Assembly: GCA_016712285.1 (NCBI GenBank)
Contig: JADJRK010000001.1
Location: forward strand, 897,098-961,097
Direction: 5' to 3'
Length of the DNA stretch: 64,000 nucleotides
From: Planctomycetota bacterium
GTDB lineage: Bacteria; Planctomycetota; UBA8742; UBA2392
How positions within the stretch are numbered: the first letter of the stretch is position 1; each line of letters opens with the position of its first letter. The translations under genes and the position numbers were made by a program. The notes under the pieces are model-generated. The model was not told the origin of the DNA. It was given only the letters and a program-made list of their open reading frames with translations, and searched no databases. Shown piece after piece: positions 1 to 64,000 of this stretch.

Positions 1-1298
1 CGCGACTGCTCGCCGGTTGCCATGTTGCGCAGACTTACCACGCCCTCTTTCTCTTCTTCGGGCCCGGCGATCACGACCAGCGGAAAGCCGCGCTTGCCCG
101 CGTACTTCAGCTGCTTGCCGAGCTTGGCCTTGGTGTCCAGATACAGCTCGGTCGGCACGCCCGCCTTGCGCAGCGCAGACGTTGCCTTCAGGCTGTAACC
201 CTGCGTCTCGGGCGCAAACACGGTCACCAGCACTGCGGCGGTGCTGCGCGCCTTGGGCAGCAGCTTCAACTCTTCCAGCGCGCTGATCAGCCGGTCGATG
301 CCGACGCTGATGCCGACGGCGGGGATTTCTTCGCCCGCGAACAAGCCGATCAACCCGTCATAGCGACCGCCCGACATCACGCTGCCGAAGCCCGGCAGGT
401 CCAGCAGAAACGTCTCGAACACCGTGCCCGTGTAGTAGTCCAGGCCGCGCACAATCGTGGGGTCAACGCGCAGCACTTCGTCAGGTACGCCCAGCGCCGT
501 GGCATTGTCGTAGACCTCGCGCAACTCAGCGCAGCCGCGCTCCCCTAGCTCGCTGCCCTTCAAGAAGCTCGCGAGCTTCTCGATGCGCGCGGCAGTGGCC
601 AGGTTGCCTTCAGCCAGCTTCAAGAACTCAAACACCAGCTCAAGGCCCGCCGCGGTGAAGCCGCCGTTGCCGACCTGGCCCGTCAGCTCGGCGCGCACGC
701 CGGCTTCGCCGACCTTGTCGAACTTGTCGATGCCGCGCATCACGGCATCCATGACCGCATTGTCCGACACGCCAATGCGCGCCTGCAAGCCGCGGAACAG
801 CTTGCGATTGTTGAAGCGGATCACGTAGTTCGGCACATTCAGCGCGCGCATCACCGAGTAATCGACGGCAATGCATTCGGCGTCGGCCAGCAGGCTGTCA
901 GTGCCGACAATGTCCACGTCGCACTGCCAGAACTCGCGAAAGCGGCCGCGTGCGGGGCTTTCGGCGCGCCACACCGGGCCCATCTGGTAGCGCTTGAACG
1001 GGCGCGAAAGGTCGTTGCGGTACTGCGCGACCACGCGCGCCAGGGAAATCGTCAACTCATAGCGCAGGGCAACGTCGCGGCCGCCCTGGTCTTCGAAGCG
1101 ATAGAACAGTTTCTCGGCTTCGGGGCCGGCTTTGCCCAGCAGGATCTCGGCGTATTCGAGCGAAGGTGTGTCGAGCGGGTCAAAGCCGTAGCGCTCAAAC
1201 ACTTCGACAATGCGGCGCAGCAGGCGGGTACGCGGGATCATCACCTCGGGCAGGTAATCCCGGAAGCCTTTTAGAATTCGCGGCTCAATCCGTGCCAT
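1..1298 (-). CDS. hisS: Histidine--tRNA ligase (class II aaRS), C-terminus runs off the window start
   Basis: Reverse translation from ATG at 1298 gives MARIEPRILKGFRDYLPEVMIPR... with the class II motifs FRGLDYYTGTVFE and GGRYDGL. GGAG RBS upstream. It is missing from the ORF track because there is no in-window stop. Confidence 0.9.
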   Translation of the reverse strand, partial: MARIEPRILKGFRDYLPEVMIPRTRLLRRIVEVFERYGFDPLDTPSLEYAEILLGKAGPEAEKLFYRFEDQGGRDVALRYELTISLARVVAQYRNDLSRPFKRYQMGPVWRAESPARGRFREFWQCDVDIVGTDSLLADAECIAVDYSVMRALNVPNYVIRFNNRKLFRGLQARIGVSDNAVMDAVMRGIDKFDKVGEAGVRAELTGQVGNGGFTAAGLELVFEFLKLAEGNLATAARIEKLASFLKGSELGERGCAELREVYDNATALGVPDEVLRVDPTIVRGLDYYTGTVFETFLLDLPGFGSVMSGGRYDGLIGLFAGEEIPAVGISVGIDRLISALEELKLLPKARSTAAVLVTVFAPETQGYSLKATSALRKAGVPTELYLDTKAKLGKQLKYAGKRGFPLVVIAGPEEEKEGVVSLRNMATGEQS

Positions 1299-1410
1299 GG
1301 CTGCTCCGTGATGCGGCTGACCAAGCCGCAAAGCGGGCAAGGTGCCCGCGGTCCTACGCAACGAAGCGCGGTTTCTAGCGCAGTTTAGGCCGTCGCGCAA
1401 CGCGGCATGT

Positions 1411-2168
1411 GCGCAGTTCTTGGCGCCGTGGCGCCTTGGCGTGAGGCCGCCGTTGCATTTGACAGCCAAGTGAACTGCCACTGCATAACTACAGTCTCAC
1501 GCGGAGGCGCAAAGGCGCGGAGAACTGCAGGCTTGCGGTCCCCCCAATTGGCCACAAAGCCATTGCAGCTCTTTGTGCCTTTGTGGCTTGGTGTGAGCCG
1601 GCAGTTGCAGTTTGCCGACACAGCTTCACGGCCATCTCACACAAAGACACGAAGCCACGAAGAACTGCTTCATGGCCAACAACTTGGTGGTCCTTAGTGG
1701 CCCTTGGTGGATCACCGCAGTGCAGTTGCCAATGCAGTTCCTTGTGGCTTGGTGTGGGTCGGCAGTTGCAGTTCTTGGCGCCGCGGCGTCTTGGCGTGAG
1801 CCAGGCAGTTCGTGCGGCTACTACCGTACGGCGGTCTCACGCGGAGGCGCAAAGGCGCGGAGAACTGCAGGCTTGCGGTCCCAAGGGGCCCGCCGCAGGG
1901 CCATTGCAGCTCTTTGTGCCTTTGTGGCTTGGTGTGAGCCGGCAGTTGCAGTTTGCCGATACAGCTTCACGGACATCTCACACAAAGACACGAAGCCACG
2001 AAGAACTGCTTCATAGCCAACAACTTGGTGGTCCTTAGTGGCCCTTGGTGGATCACCGCAGTGCAGTTGCCATTGCAGTTCTTGGCACCGTGGCGCCTTG
2101 GCGTGAAGCCGCCGTTGCTTTGAGGCAGACACACACAAAGCCACGAAGAGCGACTTCGTGGCTTTGTG
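1411..2168. repeat. Higher-order tandem repeat: about 2.2 copies of a 325-340 bp period (roughly 1411-1750, 1751-2075, 2076-2168). Each copy is built from 33-45 bp units CTCAC(G/A)C-[duplicated variable octamer]-AAGAACTGC plus an AACTGCA..GGCAACT motif, present in both orientations
   Basis: Direct reading: 1494-1800 and 1834-2105 are about 90% identical with one indel. Units include gcagttcttggcgccgtggcgccttggcgtgag, ctcacgcggaggcgcaaaggcgcggagaactgcag and tcacacaaagacacgaagccacgaagaactgc. No ORF with coding character. Confidence 0.8.
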
Positions 2169-2194
2169 GATCAGCGTCGTTGTTTGACCGACCG

Positions 2195-2548
2195 CTACTT
2201 CTTGGCCAGCAGCTTCAGGGCTTCTTTGGGGTTGGCGGCGAACTTGAACACCTGGCTCAGGCCCAGCATGTCGAACACTTCCTGCACGGGCTCGGTCGGG
2301 TTCATCAGCACGATGTCGCCGCCGCGCTCGTGGCTTTCGCTCAGCGTGCCGATAAACACGCCGGCACCCGCCGACGACACGTACTCCACGTCGGCCAAGT
2401 TCACCGCAATGCGCACCTTGCCTTCATCGAACAGGTTGTTGATTGCCTGCTCCATGTACTCGAATGTGTGAGCGTCAAGCCACCCGGCGACATGAACCAC
2501 TGTCACGTCGGGCGAAAGCTCCTCGAGATTGATCTCGAACTCCCTCAT
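2195..2548 (-). CDS. STAS-domain anti-sigma factor antagonist (SpoIIAA/RsbV-like)
   Basis: 117 aa, MREFEINLEELSPDVTVVHVAGWLDAHTFEYMEQ...; typical STAS length and a conserved Ser-containing segment (YVSSAGAGVF). ATG at 2548. Confidence 0.85.
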   Translation of the reverse strand: MREFEINLEELSPDVTVVHVAGWLDAHTFEYMEQAINNLFDEGKVRIAVNLADVEYVSSAGAGVFIGTLSESHERGGDIVLMNPTEPVQEVFDMLGLSQVFKFAANPKEALKLLAKK

Positions 2549-2602
2549 GTGTCTCTTTCTTTGCTGCTCTGACCCTGCACTGTCCCTGCCACACCGTTCG
2601 GG

Positions 2603-3052
2603 TTACTGCCCGGATACGATGAGTTTCACCAGCGTCAATTCGTTCATGTCGCCTTCGCGCGAGGTGTAACGCACTTCGTCCATCACTTTGCGCATGATGA
2701 ACAGGCCAAGCCCGCGCTTGCTGCCGGCGGTGATGTGTGCCTGCATGTCGATGTTTGCCTTGGCCTCAGAGCCCTTGGCTGCGTCGTAGGAAATGCCGTT
2801 GTCCCGAATGCGTACGGTGAAGCGCTGCTCGTCGGCGTCGATCAACACCTCGACGGTGCCGTCCACGCGGCCTTCATACCCGTGCTGGATGGTGTTGGCG
2901 ACGGCTTCATCGACGGCCAGCACGACCTTGTTGACGTCGCGCTGGGGCAACCTGGAGCGCTTGATCGCGCTGTGCAGGAATTCCCGCACGATGGCGAGGT
3001 TGCGCGTATGCGCCACGACCTCAAGCCGATCGGTTACATGCGAATCCGACAT
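2603..3052 (-). CDS. Anti-sigma regulatory factor, serine-protein kinase (RsbW/SpoIIAB-like, HATPase_c)
   Basis: 149 aa with ...VDEAVANTIQHGY... and ...IRDNGISYD...GLGLFIMRKVMDEV, i.e. GHKL ATPase motifs. Lies immediately upstream of the STAS gene on the same strand. Confidence 0.8.
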   Translation of the reverse strand: MSDSHVTDRLEVVAHTRNLAIVREFLHSAIKRSRLPQRDVNKVVLAVDEAVANTIQHGYEGRVDGTVEVLIDADEQRFTVRIRDNGISYDAAKGSEAKANIDMQAHITAGSKRGLGLFIMRKVMDEVRYTSREGDMNELTLVKLIVSGQ

Positions 3053-3080
3053 CCACTGCCCCCGTGCTGCTACCCTGTTG

Positions 3081-5336
3081 TTATCCCACCTTCAGTGTGA
3101 CAATCGTGATGTCGTCGTGCTGGTCATCGGTCTGCGCGTGGCCCTGGATTGCGTTGACCAGCGTCGTCAGGTATTCCGCCGACGACTTGCTCGCGCACTG
3201 GATCGTGATGGCCTGCATGCGTTCTTCGCCGAACTCTTCGTTCGTCGGGCTCATGGCTTCCGTGACACCGTCGGTAAAGATCACCGCGCGATCGCCACGC
3301 TGAAGCTGGATGACTTCTTCCTTCATATTGCGCTCAAACAGGCGGCCATCCTTGTCAAAGCCCAGCGCAATGCCGCCCGGGTTGACCTCAATGCACTGCT
3401 TGGTGGCTGCGCGGTACAGCAGCAGCGGGTTGTGGCCCGCGCTGGCGACGGTCAGGCGCGCCGTCGGGATATCCAGCAGCATGTAGAACGCCGTCACGAA
3501 CATGCCGCGCTTGATGTCTTTGGCCAGCGTGCGGTTGACCTTGCAGAAAATGTCGCGCGGCGACAGGTTGTCGCTGGCTTCATAGCTGACCAGCGCCTTG
3601 GCCATCATCATGACCATGCTGCCCGGGATGCCCTTGCCCGAGACGTCGGCGCACACCATGCCCAGGTGCGTCTTGTCGACAAGGAAGAAGTCGTAGTAGT
3701 CGCCGCCGACCTCTTTGCTGGGCGAGTAGTAGGCGCTTACGTCATACCCCGCAATACGGGGCACGTGCTTGGGCAGCAGGTTTTCCTGGATCTCTTTGGC
3801 GATATCCAGGTCGTGCTTGCGGCCCTGGTTTTCAAGCCACACCGACTGCGCGCTTTTCAGGCCCAGCGCCATGTCGCCCAGCAGCCTCGACACGATGCCG
3901 ATTTCGTCGCTGCTGCGCGCCAGCGGGCGGTGGTCAAAGTTGCCGCCGCTGATGATCTGGATGTCGTTCATCAGCGTCTCAAGCGGCTTGGTGATGCTGC
4001 CGCCGATCACGAACGCCAGCGCAATGCTCAGGCCGATGCCGACAAACGAAATGCCGAGAATCGACCAGATCAACGCCTGCTTGCGGCTTTGAATCTGTTC
4101 ACGGTCAAGGTAGATCGAGATGGACTCGCCTTCGCCAACGTCCTTGGTGAACGCGTAGGCAGCCACGCCACCAATAAACGCGCCACGGTCAATCTTGACG
4201 TCGTCCTGCACGCGCTGGTCTGTGGACTCTTCGCGTTCAAGCGACAGGGTGTCGCCGCGCGGGCTGACAACGTTCAGCTCTTCGCGTTTGAAATCAGGCA
4301 GCGTGTCGTCCTTCATCAGGAACGTGATGTAGCGTACCTGGCTGGTTTCACTGCCCGTCAGTTCATCCAGGTCCTTGACGAAGTCTTCGTGGAAGCCGCG
4401 GAAGATCGTCTTGCGCAGGCCTTGCTGACCCTTGATCATGCGGGTGTCGGTGTCGGTGTCGATGCGCATGCGCAGCTTCTCGAACGAGTCGGCGCTTGAA
4501 TCCATGCCCCAGTCGCGAAACAGCTTGGTGAAGTACGACTTGTACCGGTTCATGGCCGCGATGTTCAGGCGGCGCGGCGCGTTGGGCTCGGCGGCAACCT
4601 GGTTCGGCTTCAACTCGCGCAACTCTGACCAGCCTTCGCCGAGAATTTCCACCCGGATTGCGTCGGCCATCTTGGCGTCGGCAAACTGGAAGTCATCGGG
4701 GTTATCCAGGATGCTGCCCGCCACCAGGACCCAGACGCGATCTTCTTGAAACTGTTTCCAGTTCGCGAACTCGCGGCACGCCGGAATCCGCGGGTGAAAG
4801 CTGCCGCGCTTGGCGGCTGCGTCCCACTGCATCTTGCGCCAGTAGTCGTCAAACTTGGCGCGGTTGGCCGGCTGACCGAAGTAGGCGATCAGGCCCTTTT
4901 CATTCAAGCCTGCGCGATATGGGCGATGAATCGCCTCGGCCTGCTGCAGCATGCCCATGCCTGCCTGCTGGATCGTGTCTTCCAGCGCCGACTGCGCGAT
5001 CATCATGACGATCAAGAAGATCAGCAACGAAACGCCGACCGCCAATCCGCTCATCGCAAGCACGATCTTGGTCTTGATCGGCAGGCCCTGCGTCTTGGGC
5101 TTGACCCGGGGGCGCGGCCCGGCTGTGCCGCCTGCGTGGCCGGCGGATGGGGCCTGCGCTGCTGGCGGCGGTGCAGCCACTTTCGGCCCGCCCACGGTCG
5201 GCAGCTGGCCGGATGATTTCACGGCGGGCGTGGCGCCCGTGGACTTGCGAGCCTGCCCGGCCGGTGGCGGCGTCATCATGCGACGCGTGCCGCCACGGGC
5301 GGGTGTGTTGCCTTCAGATGGTGGTCTGCCTGCCAT
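3081..5336 (-). CDS. Membrane-anchored PP2C (SpoIIE-type) serine phosphatase. Pro-rich N-terminus, one TM, large extracytoplasmic region, second TM, HAMP, then PP2C domain (RsbU-like input phosphatase)
   Basis: Track ORF 3081..5480. I place the start at the internal ATG 5336 (MAGRPPSEGN...), just downstream of the pgpA stop. PP2C signatures GGDYYDFFLVD...GMVCADVSGKGIPGSMVMM and ...AVIFTDGVTEA. TM segments IVLAMSGLAVGVSLLIFLIV and ALIWSILGISFVGIGLSIALAFVIGG. Confidence 0.8.
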   Translation of the reverse strand: MAGRPPSEGNTPARGGTRRMMTPPPAGQARKSTGATPAVKSSGQLPTVGGPKVAAPPPAAQAPSAGHAGGTAGPRPRVKPKTQGLPIKTKIVLAMSGLAVGVSLLIFLIVMMIAQSALEDTIQQAGMGMLQQAEAIHRPYRAGLNEKGLIAYFGQPANRAKFDDYWRKMQWDAAAKRGSFHPRIPACREFANWKQFQEDRVWVLVAGSILDNPDDFQFADAKMADAIRVEILGEGWSELRELKPNQVAAEPNAPRRLNIAAMNRYKSYFTKLFRDWGMDSSADSFEKLRMRIDTDTDTRMIKGQQGLRKTIFRGFHEDFVKDLDELTGSETSQVRYITFLMKDDTLPDFKREELNVVSPRGDTLSLEREESTDQRVQDDVKIDRGAFIGGVAAYAFTKDVGEGESISIYLDREQIQSRKQALIWSILGISFVGIGLSIALAFVIGGSITKPLETLMNDIQIISGGNFDHRPLARSSDEIGIVSRLLGDMALGLKSAQSVWLENQGRKHDLDIAKEIQENLLPKHVPRIAGYDVSAYYSPSKEVGGDYYDFFLVDKTHLGMVCADVSGKGIPGSMVMMMAKALVSYEASDNLSPRDIFCKVNRTLAKDIKRGMFVTAFYMLLDIPTARLTVASAGHNPLLLYRAATKQCIEVNPGGIALGFDKDGRLFERNMKEEVIQLQRGDRAVIFTDGVTEAMSPTNEEFGEERMQAITIQCASKSSAEYLTTLVNAIQGHAQTDDQHDDITIVTLKVG

Positions 5337-5353
5337 GCGGTAGACCTGCTCTC

Positions 5354-5860
5354 TCACATTAAACCGGGCACCGCCACGCGGAACGCCCATACTGTCCATG
5401 CCGCGAACACAGCGGCAGCCAGATCGTCTGTCAGTATCCCCAAGCTCCCGGGCAGCCGTTCGAAACTCCGGACAGGCCAAGGTTTAGCAATATCGTAGAA
5501 CCGAAATGTTAGTAACCCTGCGAAAATGTCCAAGAGTGAACCCGCCGGGATCAGTGCCAGCGTTAGAAACAGCCCGGCGGCTTCATCCAGCACGAACCAG
5601 CCGGGATCTTTGCCCAAAGCGGGGTCTTTCAGGACCTGCCGACCCACCAGAAAGCTCAAGACCGAGAAGGCCACGGCCCCGCCAACCCACGCCAAGGGGG
5701 TCGCGCCGGGGATGTAAAACAACCCGACCGCCAGCCCGGCAGCGACCAGGCTGCCACTTGTACCCCGCAGAACGGGTGCAAAGCCCGACAAAAACAGGCT
5801 GCCCAGCAACACCGGCGGGCGAAGCAACTGGCTAGCAGGCGGATCGGTCACTTTGAGCAT
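5354..5860 (-). CDS. pgpA: Phosphatidylglycerophosphatase A
   Basis: 168 aa with ...GWFVLDEAAG... and ...FRFYDIAKPWPV..., which match PgpA conserved blocks (VWDEF, FRxxDxxKPWP). Confidence 0.8.
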   Translation of the reverse strand: MLKVTDPPASQLLRPPVLLGSLFLSGFAPVLRGTSGSLVAAGLAVGLFYIPGATPLAWVGGAVAFSVLSFLVGRQVLKDPALGKDPGWFVLDEAAGLFLTLALIPAGSLLDIFAGLLTFRFYDIAKPWPVRSFERLPGSLGILTDDLAAAVFAAWTVWAFRVAVPGLM

Positions 5861-5924
5861 AGGCGAATTTCAGGGCCGGCTTGCCCAGTGTGCCAATAGA
5901 AACTGCGAAAGCCGCAAAAAGCTG

Positions 5925-6140
5925 TGATCCACCAAGGACACGAAGTGCCACGAAGAACTGCACGACATTATGAGGCAGTTGCCTTGGTAGTCCTTTGTGC
6001 CTTAGTGCCTTTGTGTGGGACAGAAGTTGCTTCACGGCGGCTTCACACAAAGGCACGAAGACACGAAGAACTGCTTTACGGGGTTATTGCCACTGCATCA
6101 CGCGAAGGCGCGACGAGCGCGAGGGCCGCGAAGGAGTGCC
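5925..6140. repeat. Second cluster of the octamer-duplication repeat family. It sits in the divergent pgpA / mlaE promoter region
   Basis: Units caccaaggacacgaagtgccacgaagaactgcac, the reverse complement of tcctttgtgccttagtgcctttgtgtggga, and cttcacacaaaggcacgaagacacgaagaactgc. Same conserved ends as the 1411-2168 cluster. Confidence 0.7.
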
Positions 6141-6306
6141 AAGACTCGTCGTTTGGGTTGCTCTGTTCCTCTGTTGGCCCGTGTTCAACCGCACTGGCAA
6201 AAGCCCAACAAGCGCACCACGCGTTTGCCCTGTATCCATCGCCCATCGTCAGGTATGGTATGCCCCCTGCGCGCCGGGGGCTCACCACTGCCTGACAAGA
6301 AGCTGA

Positions 6307-7128
6307 ATGTCCGTACTCGCTGACGTTGTTGCCGGAATGGGTTCGTGGGTCAATCGCCAGCTGGCGACCCTTGGGGCCGCGGTGCGCTTTGGCGGGGCCG
6401 CCATCGGCTTTGGCATACGCGGCTTGTTCAACAAGCGCATTTATCCGCGCCACGACCTTATCGTGCAAATGGACTACACCGGCGCCCGCAGCACCGTGAT
6501 CATGGTGCTGCTCGGTTTTCTGGTCGGTGGGTCTCTGGTGCTTCAGACCACGCCCAGCCTCGCGCGTTACGGCCCAGCCGAGCTTGTGGCCGGCGTTGTC
6601 GGTGTATCCGTGCTGCGCACACTGGGGCCGCTGCTGGCGGCGATCATCTTTGCGGGCCGCGTCGGCGCGGGCTACACCGCCGAGCTCGGCACCATGGCCG
6701 TCAGCGAAGAGATCCAGGCGCTCGACACCATGGGCATTCACCCAGTTGGCTACCTGGTCGCGCCGCGCTTCATGGCCGCGGTACTGATGCTGCCCGCGTG
6801 CACGGTGCTGTTCGACCTGTCGGCGCTGATCGGCGGCTACCTGGTGGGCGTATACAACTTCGGCATCACGCACGAAGCCTGGATGGAGGTGACCGCGCGC
6901 TTCGTCAGCATGTCGAACTTCACGTTCGGCATTTGCAAAAGCGTGGTGTTCGCGATGATCATCACGCTGGTGTGCTGCTTCAAGGGCTTCACGGTCAAGG
7001 GCAGCGGCATGGAAGTCGGCCGCGCGACCATGCAGGCAATCGTGATCTGCCTGATCCTGATCATCTTCTCTGACTTCGTGCTTTCGATGGTCTACAACTT
7101 CCTGGTCAAGATGAGGATCGTCGATTGA
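6307..7128 (+). CDS. mlaE: ABC transporter permease, MlaE family
   Basis: 273 aa multi-TM protein, ...EIQALDTMGIHPVGYLVAPRFMA...; first gene of a permease-ATPase-MCE operon. Confidence 0.85.
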   Translation: MSVLADVVAGMGSWVNRQLATLGAAVRFGGAAIGFGIRGLFNKRIYPRHDLIVQMDYTGARSTVIMVLLGFLVGGSLVLQTTPSLARYGPAELVAGVVGVSVLRTLGPLLAAIIFAGRVGAGYTAELGTMAVSEEIQALDTMGIHPVGYLVAPRFMAAVLMLPACTVLFDLSALIGGYLVGVYNFGITHEAWMEVTARFVSMSNFTFGICKSVVFAMIITLVCCFKGFTVKGSGMEVGRATMQAIVICLILIIFSDFVLSMVYNFLVKMRIVD

Positions 7129-8012
7129 GCGGCAGCCCGCAAACCAGCCTGCCCGCGACCGGCGCCGACTCAGGCGACGCCGCCATTGTCGTGCGCAACC
7201 TGACGAAGACCTACGACGACAACATCGTGCTGAACGACCTCACGTTCACCCTTGAGCGCGGCAAGGTGTATGTCGTTATGGGCCCCTCCGGTTGTGGCAA
7301 GAGCACGCTGCTGCGCCAGTTGATCGGCGCCGAGACCCCCGACGCCGGCCACGTCACCATCGGCGGCGTTGATATGCACAGCCCCGACCGCAAAGTACGC
7401 GACGAGGCGCGCCGCAAGTTCGGCGTGCTGTTCCAGAGTGCCGCGCTGCTCAACGGCTTGACCGTGGCCGAGAACGTGGCATTGCCGATCCAGCGCCACA
7501 CCGACCTGCCGCAAAGCACGATCGACCTGATGGTGCGGCTCAAACTTGAGCTCGTGGGCATGGGTGCGGCATCCGACAAGTATCCCTACGAGATCAGCGG
7601 CGGCATGAAGAAGCGCGCCGGCCTCGCCCGCGCCATCGCGCTGGACCCTGCGATTGTCTTCTACGACGAGCCCAGCGCCGGCCTTGACCCGGTGATGATC
7701 GGCGTGATCGACAAGCTGATCATGGACCTCACGAACAAACTCGGCATCACGTCGGTCGTCATCACCCACGAGATGCCCAGCATCTTCCGCATCGCCGACG
7801 AAGTGCTGATGCTCTACAACGGCCGCTTCGTGTTTCGAGGCACAGCCGAGCAGTTGCGCCGCAGTTCAGACCCGCTGGTACGCCAGTTTCTCAACGGCGA
7901 CCCCGAGGGCCCGATCAACGCGCCGCGCCAGCTGGCCGAGCTGTCTGACCGCCTGCTGGGCGGCTCGCGCCGCGCGGGCAACGGCGACGTGTTGAAGGGG
8001 GCCGACGCATGA
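7125..8012 (+). CDS. mlaF: ABC transporter ATP-binding protein, MlaF family
   Basis: Walker A GPSGCGKSTLLR, signature ISGGMKKRAGLARA, Walker B IVFYDEPSAGLD. TTG start overlapping the mlaE stop (TTGA). Confidence 0.85.
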   Translation: MSGSPQTSLPATGADSGDAAIVVRNLTKTYDDNIVLNDLTFTLERGKVYVVMGPSGCGKSTLLRQLIGAETPDAGHVTIGGVDMHSPDRKVRDEARRKFGVLFQSAALLNGLTVAENVALPIQRHTDLPQSTIDLMVRLKLELVGMGAASDKYPYEISGGMKKRAGLARAIALDPAIVFYDEPSAGLDPVMIGVIDKLIMDLTNKLGITSVVITHEMPSIFRIADEVLMLYNGRFVFRGTAEQLRRSSDPLVRQFLNGDPEGPINAPRQLAELSDRLLGGSRRAGNGDVLKGADA

Positions 8013-9025
8013 GCGGCGACCGCAAACTCAACCTGGTCAGCGGCGGCATACTGCTGGCACTGATCGTGGCGCTGGCCGCATGGTTCGCGTTTGGCGTCTT
8101 GCTCAAGCCCGAGCCCGCACCGGGCCGGCGCTTTGTTGCCATGTTCGATGAAGCCGGCGGCATCAAGGCAGGCGACGCAGTACGCATTGAGGGGCGCCGC
8201 GCGGGCATTGTCACAGACGTGCAGCTCGTGCACGACGACGGCCGCATGCGGGTGCGGGTTGAGTTTGAGATTCGGCCCGGCACAAGCTCCAAGTGGCTCG
8301 CCTCGGCGCAGATTCCCGCGGACGCACGCATTGAGGTTGCCGAGGCGGGCATGTTCGGCCGCCCGCAACTCAACATTCGCGAGGGCCAGAGCAAGACAAA
8401 GTTCATCGAAGAAGGCGGCGAGTGGACCAACACCCGCGGCGCCTCAACTGATGACCCCGTCGTCCAGTTTCGCGAAGGGGTAGAGTCGTTCGACAAGTTG
8501 CTCGACCAATTGAACGAGTTTCTTGCCCCGGGCGGCCAGATGGACGGCATCAAGTCCGCCGTGGCCGACCTGCGCGGCAACATCGAAAACTCCAGCACAC
8601 GAATCACCGAAGCCCTGGCCGGCGCGCCCGAAGCCGACCGCCAGCTCACTCTGCTGAAAGAGGACCTCGACGCGCTGGGCCGCCAGCTTGCCGAGGCGGA
8701 TGCGAGCATCGCCGAAAATCTCAAGGCACTCGCTGAAGGCGGCAAGAGCGCCGAAGACGCGGCTGCCAAAATTGATGAACAACTCGCCGACGTGCTCGCG
8801 TCCACAGACCGGCTGCGCACAGCCATCGAAGACAGCGGCGAGCTGCTGACCGCCAAGCAGGCAGAGGGCCTGGGCACCGAGCTGCGGCGCTTTGCGGCGC
8901 GGCTGCGCATGTCGATGGAAATCGCCAAGGCTGACCCCGCACAAGCGGGGGACCTGCCCAACTGGCGGCTTTCACGCAGATACTTCAACGGGGAAACACC
9001 GCTTCCGGGCGGCGACCCCGAGTAG
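8009..9025 (+). CDS. MCE/MlaD-family substrate-binding protein with a long C-terminal coiled-coil
   Basis: N-terminal TM (ILLALIVALAAWFAFGVLL), then an MCE-like segment (FDEAGGIKAGDAVRIEGRRAGIVTDVQL). ATGA overlap with mlaF. Confidence 0.75.
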   Translation: MSGDRKLNLVSGGILLALIVALAAWFAFGVLLKPEPAPGRRFVAMFDEAGGIKAGDAVRIEGRRAGIVTDVQLVHDDGRMRVRVEFEIRPGTSSKWLASAQIPADARIEVAEAGMFGRPQLNIREGQSKTKFIEEGGEWTNTRGASTDDPVVQFREGVESFDKLLDQLNEFLAPGGQMDGIKSAVADLRGNIENSSTRITEALAGAPEADRQLTLLKEDLDALGRQLAEADASIAENLKALAEGGKSAEDAAAKIDEQLADVLASTDRLRTAIEDSGELLTAKQAEGLGTELRRFAARLRMSMEIAKADPAQAGDLPNWRLSRRYFNGETPLPGGDPE

Positions 9026-9046
9026 TCACAGGGCAAGGAGACAGCC

Positions 9047-10132
9047 ATGGCACGCAAAGGAAGTCGATCAGACCTTATCACCGGTGCGTTCGCGCTGCTG
9101 GTCATCGTGAGCACGATTGCGGTGGTGGCGTTCCTGCAGGACATCAGCCCCAGCGTTCAGGGCGTGCCCTACACGGTGACCTTTGAAGACGTCGGCGGCC
9201 TGGGCAGCAACGCGCCCATCATTGTCGCCGGCCAGCGCGTCGGGAAAGTAACGTCGATCGCCACGCTGCCCGTGGTGTCGGCTGACGGCGGCCGCAAGGT
9301 CGAAGTCGAGGTCGGCTTCGTGATTGCCGAGGAATACGCCGAGACGGTGAGTATTCCCGTCGACAGCGTCGCCCACGTGCAGATGGGCAGCATCTTCGGT
9401 TTCGGCGGCAACCAGATTGTGCTGAAGCTGGGCTCAGCCCGCGAGACCGTCGCCGCGGGCCAGCGCCTGCCCATGAAGGGGCAGCCGCCCGTCAACCTGA
9501 ACGAGGTGATGGACGACGCCGCCGCCACCGTGAAGAAACTTCAAAGCGGCATCGACAAGCTGGCAACCGTGCTCGATGACGAACAGTTCAGCAAGAACAT
9601 CCAGGACTCGCTAACCTACCTGAAGTCGGCTCTCGAGACGCTGGACCAGGGCCTCAAGACCATGCAGCCGGCATTCGAGAAGATCGACCCGACGATGACC
9701 AGCATCCAGACCATCGCCAAAGATCTCGAGGCGCTGATCAAGAGCAACAACCAGGCCATCACGGACACGCTGGCCAGTTTCAAGAACGCATCGGGCAACC
9801 TGGAAAAGATGCTTGAAGACAAAGGCGCGGTGCCGCAGCTGGTGGCGAACCTGAACGATATCGCGTCGAACCTTGACCTGCTGGTTGATAACCTGAACGA
9901 TGTGATCCTGGATAACCAGTTGAACGTACAGATCAGCATGGAAAACGTACGCGAGACAACCGAAAGCCTGCGAGTCTTCGCCCGCCGCATTGAGCGCGAC
10001 CCCAGCCTGTTGATCTGGGGCAGCAGCGCCGAGGTCGAAGACCCCAAGACCGCGCCCAAGCGCGTCACGCCGGACGTAGACGAGATGTCGATTCGCAACT
10101 CAGGCCGCCGGCCGCGCAAGGAAAGCGACTAA
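9047..10132 (+). CDS. Second MCE/MlaD-family protein (paralog)
   Basis: N-terminal TM, then FEDVGGLGSNAPIIVAGQRVGKVTSI, then a coiled-coil tail. GGAGA RBS. Confidence 0.75.
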   Translation: MARKGSRSDLITGAFALLVIVSTIAVVAFLQDISPSVQGVPYTVTFEDVGGLGSNAPIIVAGQRVGKVTSIATLPVVSADGGRKVEVEVGFVIAEEYAETVSIPVDSVAHVQMGSIFGFGGNQIVLKLGSARETVAAGQRLPMKGQPPVNLNEVMDDAAATVKKLQSGIDKLATVLDDEQFSKNIQDSLTYLKSALETLDQGLKTMQPAFEKIDPTMTSIQTIAKDLEALIKSNNQAITDTLASFKNASGNLEKMLEDKGAVPQLVANLNDIASNLDLLVDNLNDVILDNQLNVQISMENVRETTESLRVFARRIERDPSLLIWGSSAEVEDPKTAPKRVTPDVDEMSIRNSGRRPRKESD

Positions 10133-10133
10133 C

Positions 10134-11057
10134 ATGAAGGTGCAGTACCCACAACAGTTCTCTCGCTGCCTGACGCTGTTCGCGTTGCTGCTTTGCGTGA
10201 TCACGCTGGCTTCGTGCGCGCGCCAGCGCCTGACTGCCTTTGAGCAGGGCGCCGAGTTCATGGATTATGGCGACTACCCGCGCGCCATCGAGAAGTTCAA
10301 GGATATTGAACGCCGCGAGGGCGGCTCGCTTGCAGTGTGTTACAACCTCGGCGTCTGCTACCAGGACATGAAAGACTGGGAGCAGGCGGTACTGTGGTAC
10401 GAAAAGGCGCTCGAGTACGACCCCCGCGATGGCGACACACTCGTGAACCTCGGGCTGGTCTACCTTGAACAGGGCCGCGACGTGGCTGCGCTCGCGCGAC
10501 TGAAGCAAGCCGCCGACGTCGAGAAAGACCGCGCTTACCCGCTGGTGGCGATGGCGCTGTATCACCAGCGGCGCGGCGAAAAAGACAAGGCGATGGAGCT
10601 GTACAAGCAGGCCTCCAAGCGCGAAGAGAAGTCGGGTTATCTGTGGTACCACTGGGCCACGCTGTACGAAACGATTGAGCAGAACCAGGGACAGGCCGCG
10701 GAGGCCTATGAGCGCTCGATTGAGTACGACAGCACCAACCCCGCAGCCTTCGAGGGCGCCGCACGCGCCTACTATCGCCTGAACAACTGGCGTAAAGCTG
10801 TGCAGCATTACGACTTCGCGATTCACCTGCAGCCGGACAAACCCAAGTTGTACGTCGCGGCGGCCGACGCATTGATCAAACTGGAGCGCTATGAGCGCGC
10901 AGTGCAGTACCTGTGGAATGCCCGCGGCCTCAAGGGGGCTGACGAGAAAGACATCGCCCGGCGATTGCTCGAGATTTATCCGAAACTGACCGAGCAAGAA
11001 CGCGCGCGGCTAGACCCCGCAAGCAAAGAAAGCTCCGCCGGCGGCAACAACGAATAG
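10134..11057 (+). CDS. TPR-repeat lipoprotein, last gene of the Mla-like operon
   Basis: Lipobox LASC after a signal peptide; multiple TPR-like W/Y-rich helices (WYEKALEYDP..., LWYHWATLYE...). Confidence 0.7.
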   Translation: MKVQYPQQFSRCLTLFALLLCVITLASCARQRLTAFEQGAEFMDYGDYPRAIEKFKDIERREGGSLAVCYNLGVCYQDMKDWEQAVLWYEKALEYDPRDGDTLVNLGLVYLEQGRDVAALARLKQAADVEKDRAYPLVAMALYHQRRGEKDKAMELYKQASKREEKSGYLWYHWATLYETIEQNQGQAAEAYERSIEYDSTNPAAFEGAARAYYRLNNWRKAVQHYDFAIHLQPDKPKLYVAAADALIKLERYERAVQYLWNARGLKGADEKDIARRLLEIYPKLTEQERARLDPASKESSAGGNNE

Positions 11058-11167
11058 GCCAGCCAATCACTCCAACCGCCGCGAACTCAAGGGTTTCCGG
11101 CGGTTTGCCTTTTTCTGCCCCAAGCACCCACCAACCCCCGCACCTTTTTCGGGGGGTGCCGTGCGAC

Positions 11168-11270
11168 AGTGGCATCGCCTTTCAGGCGATGTAGTTGCAG
11201 GCGCTTCCAGCGCCTGTACGCCTCGGGCTGGAAGCCCGAGGAACGACATTGGCTGGAAGCCAATGCCACT
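11168..11270. repeat. Array of 4 consecutive perfect hairpins bounded by the inverted repeat AGTGGCAT...ATGCCACT (upstream array)
   Basis: catcgcct-ttc-aggcgatg (11173-11191); caggcgct-tcc-agcgcctg (11198-11216); cctcgggct-gga-agcccgagg (11221-11241); cattggct-gga-agccaatg (11247-11265). The stems share the frame CA-N4-CT / AG-N4-TG. Confidence 0.75.
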
Positions 11271-11338
11271 TTTCTGCGAGTTTCCGCGCCAACGTGTGTC
11301 CGCCGCTTCCTGGGTACGGAGGCTGCACAGGAGCGACC

Positions 11339-11806
11339 ATGGCCAGGTTTCAGAAAGTCGGCAACCGCAACCGCGACGACAAACGCTTTCGCGACACGCT
11401 GCGTCGCGAAGACCACTTCAAGCAGGCATACGAAGCGCTGCTGGCCGAAAGCGACATTGCGCGCATCGAAGCCGAGATCCGCGACTGCGAGCAGGTCAAG
11501 CGCATGTGGCGCAAAGAAGCCAACGCCCGCGAAAAGATCCTCGACGGCGGCGACGTAGACCGCACACGCTGGCAGGTCTCGCCCATGGCCCTGCAACGCG
11601 CCAACATGCGCCAGCAAAGCCTGATCCTGCAACGCCAGCGAGTGCAGAAACTGCTGCTGCAACAAGCGGAAGAAGCCACGCAGCAGCGCTTTCCAGATCC
11701 AGCAAAGCCCACCGAAACCAGAAAACAGGAGCCCGGAGCGCCAGCGACGGGTAACCCAGCGACCCAGGCACCAGCACCCGAAAACCACAGCAACGCACCA
11801 CCGTAA
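11339..11806 (+). CDS. Hypothetical protein. Basic/Gln-rich coiled-coil N-terminal region and Pro-rich C-terminal tail; no recognisable domain
   Basis: ATG 11339 with AGGAG at 11329-11333. 155 aa, MARFQKVGNRNRDDKRFRDTLRRE...LILQRQRVQKLLLQQAEEATQQRF...PATQAPAPENHSNAPP. Third-position GC is typical of the genome. Bracketed by the two hairpin arrays. Confidence 0.6.
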   Translation: MARFQKVGNRNRDDKRFRDTLRREDHFKQAYEALLAESDIARIEAEIRDCEQVKRMWRKEANAREKILDGGDVDRTRWQVSPMALQRANMRQQSLILQRQRVQKLLLQQAEEATQQRFPDPAKPTETRKQEPGAPATGNPATQAPAPENHSNAPP

Positions 11807-11817
11807 ACACAGCAAGA

Positions 11818-11951
11818 AGTGGCATTGGCTTCCAGCCAATGTAGTCGCAGGCGCTTCCCGCCTTCGCTAAAGCTTCGGCGGGCATGCCAGCGCCTGCACG
11901 CCACGGGCAAGGATGCCCGTGAAACTCCATCGCCTGGAAGGCGATGCTACT
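11818..11951. repeat. Second 4-hairpin array with the same bounding repeat (AGTGGCAT...ATGCTACT). Hairpin 2 carries a 33 nt insertion that contains its own 6 bp stem
   Basis: cattggct-tcc-agccaatg (11823-11841); caggcgct-tcc...agcgcctg (11848-11896, nested cccgcc/ggcggg); cacgggca-agga-tgcccgtg (11902-11921); catcgcct-gga-aggcgatg (11928-11946). Stems 1 and 4 are exchanged relative to the upstream array with compensatory pair changes (C-G to T-A, C-G to G-C). Confidence 0.75.
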
Positions 11952-11964
11952 CGCGAGGGCCAGC

Positions 11965-12846
11965 ATGCTTGAGGACGCTGAATTCCTGCCGGCGGATTCT
12001 TACCCCGCGGACGAACGGCCGCCGCTGGGTGAGTCCGGCGACTTTGCCGACCCCGACGGCACGCGTTGGTCCACCAACGAAGAATTGATCGAGGGCCGCA
12101 CCCGCGACGGCCGCCTGGCGCGGCTGCGCTCGCACCTGCTGTACATGCCATGGGAAAAGCCCATTCCCGGCGGGCCCGACACCGCGGACGACAAGCTGCG
12201 CGCGCCGCTGGCCGAGCTGATCTTTCAAGCCGACCTCGAAGCGCTGCAATCGCTGCGCATGGTCGAGTCCTTTCACCTCGACATGGTGACGATGGCAAGC
12301 GGCGTGCTGCGCGGCGGCGAGCCGCCCGGAGGCATGCGCACGGACCAGGTGCTGCGGCTTGGCCAGTACAGCGCGCGCGAAGTGCCTAAGGTGGCGATGA
12401 TGCGGCGCGCGTTGATGCAGGAAAGCGCCAAGCGCGCGTGCGAGAAAGACATTCGCGACGCGTTCATGTGGGACCGCGCGCACGCCGTGGTCGCCAACAC
12501 GCTGCTGGCGATGGACAAGCAGTTTACCGAAGTCGGGTTCGGAAGCTGGATGCCGTTCCGCTTCCCGGACCAATGGCTGATGTTCTGCGGCGTGATGCGC
12601 CGCGTGCTGGCTGCCAACGGGCTCATTCATGCCAAGAACCCGGATGTGTACCGCCGGCTGCTGGAGGAAACGCCGTTTGTGAAAGCCGAAGAAGACGAGG
12701 GCGTGCGCGGCAAGCTGAAGCTGCCGCACAACTGGAGCAGCCTGTGGACCAACCGCGGCGCGCAAAGCATGCAGGAGCTGTACGAGCGCATGAGCGTGGA
12801 GATCTACAACAAACTGCCACAGCAGAAGCGGCAGTGGGAACAGTAG
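11965..12846 (+). CDS. Hypothetical protein, no recognisable domain. The start is ambiguous: ATG 11944 lies inside the last hairpin, and ATG 11965 has GAGGG 8 nt upstream
   Basis: About 293 aa, ...MLEDAEFLPADSYPADERPPLGESGDF...WMPFRFPDQWLMFCGVMRRVLAANGL.... GC3 is high on the + strand. The - strand antisense ORF 11947..12873 is Arg/Ala/His-rich, artefact-like. Confidence 0.55.
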   Translation: MLEDAEFLPADSYPADERPPLGESGDFADPDGTRWSTNEELIEGRTRDGRLARLRSHLLYMPWEKPIPGGPDTADDKLRAPLAELIFQADLEALQSLRMVESFHLDMVTMASGVLRGGEPPGGMRTDQVLRLGQYSAREVPKVAMMRRALMQESAKRACEKDIRDAFMWDRAHAVVANTLLAMDKQFTEVGFGSWMPFRFPDQWLMFCGVMRRVLAANGLIHAKNPDVYRRLLEETPFVKAEEDEGVRGKLKLPHNWSSLWTNRGAQSMQELYERMSVEIYNKLPQQKRQWEQ

Positions 12847-12867
12847 CGGCGGTGATCCACGAAGGGC

Positions 12868-13210
12868 CACCAAGAACCACTAAGCACTGCAACGGCGGAA
12901 CTACAGCCTCACGCCAAGGCGCCAAGAACTGCAAAGGCAACTGCTGTCTCACGCAGAGGCGCGGAGACGCGGAGAACTGCCACGGCAACTGACTGCTTGT
13001 TGCACACAAAGGCACAAAGGCACAAAGAACTGCAACGGCAACTACCATTCGTGGATTATGGCAGTACCAAAGAACCCGCAAAGCGGTTCTCCGCGCCTCT
13101 GCGCCTCTGCGAGAAACAAAGCAGTTCTTAGTGCCTTAGTGTCTTTGTGTGAGACCAGCAGTGAATCCGTAAAGCAGTTCTTGGCGCCTTAGCGCCTTGG
13201 CGTGAGGTAC
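12868..13210. repeat. Third cluster of the octamer-duplication repeat family. Four + orientation units are followed by three - orientation units, in a convergent-terminator position
   Basis: ctcacgccaaggcgccaagaactgcaaaggcaactg; ctcacgcagaggcgcggagacgcggagaactgccacggcaactg; cacacaaaggcacaaaggcacaaagaactgcaacggcaact. Then the reverse complements of ctcgcagaggcgcagaggcgcggagaaccgc, ctcacacaaagacactaaggcactaagaactgc and ctcacgccaaggcgctaaggcgccaagaactgc. Confidence 0.7.
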
Positions 13211-13238
13211 GCCGTTGCAACAAGCAGCAGGGAACCGC

Positions 13239-14348
13239 TCAGTTTCCGGTGCCGGAGTGCATGCCGCGCAGCAGGGGCATCAGGTCGAGGCTTGCGCCTG
13301 CGTTGCCCGTCAGCGATGCGCCCGCCGGCTGATAATTGAACGTATCGAGCACCCAGCCATTGCGGATGCGTGTCAGCCCGAGCGTTGCCCGCGCCTCGCC
13401 GGTTTCCACCAGGTACGAAAACTGCGCCGTCACGCGCTTTGTTGCCGCCGGCAGCCAGGTCAATTCGGCGCAGCCGCGTGAAAGGCCATTCAGCACCGAG
13501 CGCAAAAACGCGCCATCGTACGCCGATGGTTGCTCGGCGCGGCCTTCGGCAAGCATGCCCGGCGGCAACGGCCCTTGACCGTGCACGCCGGCCCGCAGTG
13601 TGTCGATCACCTGCAACACCGGCGAGTTCTTGCCCGCCGAAAGCAGGTCAATCAAGACAATGCTGCACATGTAGCCATCGTGCGCTTCCGTCGGGCCGCG
13701 GAACGAAGTGCCGCCCGGCCGCACCACCGTGCTGCGCTGGTGCGGGCCCAGTAGGCTCTCGCTCAGGGCAACGTGGATGTCGCCGGGATCGTCAAGCTCG
13801 AACAGCCAATAGGCCGCCAGGTAGTCAGAGCGCCGCTCACTCGTGCCCGGCGAAAAGTGTCGCCACGCCGCGCGCAGCAGTGCGGCATCGTCCGAGTCTT
13901 CATGGGTATCGGCCAGCAATGCGGCAAACTGCTCAATCGTGGAAGGCGACGCGCGCGCACCCATGGAATAGGGACTTGAAGGCATGGAGTATACGCCGAA
14001 CTCGTGAAACAACTGTCGGCCCGGCCGCGACGCAGCGGGCTCGGCATTGGCCCACGCGGAATCCGCGGTGCGCGTGTCAGACGGCCAGGCGCTGGTCACT
14101 GCATCGACAAGCTCGCGGCCTGAGCGCGCCTCTTGCCAGGGCTCGCGCAGCTCTTTTTCAAGGCGTGCCACGGTGTCAGCCACGGCTAGCGCGGCGGGGC
14201 GGCTTGCGCGCAGGTCTTCCAGCGTGACGGGCGTGCCGTCATAGCGCTGGATCGCAGTGTCTGTGGGCTCTGGCGGCGCGTCGATTGCAACGCCACGGCT
14301 GCAACCAGCCGCGACCAGCAAGAGGAGGGGCAATGAGCGCCAATTCAT
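13239..14348 (-). CDS. Hypothetical lipoprotein
   Basis: Signal peptide plus lipobox (LLLLVAAGCS). 369 aa, no recognisable domain. Confidence 0.6.
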   Translation of the reverse strand: MNWRSLPLLLLVAAGCSRGVAIDAPPEPTDTAIQRYDGTPVTLEDLRASRPAALAVADTVARLEKELREPWQEARSGRELVDAVTSAWPSDTRTADSAWANAEPAASRPGRQLFHEFGVYSMPSSPYSMGARASPSTIEQFAALLADTHEDSDDAALLRAAWRHFSPGTSERRSDYLAAYWLFELDDPGDIHVALSESLLGPHQRSTVVRPGGTSFRGPTEAHDGYMCSIVLIDLLSAGKNSPVLQVIDTLRAGVHGQGPLPPGMLAEGRAEQPSAYDGAFLRSVLNGLSRGCAELTWLPAATKRVTAQFSYLVETGEARATLGLTRIRNGWVLDTFNYQPAGASLTGNAGASLDLMPLLRGMHSGTGN

Positions 14349-14439
14349 GGCGGCATTCTATCGACAACCGCGGCGGCCTGCTAAGCGCGAATCGTCACGA
14401 AGCGGCGAACTTTCCGGGCCTAATCCAGCCGGTCAGAGT

Positions 14440-15456
14440 TCACTTCTTGTCTTCGGGGTTGACGTCCAGCACCTTCAGCGTGTCAGTCGCCCGTTTGTGG
14501 TCGAACTCGCTGCCCCGGAACACGAGTTTGCGGTCGCGCTCAAAGCCGCCAATCTGGATGCTGCCGGCCTTGATGCCGGGCTCAAACATCTCGCGCAGCG
14601 TGGCCGCGGCTTGTGCGGGCGTCAGGTAGATCAGCTTGATGGTGCGGGTAACCTCGGCAAACTCCGGGCGCTCTTCGTGCCGGTCCAGCATGCGCACGCG
14701 CTCGGTGATGCGGTCAAGCTCGTCGCGGCGGCCGCTCATCAACAGCACGTTTGCGGTTTCATGCACGGCAGCTTTCCAGCTTTCGCCGGGTTCACGCAGC
14801 CGCTCGAGCGCCGCCAACGCGCGCTCCGAGGGCACGACGCGCAGCGAGTAGTCGCGCACCACCAGGTCGTCGTCGCGCTCGCCGGCGACATCGGCAGCAG
14901 CGGCGACTTCCCACGCAGCCAGCAGGCGCTCGCGGTAGTCGGTCACGACCAGGGTGTGCGTGGCGCTGAACACTTCGACCGACCCGACGCCGTCGGTAAG
15001 GCGGGGCTTGATGCGCTCGGCAACTTCAGCGGCAGAGGCGCGGCGCAAGCGGATGCTCAGGGCCGCGAACAGCGGCTTGATGTCGTCGGGGTGTTCAAAC
15101 AGCGGCGCGCTTTGGGCAGCACCTGCCGCGTCGTAAAGCTGATAGGTGGGGCCGGGCATGCCGCCAACTTCAAAGGGCACAAGCCCGCAGCGCCGCAGCA
15201 ATTCAAACAGCAGCAGCGTCTTCTCGGCACGCGACGCGGGCTCAAGGTGCGTGGCTGTAATCCGGCGCGGCTGGCCGGTGGCGTCGCGCAGCACTTCGGC
15301 TTCATAGATGAACCCGCACCCGATCGACTTCTGGGCCCACATCAGCACGTCGGTGATCGGCGCGTTGTCGAACTCGGGCTTGGGCGGTTGTTCCTGCGCC
15401 GTGGCCGGAACCAGCAATGCCAGCAGCAGTACTAAAGGAAGGAGTATTCGTTTCAT
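14440..15456 (-). CDS. Secreted protein with an N-terminal STN-like domain and secretin-N (GspD/PilQ N-domain)-like repeats. It lacks a secretin pore domain
   Basis: Start moved to ATG 15456 (MKRILLPLVLLLALLVPATAQ signal peptide; ATGA overlap with the upstream EamA gene). PITDVLMWAQKSIGCGFIY resembles an STN domain. The repeated LxLxYxxA-like segments (TIKLIYLTPAQAAATLREMF) resemble secretin N-domains. Confidence 0.5.
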   Translation of the reverse strand: MKRILLPLVLLLALLVPATAQEQPPKPEFDNAPITDVLMWAQKSIGCGFIYEAEVLRDATGQPRRITATHLEPASRAEKTLLLFELLRRCGLVPFEVGGMPGPTYQLYDAAGAAQSAPLFEHPDDIKPLFAALSIRLRRASAAEVAERIKPRLTDGVGSVEVFSATHTLVVTDYRERLLAAWEVAAAADVAGERDDDLVVRDYSLRVVPSERALAALERLREPGESWKAAVHETANVLLMSGRRDELDRITERVRMLDRHEERPEFAEVTRTIKLIYLTPAQAAATLREMFEPGIKAGSIQIGGFERDRKLVFRGSEFDHKRATDTLKVLDVNPEDKK

Positions 15457-16358
15457 GCCAACACCTCCAGCGGCTTTGGCCGCCGCTTCCATATGCCGAA
15501 CACCACGCCCAGCAACAGCAGCGAACCGCCGATCAGCTGCAACGTGGTCAACGTGCTGTCCCGGAACACCGCATATTCGTTGCGCAGCAGATACATGATC
15601 ACCAGTGACAGGATGGGCTCGCCCAGAATCGTCAGGTTGACGTAAAAGACCGGCACGTACTTGACCACATAGTGAAACAGCGAATGACCCACCAGCGTTG
15701 GGATTAGTACGGCCAATCCCAGCCACATCCATTGCTCGTTGGTGTAGCCCCACAGCCTGTTTCCGGTCGCCAAGGCAATCGACAGGCAAGTGAGCCCGCC
15801 GACCCAGTACAGCACAGCCAGGTAGCCCAGCAGCGACATGCGGGGCCGCAGCCGTCGCCCGGCACTGTAACTGAGCACAATGGCGAGGCCGCAGGCCAGC
15901 ACCAGCGCGTCGCCGACGAGGTGTGAGGCCTCAAACGTGTAGTCATGCCACACGAAGATGGTAAGGCCGGCGATGGCAATGGCCGACGCCAGCAGCATGC
16001 GGCGGGTCAGTTCTTCTTTCAGCCAGATGGCGCCAATGCCGGCTGCCATCAGGGGTTGCACGCCCAGCAGCACCACGACGCTTTCTTTGCTGGTGTGCGA
16101 GAACGCCAGGTTGAAGAGGCCGAAGTGCAGGCCGTACATGACGCCCGAGGCAAGCAGCCACAGGCACTCGCGCCCTTTAAGCTGCTTGAGGTCGCGGGCA
16201 AGCGGCCCCGCCGCAAACGGTAGCAGGATCAGCCCGACGGCAAGCAGCCGCCAGGCCGCGAGGGCAAAGGGCTGCACGCCCGCCAGCAGAATCAGCGGTG
16301 GCGCGGTCGAGACCGCCAGCGTGCCAATGAGAAGTGCCAGTGCCGGAAGGCGGCCCAT
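15453..16358 (-). CDS. EamA/DMT-family transporter. The start is uncertain (ATG 16358, or the upstream TTG at 16391)
   Basis: About 10 TM helices with two EamA-like halves; C-terminal ...LRNEYAVFRDS.... Confidence 0.7.
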   Translation of the reverse strand: MGRLPALALLIGTLAVSTAPPLILLAGVQPFALAAWRLLAVGLILLPFAAGPLARDLKQLKGRECLWLLASGVMYGLHFGLFNLAFSHTSKESVVVLLGVQPLMAAGIGAIWLKEELTRRMLLASAIAIAGLTIFVWHDYTFEASHLVGDALVLACGLAIVLSYSAGRRLRPRMSLLGYLAVLYWVGGLTCLSIALATGNRLWGYTNEQWMWLGLAVLIPTLVGHSLFHYVVKYVPVFYVNLTILGEPILSLVIMYLLRNEYAVFRDSTLTTLQLIGGSLLLLGVVFGIWKRRPKPLEVLA

Positions 16359-16492
16359 AGTGGGTGCGGATGTTCGGAGATTCAGGGACAAACCGCAATG
16401 ACCGCGAAGTCACACGCTGCCGAAGATTCCAATTGCCCCTGTTCTATGGCCCCGCTGAAACACTAAACTGCGGGCCCGCAACTGAGGTGCGC

Positions 16493-17500
16493 ATGCCACT
16501 GTTCAAGATACTCGAAGAGTACAGATGTGAGTCATTGACGCTCGTTGCCGACCACGACAGCGGCTTGAACGCGCTGATTGCCATTCACAGTACGCGCCGC
16601 GGGCCCGCATTCGGCGGCATTCGCACGCTGACCTACAAGAGCCAGAGCGCCGCGGTCACTGATGCTGTGCGGCTTGCACAGGCCATGAGCTACAAGGCGG
16701 CTGTGGCAGACCTGCCCGCCGGCGGTGGCAAAGCCGTCGTGATCAGCACCCCCGACATGAAGCGCAAGCAGGCGTTTCAGGCGCTTGGCCGCGCTGTGGA
16801 ACGCTTCGGCGGCAACTACTTCACGGGCCTCGACGTGGGTACGACCCGGGACGACTTGTATGCCGTGGCCGAGAACACAAAGAACGTGGCGCGCGACCTC
16901 GACTTTGGCAAGGCGACCGCGCGCGGTGTGCTGGCGGCGATCCAAGCTGCGCTCAAGCACAGGTTCGGCAAGGGCGAGGTCAAAGACCGCAGGGTCGCGG
17001 TGCAGGGCCTGGGCGCGGTGGGGGCTGAGCTGGTCACCATGCTGCACGCCGCGGGCGCCGAGGTGTTCATCGCGGACACCGATGCCAAGCTGGCCCACGA
17101 AGTGGGCGAGCGCATGGAGTGCGAGGTGCTGAGCCCGTCGCGTGTGCTGTCGGCCGACGTCGATGTGCTGTGCCCCTGCGCGCTGGGCAGCATCTTTACA
17201 GTCCAGAATGCCGAGAGCCTGCGCTGCACGATCATTGCCGGCAGCGCCAACAACCAGCTTGCCACGCCAGCTGCGGGTGCGGCCCTGTTGAAGGCCGACG
17301 TGACGTGGGTGCCCGACTTCGTGGCCAACGCCGGGGCGCTGATCAAGGGCGTGCGCGAGCATGAGAAGGGCAAAGAGGTCGGCTTTGACGTGGTGGACCA
17401 GATATACGACACCACGCTGCAACTGCTGCAGCGCGCCAAGAAAGAGCATAGGCCGACCAACGCGGTCGCTGAAGCCATCGCACAGGAGCGCCTGGCGTGA
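16493..17500 (+). CDS. Glu/Leu/Phe/Val dehydrogenase-family enzyme, leucine-dehydrogenase-like
   Basis: Start at ATG 16493 (MPLFKILEEY; GAGGTG upstream). ...AIHSTRRGPAFGGIRTLTYKS... catalytic region and VAVQGLGAVGAELV Rossmann motif. Confidence 0.8.
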   Translation: MPLFKILEEYRCESLTLVADHDSGLNALIAIHSTRRGPAFGGIRTLTYKSQSAAVTDAVRLAQAMSYKAAVADLPAGGGKAVVISTPDMKRKQAFQALGRAVERFGGNYFTGLDVGTTRDDLYAVAENTKNVARDLDFGKATARGVLAAIQAALKHRFGKGEVKDRRVAVQGLGAVGAELVTMLHAAGAEVFIADTDAKLAHEVGERMECEVLSPSRVLSADVDVLCPCALGSIFTVQNAESLRCTIIAGSANNQLATPAAGAALLKADVTWVPDFVANAGALIKGVREHEKGKEVGFDVVDQIYDTTLQLLQRAKKEHRPTNAVAEAIAQERLA

Positions 17501-18444
17501 CGCCGCTTGGAAGGCTCGCGCCAACGCCATCAGGCCTTCTGCACCTGGGCAACGCCCGCAGCTTTCTGCTGGCATGGCTGTGGGCGCGGGGCAACGTGCT
17601 GTTGCGCATCGAAGACATCGACAAGCCGCGCTGCAAACCCGAGTTCACCAATGCAGCCATCGAAGACCTGAACTGGCTCGCGCTTGTGAAGACGGGCGTG
17701 ACTCCCGAGAGCTCACAAAGCACCCGCACCGACCTATACCGAAAGCACTTGAAGTTACTGGCACAACAGGGCCGAGCATACCCATGCTCATGCACGCGCC
17801 GCGACATAGAGGAAGCAAGCAGTGCGCCACACGGCGACGAGGGCCCGATTTACCCCGGTACCTGCCGCGGCAAATGGCGCGACGCTGCGCACGCCAAGGC
17901 GGAGACCGGGCGCGAGCCGGCTTGGCGGTTTCTGTGGGAGGAACCGCCGGTTGCATTTCACGACGAGGTTGCAGGCGACGTTACGGTTGACCCGTCAACA
18001 CTCGGCGATTTCGTGTTGTGGCGCCGCGACGATTTGCCGAGCTATCAGCTTGCCGTCGCCCTGGACGATGCATTGCAGGGGGTCACGCAGGTGCTGCGCG
18101 GGCGCGACCTGTTGCTCAGTACCGCGCGGCAGATGGCGATCCAGCGTGCGCTGGGGCTGCCGTCGCCTGCGGCATGGGCGCACGTCCCGTTCATCCAGGA
18201 AGCCACGGGCCGGCGCATGGCCAAGCGCGACGGCGACCTGTCGCTCAAGGCCCTGCGCGAGCAGGGTGTAGACGCGCGGCGCGTGACCGGCGTTCTGGCC
18301 TGGTCCGCCGGGTTGATCGGCAAACCAGAATCGGCAACCGTCAATGAACTGGTGGGGGAGTTCAACCTGCGAAAGTTGAGCCGTGAAGACTTTGTGCTGC
18401 GCGACAATCACCTGGGCTGGCTGCTTCACGGCAGCGCCATGTGA
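17497..18444 (+). CDS. gluQ: Glutamyl-Q tRNA(Asp) synthetase (truncated GluRS paralog)
   Basis: HLGN motif (GLLHLGNARSF) and a class I catalytic domain without an anticodon-binding domain (315 aa). GTG start overlapping the upstream stop (GTGA), AGGAG RBS. Confidence 0.85.
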   Translation: MTPLGRLAPTPSGLLHLGNARSFLLAWLWARGNVLLRIEDIDKPRCKPEFTNAAIEDLNWLALVKTGVTPESSQSTRTDLYRKHLKLLAQQGRAYPCSCTRRDIEEASSAPHGDEGPIYPGTCRGKWRDAAHAKAETGREPAWRFLWEEPPVAFHDEVAGDVTVDPSTLGDFVLWRRDDLPSYQLAVALDDALQGVTQVLRGRDLLLSTARQMAIQRALGLPSPAAWAHVPFIQEATGRRMAKRDGDLSLKALREQGVDARRVTGVLAWSAGLIGKPESATVNELVGEFNLRKLSREDFVLRDNHLGWLLHGSAM

Positions 18445-18464
18445 CGGCCCTCGGCAAATGAAAA

Positions 18465-18487
18465 CCGGGGCGGCAAAGCCGCCCCGG
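18465..18487. terminator. Bidirectional hairpin terminator between the convergent gluQ and the coiled-coil gene
   Basis: ccggggcggc-aaa-gccgccccgg, a perfect 10 bp stem. Confidence 0.6.
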
Positions 18488-18503
18488 AGTGTTGCACGCG
18501 TGA

Positions 18504-19367
18504 CTAGTTCCAGTAGCTGGCGCTTCCGCCGGTGGGCTTGCTGGTGTCTTCCGAGAAGTAGCCGTCGTCCTTTGGCTTGTCAGACTCGGCGACTTCCTGC
18601 TCGGCCATGAACTCTTTCTTCTTGTCGCGGAACTTGCGCACCGCAGCACCGAAGCGGTTGCTGTCGTCTTCGCCGTTGATCGAGGCGTTGATGGCGGCAA
18701 TGTCCTCTTCGATCTTCAGAAGTTCAAGCTCGGTCTTCATGTCCTCAATGAACTCTTCCATCTCTTCGATCTTCTTCGACAGGCGCTCTACCGCGTTGTC
18801 CAGCTTGCCGACGTACTGCTTCTTTGCGTCGATGATGCGCTGCTGGCGTTCTTTCTTGCGGTTGATCTTGTCAACTTCGGCCGCCATCTTGTCCGTCTCT
18901 TCACGGGCGCGGGCTTCGGTCCACTTAATCGACTTGCCCGACGCGTTCGTGATCGTGTACTCGTGGCTGGCCGGTACCTTGCCGGTGCTGTCGTCCACAG
19001 TGCCCGCGGCGACAAGCTGCTCACGCTCGGCCTTGACCTGCTTGACGATGTCCTTGATCGCGTCTTCGTACTTCTTGACCTGCGCGGTGTAACCCAGCAC
19101 GGTCCCTTCGTTGTCGGCGGCTGTCCAGGTCTCGCGGCCTTCGCGCTTGACGATGTCGACCTTGAGCTCTTTCTGGCTGGCCTTGTATTCCTCAAGGTTC
19201 TTCTTCAGGCCGTCGACTTCACGCTGCGCCTGTGCAGGGAAGTTCTTGAGGTCCTGTTCGTCCATCCACTCCTTGGCCTGCTCCGGTACGTCGGTCCAGC
19301 GATAAATCGCGTAGCCGCCCGCGCCGAGCACCACAACTGCGATAAGTCCGATGACTGCCCATTTCAT
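18504..19367 (-). CDS. Membrane-anchored Lys/Glu-rich coiled-coil protein, hypothetical
   Basis: N-terminal TM (WAVIGLIAVVVLGAGGYAIY), then long charged helices. No domain assigned. Confidence 0.5.
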   Translation of the reverse strand: MKWAVIGLIAVVVLGAGGYAIYRWTDVPEQAKEWMDEQDLKNFPAQAQREVDGLKKNLEEYKASQKELKVDIVKREGRETWTAADNEGTVLGYTAQVKKYEDAIKDIVKQVKAEREQLVAAGTVDDSTGKVPASHEYTITNASGKSIKWTEARAREETDKMAAEVDKINRKKERQQRIIDAKKQYVGKLDNAVERLSKKIEEMEEFIEDMKTELELLKIEEDIAAINASINGEDDSNRFGAAVRKFRDKKKEFMAEQEVAESDKPKDDGYFSEDTSKPTGGSASYWN

Positions 19368-19521
19368 GCGATTCTCCTTCCCTCCAGGGGGTTGAGGGTC
19401 CTGGGTTACCCTGATTGCGGATCTTGGTTCGGGAGTTTCATCCCACGGTGTGACAGTAACCCGTCTCCGGTAAGGGCGGCCATTATAAAGACGCCGAGTG
19501 TTTTGAATACGCTAAAGCGAG

Positions 19522-20394
19522 TTACTTGCGGCGCATCCAGTTCACGCATTCCTGAAGCTGCCGCGCCATCTCGGGGGCGCTGGCCCGAAACTTCCAGCCG
19601 TGGCCCGGCAGTACCCACTCAAACCTCAGCGGCAGCAGGCGTTCCATCGACTTGATCTGCTCGTCCCACGAGTACCAGCACGCGGAGCGGAAGGCATACA
19701 GGTTGTTCAAGCGCTTCGACCAGGCCAGGTGATCGCCCGTGAAGAGAAACTTGTCGCGGTAGTGCAGCACCGTGCTGCCGCGCGTGTGGCCTGGTACCGG
19801 GATCACGGTCAAACCGGGCGCAAGCTCATGCGGCGCGCTGCCCTTGAGCTTGACCTCGGCGTCAAGGCCGCGCCCGTCGTCGGCGTGAATGATCCGCTCG
19901 GCGCCGAATCTGGCGGCCCACTTGGCGTGGTCGGCAACATCATCCCGGTGTGTAAGGTAAAGCCAGCGAATGCCACCCATGTCGGCGATGCGCTTGACCA
20001 GCGGCGCGGCAAAGCGCGGCGAGTCAACCATCACGTTTCCGCCCTCGCGCTGGATGAACCAGCTGGCTGCGCCAAAGCTGCTTTCCGCGTGGTAGCCGCA
20101 GTAGAAAACGTCGTCCTCGACCGGCAAAGGAAACGAAGTACTGACTTCGCGCAAGGCTGCCCGTGTGTCAGCGTCGGTCACGCCGATGCTGGCTGTAGGA
20201 CACGAAACCAGCGCCTGCATAGCCGCAAGACGCTGCGCGCTGCCGGCGGGTTGTGCGCGAACCGCCGACTGGTCGCCAATGTCGTGGAACGTTTCGGGCG
20301 CCAGCCAGCGGCATGTGTCGCAGTCAATGCAGGTGGTGTCGACGAAGAAGTCGCCGGCGGCGTTGGCGGGATGGCGTGTCTTTACGTTCGCCAT
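19522..20394 (-). CDS. Ferredoxin domain (CxxCxxC...P, 3-Cys type) fused to an MBL-fold metallo-hydrolase
   Basis: N-terminal FFVDTTCIDCDTCRWLAPE; C-terminal MBL fold (YLTHRDDVADHAKW), though no intact HxHxDH motif was found. Confidence 0.7.
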   Translation of the reverse strand: MANVKTRHPANAAGDFFVDTTCIDCDTCRWLAPETFHDIGDQSAVRAQPAGSAQRLAAMQALVSCPTASIGVTDADTRAALREVSTSFPLPVEDDVFYCGYHAESSFGAASWFIQREGGNVMVDSPRFAAPLVKRIADMGGIRWLYLTHRDDVADHAKWAARFGAERIIHADDGRGLDAEVKLKGSAPHELAPGLTVIPVPGHTRGSTVLHYRDKFLFTGDHLAWSKRLNNLYAFRSACWYSWDEQIKSMERLLPLRFEWVLPGHGWKFRASAPEMARQLQECVNWMRRK

Positions 20395-20432
20395 GCCCGC
20401 AGTTTAGTAAAGCAAGTGCTTTATAAAAGGGG

Positions 20433-21074
20433 CTAACGCAGGGCCAGGAATTCATCCGCTGTTTCGGGGTCATCGCTGAAGCGCGACGCCTTGCCGATTT
20501 CGGCTGCGCGCTTCTGCACCACGAGGTCGTAAATGCCCTGCACCAGCCGCGTCGCCTCGCTGGGATAGCCCTTGTCGAGAAACACGCTGTGTAGCTCATC
20601 GCCGCAGCGCATGTAGACTTTCCAGCCGCGCGAGCCTTCACCGGCAAACTCCGGGTTCAGGCGCAGCGCGCCGCTGGCGGTCACGATGCCGCGGAGTTCG
20701 CGCAGGTCGCCGTCGTCGAGTTCGAACTCGAGCTTGCGCATGATGCTCTTGGTTTCTTCGCCGTCCTGCCAGCTTTCCTCGATGACGATGTAGCCGCTGC
20801 CGTCGGGTTGCACGTGCACGACCCGGCGCGGCTTGTAGTCGATGAACTCGATCCACTTGAGCTCTAGGGCCTCGTCGGCGTCGAGTTCAAGAATGCGGTC
20901 CATCGTGCCGCGCGGATGATACTGGCCGTCGTCGTCGGGTGTGGGCCGGTCACGCTTGACCTCGGCTTCCCACCACGCGGCGTCACGCGCGGGGGGCCCG
21001 GAGGCGCACCCCGCAAGGAAGGCGATCAGTAACAGGGCTACAACTACTTCGGCTCTGTGAGGGTGACGCGCCAT
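20433..21074 (-). CDS. Hypothetical lipoprotein, paralog of 21532..22152
   Basis: Lipobox LAGCAS. The C-terminal block GYPSEATRLVQGIYDLVVQKRAAEI matches GYPEAARNIVYGVYDIVVKPRSAEM in the paralog. Confidence 0.55.
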   Translation of the reverse strand: MARHPHRAEVVVALLLIAFLAGCASGPPARDAAWWEAEVKRDRPTPDDDGQYHPRGTMDRILELDADEALELKWIEFIDYKPRRVVHVQPDGSGYIVIEESWQDGEETKSIMRKLEFELDDGDLRELRGIVTASGALRLNPEFAGEGSRGWKVYMRCGDELHSVFLDKGYPSEATRLVQGIYDLVVQKRAAEIGKASRFSDDPETADEFLALR

Positions 21075-21475
21075 TTCCCGTCCTCCTGAATCACGTAGCG
21101 CCTGCGGCGTGGATCGACGTCGGATTTACCGTTCTTCATATAGGCTGTCTGTTTGAACTCGAAGTACCAGTAACCCTTCTCTTCCCGCCAGGCGAGTTCT
21201 TCGAACTCAAACTTCTCGAGATCGCTGACTTTCTCCTCGAAGTCATCAAAGTCCGCCTGATCAGCCTTCGCTGACAGCCGCTTGAGCGTCAAGCCATCCA
21301 GGGCGCAGAACGCCTTCATGTGGGCGTCGAGGACTTCGCGCGGCGTTTCTGGTTCTTTGGCCGTGCTGGAGTCACCGCTGCCTGCGCTTGAAGCCGAGTT
21401 GTTTGTTCCGGCGCCGCACGCGGACAGCATCAGCACCCACAGCAGAATCAGCCACTTGCGCATAGTCCTCTCCAT
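21044..21475 (-). CDS. Hypothetical small lipoprotein
   Basis: MRKWLILLWVLMLSACGAG lipobox. 143 aa. Confidence 0.5.
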   Translation of the reverse strand: MERTMRKWLILLWVLMLSACGAGTNNSASSAGSGDSSTAKEPETPREVLDAHMKAFCALDGLTLKRLSAKADQADFDDFEEKVSDLEKFEFEELAWREEKGYWYFEFKQTAYMKNGKSDVDPRRRRYVIQEDGKWRVTLTEPK

Positions 21476-21531
21476 TCGGGTGAATGCGCAGTCTGCATCG
21501 CGCAGGCCGTTCTGGCAACTCTTGCACCCGA

Positions 21532-22152
21532 TCAGCGCAGCGGTTGATTTTCGGGTGCGGTCTTCCAGTCTTTGGGCTTGAACTCGGGCGCGGTTGCCAT
21601 TTCAGCGCTGCGCGGCTTTACGACGATGTCGTACACGCCATACACGATGTTGCGCGCCGCTTCAGGGTATCCACCGTTGAACTCGACCACCTTCAAGTGG
21701 CCGTTGGCGCGCATGCCCACACTCCAGTCGTGTTCTTCTGTGCCGGTGCAGTTCTGCCGGACCTCAAGAAACCCGCTGTCGATGATCGCCTGACGGACGC
21801 GGCTGTACTCGTCTTCGCTGAGCGTGAAGTCAACCTTTCGGCTGCGGCCGCGGATGATGGCGCCGTCCTGCATCAGTTCCTGGAAGATGAAGTACCCGTT
21901 GAGGTCGGGCCGCACCTCGATGATCCAGAGTGGCGCGTGGTTCATGGTTTCGACAAGCTTGAACGTGAAGTCCGCGTCGTCGCCCAGCTGCATCGGCTCG
22001 ACTTCGCCGAAGGGAAACACCTCAGCATCGGCGTTCGAAAAGGGCGGGTTCTCTTCGACGTGAATCGCCCAGTAGTCCGGCCCACGCTTGGGCCAGCTTG
22101 CGGCACAACCAGCCACCAGAACAACCGGAAGGATCATGGCCAGGTATTTCAT
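21532..22152 (-). CDS. Hypothetical lipoprotein, paralog of 20433..21074
   Basis: Start moved to ATG 22152 (MKYLAMILPVVLVAGCAAS). ATGA overlap with the upstream ELWxxDG gene. Confidence 0.55.
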   Translation of the reverse strand: MKYLAMILPVVLVAGCAASWPKRGPDYWAIHVEENPPFSNADAEVFPFGEVEPMQLGDDADFTFKLVETMNHAPLWIIEVRPDLNGYFIFQELMQDGAIIRGRSRKVDFTLSEDEYSRVRQAIIDSGFLEVRQNCTGTEEHDWSVGMRANGHLKVVEFNGGYPEAARNIVYGVYDIVVKPRSAEMATAPEFKPKDWKTAPENQPLR

Positions 22153-23660
22153 GTTGTACTCTCTTGGCGTGTCAGCAGGCGCGCCGAACAGGCCATTGCG
22201 AGCAGGAGCAACAGCAGGATAGGGGCATCGCTGCGGCCCGAGCAGCACCCGAGTGCATCTTTCAGTTCTTCGTCGACAGACGTCTTCCCAACTTTCGCGC
22301 CCTTGGCGTTGACCGAGACTTGCCACAACTCCTGCCCGTGGTTGGTGCCCAAGATCGCGTAATCGGACGCAAACGTGTAGACGTGGCTTCCAAGCAGCGT
22401 GAACCAGAACGGGTTAGAGCCGCCGTCGGGGCTGATGTCGGCAGCCAGCCAGGTGCCTGCACTGGTGCCGTCGCTGCGCCAGACCTCTTTGGTGTGATTG
22501 TCGCCCGACGCGCCAAACCATACGATTGAGTTCACCTCAGTGACGTAGTCGGGGTGGCTGCCGCTCGCGCCGGAGTTGATGTCTTTGATCATTCCCGTGC
22601 CCGCTGGCGTGCCATCGCTGCGCCAGAGTTCAGTGCCGTGGACACCGTCCGTAGCCGCAAACCACACGTAGCCGCCCGCGAGCGCGAGTTGATGAGGCTG
22701 AGCTGCGCCAGTCGGGTTAATCAGCTTTGTCATTACCGTTCCCGCAACGGTTCCATCGGTCTGCCATAGCTGTGATCCGTTGACGCCGTCATCGCACACG
22801 AACAGAACCATTGCCCCCAACGTCGTCGTAAGCGCCGGGAAAGACGGCGCGGCACCCACTGCAATGTCCAGCAGCAGGTATGTCCCTGCCACCGTGCCGT
22901 CACTGCGCCAGAGTTCTGTTCCGGCGGTCGCATCATCTGCGGCGAACACCAGCAGCCCGCCGGCGTCGGCTAGATAAGTCGGGTTGGAGCCGGTGGCTCC
23001 CGGGTAGAGGTCGCCAAGCTGGATCGTGCCTGCGACACTGCCATCGGTGCGCCACAGCTCGCGCCCATTGCCGTCCTCAGCAGCGAAGTACATGTGGCTG
23101 CCGATCACTGTCAAGTCGTGGGGCGTCGAAGCGCCGGAGGCCCAGAGGTCCGCCACCATGACTGTGCCGGCTGTGGTGCCGTCAGTCTTCCATAGTTCGT
23201 GGCCGTTCGCGTTGTCTTCCGCGGTGAACCACAGTTCGCCATTGAAGTCAGTGAACTGGCGCACATGGCTGTCGCCGGCCGGGTTGATTTCGGCAAGTTG
23301 CGTGGTGCCGGCGGCAGTGCCGTCCGTGGACCATGGCTCCCACCCTGTGGGACCCGTCGCCCCAAAGTACACTCGCCCGTTCCAGACGAAAAACCAGTAT
23401 GGCGAGCTGTCGCCGGTCGGGTTGATGTCCTTGAGCATGTACGTGCCGGATGTCGTGCCGTCGCTGGTCCAGAGTTCGTGGCCATTCGTCGTGTCAGTGG
23501 CCCCGAAAATCATGAGACCATTCAGCACGACCGGCGGCCCGTTCGGGCTGCAGCCTATGGGCCCCGGATTGATGTCCTTTATCAATCGCAGGTCCTGGGC
23601 CCCAAGAGTTGCCGCAAGCAACGTGGCCAATGCAGTGAATGAGAACAAGTGCATCGACAC
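22149..23660 (-). CDS. Secreted ELWxxDG-repeat (beta-propeller-like) protein with an atypical C-terminal Gly/Cys - hydrophobic - basic tail
   Basis: Signal peptide; more than 10 repeats of G(T/H)ELW(R/K)(S/T)DGT(x)AGT. C-terminus LGCCSGRSDAPILLLLLLAMACSARLLTRQESTT. Confidence 0.7.
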   Translation of the reverse strand: MSMHLFSFTALATLLAATLGAQDLRLIKDINPGPIGCSPNGPPVVLNGLMIFGATDTTNGHELWTSDGTTSGTYMLKDINPTGDSSPYWFFVWNGRVYFGATGPTGWEPWSTDGTAAGTTQLAEINPAGDSHVRQFTDFNGELWFTAEDNANGHELWKTDGTTAGTVMVADLWASGASTPHDLTVIGSHMYFAAEDGNGRELWRTDGSVAGTIQLGDLYPGATGSNPTYLADAGGLLVFAADDATAGTELWRSDGTVAGTYLLLDIAVGAAPSFPALTTTLGAMVLFVCDDGVNGSQLWQTDGTVAGTVMTKLINPTGAAQPHQLALAGGYVWFAATDGVHGTELWRSDGTPAGTGMIKDINSGASGSHPDYVTEVNSIVWFGASGDNHTKEVWRSDGTSAGTWLAADISPDGGSNPFWFTLLGSHVYTFASDYAILGTNHGQELWQVSVNAKGAKVGKTSVDEELKDALGCCSGRSDAPILLLLLLAMACSARLLTRQESTT

Positions 23661-23706
23661 CCCCGGGAAGTGCGAGAGTCTACCCCATGGCGCGCGCCCA
23701 TGCGGC

Positions 23707-24264
23707 TCAAAATGAGGCCAAAAGCTCTACCCACCGGCCTTGGTCGATAGTGCGCTCCACGAGCACGCAGTTGTCGACGGGGTAAACGCCGGCTGCGGGG
23801 TCTAGTTCGTCCAACAGCGTCAGTACTCCCGCCAGTATGCGGCCGTGTGCGAAGATGATGGTGTTGTCGCCGTTTTCCAGTGAGGCAAGGCAGCGCACGG
23901 CGCGCGTGGCAGCATCGAGTACGCTTTCACCGCCGGGTGGGCGGAAGTCCCATGTGGCGAGATTGCGGTTGATCTCGGGTCCGTGATAGCGCAGGCGATA
24001 CTCGTCACCCATCAGGCGCTCACGCAGGTCGTGAACCTGTTGATGGGGATGATCGAGAAGGCGCGTTGCTCGCGTGGCCGTCTGGCGTGCGCGCAGGTAG
24101 GGCGAGACTAGCACTCGCTGGATCGGCAGTGTCGCCACGGGCTCGGCGAGAGAGTCGGCCTGCTGTTCTCCCAGCGGCGAAAGGGGTGTCTCTTGATCGT
24201 GCCCTGACCACTGATTGAGCTGGGCAAGCGACTCCCCGTGCCGCACAAACCACCAGGTTGCCAT
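23707..24264 (-). CDS. Histidine phosphatase-family protein (phosphoglycerate mutase-like)
   Basis: WWFVRHGES catalytic RHG motif near the N-terminus. 185 aa. Confidence 0.75.
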   Translation of the reverse strand: MATWWFVRHGESLAQLNQWSGHDQETPLSPLGEQQADSLAEPVATLPIQRVLVSPYLRARQTATRATRLLDHPHQQVHDLRERLMGDEYRLRYHGPEINRNLATWDFRPPGGESVLDAATRAVRCLASLENGDNTIIFAHGRILAGVLTLLDELDPAAGVYPVDNCVLVERTIDQGRWVELLASF

Positions 24265-24340
24265 GGCGGCAACTTAGCGTCGCGGCATAGCATTGCAAAC
24301 GTTGTGGCATGCAATGGTGGGCAGGAAGTAAGATGGTGCG

Positions 24341-25441
24341 ATGCGCAGTGTTGCGGCTCTTGGCCTCTTGCTGATACTGGCTGCCTGTGGCAGCGAGGGC
24401 GACGGCGGTGAAGACGACGGCGACCCCGGCCCGCACGACGGCTTGACGCCCGGCGGCGCCATCGTGCTCTCGCCGACCAACCCCAACGCCAGCCCCAAAG
24501 ATGAAGACCCTTGCATCATCCTGAACGAGTTCGGGCATTTCTACATGGCCTGGCTAAGCAACCGCGACGGCAACGATGAAATCTACGTGATGCGCAGCAC
24601 CGAGGGCGAATTCTGGAGCTCGCCCAATCGCGTGACCACCAACGCCGACGCCGACTGGTACCCCACGCTAGTGCGAGACAGCAACCGCTACCACATGCTC
24701 TGGATGCGCCAGACGGCCACAACGCGCACCGTCTGGTACAACAGCAGCCCTGACGGCATCACGTGGCTTTCCGCCAACGAGCAGCAGGTGACCACGGGCG
24801 TCAGCGATGACTTCGTGCCGTACTTCCTGGTGATCGGCGGCGTGTTCCACGTCTACTTTGACAGCGAAATGCGCAGCGGCGACGGCACGCGCGGCTTGTT
24901 TCACGTGACATCAACGGGGCGCGATTCCATCGGCGTCGCCACGGGCTGGAGCGCACCGGCGGAAATCACGGCGCTGAACCACCCGACAGAAAGCGACCAG
25001 TTTCCCTTCGTCGCGCCGCGCCCGACGGGCGGCTACCTGATGACCTTCATCCGGCATGCGGGCTCTGCCACACTTATCAACGGCTACCTTGACCCCACCA
25101 GCGACATCAACTGGGCAACTTCGCCCGATGGCGTCAACTGGACCTATGGCGGGGCGGTGATGGCCGAAGACGGCGCGACAGACACGATCCCGGCGCTGTA
25201 CACAGCCGGCAGCGAGGAAACGTTCAGCTTCATGCGCGGCATCAGCGGCCAGCCGTACATCCTTGAGTATGACTTCAGCGACTTGGCGAACTGGCCGACG
25301 GGCTGGAACAACGTGACGCTGGCCAACGGCGTAGGCGGCTGGTCGTGCCGGACAACGCCGACGCTCAAGAGCAACACGTACATTCGAGTGTGGACAGGCG
25401 GGGCCGATCTGCGCATCTACCACGAAGTGTTCACGCGCTGA
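24341..25441 (+). CDS. Lipoprotein, possible BNR/sialidase-like beta-propeller (tentative)
   Basis: Lipobox LAACGS. Recurring S-x-D-x-x-T-W-like segments (SPDGITW, SPDGVNW). Confidence 0.5.
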   Translation: MRSVAALGLLLILAACGSEGDGGEDDGDPGPHDGLTPGGAIVLSPTNPNASPKDEDPCIILNEFGHFYMAWLSNRDGNDEIYVMRSTEGEFWSSPNRVTTNADADWYPTLVRDSNRYHMLWMRQTATTRTVWYNSSPDGITWLSANEQQVTTGVSDDFVPYFLVIGGVFHVYFDSEMRSGDGTRGLFHVTSTGRDSIGVATGWSAPAEITALNHPTESDQFPFVAPRPTGGYLMTFIRHAGSATLINGYLDPTSDINWATSPDGVNWTYGGAVMAEDGATDTIPALYTAGSEETFSFMRGISGQPYILEYDFSDLANWPTGWNNVTLANGVGGWSCRTTPTLKSNTYIRVWTGGADLRIYHEVFTR

Positions 25442-25753
25442 TTACTCGTCGTCGATCTCGCCGCGAACGCCGCGGCCGGGGGATCGCTTCGCGCCGTGCC
25501 ACACCGCGACAATCTTGACACCCGAGTCCGACACGATGTATGCCCCGCGATACTTGCCGATAAGCCACTCGCGCAGGATTTCGTCGCCATGCTCAGGGAT
25601 CGCTCGCCCTGACTCAGGAAACGGCGCGACTTTCTTGATCGCGGAGAGAAACTCGCGGCCCCACTTCTCCGCGTTCGCCGGGCTTCTCGCGCCGATGAAG
25701 TCCAGAATCGCTTCGAACTGCGCGACCGCCTCCGGGCTCCAGATCAGCTTCAT
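25442..25753 (-). CDS. Type II toxin, ParE/RelE superfamily
   Basis: 103 aa, MKLIWSPEAVAQFEAILDFI...IVAVWHGAKR. It is the second gene of a two-gene operon with an ATGA overlap. Confidence 0.7.
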   Translation of the reverse strand: MKLIWSPEAVAQFEAILDFIGARSPANAEKWGREFLSAIKKVAPFPESGRAIPEHGDEILREWLIGKYRGAYIVSDSGVKIVAVWHGAKRSPGRGVRGEIDDE

Positions 25754-26067
25754 GCCGTCGCCTTCAGCTTGCGACGAGCAGCCTTCATGGCCTTGACCTT
25801 GCGACGAAAGCGCGCGACGACCTGCTCATGCGGGATGCCCTCACCCGCCGCCAGCTGCGCCTGTCCAACGGTGATTGAACGGGTGTAAGCCTGTGAGTCG
25901 GTCATTTTCTCGTACTCTTCGGCGGACATCAGTACGCCCGCGCCGCGGCCGTGCTGGGTGATGATGATCGGGCGGCCGGTGGCCTGCGTCTGCTTCAGCA
26001 GCTCAGACACGTGGGCGCGAAACGTTGAAAGGGGCACGAGGTCCTGCGTGGGTTTGATATTTGCCAT
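25750..26067 (-). CDS. Type II antitoxin, Phd/YefM family
   Basis: Start moved to ATG 26067 (MANIKPTQDLVPLSTFRAHVSELL...PIIITQHGRGAGVLMSAEEYEKM) with an AGGAGA RBS. The track's TTG-extended start at 26184 was discarded. Confidence 0.75.
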   Translation of the reverse strand: MANIKPTQDLVPLSTFRAHVSELLKQTQATGRPIIITQHGRGAGVLMSAEEYEKMTDSQAYTRSITVGQAQLAAGEGIPHEQVVARFRRKVKAMKAARRKLKATA

Positions 26068-26077
26068 GACACTCTCC

Positions 26078-26095
26078 TGTACAGGCAAGTGTACA
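26078..26095. promoter_or_regulatory. Putative autoregulatory operator upstream of the antitoxin gene: TGTACA-N6-TGTACA
   Basis: tgtacaggcaagtgtaca lies immediately upstream of the antitoxin RBS. Confidence 0.4.
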
Positions 26096-26098
26096 GAA

Positions 26099-27340
26099 TC
26101 ATGTCTCGCTTGCCATGGCATTTCCTGCCAGCCAGCCGGTGGTCCAGCAGCTTTGGAAGTTGAAGCCGCCGGTGATGCCGTCAATGTCCAGCAACTCGCC
26201 GGCGAAGTACAGGCCGGGCACGAGCTTGCTTTCCATGGTCTTGAAGTTCACCTCGCTCAGGCGCACGCCGCCGCAGGTTACGAACTCGTCCTTGTTCATG
26301 GTCTTGCCGGTGACCGGCAACTCGGTACGGATCAACTGCTGCACCAGCCGGTGCTGCTGCGACTTCGACAGGCCCGACCAGCGCGTGTCGCGCGGCACGC
26401 CCGCAGCCAGGACCAGCGACTCCCAAAGCCGCGCTGTCAGCGGCGCAAGCGGCGTGTTCACCACCAGCTTGGCCGGGTGGAGGTCGCGCAGGGCGTCGAG
26501 CTGTTCGCCGATCGCCTCAGTGGTGCGTCCCGGCAACCAGTGAAGTTGCAGCGTGAATGAGTAGTTCAAGTCGGCCAGTTTGCGCGCGCCCCACGCCGAC
26601 AGGCGCAGGATCACCGGGCCGCTGACCCCCCAGTGCGTGAACAGCAGGATGCCGGTTTCGCGCAGGCCGGCGGCGGCGGCTTCCACGGGCTCGATCACAA
26701 TGCCCGCCAGTTCGTGCACCCATGGTGCGTCGACGTGAAATGTGAACAGCGACGGCACCGGCGGCTCAAGCGTGTGCCCCAGCGAGACCGCAAGCGCGCC
26801 CATCGCCGGCACGCGACAGCCGCCGGTGGCCAGCATGACGCGGTCGGCTTGCAGTGTTTCGCCGCCGTGCAGCGTAAGCGAAAAACCGGTGGCGTCGTGC
26901 GTGATGGATTCAACGCCTGCGTTCACGCGCAGTTTCACGCCGGCGGCTTCGGCGGCTTCGATGAAACAGTCGATGATAGTCTGCGACGAATCGCTGACCG
27001 GGAACAGGCAGCCATCGTCCTGGGTGTACATGAGTACACCGCGGCGCTTGAACCAATCGATGGTGTCGCGCGGCTGGAAGGTTTGAAACGGGCCGATCAG
27101 GGGTCGCTCGCCGCGCGGAAAGTGTGTTGCAAGCGCGCGGGCGTCGAAGCAGGCGTGGGTCACGTTGCAGCGCCCGCCGCCGGAGATTTTGACCTTGGAA
27201 AGAAAGTGGCCGGTTTTCTCGAGGATGGTGACAGTGGCCGCCTTCGCCGAGACTTCGGCGCCCAAGCCCCCGGCTTCGGCGCACGCAATCGCCGCAAAAA
27301 ATCCAGCGGCGCCGCCACCAACTACGACTACTCGTTTCAT
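26099..27340 (-). CDS. NAD(P)/FAD-binding flavoprotein, HI0933/BaiN-like family
   Basis: Start moved to ATG 27340 (MKRVVVVGGGAAGFFAAIACAE, a GxGxxG dinucleotide fold). ...GGGRCNVTH... is typical of the HI0933 family. Confidence 0.8.
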   Translation of the reverse strand: MKRVVVVGGGAAGFFAAIACAEAGGLGAEVSAKAATVTILEKTGHFLSKVKISGGGRCNVTHACFDARALATHFPRGERPLIGPFQTFQPRDTIDWFKRRGVLMYTQDDGCLFPVSDSSQTIIDCFIEAAEAAGVKLRVNAGVESITHDATGFSLTLHGGETLQADRVMLATGGCRVPAMGALAVSLGHTLEPPVPSLFTFHVDAPWVHELAGIVIEPVEAAAAGLRETGILLFTHWGVSGPVILRLSAWGARKLADLNYSFTLQLHWLPGRTTEAIGEQLDALRDLHPAKLVVNTPLAPLTARLWESLVLAAGVPRDTRWSGLSKSQQHRLVQQLIRTELPVTGKTMNKDEFVTCGGVRLSEVNFKTMESKLVPGLYFAGELLDIDGITGGFNFQSCWTTGWLAGNAMASET

Positions 27341-27521
27341 CAGATCAGCCCGGGGCGGGAGGGAAGCGGTAACGCCGGTGGGTCCAGCAGAACCGATGGG
27401 GAAAGGTCTAGCAGGAATATGCAAAAGCGGCTGGGCACTTCAATCGTTTAAAAACTCTGGACCTCCCAGTCGAAAGTCCGACAACGGCCACAGCGGTTGC
27501 GCGGCAAACCGCACGGGCAAC

Positions 27522-27597
<76 letters not shown>

Positions 27598-27605
27598 GCC
27601 TCAGA

Positions 27606-27644
27606 GCAGCCTTGGGAGCCACTCCCGGGGCTGCTTTCTCTTTG
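27606..27644 (+). terminator. Hairpin plus T-rich tract after tRNA-Lys
   Basis: agcagcc-ttgggagccactcccgg-ggctgct followed by ttctcttt. Confidence 0.5.
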
Positions 27645-27744
27645 CGCCCGGTTGCGGCCGAAGCATCGCAGTTCACGCCCCGTACATGATTCCGCTCGAT
27701 TCGCGCTCGCGGCGCCTCGGCACGATGTGTGCGGCAACTCGCGG

Positions 27745-28398
27745 CTAGAACAGGCTGCCCTTGTCGGCTTTCGGCGGCGTGTCTTTTGATGGTGAGGCGC
27801 AGGCAAACTCTTGCAGCGCACCGGCATACGGCTCGATCAAAGCCTTGATTTCTGGCGGCTTGCGCGTGAGGTCAAGCCAGGTAGCCACTTGGTCGCGCTC
27901 GAGAATCAGCGGCATACGGTCGTGCAACGGTTGCATCCACGTGGAGGCAGGGGTCGTGATGATTGAAAAGCTTGGGCCAACTTCATCATCCGGCGTCCAC
28001 AGCGCGCCGAACAACATTGGGTCGCCGTCGGCGCGATGAATTGCGTGTGGCTGTTTGCTGCCCTTGGTTCCGGTCCATTCAAAGAAGCCGCCGACTGCGA
28101 CGACCGCACGTCGAAGCACCAACGGTTCGCGCCAGATCGGGAAGCGAAGGCTTTCCGACCGCGCGTTGAACACCGCGTTGCTCTTGTCGGTCTTGAAGCC
28201 CCAGCGCATGGGCACCAAGCCCGTTGAGGTGATCACCGGAAACTGGTTGGTGGGTCGAACGTCAAAGTGACCGCGCGGCGCGTTCATGTACTCAATCCAC
28301 TCTTTGATGGCTTGGCGAGCCGCCTCTTGCTGGTCGGGCGGCAGAAGCGCCAACGCCAGGTCAATGGCGGTCGGAGGCACGTAGAAGCGTCCACACAT
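27745..28398 (-). CDS. SOS-response-associated peptidase (SRAP / YedK / HMCES-like abasic-site processing protein)
   Basis: Start moved to ATG 28398: MCGRFYVPP... (catalytic Cys2). FNARSESL...AVVAVGGFFEW are SRAP motifs. Confidence 0.85.
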   Translation of the reverse strand: MCGRFYVPPTAIDLALALLPPDQQEAARQAIKEWIEYMNAPRGHFDVRPTNQFPVITSTGLVPMRWGFKTDKSNAVFNARSESLRFPIWREPLVLRRAVVAVGGFFEWTGTKGSKQPHAIHRADGDPMLFGALWTPDDEVGPSFSIITTPASTWMQPLHDRMPLILERDQVATWLDLTRKPPEIKALIEPYAGALQEFACASPSKDTPPKADKGSLF

Positions 28399-28533
28399 GC
28401 GCCACACGATAGTCATTGGGTCGCAAGTTCGCATCCTGCAGCTGACCCGCTTCGATTCAACGTTGCCTGATTTCTGGCGTATCGGTCGCCATGCCCGCCG
28501 CGTATGATGGGCGTGGGCTTTGCGGAGACTTCC

Positions 28534-28911
28534 ATGCGCAGCACACTGACCATTTTCGTGATCGGGTTTGTCTTGGGGTCGTCGTTGGGCATTGGCGGGC
28601 TCTGGACGCAAGTTGTGCAGCCGACCAAGGCCGAGCTTGAGAAGATTGAGCAAGAAAACGGCATCATGCAGAAAGCCGTCGAAACCGCGACCCAGGCCCT
28701 GAAAGACGCTGCCAAAGACCTGCGTGCAGACGCTGATGTTACCGGCGCCAGCGTCACTGGGCCGACCAGTGTCCGGCCAACCGGCACCTCTCCGCAACCA
28801 GCGCCGGTACCGACACTGGGCACCTCTCGCACGCGCAGTATTGCGGACACGCTGGACAGCAAAGCAGCCGAGCTTGAGCAGACACGGACCTCAATGCGGA
28901 CCGTTCGTTAG
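28534..28911 (+). CDS. Small membrane-anchored hypothetical protein (N-terminal TM, coiled-coil, Pro/Thr-rich linker)
   Basis: MRSTLTIFVIGFVLGSSLGIGGLW... Confidence 0.45.
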   Translation: MRSTLTIFVIGFVLGSSLGIGGLWTQVVQPTKAELEKIEQENGIMQKAVETATQALKDAAKDLRADADVTGASVTGPTSVRPTGTSPQPAPVPTLGTSRTRSIADTLDSKAAELEQTRTSMRTVR

Positions 28912-29010
28912 TCGTCCCTGCCGCGACATGGGCGCCTGCATGTAACGTCTTGTCCGCGTGCGGTTTATCGTTTACGCTTCGAGTGCTCACCACGGCCTTG
29001 GAGTTCCTGC

Positions 29011-30183
29011 GTGTCACTTGTCCTGATTTCTGATGACGATCCGGCTGTGCGCGCGGAGCTCAAGCAGGTACTCCTGAAAGCCGGCCACAGCGTGCTGGAA
29101 GCCGCCACCGCGCGCGCAACGCTGCACGAGGCCCAGGACCACGACCCCGACCTGATTCTGCTGGATATCAAGCTGCCCGACATGTCGGTCATGGAACTGC
29201 TCGAGGAACTGCGCAGCGAAGCCGCGCTGGCGCGCGTGCCGATCATGATGATGGCCGCCGACGCCGACCAGGACCTGCTGACCCGCACCTTCAAGTGGGA
29301 CATCGTTGACTTCGTGCACAAGCCGTTCAACACCGACATCCTGGTCGCCAAGATCGGCGCCCACACACGCCTGAACCTCGCGTACAAGTTCAGCCGCAAG
29401 CTCAGCAAGGAAATGTACATGTCGCGCATCGAGCGCCTGGAAACCCAGGTGCAGGCGACAGAAGAAGACATGAGCGAGGCTGAGCGCCACTTCACGTGGA
29501 TGCAGCCCAAGACGCCCAAAGTCGACGGCTACACGATCGAGGTCAAGTACCGCCCATACGGCAAGCTGGGCGGCGATTTCTATGACTTTGTGTGGCTTGA
29601 CCGCGACCGGCTTGCCGTGGTGGTCGGCGACGTCAGCGGGCACGGCATCCAGGCGGCGATTCTGCAGACGATGGCTCGCAAGCTGATCAGCCTGGCGCTG
29701 CGGCAAGAGCTCGACAACCTGCAGAAAGTCGTCGAGTTCTCGAATCGCGAACTGACTAACGACCTGCCGCCCGGCAGTTTCGTTGCAGCCACCATAGGCG
29801 TGCTGAACACCGAGACCCACGAGTGGCGCCACGTCCGGTGCGGCATTCCGTACCCGATTCTGGTCAAGGCCGACCGCGAGTGCGAGCCGCTGATGACGCC
29901 CGGGGGCCCGCTGGGCCTGAGCAAGAAAGCCGACTGGGCCATCGGCGTAGGCACCTACGGCGTAACGCTGGAGGCCGGCCAGGGCATGCTGCTGATGTCA
30001 GACGGCATCATCGAGTGCTACCTCGATGACGAGAAGAAAGAGCAGTTTGACGTCGAGGGAGTGATGAAGGCCATAAAGGAAACTCCCAAAGATGGCAGCA
30101 TGATCGCTACAATCTGCGAAAAGGCGAACCTGGACCATCGCGCCGACGACGACGCGACGCTTATCAGTATTGCGCGGAAGTAG
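29011..30183 (+). CDS. Response regulator: receiver domain fused to PP2C (SpoIIE-type) phosphatase
   Basis: GTG start with GGAG RBS. REC: SDDD acidic pair, LLDIKLPD (phospho-Asp), VHKPF (Lys). The conserved Thr is replaced (IMMMAADAD). PP2C: GGDFYDFVWLD, AVVVGDVSGHGIQAA, LLMSDGIIE. Confidence 0.8.
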   Translation: MSLVLISDDDPAVRAELKQVLLKAGHSVLEAATARATLHEAQDHDPDLILLDIKLPDMSVMELLEELRSEAALARVPIMMMAADADQDLLTRTFKWDIVDFVHKPFNTDILVAKIGAHTRLNLAYKFSRKLSKEMYMSRIERLETQVQATEEDMSEAERHFTWMQPKTPKVDGYTIEVKYRPYGKLGGDFYDFVWLDRDRLAVVVGDVSGHGIQAAILQTMARKLISLALRQELDNLQKVVEFSNRELTNDLPPGSFVAATIGVLNTETHEWRHVRCGIPYPILVKADRECEPLMTPGGPLGLSKKADWAIGVGTYGVTLEAGQGMLLMSDGIIECYLDDEKKEQFDVEGVMKAIKETPKDGSMIATICEKANLDHRADDDATLISIARK

Positions 30184-30186
30184 CGA

Positions 30187-31431
30187 ATGGCCGACATTCT
30201 TCTGATCGAGGGCGAGAGCGCAATCCGGGAAAGCGTCAGCGAAATGCTGCGCACGGGCGGCCATGACGTCACCGCGGTCGAGAACAGTGAGCAGGCGCGC
30301 AAGGCCAGCCTGCGCAAGGTGCCCGCGCTCGTGATCAGCGACCAGAAACTTGGCGATGAGGGCGTCGAGTTTCTGATGCACCTTTCGCGTGACCGGCGGC
30401 TTTCCCGCGTGCCGGTGGTCTTGCTGGTCGATGGCGGAAACACCGACTCGGCACTCAGCACCTACCAGTGCGACATCTTCGCGATCTTCAAGAAGCCCGT
30501 AGACCTTGACGCCCTGAAGCTGCAGGTCGAGACCATCATTCGCCAAACCACGCGCCAGAAGCAGTCGCGCAAACGCGAACGCCACGAGCTGCGCAGCCAG
30601 ATCATGCGCCTTGAGCGCGAAGTGCGCGCCACCACAATCGACCTGACCGACGCGGCGCAGAACTTCACGACGATGCTGGCGACGCCGCCTCGCCCCGACG
30701 GCATTCGCATCGACGTGCACTTTGCCCCAAGCGGCGGGTTCATTGGCGGCGATTTTTATGACTTCTTCTGGCTGGATGAGCGGCGGCTTTGCGTGGTGGT
30801 GGGGGACGTGACCGGCCACGGCATCCAGGCCGCGGTGATCCAGTCCATGGCGCGCAAGGTGATCAGCATCGGCATGCGCATCAAGCACGGCGACCTGCGC
30901 GACGGCCTGCGCTTTGCCAACGATGAGCTGGCCGACGACATTCCACAGGGCAAGTTCGTGGCGGCGCTGGTGGGTGTGCTGGATGTGGTGAGCGGCAACT
31001 GGCAGCACGCGCGCTGCGGCATCCCGCACCCGGTGTTCGTGAAAGCCGACGGCACGCGCGAAGACGTGCTGACCGCGGGCGTGGCCCTGGGCCTCAAGCG
31101 CAGCGCGAACTGGGCCGACGCCATCCAGGTGCACAGCTCAAACCTTGAGCCCGGCGGCCGCGTGGTGATGTTCACGGACGGCATCATCGAGTGCCTCAAG
31201 GACGACGGCGAGGAGTTTGATTACCCCGGCATTCACAAAGTGCTGGAGCGCGCCAAGCCGACCGACAACGTGCCCGAGTTGATCTACCAGGCGGCCCACG
31301 CGGGCCACCGCGCCGTGGACGATGTGCTGATTATCGCCATCACGCGAGAGTCGGTGGTGCTCGAGGACAGCCAAACCATCACACTGTTCGGCAACCTCGA
31401 CGACGAAGAAGACATTTTCAACGTGCGGTAG
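30187..31431 (+). CDS. Second receiver-PP2C response regulator, tandem paralog with an atypical receiver
   Basis: REC has IEGES in place of the DD pair; VISDQKLGD and FKKPV are retained. PP2C: GGDFYDFFWLD, CVVVGDVTGHGIQAA, VMFTDGIIE. Confidence 0.8.
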   Translation: MADILLIEGESAIRESVSEMLRTGGHDVTAVENSEQARKASLRKVPALVISDQKLGDEGVEFLMHLSRDRRLSRVPVVLLVDGGNTDSALSTYQCDIFAIFKKPVDLDALKLQVETIIRQTTRQKQSRKRERHELRSQIMRLEREVRATTIDLTDAAQNFTTMLATPPRPDGIRIDVHFAPSGGFIGGDFYDFFWLDERRLCVVVGDVTGHGIQAAVIQSMARKVISIGMRIKHGDLRDGLRFANDELADDIPQGKFVAALVGVLDVVSGNWQHARCGIPHPVFVKADGTREDVLTAGVALGLKRSANWADAIQVHSSNLEPGGRVVMFTDGIIECLKDDGEEFDYPGIHKVLERAKPTDNVPELIYQAAHAGHRAVDDVLIIAITRESVVLEDSQTITLFGNLDDEEDIFNVR

Positions 31432-31438
31432 CGATCGT

Positions 31439-33334
31439 TCAATCTTCCTCAGGTGCCGACCCTGGTGGCGGTGTTGGCGGGCGCTTGTAGGGCGGGTTGC
31501 GGACGTCAATCTCAAGCACGAATCCGGCTTCAGCCTCAGTCAGCGTCACGTGCTGATCCACCAGCTTGGTGCCACTCCGAACGAGGGTGCCTTCCTCGAC
31601 CGTCTCAGTGGTGCCCTTGGTAAACACTACAACCCAATACACGCCGCGGTTGATGCTCAAGCCGTTGACTGTATGTACTGCGCTGCCGCTGGTGGTGCCG
31701 CGCTCTCCGCCCGGCCCGGAGCGGTACTTCCCTACGATGTAGACAAACTCTGCCCCTGGCTCCGCGTTTATGAACTTGAATGTGATTGACCCAAGCGCCG
31801 GCTTCAATGCCACATCGCCAAGATCCAAGTGTTCGCCGGGCTTCACGTGGAAGCGGACTTCAGTCTGCTCAAAACCGTCACCTTCGACATAGAGCGCACT
31901 GAGACTGCTTGCGACACCGCTAAGCAGGATTTCACCACCGGGTTCCGCGTAGGCCAGAACGCCACTCTGCCCGACCGGAGGCGGGCGTTTGGGTTTGGGC
32001 GGTCCTTCCTTGTATGGTTCCTTGCCTGCGGCCTTCGCGCGTTCCTGGGCCCGCTGGGCTGAGCTGTTGCGCAGGCGATACATTTCCCAAGAGGGCAAGA
32101 GGTGTCTGCGAACCGTGGCTGAACTGCGACTAATCGGGTCGCCGTTTGTGTCCACAGCACGCAGGCGAATGGTGACTGGAAGGGTTACTTCAGCGACGAA
32201 CTCGCGCACCTTGTCTGGTTCCACGCGAAAGGCACCGCTGTCCCAGACTCCGAACAAACCCTCGATTCGAATTTCGAAGTCACCATCGAAACTCAGGGCG
32301 TAGTTAGTGTATGCGTGGCCCCACTTCAGCACGCCACTCAGAGCAAGCCCAGGCAAGCCGTTGCGCCGGATTTCAAGTTTCCAATCTTCGGAGGCCGGCA
32401 ATCGCGAAAGGTCAACGCGCACGCCATACATTGGTTTGGTTGCGACCGGCACGACTGCCTTTAAAGTGCGCGCGTGGGCGTCAATCTGGAACGAGAACGT
32501 AGCAGGCTGTTGCCAACCCATCCGAAGGCCAGCAGTAAACATGGACACGCGAGTCGTCTGATCCGGAATGTCCACATACCCGGTTTCACCTTCTTCCAGC
32601 GTCAACCACGCCAAGCCATGGTCCTTAAAGCGCGCTCCCTCGCCCGAGACGAAATGTAACCGAACTCTGCCGGCAAAGGGGGCGCCGTCGCCGTAGATGA
32701 CTTCGACGGCAACCCGATTGGTTCGATCTAGGCGAACCACTACATGTTGCCCGTCTGCCTTGACCTCGACCAGAACGCTGCCGGGCACTTGCCCCCTTGG
32801 GGCGTCCGGTGGACTCGACGGCAGATTCCACAGCAGCGCCAGCGGCCGAATGTTCAGATACTCAAGCTCATTCGGGCCCAGCGTTGACTGCACTTGGGCA
32901 GTACCACTTTCGCCCGCAGTTCCCTGAGTCCAGGAGAAGTCCTGGTCCCCGGCTCTTTTGGGGCGCCTGACATACTGCTCCACAGTTTCAAAGGCGTACT
33001 CAAACCCGATGTCCGGTACAGGCCGATCGTCATGCGTGCGAAACGCAATGAAGACCCTCTTGGGTTGAGGCACAGCCGGCACTGGCGCTTCGACCGGCGC
33101 GATGGGTGCCGGCGACTGTGTCGCCGGAGTTTCGTCCGGTTCACGATTGGCTGCAATTGGCTGCGGCGTTGCCGGCTTTGGCACGGCGGCGACCGGGGGA
33201 TCGTTGTCAGCAACCGGAGTGGAAGACTCGGGCCACCTCCAAATCGCCAAGAGCACGACGAGCGCAAGCACAAACAAGAGCGCAATCAGCGCAGCATACT
33301 TGGTCCGATTTCGATCTACCGTCAGTGCTTCCAT
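31439..33334 (-). CDS. Large membrane-anchored hypothetical protein (N-terminal TM, Pro-rich linker, about 550 aa extracytoplasmic region)
   Basis: Probable start at MEALTVDRNRTKYAALIALLFVLALVVLLAIW. No recognisable domain. Convergent with the REC-PP2C pair. Confidence 0.55.
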   Translation of the reverse strand: MEALTVDRNRTKYAALIALLFVLALVVLLAIWRWPESSTPVADNDPPVAAVPKPATPQPIAANREPDETPATQSPAPIAPVEAPVPAVPQPKRVFIAFRTHDDRPVPDIGFEYAFETVEQYVRRPKRAGDQDFSWTQGTAGESGTAQVQSTLGPNELEYLNIRPLALLWNLPSSPPDAPRGQVPGSVLVEVKADGQHVVVRLDRTNRVAVEVIYGDGAPFAGRVRLHFVSGEGARFKDHGLAWLTLEEGETGYVDIPDQTTRVSMFTAGLRMGWQQPATFSFQIDAHARTLKAVVPVATKPMYGVRVDLSRLPASEDWKLEIRRNGLPGLALSGVLKWGHAYTNYALSFDGDFEIRIEGLFGVWDSGAFRVEPDKVREFVAEVTLPVTIRLRAVDTNGDPISRSSATVRRHLLPSWEMYRLRNSSAQRAQERAKAAGKEPYKEGPPKPKRPPPVGQSGVLAYAEPGGEILLSGVASSLSALYVEGDGFEQTEVRFHVKPGEHLDLGDVALKPALGSITFKFINAEPGAEFVYIVGKYRSGPGGERGTTSGSAVHTVNGLSINRGVYWVVVFTKGTTETVEEGTLVRSGTKLVDQHVTLTEAEAGFVLEIDVRNPPYKRPPTPPPGSAPEED

Positions 33335-33403
33335 GGCCTTGATAGTAGCAGCGAAAGCGCCAATGCAGTTCACGCAATTGGCTGCATCGTATGCCGAGTG
33401 CGT

Positions 33404-34459
33404 TCAGACTAACGCAGGTTCCGCACTTTCAGTGGCTACTTCAAAACCCGCAGCGACCAGCTTACTTCTTGCCATGTCGGGCGTGACGAGATCAGCAAGG
33501 CTTATGCTGCCGCTTGCATTTGGTTTGGCCAGCAGCGCTTCGGCGGCCCAGACGCTGGGCCATGAGGGCACGTCTAAGCCGTTGTTTCGGGCGATGATTT
33601 CGATGCTGTCCAGCACGTCGCCCGACGCATCCAGCGCGTCGATCGCCATGATGCCGACCCTGGTGCCCAACGGGCGGGCCAGCGGCGACATGGCCGCCCC
33701 AATGCGCGAACCGAAATGCAGCAGGCCGCGCGGCGTGGCGCCGACCACGCGCGAAACCATGCGCAACGCGCTTGTGTAGCTGCGACGGTCGAACCCAAAG
33801 CCGAAACGCAGCGGCACAATACGGTCACCGAGCGACACGCCGATCGATTCCAGGCCGCTGGGGTATGTGCTGTACCGCCGTGTGCCGATCGCGCCGTGGT
33901 CGCGCAACCAGGATTCACCGAACCAGCGCGAGCCTTGCGGCTTTGCGCGGCCGATCGGCAGCAGCATGCTGTACAGCAGTGTCGCCGACGCATCATTGTT
34001 CGTGCCGATGGAAAGCTGCGCCCGCACGCCGGCCACATCGGCCCGGCCTTGCCAGCGGCGTGCAAAGACCTCGATCAAAGCCGGAACGCTGCTGCACCCG
34101 GTGATGGCGGCGATGTCGCCGGGTACAAAACCGGCTGCGATGTCGCGTACAGCCTGCATGAACGCCGGAGTCTCGGCCAGGTCCACGTAATGGCACCTGT
34201 GCTCGCGGCAGGCTCGCAGCAGGGGGCCGTGGTCATAGGTGAACGGGCCCACGGTGTTGATCAGCACGTCCACGTGTTGCAGCGTGGCGCCAAAGTCCTC
34301 GGGGCGGGCCAGGTCGAAGCGGGTAAATGTCGCGCCTTCAACACTGGTAGGACTGCGGCCGCCGCAGATCAGCGTCGCGTCGGGCAAACTCTGGCGCAGC
34401 AACCGCAGAATGCGGCGGCCCATCAGCCCGCTGCCGCCCAGCACCATGACTGTACTCAT
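33404..34459 (-). CDS. Saccharopine-dehydrogenase-like NAD(P)-binding oxidoreductase
   Basis: MSTVMVLGGSGLMGRRI Rossmann N-terminus; ...VDVLINTVGPF.... Confidence 0.7.
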   Translation of the reverse strand: MSTVMVLGGSGLMGRRILRLLRQSLPDATLICGGRSPTSVEGATFTRFDLARPEDFGATLQHVDVLINTVGPFTYDHGPLLRACREHRCHYVDLAETPAFMQAVRDIAAGFVPGDIAAITGCSSVPALIEVFARRWQGRADVAGVRAQLSIGTNNDASATLLYSMLLPIGRAKPQGSRWFGESWLRDHGAIGTRRYSTYPSGLESIGVSLGDRIVPLRFGFGFDRRSYTSALRMVSRVVGATPRGLLHFGSRIGAAMSPLARPLGTRVGIMAIDALDASGDVLDSIEIIARNNGLDVPSWPSVWAAEALLAKPNASGSISLADLVTPDMARSKLVAAGFEVATESAEPALV

Positions 34460-35343
34460 GGCGCTTTCCCGGCGTTCGCGTCATGGATGCGCGCGTGGGC
34501 TGCCATGTACGCGAGGTAGTGCTCGTCGATGCGGTCGCGTGTTGTGGCTGTCGGGTTCTCAAGCGCCAGCGTTTCCAGCGTTCCCGCCATAGCGCTGCCC
34601 CACGGGCTGTGCGGCACCAGCGGATACGTGACACGGGCGTTGACCGCCAGCACCCAGGCCGGCACCGACAGGTCGTGCTCTTGCATGATGATTGTGTACG
34701 GGTTGGTCTCGGGGTCATGGATCGGTGGCGCCTCAATGCCTTCGGCCCACGGACCGTCATTGAACAGCACCAGGTCGCTGCTGGTGCTGAAGCTGACCAT
34801 GCCCGCGACCGGCAGCGCCACCACCGCCAGCAGCCACAGCAGCACGCGCGGCGGTTTGTGTACGATGTTGCGCACAAACTGCAACCGGCCCTTGGTCGGC
34901 TCGCCGCTGGGCTTAGCCACGGCCGCTGAGGCGATCACGCCGATGCCAAGGTTCTGCGCAAAAATGAAGAAAATGAAAAACGGGTAGACCACGCTGATGC
35001 CCGTGATGCCGTGCGTGACCGCTTCGCCAAGGCTGCCCTTCCATCCGGCAACGACCATGAACGGAAAGTAGCTGAAGCGCCACGCCAGCAGCGCGCCGAA
35101 CGACGCGATTAGGTTGCGCGCGAAGTTGTCATCGTTGCGCATGCCGAAACCAAGGCCCAGCATGGTCCCGGTGAGGCCGAAGATCACGAAGGGCCAGAAC
35201 AGCATCGGCTGCGTGAGTTCGGTCTGCGCGTCAAGCCAGAAGCCGGTGATGATGGCTGCCAGCGCGACCAGTGTCGCGCCTGCAATGCCGACGGGAGTCA
35301 GGTTGACGATACCGAAAAGTGCGCGACGGGGCTTGTCTTCCAT
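34456..35343 (-). CDS. Hypothetical integral membrane protein
   Basis: At least 6 TM helices. ATGA overlap with the downstream oxidoreductase, so the same operon as the desaturase. Confidence 0.55.
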   Translation of the reverse strand: MEDKPRRALFGIVNLTPVGIAGATLVALAAIITGFWLDAQTELTQPMLFWPFVIFGLTGTMLGLGFGMRNDDNFARNLIASFGALLAWRFSYFPFMVVAGWKGSLGEAVTHGITGISVVYPFFIFFIFAQNLGIGVIASAAVAKPSGEPTKGRLQFVRNIVHKPPRVLLWLLAVVALPVAGMVSFSTSSDLVLFNDGPWAEGIEAPPIHDPETNPYTIIMQEHDLSVPAWVLAVNARVTYPLVPHSPWGSAMAGTLETLALENPTATTRDRIDEHYLAYMAAHARIHDANAGKAP

Positions 35344-35412
35344 GGGTGCACCCAGGAGCGGAACGGTGCGAGTTTATACTCGGGTGCGGGTTCCGCTGAA
35401 AGCGGAGGACAA

Positions 35413-36399
35413 TCAATACACGTGCTTCTCGCGCAGCTCTGGCGCGACTTCATCCAGGCGCTGGCCCAGCTTCGCCCAGTGGCACGTCGGCACAGCCGGG
35501 AACAGGTGGTGCTCAATGTGGTGGAACATCTGGTAGCTGATCAGGTTCTTGAACCAGCCGCGCTGCGTGCGCGCGATCATGTGTTTGTCGTCGCAATCGT
35601 GGTGCACCGTCCAGACGGCAAAGAAGCCGGTGCCGCATTGGCCCAGCCACATCGTGATCACGAACAGGCCCAGCCACCACTGGCCCAACCCCAGCGAGAT
35701 CCACGCCGCAACGCCGTACCAGACGACGTTGCCGACCAGCTCAGCGTAGACCCAGCGCAGTTGATTCGGCTTGCCCTCTTTCAGGGCAAACCAGTGCAGC
35801 TTCATCGGAAAGTAGGGGCCTACAAGCATAGCCTGCCACCACTTGAGCTTGGCTGTGAAGCCCTCGACGTCTTCGTCGGTCAGGTTGTGGCGATGATGAT
35901 GCAGGTGGTTGATCTGCACCGCGTGCATGCTGCCAGTCATCACGATACTCAGCCAGAACATCAGCAGGTCGCAGCCGCGGCGCGACACGCCAATCGCGTA
36001 ATGGTACGCATTGTGGGTCTGCCGCAGGCCCGTGAGAAACAGGTAGAACGCGCAAAGCTGCGCCGGGACCATCCACCACCACGAGCCCGTGTACTGGATC
36101 AGCGCGAAGCAGCCAAGGCACGCCGCCAGCCAGGGCATACTGAGCGTGACTTCGACGAACGCCTGCCACGGCGAGACTTTGACCAGGTCGCGCCACTCGA
36201 CCATTTTGACGCGTGGGTCTTTGGTGATGTGGTAGTCAGCGTCGCCGGGCAGCGCCGACAGCGGCATCGGCACTTCCATGCCCGAAACTTCGTCCTGCGT
36301 CGGCAACTCGCCGCTCGCATGGACCGTAAGGTCCTGCGGGCGCGGCGCCGCGACTTCAACGACGGAGTTTTCGACTGCGGCTTCGGCGGTGGGTGACAC
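35413..36399 (-). CDS. Membrane fatty-acid desaturase-family protein
   Basis: Histidine boxes HNAYHYA, HAVQINHLHHHRH and HHIEHH. Confidence 0.8.
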   Translation of the reverse strand: MSPTAEAAVENSVVEVAAPRPQDLTVHASGELPTQDEVSGMEVPMPLSALPGDADYHITKDPRVKMVEWRDLVKVSPWQAFVEVTLSMPWLAACLGCFALIQYTGSWWWMVPAQLCAFYLFLTGLRQTHNAYHYAIGVSRRGCDLLMFWLSIVMTGSMHAVQINHLHHHRHNLTDEDVEGFTAKLKWWQAMLVGPYFPMKLHWFALKEGKPNQLRWVYAELVGNVVWYGVAAWISLGLGQWWLGLFVITMWLGQCGTGFFAVWTVHHDCDDKHMIARTQRGWFKNLISYQMFHHIEHHLFPAVPTCHWAKLGQRLDEVAPELREKHVY

Positions 36400-36507
36400 G
36401 CTGCTGGTCCTTATGGTCGTGATGCGGGCGCAGGATACACAGAGGCAGTGCGCCAGCCAAGAACACGAAAACCCCCGCCATCTGCGGGGGTCTTCAGGTT
36501 CAGTGAT

Positions 36508-37872
36508 CTAGAACTCCTCTTCGGCGGCTTTGTGGTCTGACTTGGGCAGTTCCGGCTTGGGGTTGTCCTTGACCAGTTCGTGCAGGATCTTTACGCCCGC
36601 CTCTTTGATCGTGTCCACACCGGCGGCATAGCGGATGTTGTCCTTCACGGGGTGCGTGGGCTCGACGGGATTGCCCTCAAGCTCGACTTGCCCATAGCTC
36701 AGGTTGCGCACGTTTTGCGCCGGGTAGATCAGATAGCTGCCATCCGGCAATTGCGTGAACGTGCTGCCCAGCACCGCGCCCGGGGTGCTTTCGCCGACCA
36801 ACGGCCCGAGCTTCAGCCACTTCCAGTTGTGCGCATACAGCTCTTTGGCGCTGCGGCTGCCGCTGTCCTGCAGCGCAACCACCGGCCGCTCCCACTTGGG
36901 CATGCCGTAGTCCTGCTGGCTGCCGCGACCGCCGGGGAAGCGCACCATCGGCGGTGGAGCGCCAAACGGTGAAAAGCAGGCGTTCATCACGTCCACGCTG
37001 CCGCCGCGGCCGCGCAGGTCGATGATGATGCCGTCGCACAGCTGCCACTGTTTCTTGAGCGCCCGTTTGAGAGCGGAACTCATGCCGTGGTGCAGGAAGT
37101 GCCAGAAACGGATGTAGCCGAACTTGCGCCCCTCATGCTCAATGATCGTCACGCTGTTGCGCGAAGCCGCGATCATGTTGATCTCGCCGGGCTCAACGCT
37201 GATGGTCAGGCGTTCTTCGCTGTCGGCGCTCCGTTGCAACTCAACCAGCAATGCGCCGCCGTCGGCCGGGTTCTTCAGAAAGTAGTGGGGGTGCTGGTTC
37301 GGCAGCCCCGGGTCTCCGCCCGCGTCGACCAGCAGGTCCGACTCTGCCACGGGTTTGCCGGCAATCTTGTGCACCCGGTCGCCGCGCTTGATGCCGGCTT
37401 TGTCTGCTGGGCCGCCGGTCAGCAGATCCGTCACGAAAAACTCGCCAGTGGTCAGCTCAGTGATGTCGAACCCGACCTGCCGGCGCAGCGTGTTGTCCAT
37501 CTCGGGTGCGAAGTGGTTGTCGTAGGCGTGCTGATCAACGATGCCAAGGTGGCTGACCTTGAACTCGCCCAGCAGTTCGCGCAGCACCGCATGCAGGGCA
37601 TTGCCCGGCGCGGCATCGGCGCAGCGCTTCAGGTAGCGGCCGCGCATTTCTTTCAGATCGTGGCCGCCATACTTCTTGTCGTAAAACCCGTTACGAATGA
37701 TGCCCAGCATCGCATCGAGAACTTTGACATTGGCCTTCTGCGCTTCGCTGAACGCGCCTTCATCCACTTCGCCTTTGGCTGAGTCATCAACAAGGCGCGC
37801 CTGGCCGGTCACGGGAACCGTTACCGACAGCATCAGTGCAGCAATCAGCGTAAGAAACACACGATACAGCAT
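36508..37872 (-). CDS. S41-family C-terminal processing peptidase with PDZ domain
   Basis: Signal peptide; PDZ segment GIKRGDRVHKIAGKPV; IIDLRGRGGS (S41 catalytic region). Confidence 0.8.
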   Translation of the reverse strand: MLYRVFLTLIAALMLSVTVPVTGQARLVDDSAKGEVDEGAFSEAQKANVKVLDAMLGIIRNGFYDKKYGGHDLKEMRGRYLKRCADAAPGNALHAVLRELLGEFKVSHLGIVDQHAYDNHFAPEMDNTLRRQVGFDITELTTGEFFVTDLLTGGPADKAGIKRGDRVHKIAGKPVAESDLLVDAGGDPGLPNQHPHYFLKNPADGGALLVELQRSADSEERLTISVEPGEINMIAASRNSVTIIEHEGRKFGYIRFWHFLHHGMSSALKRALKKQWQLCDGIIIDLRGRGGSVDVMNACFSPFGAPPPMVRFPGGRGSQQDYGMPKWERPVVALQDSGSRSAKELYAHNWKWLKLGPLVGESTPGAVLGSTFTQLPDGSYLIYPAQNVRNLSYGQVELEGNPVEPTHPVKDNIRYAAGVDTIKEAGVKILHELVKDNPKPELPKSDHKAAEEEF

Positions 37873-37964
37873 CAGATTCTCCTAAGCCGGGAGGTGCACT
37901 CCCGTTGACGCAGGGTAGAGTCCCGCTCAAATACGCGCGAAAGTGGTTCAGGAGTAGTCCCAAC

Positions 37965-40625
37965 ATGAACTTTTCCCTCACGGAGCAGGCCCGGTTTTTT
38001 GCAGGCACCGGCGCCGGGTACCTCGAAGACAAGCCCACATGGAAGCCCTTCATGAAGAAGGGCGTCACCCCCAAGTGGTCCCGCGACCGGGTGGTCGATG
38101 TCCGCCACATCCGGCTGGAGATCAAGCCGGACTTTGACAAGCGCTCGATCAGCGGCACGGCGACCTTGACTGTCGCGCCGATCAACGAGGGTGCCACGTT
38201 TCTTGACCTCGACGCCTGCGAGATGGAGATTTCGGCGGTCAACGTCGATGGGGCCAAGACTGAGTTTCGCCACGATGGCGAAGTGCTGACGGTGCAGTTC
38301 GGGCGCGAGTTGCCAGCCGACAAGCCGATCGACATTGCCATCAAGTACTCGGCTGTACCGCGGCGGGGCGCCTACTTTGTAGGCCCGGACCGCGACTACC
38401 CCAAGAAGCACAAGGAACTCTGGACGCAGGGCCAGGACGAGGACAGCCGCTACTGGTTTCCGTGCTTTGACTACCCGAACGAAAAGGCCACCAGCGAAAT
38501 CATCGTGGAAGTGCCCAGCGGCATGACCAGCCTGAGCAACGGCGCGCTGATTAACGTCGAGAGCCGCAAAGGCCACGAGCTGCACCACTGGAAGCACGAC
38601 GTGCCGCACGTGGCGTACCTGATGACCCTGGTCGTGGGCGACTTCGTCAAAGTCAGCAAAGAGTGGGATGGCATCCCGGTTGACTACTATGTGCCGCCCG
38701 GCAGAGAAGAAGACGGCGAACGCGCGTTCGGCCGCACGCCTGACATGGTGCGCTTCTTCAGCGAAAAGACCGGCGTGCGCTACCCGTATGCCAAGTACGC
38801 GCAGATCACTGCCGAAGACTTCATTTTCGGCGGCATGGAAAACACCACTGCTACCACGCAAACGGCACTGACGCTGCATGACGAGCGCGCGCACCTTGAC
38901 TTCAGTTCAGAGCCGCTGGTCAGCCACGAGCTTGCGCACCAGTGGTTCGGCGACTACCTGACCTGCCGCGACTGGAGCCACGCCTGGCTGAACGAGAGCT
39001 TCGCCACGTACTTTGAAGCCATGTGGTGCGAGGAGTCCCTGGGCGACGACGAGTTCAAGTACTACCTCGACGCCGACTGGAAAACCTACCTGGCCGAAGA
39101 CAAGGGCAGCTACCGCCGCGCCATCCAGACCAACATCTACAACGAGCCGCTGGACCTGTTCGACCGCCACCTTTACCAGAAGGGCGCGGTCATCCTGCAC
39201 CACCTGCGCAAGCTGCTGGGCGACCGGCTTTGGTGGAAGGTGATCAATCACTACCTTACCAGCAACGCCGAGCAGACGGTGATCACGCAGGACCTGGCCA
39301 CGTCGCTGGAAAAGGTCACCGGCCGCAACTGGGACTGGTTTCTGGCCCAGTGGATCCATGGCGGCGGGCACCCCCAGTTCAAGCTGAAAGCAACCTGGAG
39401 CGACAAGACCCAGAGCCTCGACTTTTCGATCCTGCAGACGCAGAAGCAGGATGACCTGACCGCGATTTTCCGCACGCCGGTCAAAGTCCGCTTTGCGTGG
39501 AAGGGTGGCGAAGAGATCCGCGAGTTCGAGTTGGACAAGCCCGCGCACCGCTATCACCTGAAGCTTCCCAAGCGCCCGGAGTGGGTTGCCTTTGACCCCG
39601 GCAACAGCATTCCCAAGACTCTCGAGCTGGACTTCAGCGAGGACATGCTCATCGCGCAGCTTGAACACGATGACGACGTGATGGGTCGCGTGCATGCCGC
39701 TCGGGCACTGGCGGGCAAGGCCACACGCAAGTCGGTAGCGGCGCTGGCCAAGGCGCTGACCGGCGACAAGTTCTGGGGCGTGCAAGCCGAATGCGCCGAG
39801 GCCCTGGGCAAGGCACACACCCCGGAAGCAATGCAGGCCCTGTGCGATGCCTACACCCTGCCACACCCAAAGGCAAGGCGCGCCGTTGCGGCTGCCCTTG
39901 GCGAATGGCGCCACAGCAGCGCGACTGAAAAGCTTGCGCTGATGCTGAACAAGGACAAGAGCTACTACGTCGCAGCCGAGGCCGCCGTGGCCCTCGGCAA
40001 GACACGGGCCGTGATCGCGTTTGACGTGTTGATGGGTGCCTTGCCGCGCGCCAGCCACGTGGACGTGATTCGCAGTTCTGTGTTCGCAGCGTTCTGTGAA
40101 CTCAAAGACCTGCGCGCGCTGCCGGTGTTGCTTGAATGGACCGAGGCAGGCCAAAGCCAGCAGGCTCGCTACGCAGCCGTGGCGGCACTGGGCAAACTGG
40201 CAAGGCTCAGCACCGAAGAGAAAGACAAACTGGCTGCACGCGAGCGGCTTGAGGCCCTGCTTGAGGGCGAGTTCAGGCTCGTGATGGCAGCCTTGAGCGG
40301 CTTGGGTGCATTGCGCGACGCGGCATCGATTCCGGCCCTGGCCAAGGTTGCGCGCACCAGCCATGACAGCCGCATCAAGAAGCGCGCCCGCGACACCATT
40401 GAAGCGATTCGGGCGGCACAAGGCGCACCCAAAGAACTGAAGGAGCTGCGCGACGACTACGACAAGCTGAAAGACGAGCACGACAAGCTGAAAGAGCGCG
40501 TTGAGAAAATGGAGTCGCTCAACGGGCACGGCAAGCAAGCCAGCAAGGCAAGCACTAAGCCCGCCCGCGCCGGCCAGCGCAAGTCGCAAAAGAAGGCCAA
40601 AGCTCGCGCGTCAAAGAGTCGTTGA
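37965..40625 (+). CDS. pepN: Aminopeptidase N (M1 family) with C-terminal HEAT/PBS-lyase-like repeats and a Lys-rich coiled-coil tail
   Basis: Start at ATG 37965 (AGGAG RBS). GAMEN-like GGMEN, zinc motif HELAHQWFGD, and downstream WLNESFATY. Confidence 0.9.
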   Translation: MNFSLTEQARFFAGTGAGYLEDKPTWKPFMKKGVTPKWSRDRVVDVRHIRLEIKPDFDKRSISGTATLTVAPINEGATFLDLDACEMEISAVNVDGAKTEFRHDGEVLTVQFGRELPADKPIDIAIKYSAVPRRGAYFVGPDRDYPKKHKELWTQGQDEDSRYWFPCFDYPNEKATSEIIVEVPSGMTSLSNGALINVESRKGHELHHWKHDVPHVAYLMTLVVGDFVKVSKEWDGIPVDYYVPPGREEDGERAFGRTPDMVRFFSEKTGVRYPYAKYAQITAEDFIFGGMENTTATTQTALTLHDERAHLDFSSEPLVSHELAHQWFGDYLTCRDWSHAWLNESFATYFEAMWCEESLGDDEFKYYLDADWKTYLAEDKGSYRRAIQTNIYNEPLDLFDRHLYQKGAVILHHLRKLLGDRLWWKVINHYLTSNAEQTVITQDLATSLEKVTGRNWDWFLAQWIHGGGHPQFKLKATWSDKTQSLDFSILQTQKQDDLTAIFRTPVKVRFAWKGGEEIREFELDKPAHRYHLKLPKRPEWVAFDPGNSIPKTLELDFSEDMLIAQLEHDDDVMGRVHAARALAGKATRKSVAALAKALTGDKFWGVQAECAEALGKAHTPEAMQALCDAYTLPHPKARRAVAAALGEWRHSSATEKLALMLNKDKSYYVAAEAAVALGKTRAVIAFDVLMGALPRASHVDVIRSSVFAAFCELKDLRALPVLLEWTEAGQSQQARYAAVAALGKLARLSTEEKDKLAARERLEALLEGEFRLVMAALSGLGALRDAASIPALAKVARTSHDSRIKKRARDTIEAIRAAQGAPKELKELRDDYDKLKDEHDKLKERVEKMESLNGHGKQASKASTKPARAGQRKSQKKAKARASKSR

Positions 40626-40646
40626 AGATCGACCACCGACACGAAC

Positions 40647-40677
40647 AAGGGCGCGCTCGGGCCCGCCCTTTCTATGC
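40647..40677 (+). terminator. Hairpin terminator after pepN
   Basis: aagggcg-cgctcgggc-ccgccctt followed by tctat. Confidence 0.5.
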
Positions 40678-41487
40678 CGGTGGAAACACCAGCAAGTAGA
40701 TCAGCGCTGCCACGCCAGCCGCCGCCGTGTACGCGCTGAACCAGCGTAGCTTGCGCTTGGCGACGACCAACTTGACCAGCGAGAGCCCGATCAGGCTGAA
40801 CACGAGGCTGGCCAAGAACCCGGCTATGGCCGGCGCCGCGTCGATCTGGCTGATCTCGCGCGCCTCAATCAAGCCCGCGCCGCCGATCGCGATCAGTCCC
40901 ATCAGGAAACTCAGGCGCACCGCATCACTGCGTACCCAGTACAGCATCAACGCCATGCAGATCGTGCTGCCGCTGCGCGACACCCCCGGCAGCAGCGCCA
41001 CCATCTGCGCCACGCCGACCAACAGCACCAGCCAGAGGTCGGTGCCCTTGGCAGTCTCCAGCGTCACGCGCAACTCCCGCGGCCGCTCGGCCAGCCACAG
41101 CACAGCCGCGGTGAACATCAAGCCAAAACACGCAACCCAGGGCGATTGCAACACGTTGTGCTCAATCCAGCCCTCTTGAGCTTCAGGCAGCAGCTTCTTG
41201 ATCGTGATGCCGACGATCGCCGCCGGGATGCTGGCGAGAACCAGCAGGCTGATCACGTGCCAGTTGATTTTGGGGTACACGAGCTTGGCCACGTCGCCGC
41301 GAAACACCCACAGGATCGCCAGCCAACTGCCCAGATGCAGAAGCACGCTTTGGGCGGTGCTGCCCTCGCCGCCAAGTTCGCGCCCGAGAATCACCCCAAG
41401 GATCACCAAGTGGCCCGAGCTGCTGACCGGCAGAAACTCGGTCAGGCCCTGCACTGCGCCCAAGATGATGGCTTTCAGCACGTCCAT
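40672..41487 (-). CDS. uppP: Undecaprenyl-diphosphatase
   Basis: MDVLKAIILGAVQGLTEFLPVSSSGHLVI... is the canonical BacA/UppP N-terminus. Confidence 0.9.
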   Translation of the reverse strand: MDVLKAIILGAVQGLTEFLPVSSSGHLVILGVILGRELGGEGSTAQSVLLHLGSWLAILWVFRGDVAKLVYPKINWHVISLLVLASIPAAIVGITIKKLLPEAQEGWIEHNVLQSPWVACFGLMFTAAVLWLAERPRELRVTLETAKGTDLWLVLLVGVAQMVALLPGVSRSGSTICMALMLYWVRSDAVRLSFLMGLIAIGGAGLIEAREISQIDAAPAIAGFLASLVFSLIGLSLVKLVVAKRKLRWFSAYTAAAGVAALIYLLVFPPA

Positions 41488-41615
41488 GCCCGATTATCGG
41501 CAAAGTCAGCCCCCGAAGTGAAGGCACGAAACCCGCGCGCGTTCGGGTTCTTGACGGCTGCGGGCAAACGGGTTAATCATGCCGCCCCGCGATGGTAACG
41601 TTGCGGCTTGAAAAC

Positions 41616-41692
41616 GGGGATGTAGCTCAATCGGTTAGAGCGCCGGCCTGTCACGCCGGAGGTTGCGGGTTCGAGTCCCGTCATCCTCGCCA
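41616..41692 (+). tRNA. tRNA-Asp (anticodon GTC), CCA encoded
   Basis: ggggatg acceptor, tagctcaatcggttagagc D-arm, ccggc-ctGTCac-gccgg anticodon arm, gcggg-ttcgagt-cccgt T-arm, catcctc-g-cca. Confidence 0.9.
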
Positions 41693-41702
41693 GACTACAA
41701 CG

Positions 41703-41740
41703 CAAGCAGGAAGCGGCCTCACGGCCACTTCCTGCTTTGC
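41703..41740 (+). terminator. Hairpin after tRNA-Asp
   Basis: gcaagcaggaag-cggcctcacggccac-ttcctgctttgc. Confidence 0.5.
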
Positions 41741-41803
41741 GTTCAGGGCAAGAAAAAAAGTGATGCGTCACCTACAAAGTCGCGGCGTCGAAAGGGGGAT
41801 CGA

Positions 41804-42595
41804 ATGGTCACGCCACAAGACATTGAGCGATTCACCGAGCGGTTGGAACACGCGCTTTGGCAGACGGAACGCCCCACTGCGGCAGGCTCATTCAGCGCAC
41901 GGTGGTTCGGGGGGCAGGTGGCTCGACAAGTAGGAATAGAACAGACGGTAGGCGAGGGCGACTCGGACTTGGTAGTAGTCACGGCGGACTTCCTGTGGAA
42001 TTACGTCAGGCTGGGAATCCTCCGGCCAGTTTCGGTTGCTGGCGGCGACAAGTCGGCCTATGACAATTCGAAGTTCTACTTCACCCCAGAGGGGCTTCAT
42101 TGGCAACGGCAGCCATTCGACAGCACAAGCCCATTTGCGACCGACTTTGAAACAGCCCTAAAAGCAGAATGTTCGATCATCCAAGGTGAGCCCTGCGTGC
42201 TTATGATCGAAGCCAGACGCGCGTTCCAAACCGGGTTGCGGCGGGCGTGTTTGTTCCTGGTTGGACTTCTAAACGAGGACGTGACCGACAAACTGTTTGA
42301 CGCGGGGCTGGAATCTGGCGGCGTCAAAGACACAAACGCCAAGGCAAATCGTTTCCTTGCGTTTGCCAAGCAGCGAGACGTTTTCGAGGGAATGCTCGCA
42401 CAACAGAAGGCAGGGAATCTCAGTCCCGGCGTTGCGGATGAATGGGACGCGTTGGCGACGGCGATCAGGAACTACAGGAACGAGTGCGCCCACAGTGCGG
42501 CCTACATTCCTGATCAATCCACCGTTCACTCTGCCCTATTCATGCTTCCACGGATGGCGCGAACAGCGCAGGCGGGATTTGATGCGCTCACTTGA
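41804..42595 (+). CDS. Hypothetical protein next to tRNA-Asp with a C-terminal Rx4H (HEPN-like) motif. Possible Abi/defence-type RNase (tentative)
   Basis: Start at ATG 41804 (AAAGGGGGAT RBS). 263 aa; ...AIRNYRNECAHSAAY... fits the HEPN R-x4-6-H signature. No other domain recognised. Confidence 0.5.
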   Translation: MVTPQDIERFTERLEHALWQTERPTAAGSFSARWFGGQVARQVGIEQTVGEGDSDLVVVTADFLWNYVRLGILRPVSVAGGDKSAYDNSKFYFTPEGLHWQRQPFDSTSPFATDFETALKAECSIIQGEPCVLMIEARRAFQTGLRRACLFLVGLLNEDVTDKLFDAGLESGGVKDTNAKANRFLAFAKQRDVFEGMLAQQKAGNLSPGVADEWDALATAIRNYRNECAHSAAYIPDQSTVHSALFMLPRMARTAQAGFDALT

Positions 42596-42863
42596 AACTG
42601 TGCGCCTTGTCGTCAAGGTCGCGTAGCTGGTCAATAGAAAGGCCCGGCAACTCGCGCCGGACGACGGAAAGGCCGCGCCGGGCGTGAGATTCCTTCCGGG
42701 TGCAGACCATGCCGCCGGCGACGCATCGGTTAATCCGTGCAATCTGCAGTCAGCGTTTGCCCGTGAAATCGTCGATGCGTTGCTTTCCAAATTGGCTTGT
42801 GGCTTGTAAGCGACTGTGTTCAATCCACCTGCGAACCTTTCTCGTCTTACTCAGGAGAACCCG

Positions 42864-43793
42864 ATGCGCGACAACAAGTCTCTTTTCATGCTGATCGGCG
42901 CCGGCGTGGTGCTGGTACTCGTGGCCACCTTCATGCTGTCCTGCTACGAAATCGTTGACCCCGGCCACCGCGGCGTCCACGTTTCCTTCGGCACCCTGAC
43001 CGAGGAATCCTACGACGAAGGCCTCCACTTCAAGGCGCCCTGGGCCTCCATCCACGAGGTCAACATCCAGGAACAGATCGTGGTCAGTGCCGCAGGCGCC
43101 GCCTCGTCGGACCTGCAGACCGTGACCACCGAAGTCGCCGTCAACTACAAGCCCGAAGCCGCCATGGTCTGGTGGCTTTACCAGAACCTTGGCAAGAGTG
43201 GCGACATCTGGCGCACGACCAAGCTCAACCCGATTATCGGCGAGTCGGTCAAGTCCGTCACCGCCAAGTACACCGCCGAAAACCTGATCAAGCACCGCGA
43301 AGAAGTAAAAGGTGAAATCGAGCGCATCATCACCCAGCGCGCGCTGGGCAGCAACCTGATCGTCACCGCCGTCAACATCACCGACTTCAAGTTCAGCGCC
43401 AGCTTTGACCACGCCATCGAAGCCAAGGTGCAGGCCGAGCAGGACACCCTGCGCGCCCGCAACGAGCTCGAGAAAGAAAAAGTCGAAGCCGAAAAGAAAG
43501 TCGTGCAGTCGGAGGCCGAGGCCAAGATGAAAGAGCTTCAGGCCTCTGCCGACCGCAAAGCCACCGAGGAAAAGGCAGCAGGCCAGGCCAAGCAGATTGA
43601 GCTGCTCAGTATCGCAAACTCCGAGGCCACAAAGCGCGAAGCCGACGCTGAGGCCGAAGCCAACAAGGTTCTGCTGGCCACACTCGACAAGAAGATTCTT
43701 GAAAACAAGCGGCTTGAGAAGTGGGACGGCAAACTGCCCAAGGTCACGGGCAGCACCAATCCACTGCTGCTGCTGAACCCGGATGAAGAATAG
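42864..43793 (+). CDS. SPFH/Band-7 (prohibitin/HflKC-like) membrane protein
   Basis: Start at ATG 42864 (AGGAGA RBS). N-terminal TM; EIVDPGHRGVHVSFGTL is the typical start of an SPFH domain. Coiled-coil Ala/Glu/Lys-rich C-terminus. Confidence 0.8.
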   Translation: MRDNKSLFMLIGAGVVLVLVATFMLSCYEIVDPGHRGVHVSFGTLTEESYDEGLHFKAPWASIHEVNIQEQIVVSAAGAASSDLQTVTTEVAVNYKPEAAMVWWLYQNLGKSGDIWRTTKLNPIIGESVKSVTAKYTAENLIKHREEVKGEIERIITQRALGSNLIVTAVNITDFKFSASFDHAIEAKVQAEQDTLRARNELEKEKVEAEKKVVQSEAEAKMKELQASADRKATEEKAAGQAKQIELLSIANSEATKREADAEAEANKVLLATLDKKILENKRLEKWDGKLPKVTGSTNPLLLLNPDEE

Positions 43794-43839
43794 CGCTGCG
43801 CGACTGCGGGCCCGGCCAATCGGTCGGGCCTTGCGCCTT

Positions 43840-43914
43840 CTAGTCGCGGGTGCGGGCGGCTTTCAGCAGGGCGCTCACCAGGACCATCAGCATTGTACGG
43901 GCGAAACCTGTCAT
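43840..43914 (-). CDS. Possible small hydrophobic peptide (24 aa)
   Basis: AAGGAGA RBS 6 nt upstream of an ATG encoding MTGFARTMLMVLVSALLKAARTRD. Called on RBS quality only. Confidence 0.3.
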   Translation of the reverse strand: MTGFARTMLMVLVSALLKAARTRD

Positions 43915-44003
43915 GGCGTTCTCCTTGCCATTACAGATACCCCGCGGCGATCAAGCTTTCTCGCAGCGCTTGATAAGCTTGCGTGAAGTTTCTGACACAC
44001 CCG

Positions 44004-45008
44004 TCAGGGCAGGTCCACCATCGGCCGCTCGTGCCCGCACTGCTTGAGCATGTCTTTGATTTCCTGCGCCAGGTACATGCTGGCGCGGTCGATCTCGGTT
44101 TCGCTGGAGACGTCCAGCCACTGCACCTTGGGGAAGCCCTTGAAGAACGTCATGCTCTTGCGCGCAAATTGCTTCACGTCGCGCACGGTCTGTTCAACGC
44201 ACTCCTGCCAGGTCAGCGCGCCGCGCAAGTACTCCTGGATGCGCTTGTAACCGTGGGCCTTGCCAGACGTACTCGAAAACCCGCCCGCTGCCAAAATGCG
44301 CTGCACTTCGTCAAGCCAGCCCGCGTCAAACATGGCCTGCGCGCGCAGGCGAATGCGTTCGTACAGGATCTCCCGCGGCCAGCGAACACCCGTGAAGATC
44401 CAGCGATAGTCGGCGCGCGGCTGGCCCCACTGCTTGACCTCGCTGGGCAGCTTGCGCCCGAACTTGATCATCTCGAGTGCCCGCACGAGGCGCTTCTTGT
44501 CAGCCGGGCCGATGCGCTGGGCCGCCACCGGGTCGTCTTTCAGCAGAATGGCTGCAAGCTCGGCTGCGGGCATGCGGTCCATGGCGGCGCGAAACTGCGG
44601 GTTGGGGCCGGGGCCACGCTCGATGCCGTAGACCAGCGCCTTGAGATAATAGGGCGCGGTTACATCCAACACGGGCACATTGCCGCGCTTGACGATGTCG
44701 GCCAGCAAGGGCTCGGCGTAATCGAGAAACTCGGCAACGGAGAACTCTTCGTTCGGGTTGACGATGTCGATGCCGTGGTGGGGGATCAGTTTGCGCTCGG
44801 TGATGCTTGGTTTTGCCGTACCGGCGTCCATGCCGCGATACACTTTCAGCGCATCGACGCTCAGGATCTCGCCCCGCACACGCTCCGCCACGGCCATGGC
44901 CATGCGGCTTTTGCCGCTGGCGGTGGGACCAAGGATGACAAGGACAGGAAACTTCGCGTCCGGGGATGGTGCCGAATGATCGCGCTGTACCGGCATATGC
45001 AGGGTCAA
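44004..45008 (-). CDS. miaA: tRNA dimethylallyltransferase
   Basis: P-loop ILGPTASGKS; ...SVDALKVYRGMDAGTAKP... is the MiaA signature region. Confidence 0.9.
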   Translation of the reverse strand: MTLHMPVQRDHSAPSPDAKFPVLVILGPTASGKSRMAMAVAERVRGEILSVDALKVYRGMDAGTAKPSITERKLIPHHGIDIVNPNEEFSVAEFLDYAEPLLADIVKRGNVPVLDVTAPYYLKALVYGIERGPGPNPQFRAAMDRMPAAELAAILLKDDPVAAQRIGPADKKRLVRALEMIKFGRKLPSEVKQWGQPRADYRWIFTGVRWPREILYERIRLRAQAMFDAGWLDEVQRILAAGGFSSTSGKAHGYKRIQEYLRGALTWQECVEQTVRDVKQFARKSMTFFKGFPKVQWLDVSSETEIDRASMYLAQEIKDMLKQCGHERPMVDLP

Positions 45009-45337
45009 AGGTTGCGCTTGTCTTCGGCGATCACCGCGGTGCCGCTGACCGTGATCAGCACAAGGCCATCGCCGGAAAGATAAGCGTAGTCGAAGTCGAG
45101 GCCGATCACCGCGTTGGCGCCCATTTCCTTGGCTTCATTTTCCAGGCTCATCATGGCGGCTTGGCGGGTCTCGTGAATCATCTTCTCGAACTCGGGGTGG
45201 CGACCGCCGCCTTCGCGACGGATGAAGGCAGCAAAGTCGCGCATCTCGACGGGCGCAATGGCCGCCTGGCCCGCGACCACGCCGAGATACTGCGTGATGA
45301 CGTGGCACTCTAGGTTGCTGGTCGTGGTCTTCAGCAT
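45005..45337 (-). CDS. YbjQ/UPF0145-family protein
   Basis: 110 aa; ...GANAVIGLDFDYAYLSGDGLVLITVSGTAV... is the conserved UPF0145 core. Confidence 0.8.
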   Translation of the reverse strand: MLKTTTSNLECHVITQYLGVVAGQAAIAPVEMRDFAAFIRREGGGRHPEFEKMIHETRQAAMMSLENEAKEMGANAVIGLDFDYAYLSGDGLVLITVSGTAVIAEDKRNL

Positions 45338-45404
45338 GATTGACCCGCGGGTGGCTTGGTATCAAGCTAACAGAAATTGCCCGTTGGGGGCACTGGGAGT
45401 CCAC

Positions 45405-46328
45405 ATGCGTTGGTTATGCTTGTTGCTGGTTTTGTGCGCCCCGGCGCTGTGGGCCGAGACGCCGGCAGGGTCATTCCACTCGTTTATTGCCGCGGTGCTG
45501 GACACCAACACGCCTGAGGCAGAGCGCCGCCTGATCTTTGAACGCTACTTTGACTTCGACACCTGGATGACAGCCAAGCAGGCCGAGGACGGCAAAGAGT
45601 ACACCGAGGTTGAGCGCACCCAGTTCAAAGAAGAGTGGTTTACAGTTTTCCTCAGCGCCGAGTTCCGGCAGCGCTTTGCCGCGCGCAACGTGCAGGTGAT
45701 CGAAGAACCAGAGCCCGAAGGCGACCAAGCCGAGCTCGTGATCAAGATTCTTGAGCCCGCAGCCGCCGCAGGACGCTATCGGGTCCTGATGACACGCAGC
45801 GGCGAGTACTGGCGCTGGCACAGTATTCCGCGCATTGAAGAGGACCCGACGCCGGAGACACCCCTGACTGCTGAAGAAAAGCTGGCTGCGATCCAGCAGG
45901 CCATCGCCGATGCACAGGCCGAGCAGGAGAAGCTTGCGGCACAGCTGCGCGAACTCGATGCGCAGCGCAATCTGCTCGAGGCCGAAATCGCCGAGAAAAA
46001 CGCGGGTGACGCGCCGTACTCGACACCCATGACCACCGCCCGCACGTTGGGCAAAGCCGTGCTGGCTGCCGACACCGACGCGCTGCTCAAGGCCCACACG
46101 CCCGCGCGTCGCAATACCGACCGCAAGAAACTGGCAGAGAAGTTGAAGGCGCAGGCCGAGCGGGTTGCCGGCTGGGAGCCGCTGGACGTCACGCTGTCCG
46201 AGAACAACACGCAAGCCACCGTGCGCGTGAAGCTGAAACTCTGGGACGATACCGGGGTGAAGGAGCGCACGATTTCGCTGTTGCTGCGCAAGGTAGACGC
46301 CGAGTGGCTCGTGGATGAGGAACCGTAA
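45405..46328 (+). CDS. Secreted hypothetical protein with a coiled-coil segment
   Basis: Start at ATG 45405 (GGGAG RBS). Signal peptide MRWLCLLLVLCAPALWA. Confidence 0.55.
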   Translation: MRWLCLLLVLCAPALWAETPAGSFHSFIAAVLDTNTPEAERRLIFERYFDFDTWMTAKQAEDGKEYTEVERTQFKEEWFTVFLSAEFRQRFAARNVQVIEEPEPEGDQAELVIKILEPAAAAGRYRVLMTRSGEYWRWHSIPRIEEDPTPETPLTAEEKLAAIQQAIADAQAEQEKLAAQLRELDAQRNLLEAEIAEKNAGDAPYSTPMTTARTLGKAVLAADTDALLKAHTPARRNTDRKKLAEKLKAQAERVAGWEPLDVTLSENNTQATVRVKLKLWDDTGVKERTISLLLRKVDAEWLVDEEP

Positions 46329-46756
46329 TGCCGCAGGTCCGTGAAGCGGCCGGCTTCGTTCTGGCCTGTGTCGCCGATGGCGAGCCGCGCTACCTGTTGC
46401 TGCGCAGCGCCAACCACCAGACGTGGGGGGCGCCCAAGGGTCACCTGGAACCGGGCGAGACGCCGCTGCAGGCCGCCGTACGCGAGACTCTGGAAGAGAC
46501 GGGCATCGATGACCTCGATGTCATCACCGACTTCCACCGCGAGTTCAGTTACGAAGTGACGGGGCGTTCCCGCGGCAGCTATCTCAAGCGCGTGCACTAC
46601 TTTCTGGCGCTTACGCCCAAAGCGCTGCACGTGCAGAGCGACGAGCACGACAAGTCCGCCTGGTACACGCTGGCCGAAGTCAGCGAGATGCTTGAGTACC
46701 CGCAGATCAAGCAGGTCTTCCGGGAAGCCGACGCGCTGCTGCGAAAGCGGCGCTAA
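46328..46756 (+). CDS. NUDIX hydrolase
   Basis: Nudix box GHLEPGETPLQAAVRETLEETGI. Confidence 0.8.
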   Translation: MPQVREAAGFVLACVADGEPRYLLLRSANHQTWGAPKGHLEPGETPLQAAVRETLEETGIDDLDVITDFHREFSYEVTGRSRGSYLKRVHYFLALTPKALHVQSDEHDKSAWYTLAEVSEMLEYPQIKQVFREADALLRKRR

Positions 46757-46762
46757 AGGCCG

Positions 46763-48550
46763 CTACCCCTCGTCGATCTCTTTCTGGATGGCGTCCGCTA
46801 CTTCGCGCAGCCAGCTTGCGCTGTCGGATGGGCTGCTGCGTTTCATGGCCGAGAGCTTCTTGGGCACGTGCTTATAGGCGGCCAGGAAATCGTCGGTGCA
46901 CCACCCGCCCATGATGCGGGCCAGCAGCGCACGCTGGACAACTTTCTCGGCCAGGTCCGCGAAGTGGCGCACCACGGCCACGATCGACGGCATGTGCCCA
47001 AGGCGGCGAATGGTGTCGCTGAGGTCTGCCTGCAGGTTGGCCTGTTCGTCCGTGTTGCACTCGATCTCTTTCTTGAACTGCTCAGCGATGGCTTCACCGG
47101 CTTTCTTGATGGCGTCGCCGCCAATCACTCGTCCAGTTTCGGCTGCCAGGAAGGCTGCGTCGCGCACGATACCGCGTTCGCGGTTCGCCAACAGCTTGAT
47201 GAACAGGTTTAGCGCGCGTTCGGTCTTGAACGTCGTGCCGGTGCGGTGGTCTTCCCGCGCCTTGCGCAGCGACAACGACAACTTCGGCATGTCGTCCTGC
47301 GTCAGGTAGTTCTCGAGAATCGTGAGCTTGTTGTCCTCAGTGGGGTTCATGAAGTTCTTCAGCTCATCGACAATGTTCTCAAGCCGGTTGCGGTGTGTCG
47401 CCGTGAGGTCGGTTTCCTTCAGGTACGCCTCTAGCCATTGCAGGGCCTCTTCGACCTTGCCCAACGAGTTCACAAGCAGGTCGATGTAGACAACGGCCTC
47501 CGGGCCGCGCAGCGCGATCGGCATGTGCTTGCGCTCGAGGTCGGCGGCTGCAAGGTGATGTTTGCGCGCCTGCTCAATCATCTGCGGGTATTCCGCATGT
47601 TCCTTGCCCGCGATCATGGCCTTGGTTGCCCAGCAGATCGCGAAGTTGCGTTCAAGCTGCTGTGCGGCGCGCGGATCGACCTTGGTGTCGGTCAGCTTGG
47701 CACATTCCTCCAGCGTTGCGATCGCATCGTCGTAAGCGTTCTGGGCCATGTAGGCATTTGCCTTCAGCACAAGCGTGCGCGTGCGAAAGCGCGGGTTCAT
47801 GTTGGGGTTCTTGAGGTGCTCATCGACAACCTTGTGGAATGCCTCCGGCCCGGCTGCGGCGAAGTACATCTGCAGCAGGTCCGAGTAATCGTCCGCATCT
47901 GAGGCCGGGCCAGACTTCACTAACGGCGTGATCATCTCGACGACTTCAGCGGTGCGTGGCGGCTTCATGTTGATCAATACCTGGGCCTTCAGCACGTATG
48001 CCTGCACGAAGTTCTTCTGCAGGCTGATTGCCTTTTCCAATGCATCAATGGTGGGCCGCGCGCCGCGCTCAGGCTCCTGGCGCATACGCAGCATCTCTAG
48101 CTGCGCCAGGAAGAACCATGGGTACGCGAAGTCCTTGTGCTGCTCAGCGGCTTCGCGCAGCAGCTTTTCGGATTCCGAGATGTTGGGGTTGTTCGGCGGG
48201 AACTGCAGCAGCATCACCGCGTGCATGACTTTGAACGTTGCGTATTCGGCGTACTTGCCGCGCCCGTATTGGTCAAAAAGCTTGCTGAGCGTCGGCCCCA
48301 TCTCCAGCTGCTCGGTGTACAGCAGCACGAGGCGCGACATGTTGCTGGTGTACTCATGGCGTTTGCCTGCATCGGTGTAGTTCTTGAGTTCAAACAGGCT
48401 GTGTTCGCCGCTGGGGTCGACGCCTGGAAACACAGTGCGGATGTAGTCGGCGTAATCGGCTGGAATCTGCGCATCAACAGTCGCCTCCTGTGCCGCAAGC
48501 GGACACAACGAAAGCAACATGGCGAACAGCACGAATCGGGTCTTGGTCAT
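46763..48550 (-). CDS. Secreted all-helical TPR-like hypothetical protein
   Basis: Signal peptide MTKTRFVLFAMLLSLCPLAAQ. 595 aa of helical repeats. Confidence 0.6.
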   Translation of the reverse strand: MTKTRFVLFAMLLSLCPLAAQEATVDAQIPADYADYIRTVFPGVDPSGEHSLFELKNYTDAGKRHEYTSNMSRLVLLYTEQLEMGPTLSKLFDQYGRGKYAEYATFKVMHAVMLLQFPPNNPNISESEKLLREAAEQHKDFAYPWFFLAQLEMLRMRQEPERGARPTIDALEKAISLQKNFVQAYVLKAQVLINMKPPRTAEVVEMITPLVKSGPASDADDYSDLLQMYFAAAGPEAFHKVVDEHLKNPNMNPRFRTRTLVLKANAYMAQNAYDDAIATLEECAKLTDTKVDPRAAQQLERNFAICWATKAMIAGKEHAEYPQMIEQARKHHLAAADLERKHMPIALRGPEAVVYIDLLVNSLGKVEEALQWLEAYLKETDLTATHRNRLENIVDELKNFMNPTEDNKLTILENYLTQDDMPKLSLSLRKAREDHRTGTTFKTERALNLFIKLLANRERGIVRDAAFLAAETGRVIGGDAIKKAGEAIAEQFKKEIECNTDEQANLQADLSDTIRRLGHMPSIVAVVRHFADLAEKVVQRALLARIMGGWCTDDFLAAYKHVPKKLSAMKRSSPSDSASWLREVADAIQKEIDEG

Positions 48551-48563
48551 GGTTTCTCTCTCG

Positions 48564-49697
48564 TCAAGCCGTTGCGGTTTCCAGCAATTGATAGCGGGAA
48601 TCGCGACGACAGGGCCTGCGGCCTGCGTCCGTAATCATGCGCCTGAGCTGTTCTTCGGAAAGTTGCTGCGGAGTGCTTGAGCCCGCGTCGTGGAAAATGC
48701 GTTCGTGCTCATACACAATGCCGTCAAGGTCATCCACGCCATAACCCAGCGCCACTTGCGCAAGCTTCAGGCCCGCGCTGATCCAGTAGCACTTCAGGTG
48801 CGGCACGTTATCAAGCAGCAGTCGCGACACCGCATACACCTTCAGGTCAGTCACTCCGCTGGCCCGGCGCGACTTCAGCGCGTTGTTCTCGGGGTGATAC
48901 GCAAGCGGAATGAAAACCTGGAAGCCATTCGTCGCGTCCTGGTGCTGGCGCACGCGCAACAGGTGATCAACCCGGTCTTCGTCGCTCTCAATGTGGCCGT
49001 ACAGCATCGTGACCTGGGTCTTCAGGCCCATTTCATGGGCATAGCCGTGAATCTCAAAGTAGCGGGCGGCGTTGATCTTGTTCGGGCAGATCTGCTTGCG
49101 CACATGTTCGGCGAAAATCTCGGCGCCGCCGCCGGTCAGGCTGTCCAGCCCGGCTTCGTGCAGCTCGTGCATGACGGTACGCGCGTCTTTGCGGGCGACA
49201 CGGGCAAACCAGTCCACCTCGACGGCGGTAAAACCCTTCAGCGAGGTTTCGGGCAGCACGCCCTTCAGGCCCCGCAGCATGTCGAGATAGTAGTCGTACT
49301 TCAGCGCAGGGTGCAGGCCGCCCACGATGTGCAGCTCCTGCACGCCCTGGCCTTCAAAGCGGCGTGCCCAATCAACGATCTCGGGTACCGTGCGCGTGAA
49401 GCTGCCCGGTTCGCCCGGCTTTCGATAGAAACTGCAGAATTTGCAGGTGTCCCAGCACACGTTGCTGTAGTGCAGGTAGCGGTTCACAATGTAGGTCGTG
49501 GTGTCGCCGTGCAGCCGCTCGCGCACCAGGTTCGCGGCATAGCCCAGCGCGGCTATATCACGGGTACGAAACAGGCGCAGGCCGTCAGCGGCCGTCAGGC
49601 GCTGCCCTGCCTCGGCCTTCTCTACCAGGTCCGCGATTTCGCTGTTCGCTATGACCGCGTTCATGGGGCGCGAGTGTAGCAGCATCCGCCCATGCAT
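48564..49697 (-). CDS. Radical SAM enzyme of the futalosine-pathway MqnC/MqnE (CofH-like) family
   Basis: CxxxCxxC cluster in YLHYSNVCWDTCKFCSF and a long TIM-barrel body. I cannot resolve MqnC from MqnE. Confidence 0.75.
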   Translation of the reverse strand: MHGRMLLHSRPMNAVIANSEIADLVEKAEAGQRLTAADGLRLFRTRDIAALGYAANLVRERLHGDTTTYIVNRYLHYSNVCWDTCKFCSFYRKPGEPGSFTRTVPEIVDWARRFEGQGVQELHIVGGLHPALKYDYYLDMLRGLKGVLPETSLKGFTAVEVDWFARVARKDARTVMHELHEAGLDSLTGGGAEIFAEHVRKQICPNKINAARYFEIHGYAHEMGLKTQVTMLYGHIESDEDRVDHLLRVRQHQDATNGFQVFIPLAYHPENNALKSRRASGVTDLKVYAVSRLLLDNVPHLKCYWISAGLKLAQVALGYGVDDLDGIVYEHERIFHDAGSSTPQQLSEEQLRRMITDAGRRPCRRDSRYQLLETATA

Positions 49698-49801
49698 AAA
49701 GGCGGCAGCACCGGCGAGATGCAGGGTCGCGCCATTGTGGTTGATTCGTAAAGCCGCTAGACTTGCGCTTTCCCCGGCCTTCCCCAGTTGAGGATTTGCC
49801 C

Positions 49802-50422
49802 GTGAAGTACCTCAGCTTACTCAGGATTGTTATCCCGTGCGTCGTGCTGGCGATGTTGACCGGCTGCGTGACGCACAAGGACTACTACTACCGTGATTTC
49901 GCGGTGCCGCGCGAGCAGGCCTACGACGCGATGATTCACGTCTTGCAGGATGAAGGCTACCAGGTCACAAGCCTTGAAGAAAACTGGGTCAACGACAAGC
50001 CCGAAGTCTACCTTGAGACTGACTGGAACTTGGCCCAGACCGGCAACCCGTACCCCGGCAACGACGTGCGGCGCCGGGCGTACATCAAGATCACCACGAT
50101 TTACACCGACCGCAAACCCGAGGAGTTTCAGCCGCTGGATGACAAAGACGGCGAGAACCTCGACAAGTTGAAAGAAGAACAGCAGCGCAAGGCCAAGCTG
50201 GACCACACGCGTGTCAGCATTGCCGTAAACCGCGAAAACCGCAGCGACATCAAGCGTCCCCTGGACGCGGACTGGATTTCGCAGGGGTCGGACAACTTCG
50301 AGGTCATGGCGCTGATGGGCCGGCTTGAGGCGTTGTTTGTCGATCATTCAGGTGGCGCGCTGCGCCCCTCGGCCAAGGGTGAGAAGCTGAAAGAAGAGCA
50401 GCTGAAAACCGAGAAACAGTGA
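49802..50422 (+). CDS. Hypothetical lipoprotein
   Basis: GTG 49802 with GAGGA RBS. VKYLSLLRIVIPCVVLAMLTGC lipobox. Confidence 0.5.
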   Translation: MKYLSLLRIVIPCVVLAMLTGCVTHKDYYYRDFAVPREQAYDAMIHVLQDEGYQVTSLEENWVNDKPEVYLETDWNLAQTGNPYPGNDVRRRAYIKITTIYTDRKPEEFQPLDDKDGENLDKLKEEQQRKAKLDHTRVSIAVNRENRSDIKRPLDADWISQGSDNFEVMALMGRLEALFVDHSGGALRPSAKGEKLKEEQLKTEKQ

Positions 50423-50844
50423 GCCCGATGACGCAAGAGAACGACAAGCCCAAAATTATCATCGACTCGGACTGGAAAAAGGAAGCCGAGCTCGAGAAAG
50501 AAAAGCTGGCGGAAAAGTCTGCGCCCAAGCCGGCACATGGCGCGCAACCAGACGGGCATGAAGACCTGCCGCCCCCGGAGTTTCTGCAGCACTGCGCGTC
50601 TTTGGCCACGCACGCAATGATTTTGCTGGGCGCGGTGCCGAACCCGATGACCGGCAAGCAGGAGTTCGACCCGCTGTACGCGCGCCACCTGATCGACACG
50701 ATTGTCATGCTGCGCGAAAAGACCAAAGGGAACCTGACGGCCCACGAGTCCGAGACGCTCGAGCACCTGATTGGTGAGTTGAAGCTGGCATGGCTCAGCG
50801 TGACGGGCCAGGCCGGAGCGCCGCCGCAAGGAAAACCGGCGTGA
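50419..50844 (+). CDS. Small acidic conserved hypothetical protein (possibly DUF1844-like)
   Basis: 141 aa; ...FLQHCASLATHAMILLGAVPNPMTGK...LIDTIVMLREKTKGNLT.... Confidence 0.5.
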   Translation: MSPMTQENDKPKIIIDSDWKKEAELEKEKLAEKSAPKPAHGAQPDGHEDLPPPEFLQHCASLATHAMILLGAVPNPMTGKQEFDPLYARHLIDTIVMLREKTKGNLTAHESETLEHLIGELKLAWLSVTGQAGAPPQGKPA

Positions 50845-52427
50845 TGCGTCGCGCCTGTCTGCTGCTGCCAGTCCTGCTAGCGTGTTGCGGCGGAGGATCC
50901 CCGGAAAACAACGCCACGCAAGGGCCTGCACCTGCGCGCGCCAGCCCGCTCGCCCGCTTTGACGCGGGCACACTTGCGGACGGCTTTGAAGCCCCGGACC
51001 TTGCCAACTACTGGGCGCACTCCGAGAAGCGAAACGGGAACACATACCCCGTCAGCGCCAAAGTCACTGATCCCAACGTGATTGTCGCCAAGGTGGACGC
51101 TGCCAATGCCTGGCACATCGCCGAGGGTGGAAAGTGGGCCGCCCGCGCAAGTGTCTCCGTCCTCAGCACACTGGACGCCTACAGCCGCAAGTTCTGGAAC
51201 ACCGAGCAGAAAATGAGCAGTGCCGCCCTGATCCTGTTCGCCGACAAGGGCGCGCGCTGGCAGGAGTTGTTGCAGCTGTGCCGTGACCTTGTCGACGCGC
51301 AGATTCGCAACCTCTGGCTGGTCACGCTGGACGGCCGTGACGGCGCACACCGCCTGCTGCCGCTGTGCATTGACACCGCGCAGCTGTTCAACCGTGAGTA
51401 CGAGATTGACCCAGAGACAGCACAGGCGACCTTGCGGCTGTTCTGGGCCGATGTCGTGCAGCGTCCGCCGGCCCGGCGAATCACTTTGCGCGCCATGGAC
51501 AACAAGCGCAGCTCAACCGCAGAACCGTCAGACGACTGGGCGGAAAGGCTGCTGCAGCCGTTTGCGGGCCACGGCCACGAGTACCGTCGCGTGCAGCTGG
51601 AGCTTCGCAGGGCGGAGTCGATTTCGGGCCTGGCCGTCGTATTGAACGCGCTGGCGCCCCTCGGACTGGCCGAGATTGAGCCCTACTGGCCGGCGCTGAT
51701 TGAACAGGCGCAGACCGAGTTGCCGCGCGAGACCCGCGTGCTGGCTGATTTTCCCGATAGCCTTAAGGTCGCACAGGGTCTGAACCTGCCGGCGTTGTCA
51801 GAATTCTGGCGCGCCTCCGCCGCGGACACCGGTCTGCCGGCGGCCACAAGCCTGGACTCGGAACACAATCTTCAACTACGCCTTGATGCCGAAGGCACAT
51901 GGCATGTTCACGAACCCGATGGTTGGCGGGCAGTCAAGCAGCTGTCCGAAGTGATCGACACTCTGCGGCGAAGCGCCGGCGAGCCTGCCTTGCAGGTTGT
52001 GCTGGCAGCCGACCGCCGGGCCGCCTGGATTCACATTGAACTCTTGCAGGAAGCGATGGTGGCCACGGGCCTGCGCGCGCTGCAGTTCGTGACGCAGGAC
52101 GCGCTGGGCCCGCGCCTGCGCTTGCTCGAGGTTGTGATCGCCGAAGATGCAGTGCCCGAAGGAACCAACGCAGCGACAGTCGTGGTCACCCGCAAGGGGC
52201 CGCCTGCCGACGGTGACTACACAATCACGCTTACACTTGACGGGGCTGAACGCGAGGCCACCGGCATGTCGTACCCTTCGCGGCTTGTGCGACTGAGTTC
52301 GTTGCGCGACAGAAACCCCGACCTGTTGAAAGTGAAGATGCCCGGCGATGAGCCCGTAGAAACGTTGTTCACAATCTTGAACTCTCTGTCGCTGCTCGGC
52401 ATGCCGGAGATTCGGGTTGGGCGATAG
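50844..52427 (+). CDS. Hypothetical lipoprotein (527 aa)
   Basis: ATG 50844 overlapping the upstream stop. MRRACLLLPVLLACCGGGS lipobox. Confidence 0.5.
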   Translation: MRRACLLLPVLLACCGGGSPENNATQGPAPARASPLARFDAGTLADGFEAPDLANYWAHSEKRNGNTYPVSAKVTDPNVIVAKVDAANAWHIAEGGKWAARASVSVLSTLDAYSRKFWNTEQKMSSAALILFADKGARWQELLQLCRDLVDAQIRNLWLVTLDGRDGAHRLLPLCIDTAQLFNREYEIDPETAQATLRLFWADVVQRPPARRITLRAMDNKRSSTAEPSDDWAERLLQPFAGHGHEYRRVQLELRRAESISGLAVVLNALAPLGLAEIEPYWPALIEQAQTELPRETRVLADFPDSLKVAQGLNLPALSEFWRASAADTGLPAATSLDSEHNLQLRLDAEGTWHVHEPDGWRAVKQLSEVIDTLRRSAGEPALQVVLAADRRAAWIHIELLQEAMVATGLRALQFVTQDALGPRLRLLEVVIAEDAVPEGTNAATVVVTRKGPPADGDYTITLTLDGAEREATGMSYPSRLVRLSSLRDRNPDLLKVKMPGDEPVETLFTILNSLSLLGMPEIRVGR

Positions 52428-52517
52428 CCCGGTCGCTTTCCCGAACCCGACTTCCCAGCAGTTTTGGCCTTTCCGCTGTGCGCTTTTTGCCTAGATTGCC
52501 TGTCCCGGAGGTTCACC

Positions 52518-53363
52518 GTGAAGATCGCTTTCCATGGACAGCGCGGCTCATACGCCGAAGCCGCAGCGGCGTGGATGTACGCCAACGAAGACATCGCGAC
52601 CGTGCCGTGCCCGAGCACGCAGGCGGTAGTGGATGCGGTACTCGATGGCTCGTGCCAGTACGGCGTAATCCGCGTCGAGAGCAGCGACTGGGGCGCAAAC
52701 TATGAAGTCATGAACCTGCTGCGCGCCACACGCGTCTACTATGTGCGCGACATCCGGTTTCATGAGCGCTACAACCTCGCGGGCCAGCAGGGCACGCACC
52801 CCGAGAACATCAAGCGCATCTATGCCCACCCGGCCATCCTGTACCTGACCAGCAACTACATGAGCCGGCTTGCAAGCGTCGAGATCTCGGCCCGTTACGA
52901 CAGCGCCGAATACCTGGCCGACCTGTTGCGCCGAGGCGACAAGCACGAGGGCACCGTGTGCGGTGACTTCGCCGCCGGCATATTCGGGTTGCGGGTCTTG
53001 CAGCCGGGAATCGAGAACAGCACCGAAAGCATGACGCGCTTCATTTCACTCAGCGCGCAGAAAGAGTCACCACCGCCCGAAGTTGCCGACGTTTCCACGG
53101 CGATGCTCTTTGAGCTCAAGCACCGCCCGGGCGCGTTGATGGAGGCGCTGGCTGCGTTCAAGGACCAGCAGATCAACATCACGTCGGTCGTCGCACGGCC
53201 GACGCGGGCCAGCAAGTGGGACTATGCCACGTACGTGGAAGTGGCCGGTCGCTACGACGATGAACGGTTGCGAGTCGCGCTGGCTGACCTGCGCGAACAC
53301 ACGACCTATCTGCAGTTGCTAGGCAGCTTCAACAGCATCGAGCCCAGAGTGCCCGGAAGTTGA
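52518..53363 (+). CDS. pheA: Prephenate dehydratase (PDT plus ACT domains)
   Basis: GTG 52518 with GGAGG RBS. VKIAFHGQRGSYAEAAA... PDT N-terminus; C-terminal ACT (LFELKHRPGALMEALAAFKDQQINITSV). Confidence 0.85.
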   Translation: MKIAFHGQRGSYAEAAAAWMYANEDIATVPCPSTQAVVDAVLDGSCQYGVIRVESSDWGANYEVMNLLRATRVYYVRDIRFHERYNLAGQQGTHPENIKRIYAHPAILYLTSNYMSRLASVEISARYDSAEYLADLLRRGDKHEGTVCGDFAAGIFGLRVLQPGIENSTESMTRFISLSAQKESPPPEVADVSTAMLFELKHRPGALMEALAAFKDQQINITSVVARPTRASKWDYATYVEVAGRYDDERLRVALADLREHTTYLQLLGSFNSIEPRVPGS

Positions 53364-53373
53364 GACCGAGACC

Positions 53374-54576
53374 ATGAGCCAGATTCGCCTTGCCGCCCGC
53401 ATGGGCCGCATTCAACCGTCAGTGACACTTGCCCTGACCGCACGCGCCAAGGCCCTTGCCGCGCAGGGGCACGACGTGATCGCGCTTACCGCCGGCGAGC
53501 CCGACTTTGATACGCCGCTGAACATTCGTGAGTCAGCCGCGGCCCGCCTGCTGAAAGGCGGCAGCGTCGGGCGCTACACCCCAGCCAGCGGGCTGCCCGA
53601 GCTGCGTAAGGCCGTCGCCGCGAAGTTCAAGCGTGACAATGGCCTGACCTATGCAGCCGAAGAAGTCATGGTTTCCTGCGGCGGCAAGCACTGCTGCTTC
53701 AACCTGATCGCGGCCCTGATTGAGGATGGCGACGAGGTCATTATTCCGGCGCCGTATTGGGTCAGCTATCCCGAGATGGTTCGCTTCTTCGGCGGCAAGC
53801 CCGTGATTGTCGATACCTCCAGCACCGGTTTTGTGCTGACCCCGGAGGCGCTGAAAGCCGCCATCACACCTCGCACGCGGCTGCTGATCGTGAACAGCCC
53901 CGGCAACCCGACCGGCGCGGTCTGGAGCACTGACGCACAACGCAAGTTGGCAAGCGTGTTGCAGGGCACCGACATCTGCGTGCTCTCGGACGAGATCTAT
54001 GAAAAACTTGTCTACGACGGCGAGCACGTCAGCTTTGCTGCGCTTTCCGATAACGCGTTTGCGCGCACTGTCACGATCAACGGTGTCGCCAAGGCCTACG
54101 CCATGACCGGCTGGCGCATTGGCTACGCAGCCGGCGAAAAGCGCCTGATTGAGGCCATGGGTGCTCTGCAAAGCCACAGCACCAGCAACCCGACCACGAT
54201 TGCGCAGTACGCCACGCTGGATGCCCTGGCCAAAGACCCCGACGAGTTGCAGGGCTGGCGCAAGCAGTATCGCGCCCGACGCGACGCGATTGTGGCGGGC
54301 TTGAATGCAACCGCAGGCGTGAAGTGCGCAACACCCGGCGGGGCGTTCTATGTGTTTCCGGATTTTCGGGCGTGGGTCGGCAAGCGCCATGGCGACTTCG
54401 TTCTGATAGATTGCACCGCCATCTGCGAGGCGCTGCTGACCAAGGCGCTTGTGGCTGGCGTACCTGGCGGCGAGTTTGGCGCGCCGGGCTTTGTGCGCTT
54501 CAGCTATGCGGCGTCGGATGAGCAGCTGGCAAACGCTGTGAAACGCATCCAGCAGTTCGCGACCGAGCTTGCTTAA
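53374..54576 (+). CDS. Class I pyridoxal-phosphate aminotransferase (aspartate/aromatic type)
   Basis: 400 aa; ...NSPGNPTGAVW... and ...SFAKTYAMTGWRIGY-like (VAKAYAMTGWRIGY) Lys-PLP region. Confidence 0.85.
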   Translation: MSQIRLAARMGRIQPSVTLALTARAKALAAQGHDVIALTAGEPDFDTPLNIRESAAARLLKGGSVGRYTPASGLPELRKAVAAKFKRDNGLTYAAEEVMVSCGGKHCCFNLIAALIEDGDEVIIPAPYWVSYPEMVRFFGGKPVIVDTSSTGFVLTPEALKAAITPRTRLLIVNSPGNPTGAVWSTDAQRKLASVLQGTDICVLSDEIYEKLVYDGEHVSFAALSDNAFARTVTINGVAKAYAMTGWRIGYAAGEKRLIEAMGALQSHSTSNPTTIAQYATLDALAKDPDELQGWRKQYRARRDAIVAGLNATAGVKCATPGGAFYVFPDFRAWVGKRHGDFVLIDCTAICEALLTKALVAGVPGGEFGAPGFVRFSYAASDEQLANAVKRIQQFATELA

Positions 54577-54725
54577 CAAATGTGGAAAGTAATTGGAAAG
54601 TGCGGGCAGCCTGCCGCCCGGCCAGCGCGGCGAGCTTTCGAGCATTGTGAAGGGAGTGTCAGGAAACTCCTTTGACTCTGTGAAGCGCAGGCGCTATTCG
54701 TTAACCGTCTCGCCGGGAGAACGCC

Positions 54726-54929
54726 ATGAACGCCGCCACGCTTGCCACGTTCTGTGCAGTTCGCGAACTCACCTTCGTGGAAGCTGGAGTCGCCGACGGC
54801 AACAAGGGCGGCTGGTTCCAGACGCGCAAGCGCCAGCGGCAGTTCTACACCGAGCAAGAGATCACTGACTTTACCAACCGCGTGAAGTCAGAGTCCGCAC
54901 GCCACAATGCGGTTACCTTCACGAGCTAG
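54726..54929 (+). CDS. Small hypothetical protein (67 aa)
   Basis: GGGAGAA RBS; MNAATLATFCAVRELTFVEAGVADGNKGGWFQTRKRQRQFYTEQEITDF.... Confidence 0.4.
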   Translation: MNAATLATFCAVRELTFVEAGVADGNKGGWFQTRKRQRQFYTEQEITDFTNRVKSESARHNAVTFTS

Positions 54930-54971
54930 AGCACTTTCCTTTTGCAGCCGCGCGGGGCATGCTCCCGCGCG

Positions 54972-56372
54972 ATGACCGACGTACCGCCCATCCCGCCGCC
55001 GCCGCTCGAAGCCGCAGACCACACGGCGCAGCACGAACAACCCGCAGAGCTTGCCCGCACGCTGCCTGTGCCCAGTGCCGCATGGGTGCTGTACGACACC
55101 GCCAACACCGTTTACGCGGCTGTCCTGACGTACCTGTTTGCACCGTACGTAGGCGACCTGTTCGGCGGCCGAAGTGTGTTGGGGATCGTCAACAGCCTCT
55201 CGATGATTGCCGCGGGCATGTGTGTGCCGGTGTTCGCGTCGCTGGCGGACCACACCGGCCGCGCGCGGCTTTACCTGGTGATCTCGACGCTTGGCTGTAT
55301 CGCAGGGCTGGCCTGCTTTGGCGTGAGCAGCAACGCTTTCTTCATCATGTCGGCGTTTTTCGTGGCCAACGTCGGCTACAACGCGGCGCTAGTGTTCTAC
55401 AACTCGCTGCTTGCCAGTGTGGCGACGGGCAAGCACCAAGGGCTCGTCTCGGGCATGGGCGTGGGGCTGGGCTACATCGGCACCATCCTGATTGTGGTGC
55501 TGCTGGGCCTGCCTGAGCAGATCGGCTACCGCGCAACGTTTCTGGTTTCGGCAGGGTTGTTTCTTGGGCTGGCGCTGCCGTGCTTTCTGTTGGTGAAAGA
55601 GCGCCGCGTCACGTCGCGCAAGCAGTTCAGCGGTGCCTTGGTGAAGCAGCAATTCCTAAGCGTACTGCGTACAGTCAAAGGATTGCCCAGGGACCGCGCG
55701 ATCATGTGGTTTCTGCTCGGGAACTTCTTCTGCGTCGACGTGCTGAACACAGCCATTCTCTACTTTGGCGACTTCACGCGCGGCACATTCTTCGTCAACA
55801 ACGGCACCGCCGACGCCCCCGACTGGGTACCACGGGGCGACGAAGCGCCGAGCCTCTTTGGTATCGTCATTGAGACTCCGACCGCGCTGCTGACCTATGC
55901 CGGGCTGAGCCTGAACTTTCTGGCGCTGTTGTTCGGCGTCACGCTGGGCTTCATGACCGACAAGTTTGGCAGCTTGCGTGTGTTGCGCCTGTCGGCGGCG
56001 TTTCTGGCGCTGGGCCTGCTGGGTGCCGCGTTTGGTGGCGGCACGAACTTGCTGCTGTACATGGCGGGCATATGCGGTTTTGGCGCGCTTGGCCTTGCAG
56101 GCATCTGGACAGCCGGACGCAAGCTGCTGATCGAGCTTAGCCCGCGCGAGAAGCTGGGCGAGTACTTCGGTCTCTACGGGATCACGGTCAAGCTGTCGGT
56201 GATCGGAAGTGCTGTGTTCGGCATCATCTATGACCAGGCCACGCGAATCAGCGGGGATGACCTGATCGGCTGGAAGGCGGCCCTGATTTTCCAGGCGGTG
56301 CCGCTGGTGTTGGGCCTTGGCCTGTTGATGCTGGTCAAGCCGCGCAAACGGGAACCTGCCGCGAGTTATTGA
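54972..56372 (+). CDS. MFS transporter
   Basis: 12 predicted TM helices. The start is uncertain (ATG 54972, or the upstream TTG at 54942). Confidence 0.75.
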   Translation: MTDVPPIPPPPLEAADHTAQHEQPAELARTLPVPSAAWVLYDTANTVYAAVLTYLFAPYVGDLFGGRSVLGIVNSLSMIAAGMCVPVFASLADHTGRARLYLVISTLGCIAGLACFGVSSNAFFIMSAFFVANVGYNAALVFYNSLLASVATGKHQGLVSGMGVGLGYIGTILIVVLLGLPEQIGYRATFLVSAGLFLGLALPCFLLVKERRVTSRKQFSGALVKQQFLSVLRTVKGLPRDRAIMWFLLGNFFCVDVLNTAILYFGDFTRGTFFVNNGTADAPDWVPRGDEAPSLFGIVIETPTALLTYAGLSLNFLALLFGVTLGFMTDKFGSLRVLRLSAAFLALGLLGAAFGGGTNLLLYMAGICGFGALGLAGIWTAGRKLLIELSPREKLGEYFGLYGITVKLSVIGSAVFGIIYDQATRISGDDLIGWKAALIFQAVPLVLGLGLLMLVKPRKREPAASY

Positions 56373-56432
56373 CACGGGTTGCGCCGCCCGGCGCCAGCCC
56401 TACACTGCGCGCGACCTTTACAGGAAGCCCGT

Positions 56433-57359
56433 ATGCGAGCGACACGCGACGCCTTTGGCAAAGCACTTCTGGAACTGGGGAAGGAAAACCCCGACGTCGT
56501 GGCGCTGACCGCCGACCTTGGCTGCAGTGTCAAGACCGACGAGTTCGCCAAGGCCTATCCGCAGCGCTTTTTCCAAATGGGCGTCGCCGAGGCCAACATG
56601 GTGGACGTTGCCGCGGGCATGAGTACCGCGGGCAAGATTCCCTTCGCCACCACGTTTGCCATGTTCGGCACAGGCCGCGCCTGGGAAAGCGTGCGCAACA
56701 CCATCGGCTATTCCGGCTTGAACGTGAAGATCGCCTGCACCCACAGCGGCCTTGGGGTAGGGCCGGACGGGGCATCGCACCAGGCGCTGGAAGATATCGC
56801 GCTGATGCGCGTGATCCCCGGCATGACGGTAGTCGTGCCAGCCGACCATGCGGCGGCGTATGACCTGACAAAGAAAGTGGCTGCCCACAAAGGCCCGGTG
56901 TATTTGCGGCTGGGGCGCCCCAAGGTGCGCGATGTCTATACGGACGGCGACAAGTTCGAGATCGGCAAGGCGCGTGTGCTGCGCGAGGGCACGGACATCG
57001 CGCTGATCGCGTGCGGGCCCCAGGTCGCGTTTGCACTGGAAGCCGCGGAAGTGCTGGCCAAAGAGGGCATCCAGGCTTCGGTGGCGGACTTTCACACGGT
57101 CAAGCCACTTGACGTGTCAACACTTCTGCCGCTCGCACGCTCCGCGCGCAAGGGCGTAGTCACCTGCGAAGAACACAACGTGATTGGCGGCCTCGGCGGC
57201 GCGGTAGCTGAGGCGCTGGCACGGCTGCAGCCCACAAAAATTGCGTTCGTGGGCACTCAGGACACGTTCGGCGAAAGTGGCGAGGCCGAGGACCTCTGGG
57301 CCAAATACGGCGTGGATACCCAAGGCATCCTCAAAGCCGCCCGTGGACTGGTGGGTTAG
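56433..57359 (+). CDS. Transketolase C-terminal subunit (pyrimidine-binding plus C-terminal domains). No N-terminal partner is present in the window
   Basis: ATG 56433 (AGGAAG RBS). ...FFQMGVAEANMVDVAAGMS...HSGLGVGPDGASHQALEDIALMRVIPGM.... Confidence 0.85.
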   Translation: MRATRDAFGKALLELGKENPDVVALTADLGCSVKTDEFAKAYPQRFFQMGVAEANMVDVAAGMSTAGKIPFATTFAMFGTGRAWESVRNTIGYSGLNVKIACTHSGLGVGPDGASHQALEDIALMRVIPGMTVVVPADHAAAYDLTKKVAAHKGPVYLRLGRPKVRDVYTDGDKFEIGKARVLREGTDIALIACGPQVAFALEAAEVLAKEGIQASVADFHTVKPLDVSTLLPLARSARKGVVTCEEHNVIGGLGGAVAEALARLQPTKIAFVGTQDTFGESGEAEDLWAKYGVDTQGILKAARGLVG

Positions 57360-57510
57360 TGGTTTGCCCGTCACGCGCATGAGTTCCGACGGCCTCCGGT
57401 TGTCGCGTGCGATGGCAAGGGCTGCACGTGCTCCGAATCGATCCTCGGCCGCGTGACGATGAAATGTACAATTGCGGAATCTCCAGCATCGTGTTTGCAA
57501 GGAGTTCGCA

Positions 57511-58551
57511 ATGCGTCGCACTCTCTTAACGATCAGCTTGGCTGCCATAGCGCTGACCTGCTTGGGCGGCCTCAGACCTTCACTTGGCGAAACTTCGAAG
57601 TCGCCACTCGTCGCGCCGGTCGACAATTGGGGCGGGTGGTGGCCGGAAACACAGTTCAAAGAAGGCGACCAAGTTAACGCGGACATGCTGGCCAACTTGC
57701 CTCGGGCTTTCTTGCACGTCCGCTACGGCACTATTTCAACCGAATGTGGCGACGCGTCCGTCGCCTTCGAGCACTCAAGCAAAGGCGACGGCTTAATTAT
57801 GCAATTGGGTTGGGCTGGGCCAGGTACAAGTGCCTCCAAGGAAGAATGGAGAGACCGCCCGCAGCCGCGTGCAGGTGACGTCAAGGCCGTTATAGTTCAC
57901 GAGGGGGAGGTTGTGAGGGAGCCGACCAATGGTGAGCCCGCTGTGTTGGGGTGGTTCGGCGGTTCCTTGAGCACCACAGGCGGCATGACGATCGAGTTTC
58001 AGTGGCTCCCTGCCGACTATGAAGACTACTGGTGTCGAGTTGATGTGAAAGCCCAGCGATTCTGGTTCCTGATCCCTTACGGGCTTGGTTCAAGCACCAA
58101 GATGCCTTTGAACACAACGCAGGTCGAGCGCGGGCCACCAAAGCCTCCCGCTGGCGCACACGATACCGACACGGTCAAATCATGGGCGTCAGTCAAGTAT
58201 CACCTCTTTCGCGAGAAGGAGAACGAGAATCTCCACGCGAGCCTCACCATTTCGAATCGCGAATACCCTCAACTTGTGCTGGAACTGTACCGCGAAAAGA
58301 CGCGTTGGACACTAGATGCGCCACGCACCAGCGCAGCGTACCTGTGGCCGAAGGGATACACCCGCTTTGCCTTGCTTTTTAAACTCGAGCGGGACTTCTC
58401 GATGCGCCGCACCGATTACTTGCAGTTCTTTCACCACGGACACGACGTGGCATGCTGGGGAGTGCTGCGTGTGACGGTTGAGGACAAAGCGACGGACCTT
58501 TGCATACCATCAAGTCTGCTTCATGCGAGGCATGGATCAGTTTGGCCTTAG
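57511..58551 (+). CDS. Secreted hypothetical protein in a compositionally atypical (about 55% GC) gene
   Basis: ATG 57511 with AAGGAG RBS. Signal peptide MRRTLLTISLAAIALTCLGG. Uses TTA/ATA/TAT codons that are rare elsewhere in the window. Confidence 0.55.
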   Translation: MRRTLLTISLAAIALTCLGGLRPSLGETSKSPLVAPVDNWGGWWPETQFKEGDQVNADMLANLPRAFLHVRYGTISTECGDASVAFEHSSKGDGLIMQLGWAGPGTSASKEEWRDRPQPRAGDVKAVIVHEGEVVREPTNGEPAVLGWFGGSLSTTGGMTIEFQWLPADYEDYWCRVDVKAQRFWFLIPYGLGSSTKMPLNTTQVERGPPKPPAGAHDTDTVKSWASVKYHLFREKENENLHASLTISNREYPQLVLELYREKTRWTLDAPRTSAAYLWPKGYTRFALLFKLERDFSMRRTDYLQFFHHGHDVACWGVLRVTVEDKATDLCIPSSLLHARHGSVWP

Positions 58552-58572
58552 CTTGGGCGCTGGATCTGCGAG

Positions 58573-59559
58573 CTACTCGGCTTTCAGCGTCCGTGTCATC
58601 AGGCGTTTTACCGCTTCCTTGGGGGATGCGCCTTCGTACAGCACGTTGCAGACCTCGTCGCAGATTGGCATCTCGACACCCTGGCGCCGGGCAAGCGCTT
58701 GCAGTGCAGCCGCCGTGTTAAAGCCTTCGATTACCATTTCCATGCCATCGACAATCGCTTGCGGCTGCTCGCCTTTGCCGATGCGTTCGCCGAACGCGCG
58801 GTTGCGACCGTGGCGCGAGGCGCACGTCACGTACAGGTCGCCGATGCCGGATAAACCACTGAACGTCCGTTCTTCGGCGCCAATGGCCAGCCCCAACCGC
58901 GTGATCTCAGCCAGGCCGCGGGCCAGAAGCGCGGCTTTGGCGTTGTCGCCGAGCCCCAAGCCGTCAATGATGCCGGCTGCGATGGCAACGACATTCTTTG
59001 CAGCACCCGCCAGCTCAACACCCTTGAGATCCTTTGAGTGATAGACGCGAAAGGCGGGTGTCGACATCAACTCAGCCAGCGCCGCCGCGCGGGTCTCATC
59101 GCCGGCGCTGACGACGACGGTGGGCAAGCCTCGCGCGACTTCTTCGGCGTGGCTGGGCCCAGATAGCGTCAGGCAGTGCGCGGCGCGGGTAAGCTCGCCC
59201 AGGACTTCCGTCGGAAAGTGCAGACTGCCCTGCTCAATGCCTTTGCTCAGGCTGACGATCGGGAGCTCGATGGGGTATCTGCCGTCGAGCGCGCGAAAGT
59301 GCTCGCGCAGATAACGAGTAGGAACTGCGCAGAAGCACCAGTCAAAGTCGGCAAATGCCGGCAGGTCAGCCGTCGGCGTAATGCCGGGGGGAAGCGTTAC
59401 GCCGGGCAGAAACGACTTGTTCTCGCGGGTGCTGACAAGCTCGGCTGCCAGCTCGGCCCGGCGCGCGAACAGCGACACGCGTTTGCCGGCACCGGCCAGC
59501 AGCACGGCGACCGCGGTGCCCCAGCTGCCGGCCCCAATGATGGCGACGTTTGCGGTCAA
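58573..59559 (-). CDS. gpsA: NAD(P)H-dependent glycerol-3-phosphate dehydrogenase
   Basis: I place the start at TTG 59559, with a perfect AGGAGG 7 nt upstream and a TTGA overlap with the plsY stop. LTANVAIIGAGSWGTAVA Rossmann; ...GLKLGDNAKAAL-like (GLGLGDNAKAAL) region. The track's longer extension runs through plsY. Confidence 0.9.
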   Translation of the reverse strand: MTANVAIIGAGSWGTAVAVLLAGAGKRVSLFARRAELAAELVSTRENKSFLPGVTLPPGITPTADLPAFADFDWCFCAVPTRYLREHFRALDGRYPIELPIVSLSKGIEQGSLHFPTEVLGELTRAAHCLTLSGPSHAEEVARGLPTVVVSAGDETRAAALAELMSTPAFRVYHSKDLKGVELAGAAKNVVAIAAGIIDGLGLGDNAKAALLARGLAEITRLGLAIGAEERTFSGLSGIGDLYVTCASRHGRNRAFGERIGKGEQPQAIVDGMEMVIEGFNTAAALQALARRQGVEMPICDEVCNVLYEGASPKEAVKRLMTRTLKAE

Positions 59560-60212
59560 GCTGCCTCCTGCTTGCGGCCGATGCGGGGTTCTTCGCCCTT
59601 CATCATGCGCCGCATGTTTGCCCGATGTTTTACCACGACAAACAGGCAGACGAAAATCAGGAACAGAAAACGCCACATCAAAGGCTCCGACAGCACCACC
59701 GGCCCCATCCAGATGAAATAGAACGCCGGGATACTGACCGCCGCGACGATGCTGGCTGCACTCACGATACGCGTGACGGCCAGAACCAGCGCAAACACAC
59801 CCAGCGCACACAGGGCTGCCAGCGGAATGTACGTGTCCGGCATCATCGTCAGCACCATCACCACGCCCAGGCCGGTCGCCACGCCCTTGCCGCCCTTGAA
59901 CCCGATGTAGCACGAATAGAAGTGCCCCAGCAGCGCCCCAATGCCCGCGAACAGCACAAGGTCAGCTCCGGCATGCGCGGCCAGGAAGTGGCCCGCAAGG
60001 CACGGTCCCGCGCCTTTGAGTGCATCCAGCAGCAGCACCAGCGGAAACCACTTGAACCCGATAACCCGCGCGGCATTGGTGGCGCCAATGTTGCGACTGC
60101 CGTGCTGGCGGATATCGACGCCCTTGACCAGGTATCCGAAGATCAACCCGAAGGGAATGCTGCCCACGAGGTAGGCTGCGATGAGCGTCCCGATGATCCA
60201 GGTCCAGGTCAT
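59556..60212 (-). CDS. plsY: Glycerol-3-phosphate acyltransferase
   Basis: ...AYLVGSIPFGLIFGYLVKGVDIRQHGSRNIGATNAARV...FKGGKGVAT... PlsY motifs. Confidence 0.9.
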   Translation of the reverse strand: MTWTWIIGTLIAAYLVGSIPFGLIFGYLVKGVDIRQHGSRNIGATNAARVIGFKWFPLVLLLDALKGAGPCLAGHFLAAHAGADLVLFAGIGALLGHFYSCYIGFKGGKGVATGLGVVMVLTMMPDTYIPLAALCALGVFALVLAVTRIVSAASIVAAVSIPAFYFIWMGPVVLSEPLMWRFLFLIFVCLFVVVKHRANMRRMMKGEEPRIGRKQEAA

Positions 60213-62050
60213 GCGTTCGCCGGGGACAACGAGTGCGCGTACTTCGTCAGTTCAGCGATCATGTCAAACCGGTTCATCGGCGTGATCATGTAGAAGCCTT
60301 GCACCTCGGGCGCGATTCCCTGCATCATTTCTTTGGCGATGGCAATGCCTTCGGCGCGGCCCTTGTCGCCCTTCAAGCCGGCCATGCGCTTGCGGATAGC
60401 CTCGGGCACATCGATGCCGGGAACTTCGTGATGCAAAAACTCGGCGTTGCGTTCACTGACCAGGGGCATCACGCCCAGGACCAGCGGCACGTTCAGCTCG
60501 CGACAGGCTGACGTGATCTCGCACGCGCGACCCAGGTCAAAGACCGGCTGCGTCATGATAAAGCGCGCGCCCGCCTGCACCTTGCGCTGGAAGCGCTTGA
60601 CTTCGTTTTCGAGTTTGCGGCTGGCGCAATTGAACGCGCCGCCCACAAAGAAGCCCGTGCGCGCGCCCTCCTGGCCGCCGGTCGCAAACTCACCCTGATT
60701 GAAGCGGCTGATCAGCTCTATCAGTTTGTGGCTGGCCATGTCAAACACGCCGCTTGAGCCTTGATATGCCTGCGTCGCGACGGGGTCGCCGGTGACGGCA
60801 AGAATGTTCGACACGCCAAGCGCGTGTGCACCAAGAATGTGGCTCTGCGTGCCGATCAGGCTGCGGTCGCGACATGCAATGTGCAGCACGATCCGGGCTG
60901 TCATCTCGCGCATGAGCAGTGTCGCAAACGCCAGGTTGCTCATGCGCATGATCGACAGCGGGTTGTCGGCGATGGTGATGCCGTCGGCGCCCGCCTGCAC
61001 AATCTGCCGGGCACCCTCGATCTCTCGCGACGCGTCAATGCCGCGCGGCGGGTCAACCTCGGCAATGACGATGCGGCGGGTCTTGAGGTCCTGCTCAAGC
61101 GTCGGCTGCATCGCCACGGGTGCAGCCGTGGCCGCGCGCTTCACCGGCTCAGCGGGCACGCGCACGTGCCGGATGCTTGGCTTGCGCGCCTGCAACAGCG
61201 CCTTGAGTTTGCGAATGTCGTCGGGCGTTGTGCCGCAGCAACCGCCGATCAGGTTCACACCCAGGTCGGCCAGGCGGCGCGCGCTGCGGGCAAAGTAGTC
61301 GTGGCTTTCGATGTAGACGGGGCGGCCCAGTTCATCGAAGTCGGCGAGCCCGCGGTTGGGATAGATGCTCACGGGCCGGTCGGTGTTTTCGGTGATGCGT
61401 TTGGCAACCTCAAGCGCAGCGGATTCGCCGCCGCCGCAGTTGGCCCCGATCACGTCTGCGCCGTTTGCCGTAAGGTCCTTCACCATGCGTTCGGGCGAAA
61501 TGCCGCTGGTGGTTGTGCCAGCCAGCGAAAAGGCCATCTGCGCGATCACCGGTGTGCCGGGCGCGGCTTGTTTGGCGGCGCGCAACGCGAACACCAGTTC
61601 GTCGAGGTCGCTGAAGGTCTCCAGCAGGATCGCATCAACGCCGCCTTCGACCAGCCCCGTGACCTGCTCGGTGAACAGCCGCGTGCGGTCTGCTTCACTC
61701 AGCTTGACGCTGCTGCGGAACAGTGGCGCGACCGAACCGAGCACCCAGGCCTTGCTGCCAGCGGCGGCGCGTGCGAGCTTTGCGCCGGCGCGACAGACGT
61801 CAATGCTGCCGGCTGTGACCTCGGCGGCGGCCAGTGCCAGCGCATCGGCGGCAAAGGTGTTGGTTTCGATCACGTCGGCGCCGGCATCCAGGTACTCCTG
61901 GTGCGCGGCTTGCACAAAGGCGGGCTTGGTAAGGTTCAGCACCGGCCCGACGCCGCCGCTGGCCAGCAAGCCGCGGGCAGAAAGCAACGTGCCGTACGCG
62001 CCGTCACCGACGAGTACGCGCTGCTTCAGGGCATCGAGCAAGGGTTGCAT
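60209..62050 (-). CDS. Fused homocysteine S-methyltransferase domain plus methylenetetrahydrofolate reductase (YitJ-like)
   Basis: N-terminal Hcy-binding domain with GGCCGTTPDDI (Zn ligand Cys pair); C-terminal MTHFR (...ARFIMTQPVFD...). Confidence 0.85.
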   Translation of the reverse strand: MQPLLDALKQRVLVGDGAYGTLLSARGLLASGGVGPVLNLTKPAFVQAAHQEYLDAGADVIETNTFAADALALAAAEVTAGSIDVCRAGAKLARAAAGSKAWVLGSVAPLFRSSVKLSEADRTRLFTEQVTGLVEGGVDAILLETFSDLDELVFALRAAKQAAPGTPVIAQMAFSLAGTTTSGISPERMVKDLTANGADVIGANCGGGESAALEVAKRITENTDRPVSIYPNRGLADFDELGRPVYIESHDYFARSARRLADLGVNLIGGCCGTTPDDIRKLKALLQARKPSIRHVRVPAEPVKRAATAAPVAMQPTLEQDLKTRRIVIAEVDPPRGIDASREIEGARQIVQAGADGITIADNPLSIMRMSNLAFATLLMREMTARIVLHIACRDRSLIGTQSHILGAHALGVSNILAVTGDPVATQAYQGSSGVFDMASHKLIELISRFNQGEFATGGQEGARTGFFVGGAFNCASRKLENEVKRFQRKVQAGARFIMTQPVFDLGRACEITSACRELNVPLVLGVMPLVSERNAEFLHHEVPGIDVPEAIRKRMAGLKGDKGRAEGIAIAKEMMQGIAPEVQGFYMITPMNRFDMIAELTKYAHSLSPANA

Positions 62051-62095
62051 GGGCGGGAGTATATGAGGTCAAATCAATCGTGGTAGCCCGGCAAC

Positions 62096-63205
62096 TCAGA
62101 GTTCCAGTCGCACAAAGCGCTTGCCGGGCAGCTGCTTTGCCAGGCGCTTCATTTCAAGCGTCAGCAGCCCTGCGGCGACCTGTGCCACGGGCAGACTTGT
62201 CTTGCCCGCCAGCTCGTCGGGTGTAAGTCCGTCGCTTGGCAGCAGAACGTTCCAGAGCGCGCCTTCCGTGCTCGTGAGGCCTTGCGGCCCATTCCTTGAG
62301 GCACTGTTCGGGGCGGCTTCCTGCGGCAGTGTCTTGAGCATTTCAAGCTCGTCGTACACGTGTGCGGGCTCCGTTACCAGATGCGCGCCCTCGCGAATCA
62401 GGGCGTGCGGACCTTCACTGAGATCGCTGTCTACCTTGCCAGGCAGCGCGAACACTTCCCGCCCCTGCTCGCCGGCAAGCCGCGCCGTGATCAGGCTTCC
62501 CGACTTCAGCGTCGCCTCGACTACCAGCACGCCCAGGCTCATGCCGCTGATCAGCCGGTTGCGCTGCGGAAAGTTGCGGGCGACACCCGGCGTATTGAGC
62601 GGAAACTCGCTGACCACCGCCCCGCTTTCGGCAATCTGCAGCGCGAACTTGTCGTTTTCCGGCGGATAGATGTCGAGCAGGCCGCTGCCAACGACGGCGA
62701 TGGTGCGGCCGCCGGCTTCAAGGGCGGCGCGGTGTGCGGCAGTATCAATGCCGCGCGCAAGGCCGCTGACCACGGTGACACGCCGCGTAGCAAAGTCGCG
62801 CGCGAAGCGCGACGCCTGCGCGGTGCCGTAGTAACTGGCGCTGCGTCCACCGACCACCGCAAGTGCCAGCGTGTCATCTGCGTGTAGAGTGCCGCGGACA
62901 TACAGCAATGGCGGCGGGTCTTCGATGCGTGTCAGCAGTTGTGGGTACTCGGGTTCGCCGAGCATGACCAGCCGCACACCCGCCTTGTCGGCTGATTCCA
63001 TCTCGCGCAGGTGCTCGCCTTTCCGGATGACTTCGGCCAGCGCGCCCGACGCCTCGCGGTTGACTTTGGGAACTTTTGAGAGTTCGGCCTTGGGCGCGCC
63101 CACGATTCCGGCGGCACTGCCGAAGCGCTGGAACAGGTTGCGAAGCGCCAGCGGCGTGAACTTGCGCGCGACCGTCAGCGCAACGCGGGCATCAAGTTCG
63201 TTCAT
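62096..63205 (-). CDS. dprA: DNA-processing protein A
   Basis: ...[39 protein letters not shown]... is the Smf/DprA Rossmann-like core. Confidence 0.85.
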   Translation of the reverse strand: [369 protein letters not shown]

Positions 63206-64000
63206 CGCGCGGCCCCATCAATGTGCGCAGCAGCGACGAGTCTACCGTGCACGGTTGGACGACAGGCTCGCCCAGCGCCTTGAGCAGCACGAAACCAACG
63301 GCTGCGCCACCGCGCTTCTTGTCGCCCAGCATGACCGCCGCTGCAGCCTCCGCGTCAAGTTCCGCTGGCACGTTCGTCGGCAAGCCGAGCGCTTGCAGCA
63401 GCCGCACCACGCGCTCTGCGACTCCGGGGTCCAGCGCGGCACGCTCGACCGAAAGGCGAAGCGCCGCGACCATGCCAATCGCCACGGCCTCGCCATGAAG
63501 CCACCGGCCCGGGTACAGGTTTTCAAGCGCGTGACCCAGCGTGTGGCCAAAGTTGAGCATCGCGCGGCGCCCCGTGGTCTCCAACTCGTCCTGCTCGACC
63601 ACGGCGGCCTTGAACCGAACGCAGTCAGCAATGATGCGCGTGACCACTGCGTCATTGCGGGCAAGGATTGCGGACACCTCCTGCTCGAGTGTCGCAAACA
63701 AGGCCGCGCTGCCAATCGCCGCTGTCTTGACGACCTCGGCCAACCCGCTGACGTACTCGCGGACCGGCAGCGTCTCGAGAAAGGCGATGTCACACCAAAC
63801 GGCATGGGGCTGATGAAACGCGCCAATCAGGTTCTTGCCGGCAATATGGTTGATGGCCGTCTTGCCGCCAACGCTGGAATCCACCATCGCCAGCAGCGTC
63901 GTCGGCACCTGGATGTATCGCACGCCCCGGTACAGCGTGGCGGCTGCAAAGCCGGCGAGGTCGCCGATCACGCCGCCTCCCAGCGCAATGATCACGGACT
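63192..64000 (-). CDS. aroB: 3-dehydroquinate synthase; the N-terminus lies beyond the window end
   Basis: ...GGGVIGDLAGFAAATLYRGVRYIQVPTTLLAMVDSSVGGKTAINH... The reading frame stays open to position 64000. Confidence 0.85.
   Translation of the reverse strand, partial: SVIIALGGGVIGDLAGFAAATLYRGVRYIQVPTTLLAMVDSSVGGKTAINHIAGKNLIGAFHQPHAVWCDIAFLETLPVREYVSGLAEVVKTAAIGSAALFATLEQEVSAILARNDAVVTRIIADCVRFKAAVVEQDELETTGRRAMLNFGHTLGHALENLYPGRWLHGEAVAIGMVAALRLSVERAALDPGVAERVVRLLQALGLPTNVPAELDAEAAAAVMLGDKKRGGAAVGFVLLKALGEPVVQPCTVDSSLLRTLMGPRDERT

Follow-up and report, generated by a model that had tools for sequence, protein, structure and literature searches.

In the 64,000 nt of Planctomycetota DNA analysed here (hereafter the window), a gene of 155 amino acids lies between two homologous arrays of four hairpins each (11168-11270 and 11818-11951), which raises the question of what the arrays are and whether the gene belongs with them. 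In this respect the sequence is as an earlier note on this DNA had described it. The arrays are REP/REPIN sequences, an already known class of element and not a new kind. It is very likely that each of them is a non-autonomous mobile element of the REP type (a REPIN, or BIME-like "head-to-head REP dimer") which was moved by a RAYT transposase, and that the two landed around a resident gene.

Anatomy and conserved structure of the arrays

The upstream array (11168-11270), recognised by a pattern search with a chance control and by a covariance model, resembles a REPIN in its layout, a head-to-head REP heterodimer whose spacer contains two hairpins, and measures 101 nt from its GTGG to its CCAC. 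Its four hairpins (11173-11191, 11198-11216, 11221-11241 and 11247-11265) are all perfect. The first belongs to a plus-strand REP unit of subtype A (11169-11191; GTGG followed by CATCGCCT-TTC-AGGCGATG), retrieved by a search for GTRG followed by a perfect 8-bp hairpin, and the last to a unit of subtype B (11247-11269) whose minus-strand reading is GTGG followed by CATTGGCT-TCC-AGCCAATG. Neither the arrays nor their inner hairpins are assigned a strand. Inner hairpin 2 (11198-11216) reads CAGGCGCT-TCC-AGCGCCTG and its stem covaries family-wide (helices 3 and 4); inner hairpin 3 (11221-11241), CCTCGGGCT-GGA-AGCCCGAGG, corresponds to helix 5, in which six of the eight pairs have changed on both sides within the family.

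The downstream array (11818-11951) is delimited by the covariance model, by repeat families D1, D2 and D4 and by inverted pairs I1 and I3. It extends over 132 nt from GTGG to CTAC and its hairpins lie at 11823-11841, 11848-11896 (interrupted), 11902-11921 and 11928-11946. It opens with a plus-strand unit of subtype B (11819-11841; GTGG, then CATTGGCT-TCC-AGCCAATG) and closes with a unit of subtype A read on the minus strand (11928-11950; GTAG, then CATCGCCT-TCC-AGGCGATG). According to the sequence and to both RNA and DNA folds, its inner hairpin 2 (CAGGCGCT ... AGCGCCTG) is split, after the TCC loop and before its right arm, by an insertion with its own CCCGCC/GGCGGG stem; this insertion is 30 nt long (11859-11888) and not 33 nt, as first reported. 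Inner hairpin 3 (11902-11921) is CACGGGCA-AGGA-TGCCCGTG.

The REP units share one plan, namely an 8-bp stem with GT[AG]G at its foot, a TYC loop and then NNGT; the outer pair is inverted and separated by a spacer of about 55 nt with two further stem-loops. The tetranucleotide is GTGG in three of the four outer hairpins and GTAG in one, each with a perfect 8-bp stem. The form GTRG-hairpin ... hairpin-CYAC is common to both arrays and holds for 14 aligned arrays. A bounding repeat, AGTGGCAT/ATGCYACT, had been proposed for them; its CAT/ATG belongs also to hairpins 1 and 4, and the actual outer element reads (A)GTRG ... CYAC(T). Similarly, the frame CA-N4-CT/AG-N4-TG, once attributed to all stems, holds for five of the eight, the others, including both third hairpins, being different. 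Both arrays are extragenic, lying respectively between a stop at 11057 and a start at 11339 and between a stop at 11806 and a start at 11965, and there is no ORF within their 101-132 nt.

The outer subtypes are ordered A...B upstream and B...A downstream, with the order of the inner hairpins unchanged. This exchange of stems 1 and 4 had been taken for covariation; two REP subtypes (CATCGCCT and CATTGGCT) set in opposite order account for it better than independent compensatory mutation does, while the structure-preserving covariation itself stands at the level of the family (14 arrays). Swapped subtypes around a constant inner order make a mosaic, which requires an extra step of recombination or inversion.

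The judgement that the arrays are far beyond chance is borne out by the controls. The pattern AGTGGCAT-N(80-110)-ATGCYACT has no match in 100 shuffles, the hairpin-frame pattern has seven matches where 0.88 are expected, and the only four occurrences of GTRG plus a perfect 8-bp hairpin in the 64-kb window are all inside the two arrays. The covariance model R1 scores the upstream array at 98.6 bits (+) and 93.0 bits (-) and the downstream array at 76.4 bits (+) and 73.6 bits (-), and finds only these two in the window, the next best score being 16.7 bits. Folding as single-stranded DNA or as RNA, which the earlier note had called for, gives z-scores of -5 to -7.4 either way.

The conserved structure was evaluated on 14 arrays aligned with MAFFT. 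Under a model of four hairpins, the paired cells amount to 96.3% and double-sided changes occur in 19 pairs, a result reached by none of 500 shuffles. The 88.8% paired for the helix of hairpin 2 is an underestimate, because this hairpin is partly misregistered in the alignment. The minimum-energy RNA fold of the upstream array (ViennaRNA) is a long hairpin in which hairpin 1 pairs with hairpin 4. As the conserved structure, such a single long hairpin was rejected, since the variable outer positions are left unpaired in 9-10 of the 14 sequences. The outer partners are usually heterodimers, unable to pair together, and selection therefore bears on the small hairpins; judging from the alignment, it maintains four separate ones and not a long REPIN hairpin. 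Every array has nearly equal R1 scores on both strands, hence the arrays have no transcript polarity.

Distribution and linkage to RAYT transposases

The arrays are not confined to this locus. A scan of a genome collection in which the stem positions were left free found 21 loci, against roughly four expected (a rough estimate), mostly in Planctomycetota and Verrucomicrobiota (Chthoniobacterales and Verrucomicrobiae MAGs), and the free positions are complementary in most of them. In metagenomes, at least 120 stretches carry the pattern; among the matches listed, there are 35 inverted REP dimers in metagenome loci and the REP occurs on seven contigs of a single sample (Ga0255338). An array at an unrelated locus of another MAG (L020) is 94% identical to the upstream array, and the arrays adjoin unrelated genes in other genomes. 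Two of the arrays, in L008 and L019, sit at contig ends. The strict pattern has only 1-3 matches per representative genome (MAG), far fewer than the hundreds of REP copies in Pseudomonas or E. coli.

In other Planctomycetota MAGs, arrays of about 101 nt flank genes for IS200-like Y1/HUH transposases of the RAYT type (L008, L032, L025 and L033). L008 encodes a Y1_Tnp protein (26.3 bits, cut-off 23) between two four-hairpin arrays, and in L032 the RAYT gene lies between two full, mutually inverted arrays. In L025 it lies within a split array, with the GTAG-hairpins on the left and the hairpins-CTAC on the right, and REPs flank RAYT genes in L025-L030, L033, L034 and L083 as well. The arrays that flank RAYT genes align with those of the window and fit the same covariance model. 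As for the proteins, homologues carry the JGI name "REP element-mobilizing transposase RayT", and the NCBIfam model REP_Tyr_transpos matches with E = 8e-21, compared with 8.6e-4 for the NCBIfam IS200 model; its 74.5-78 bits are just under the equivalog cut-off of 80.

The source genome encodes a RAYT of its own, P0010 (MBK8206938.1), elsewhere than the window arrays. This protein is 72% identical to the RAYT of L032, keeps the HVH and SYDH motifs intact and scores 27.5 bits with Pfam Y1_Tnp (cut-off 23) and 74.5 bits with REP_Tyr_transpos (cut-off 80). Both MBK8206938.1 and the bracketed protein, MBK8205870.1, are recorded on a 4,122,760-bp contig, presumably the same one to judge from the equal length and the accession series. 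Location away from any RAYT gene is common to the window arrays, eight MAG loci and, among the matches listed, 78 of the 80 metagenome loci.

These observations suggest a mechanism by analogy with better known elements. The array would correspond to an IS200/IS605-like element whose transposase gene has been lost and whose left and right ends are fused. A single-copy Y1/HUH RAYT encoded elsewhere would then act in trans, as can be inferred from E. coli TnpA-REP and IS608. It would recognise the folded hairpins and the GTRG foot on single-stranded DNA, and then cut and rejoin this DNA, so that the array would be moved or copied into intergenic DNA. In E. coli, TnpA-REP reportedly binds and cleaves REP on single-stranded DNA. 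At the present locus, two copies would have been inserted in adjacent spacers around a resident, lineage-specific gene, and about 80 nt of ancestral spacer, with the leader motif of the following gene, would have given way to the downstream copy. Effects on the flanking genes at the RNA level (stabilisation or attenuation) may have followed. It counts against this reading that, by our own estimate, random placement would put two arrays in adjacent spacers in roughly 3-4% of cases; local hopping, a shared target motif or another local process may be at work.

The bracketed gene and the competing explanations

The bracketed gene (11339-11806, plus strand; MBK8205870.1, IPK87_03630) had been given 156 codons, which correspond to 155 amino acids plus the stop. 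Its protein is lineage-specific: it has no family in Pfam or NCBIfam, and only two other homologues were recovered from a collection of 5.8 billion sequences. The claim that the ORF lacks an HUH signature is upheld by Pfam and by tblastn with RAYT, both negative. That it might be a degenerate transposase was considered and rejected, with nothing found by Pfam, NCBIfam or tblastn with RAYT. The downstream gene (11965-12846, plus strand) encodes 293 amino acids, also of no family; its start, placed by alignment with L031 and L003, is 13 nt after the array, and the terminal REP contains another ATG, at 11944. The substitutions of both genes with respect to their relatives fall mostly on third codon positions. 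By this pattern of substitutions the bracketed ORF is a real, conserved coding gene; it is syntenic in relatives without arrays, and is resident in the host rather than cargo. Upstream of it (11282-11322, plus strand) there is a leader motif, ttccgcgccaac-gTGTGTCCGCCGCTTCCT-N7-GGAGG (the TGTGTCCGCCGCTTCC leader), unique in the window and kept in L031 and L001-L003, where it precedes both genes. This leader is part of the host gene and not of the array element.

The relatives also inform on the age of the arrays. L031 (about 91% nucleotide identity, and 91.9% over the downstream gene) and L001-L003 (about 88%) have both genes but neither array. Since they keep gene, leader and neighbour without arrays, the gene is older than the arrays at this locus. 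In the opposite direction, L022 is syntenic with the 54-63 kb part of the window and has an array there which is absent from the window. As far as sequence comparison goes, this presence and absence at orthologous sites is an insertion polymorphism and evidence of mobility. A clean insertion footprint was not seen at the locus, the spacers of the relatives differing in sequence and not by a simple indel.

Several scenarios other than RAYT-mediated insertion may be considered. One, of low probability, is that the arrays are primarily structured RNA (a 5'/3' protective, terminator or attenuator cassette, or an sRNA) selected in the transcript of the bracketed gene. Very stable folds (z-scores of -5 to -7), strong covariation and conserved loops would suit such a role. 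In the upstream array, the last hairpin precedes a T-run and has a terminator-like score, the downstream array begins 11 nt past the stop codon of the bracketed gene, and REPs of other bacteria affect mRNA stability and termination (PMC3733652). Nevertheless, Rfam 15 finds only two tRNAs and no array match in the whole window at the gathering score, and even with E up to 10 no match in 11100-12000 scores more than 19.5 bits, the corresponding gathering score being 45. Moreover, both strands score equally, the arrays flank RAYT genes and adjoin unrelated genes in other genomes, and close relatives have both genes without them. No sigma-70 promoter was found in 10900-12200. Any RNA role is most likely a secondary by-product and not the reason for the existence of the element.

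A further reading, likewise improbable, would extend the REPIN interpretation instead of replacing it: the four-hairpin array of about 101 nt would form a separate REPIN subclass in Planctomycetota, constrained in length and with a flippable inner module, and its paired insertion may rewire the gene pair. The downstream array, standing in place of the leader of the downstream gene, may sequester the ribosome-binding site. If the rewiring were true, the downstream gene would be fused to the transcript of the bracketed gene; together with the subclass, it would amount to a REPIN-driven regulatory exaptation or to a RAYT-mobilisable, gene-bracketing unit.

It is very unlikely that the two arrays and the gene form a composite cassette, in which the orphan gene would be cargo and RAYT would move the whole. 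The layout, with about 550 nt between the arrays, resembles the RAYT loci L008 and L032, the orphan gene has almost no homologues, and the outer subtypes are mutually inverted like terminal inverted repeats (pairs I1 and I3). Yet the gene has no similarity to RAYT, and L031 and L001-L003 possess the gene, its leader and the downstream gene without arrays, so that the single unit of gene and arrays envisaged in the earlier note is not supported. In addition, an unrelated gene is bracketed by REP arrays in L024, and bracketing therefore results from intergenic insertion. Lastly, it is hardly conceivable that the arrays are ordinary, immobile intergenic palindromes or terminators born of chance or local duplication, for although the window has only two copies, adjacent to each other, the unit occurs at dozens of loci in PVC genomes and metagenomes, with 94% identical architecture at the unrelated locus of L020, linkage to RAYT genes and a chance expectation of about zero.

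RAYT-moved REPINs around a resident gene are thus retained as the preferred reading, and its significance lies mainly in annotation: striking hairpin arrays are explained as REP/REPIN elements and tied to a RAYT family widespread in Planctomycetota and Verrucomicrobiota. The covariance model and search patterns can be used for masking or annotating repeats in PVC genomes and MAGs. The arrays leave the current understanding of REP-RAYT biology unchanged, while adding a clear example of selection on four small hairpins versus a long REPIN hairpin and one case of a REPIN insertion removing the conserved leader of a neighbour.

Comparison with known systems

The earlier note had compared the arrays to attC sites, to IS200/IS605 ends and to REP-BIME-like DNA. 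The first of these analogies fails: each array consists of four perfect hairpins that stand apart, with a GTRG foot, and not of a single bulged attC stem, and Pfam detects no integrase in five genes in the neighbourhood of the arrays. The other two are supported by the GT[AG]G doublets and the linkage to RAYT. Elements of the IS200/IS605 family (IS608, ISDra2) likewise have a Y1/HUH transposase and subterminal left- and right-end hairpins recognised on single-stranded DNA, and the layout of L025 (hairpins, transposase gene, hairpins) is directly alike. Between the window arrays there is no Y1 transposase gene, and the ORF which they enclose shows similarity neither to Y1_Tnp nor to HUH proteins; without a transposase these arrays are therefore non-autonomous, unlike IS200/IS605. 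The RAYT clade is distinct from IS200 TnpA, and RAYT ends are symmetric inverted REPs, whereas those of IS608 are asymmetric and recognised on the top strand only.

The closest resemblance is to REPIN-RAYT systems, such as the REPINs of Pseudomonas fluorescens or the REP/BIME and TnpA-REP of E. coli. The GT[AG]G foot, the inverted REP pair, the extragenic location, the REP-flanked Y1/HUH RAYT and the presence or absence among relatives are all shared, and so probably is the dispersal of copies, of which the 64 kb contain two arrays (four REPs). The differences are that the host belongs to the Planctomycetota and not to the Gammaproteobacteria, that the spacer has two extra conserved stem-loops, which make a four-hairpin array of about 101 nt, that the partners are usually non-pairing heterodimers, and that the copy number appears low, as estimated from strict-pattern counts in other genomes.

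The earlier statement that no described element has this organisation does not hold. REP/REPIN/BIME systems are well known, among them head-to-head dimers whose spacers are structured, and for Planctomycetes and Verrucomicrobia GTAG repeats are already published (PMC3733652; PMC3116915). The GTAG families of Di Nocera et al. 2013 include Opitutus terrae and Rhodopirellula baltica, and GTGG predominates in GTAG-20 of Opitutus terrae (PMC3733652). [quoted passage not shown] The GTAG families of this paper share with the present arrays the GTAG/GTGG tag, the 6-9 bp stems and the presence in the PVC superphylum. They also share the HH dimers with tags on the outside and conserved spacers of 20-100 bp in which stem-loops are possible, as well as the heterodimers, the grouped elements and the RAYT genes flanked by repeats.

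Anatomy of the two arrays

The upstream array (11168-11270) consists of four perfect hairpins (11173-11191, 11198-11216, 11221-11241 and 11247-11265) and is separated by an ORF of 155 aa (11339-11806) from the downstream array (11818-11951), whose hairpins lie at 11823-11841, 11848-11896, 11902-11921 and 11928-11946. The second of these is interrupted by a 30-nt insertion (11859-11888) with its own CCCGCC/GGCGGG stem. The earlier note had read this layout correctly. The CA-N4-CT frame that it gave for the stems holds for five of the eight but not for the other three, and its "bounding repeat" is present but overlaps hairpins 1 and 4, which leaves (A)GTRG ... CYAC(T) as the actual outer element. 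The outer hairpins carry GTGG or GTAG directly at their 5' foot, each read on its own strand, and the two of each array are inverted and face each other. By this anatomy, the outer hairpin can be classified as a REP and the outer pair as a REP doublet. Such doublets were named REPINs by Bertels and Rainey (PMC3116915) and are the "HH dimers" of Di Nocera et al., who also describe dimers with stem-loops in the spacer (PMC3733652).

The reported exchange of stems 1 and 4 between the arrays corresponds to two REP subtypes in opposite placement, A (CATCGCCT) preceding B (CATTGGCT) upstream and following it downstream. Since the order of the inner hairpins is unchanged between the arrays while the outer subtypes are swapped (repeat family D4, inverted pairs I1 and I3), the downstream array is a mosaic, which probably arose by recombination or inversion between inverted REPs. 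That the loops read Y, Y, R, R follows from the two-fold symmetry of the array.

The occurrence of the two arrays is far beyond chance. The bounding pattern had no match in 100 shuffles, a search for perfect 8-bp hairpins preceded by GTRG found four units in the 64 kb, all within the arrays, and the covariance model detected only these two (98.6 and 76.4 bits; next best, 16.7). Their folds are also unusually stable as RNA and DNA alike (z-scores of -5 to -7.4). A hairpin scan of the window put the maximum length of a perfect stem at 15 bp (2134-2168, CACAAAGCCACGAAG-AGCGA-CTTCGTGGCTTTGTG); this hairpin is unrelated to the REP family.

A dispersed family of DNA hairpins

Across 14 arrays, a model with the four hairpins folded separately and a 4-bp stem outside them leaves 96.3% of cells paired, with 19 pairs showing double-sided changes and a covariation score of 0.435; none of 500 shuffles reached these values and slid controls were 26-38% paired. 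A long hairpin joining hairpins 1 and 4 was rejected as the conserved structure, its variable positions being unpaired in 9-10 of the 14 arrays. Selection maintains the individual REP stem-loops, a pattern that fits protein recognition of each hairpin. Both strands of every array score about equally with the covariance model, which argues for a palindromic element acting at the DNA level rather than a directional RNA.

The family extends to other genomes. With each species represented by a single genome, a pattern scan (AGTRGCAT-NNN-CTTYCAG-NNN-ATG-NNGT, with three stem positions per arm left free) retrieved 21 loci against about four expected by chance (a rough estimate), mostly in Planctomycetota and Verrucomicrobiota (Chthoniobacterales and Verrucomicrobiae MAGs). 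The free positions are complementary in most of them, and an inverted hairpin and CYAC terminate the elements after two, three or four hairpins. Of 14 four-hairpin arrays taken from different MAGs, nine have a length of exactly 101 nt; one of these (L020) shares 94% identity with the upstream window array, yet it lies at an unrelated locus. In metagenomes, the 23-nt REP consensus matched at least 120 stretches, and simple two-hairpin doublets of 49-60 nt are the commonest dimer form among the 80 loci listed. In the MAG SJ201, two contigs (L008, 7582-7681; L019, 1-94) carry the same array together with about 50 nt of identical flank, at a contig end or within about 300 nt of one, consistent with repeats breaking short-read assemblies.

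The orphan gene and its array-free relatives

The ORF between the arrays is a real gene: most of the substitutions that separate it from its relatives affect third codon positions, and its central 65 residues are invariant. Only two other homologues were found in a collection of 5.8 billion protein sequences. Their contigs (L031, about 91% nucleotide identity; L001-L003, about 88%) retain this gene together with its leader motif and downstream neighbour, and the arrays are absent from both spacers. The hairpin-gene-hairpin unit proposed in the earlier note therefore does not hold at the orthologous locus, and this array-free synteny rules out the gene as part of the element. The converse case is seen in L022, which is syntenic with 54-63 kb of the window and carries an array at a site that is empty in the window. 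Together, these comparisons indicate that the arrays were gained at this locus in the window's lineage. In L024, a REP dimer and a four-hairpin array bracket an unrelated gene, and the bracketing of genes is a consequence of intergenic insertion. By our own estimate, two arrays would fall in adjacent spacers with a frequency of about 3-4% under random placement; this is mildly unlikely, a hint that the arrays hop locally or share a target.

In the relatives, each of the two genes carries the leader motif ttccgcgccaac-N-TGTGTCCGCCGCTTCCT-N7-GGAGG upstream (L031, 84-130 and 690-740; L001, 195-232 and 870-905). The downstream array took the place of about 80 nt of spacer, this motif among them, so that the window retains only the copy before the orphan gene (11282-11322). 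Pairing is possible between the CUUCC of the leader and the GGAGG ribosome-binding site that follows 7 nt later, and the motif may be a hairpin sequestering that site. The mechanical ORF start of the downstream gene is an ATG inside the terminal REP (11944); its real start by homology with L031 and L003 is 11965, and a GAGGG ribosome-binding site immediately follows the array. In L001 (715-835; CATGCCGCCCC ... GGGGCGGCATG), L002 and L003, the spacer between the two genes contains a palindromic element of another kind, about 115 nt long and with inner hairpins. Structured repeats seem to have a hot spot in this spacer. In L022 (4462-4944), the array lies within a nest that also includes another inverted repeat (GTAGCATCGGCTTCCAGCCCAATACTGCGGGGTTAAGG, with its inverted copy some 340 nt off) and more long palindromes, which suggests that one repeat inserted into another.

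RAYT linkage and comparison with known systems

In L008, a 196-aa ORF between two four-hairpin arrays matches Pfam Y1_Tnp (IS200-like) with 26.3 bits against a cut-off of 23. It has 6,876 homologues at E up to 1e-5, many labelled "REP element-mobilizing transposase RayT" (JGI), and among NCBIfam models "REP-associated tyrosine transposase" (RAYT) scores highest (74.5-78 bits, just below the equivalog cut-off of 80). A RAYT also lies between two complete, mutually inverted arrays in L032, is flanked by REPs on both sides in L033, L034 and L083, and sits inside a split array in L025-L030 (GTAG-hairpin-hairpin, gene, hairpins-CTAC), the layout that would be expected of an autonomous ancestor. The very end of L025, a RAYT-carrying Logan contig from another organism, matches the 3' part of the orphan ORF in 35 of 36 nt (7387-7422 versus window 11717-11752); either a chimeric assembly joined at a shared k-mer or the start of a homologous gene may account for this.

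The source genome itself encodes a RAYT (MBK8206938.1), 72% identical to that of L032 and with intact HVH and SYDH motifs; it and the orphan protein (MBK8205870.1) are each recorded on a contig of 4,122,760 bp, presumably the same one, their accessions being about 1,068 numbers apart. As no RAYT lies within the 64-kb window, the window arrays are dispersed, non-autonomous copies. Array copies at eight MAG loci, and at 78 of the 80 metagenome loci among the matches listed, likewise have no RAYT nearby.

The analysis shows REP anatomy, family covariation, strand symmetry, RAYT flanks in relatives, a source-genome RAYT and insertion polymorphism. E. coli TnpA-REP and IS608 are the paradigm for transposase action on hairpins in single-stranded DNA. 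By analogy, the RAYT would recognise the folded hairpin and its GTRG foot on single-stranded DNA, then cleave and rejoin that strand, so that the REP doublet would move. Possible side effects at the RNA level are the stabilisation or attenuation of the orphan gene's transcript and read-through from it into the downstream gene (start 11965), whose own leader is lost.

REP/REPIN-RAYT systems are already well described, and GTAG or GTGG repeats are reported from Planctomycetes (R. baltica, Planctomyces) and Opitutus terrae (PMC3733652). The earlier statement that no described element has such an organisation is not supported, given these systems and the HH dimers with stem-loop spacers. The array of about 101 nt, with four hairpins and built from REP heterodimers, may be an undescribed family within this class. 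The window arrays share the inverted REP doublet with published REPINs (PMC3116915) and the stem-loops in the spacer with the HH dimers of Di Nocera et al. (PMC3733652).
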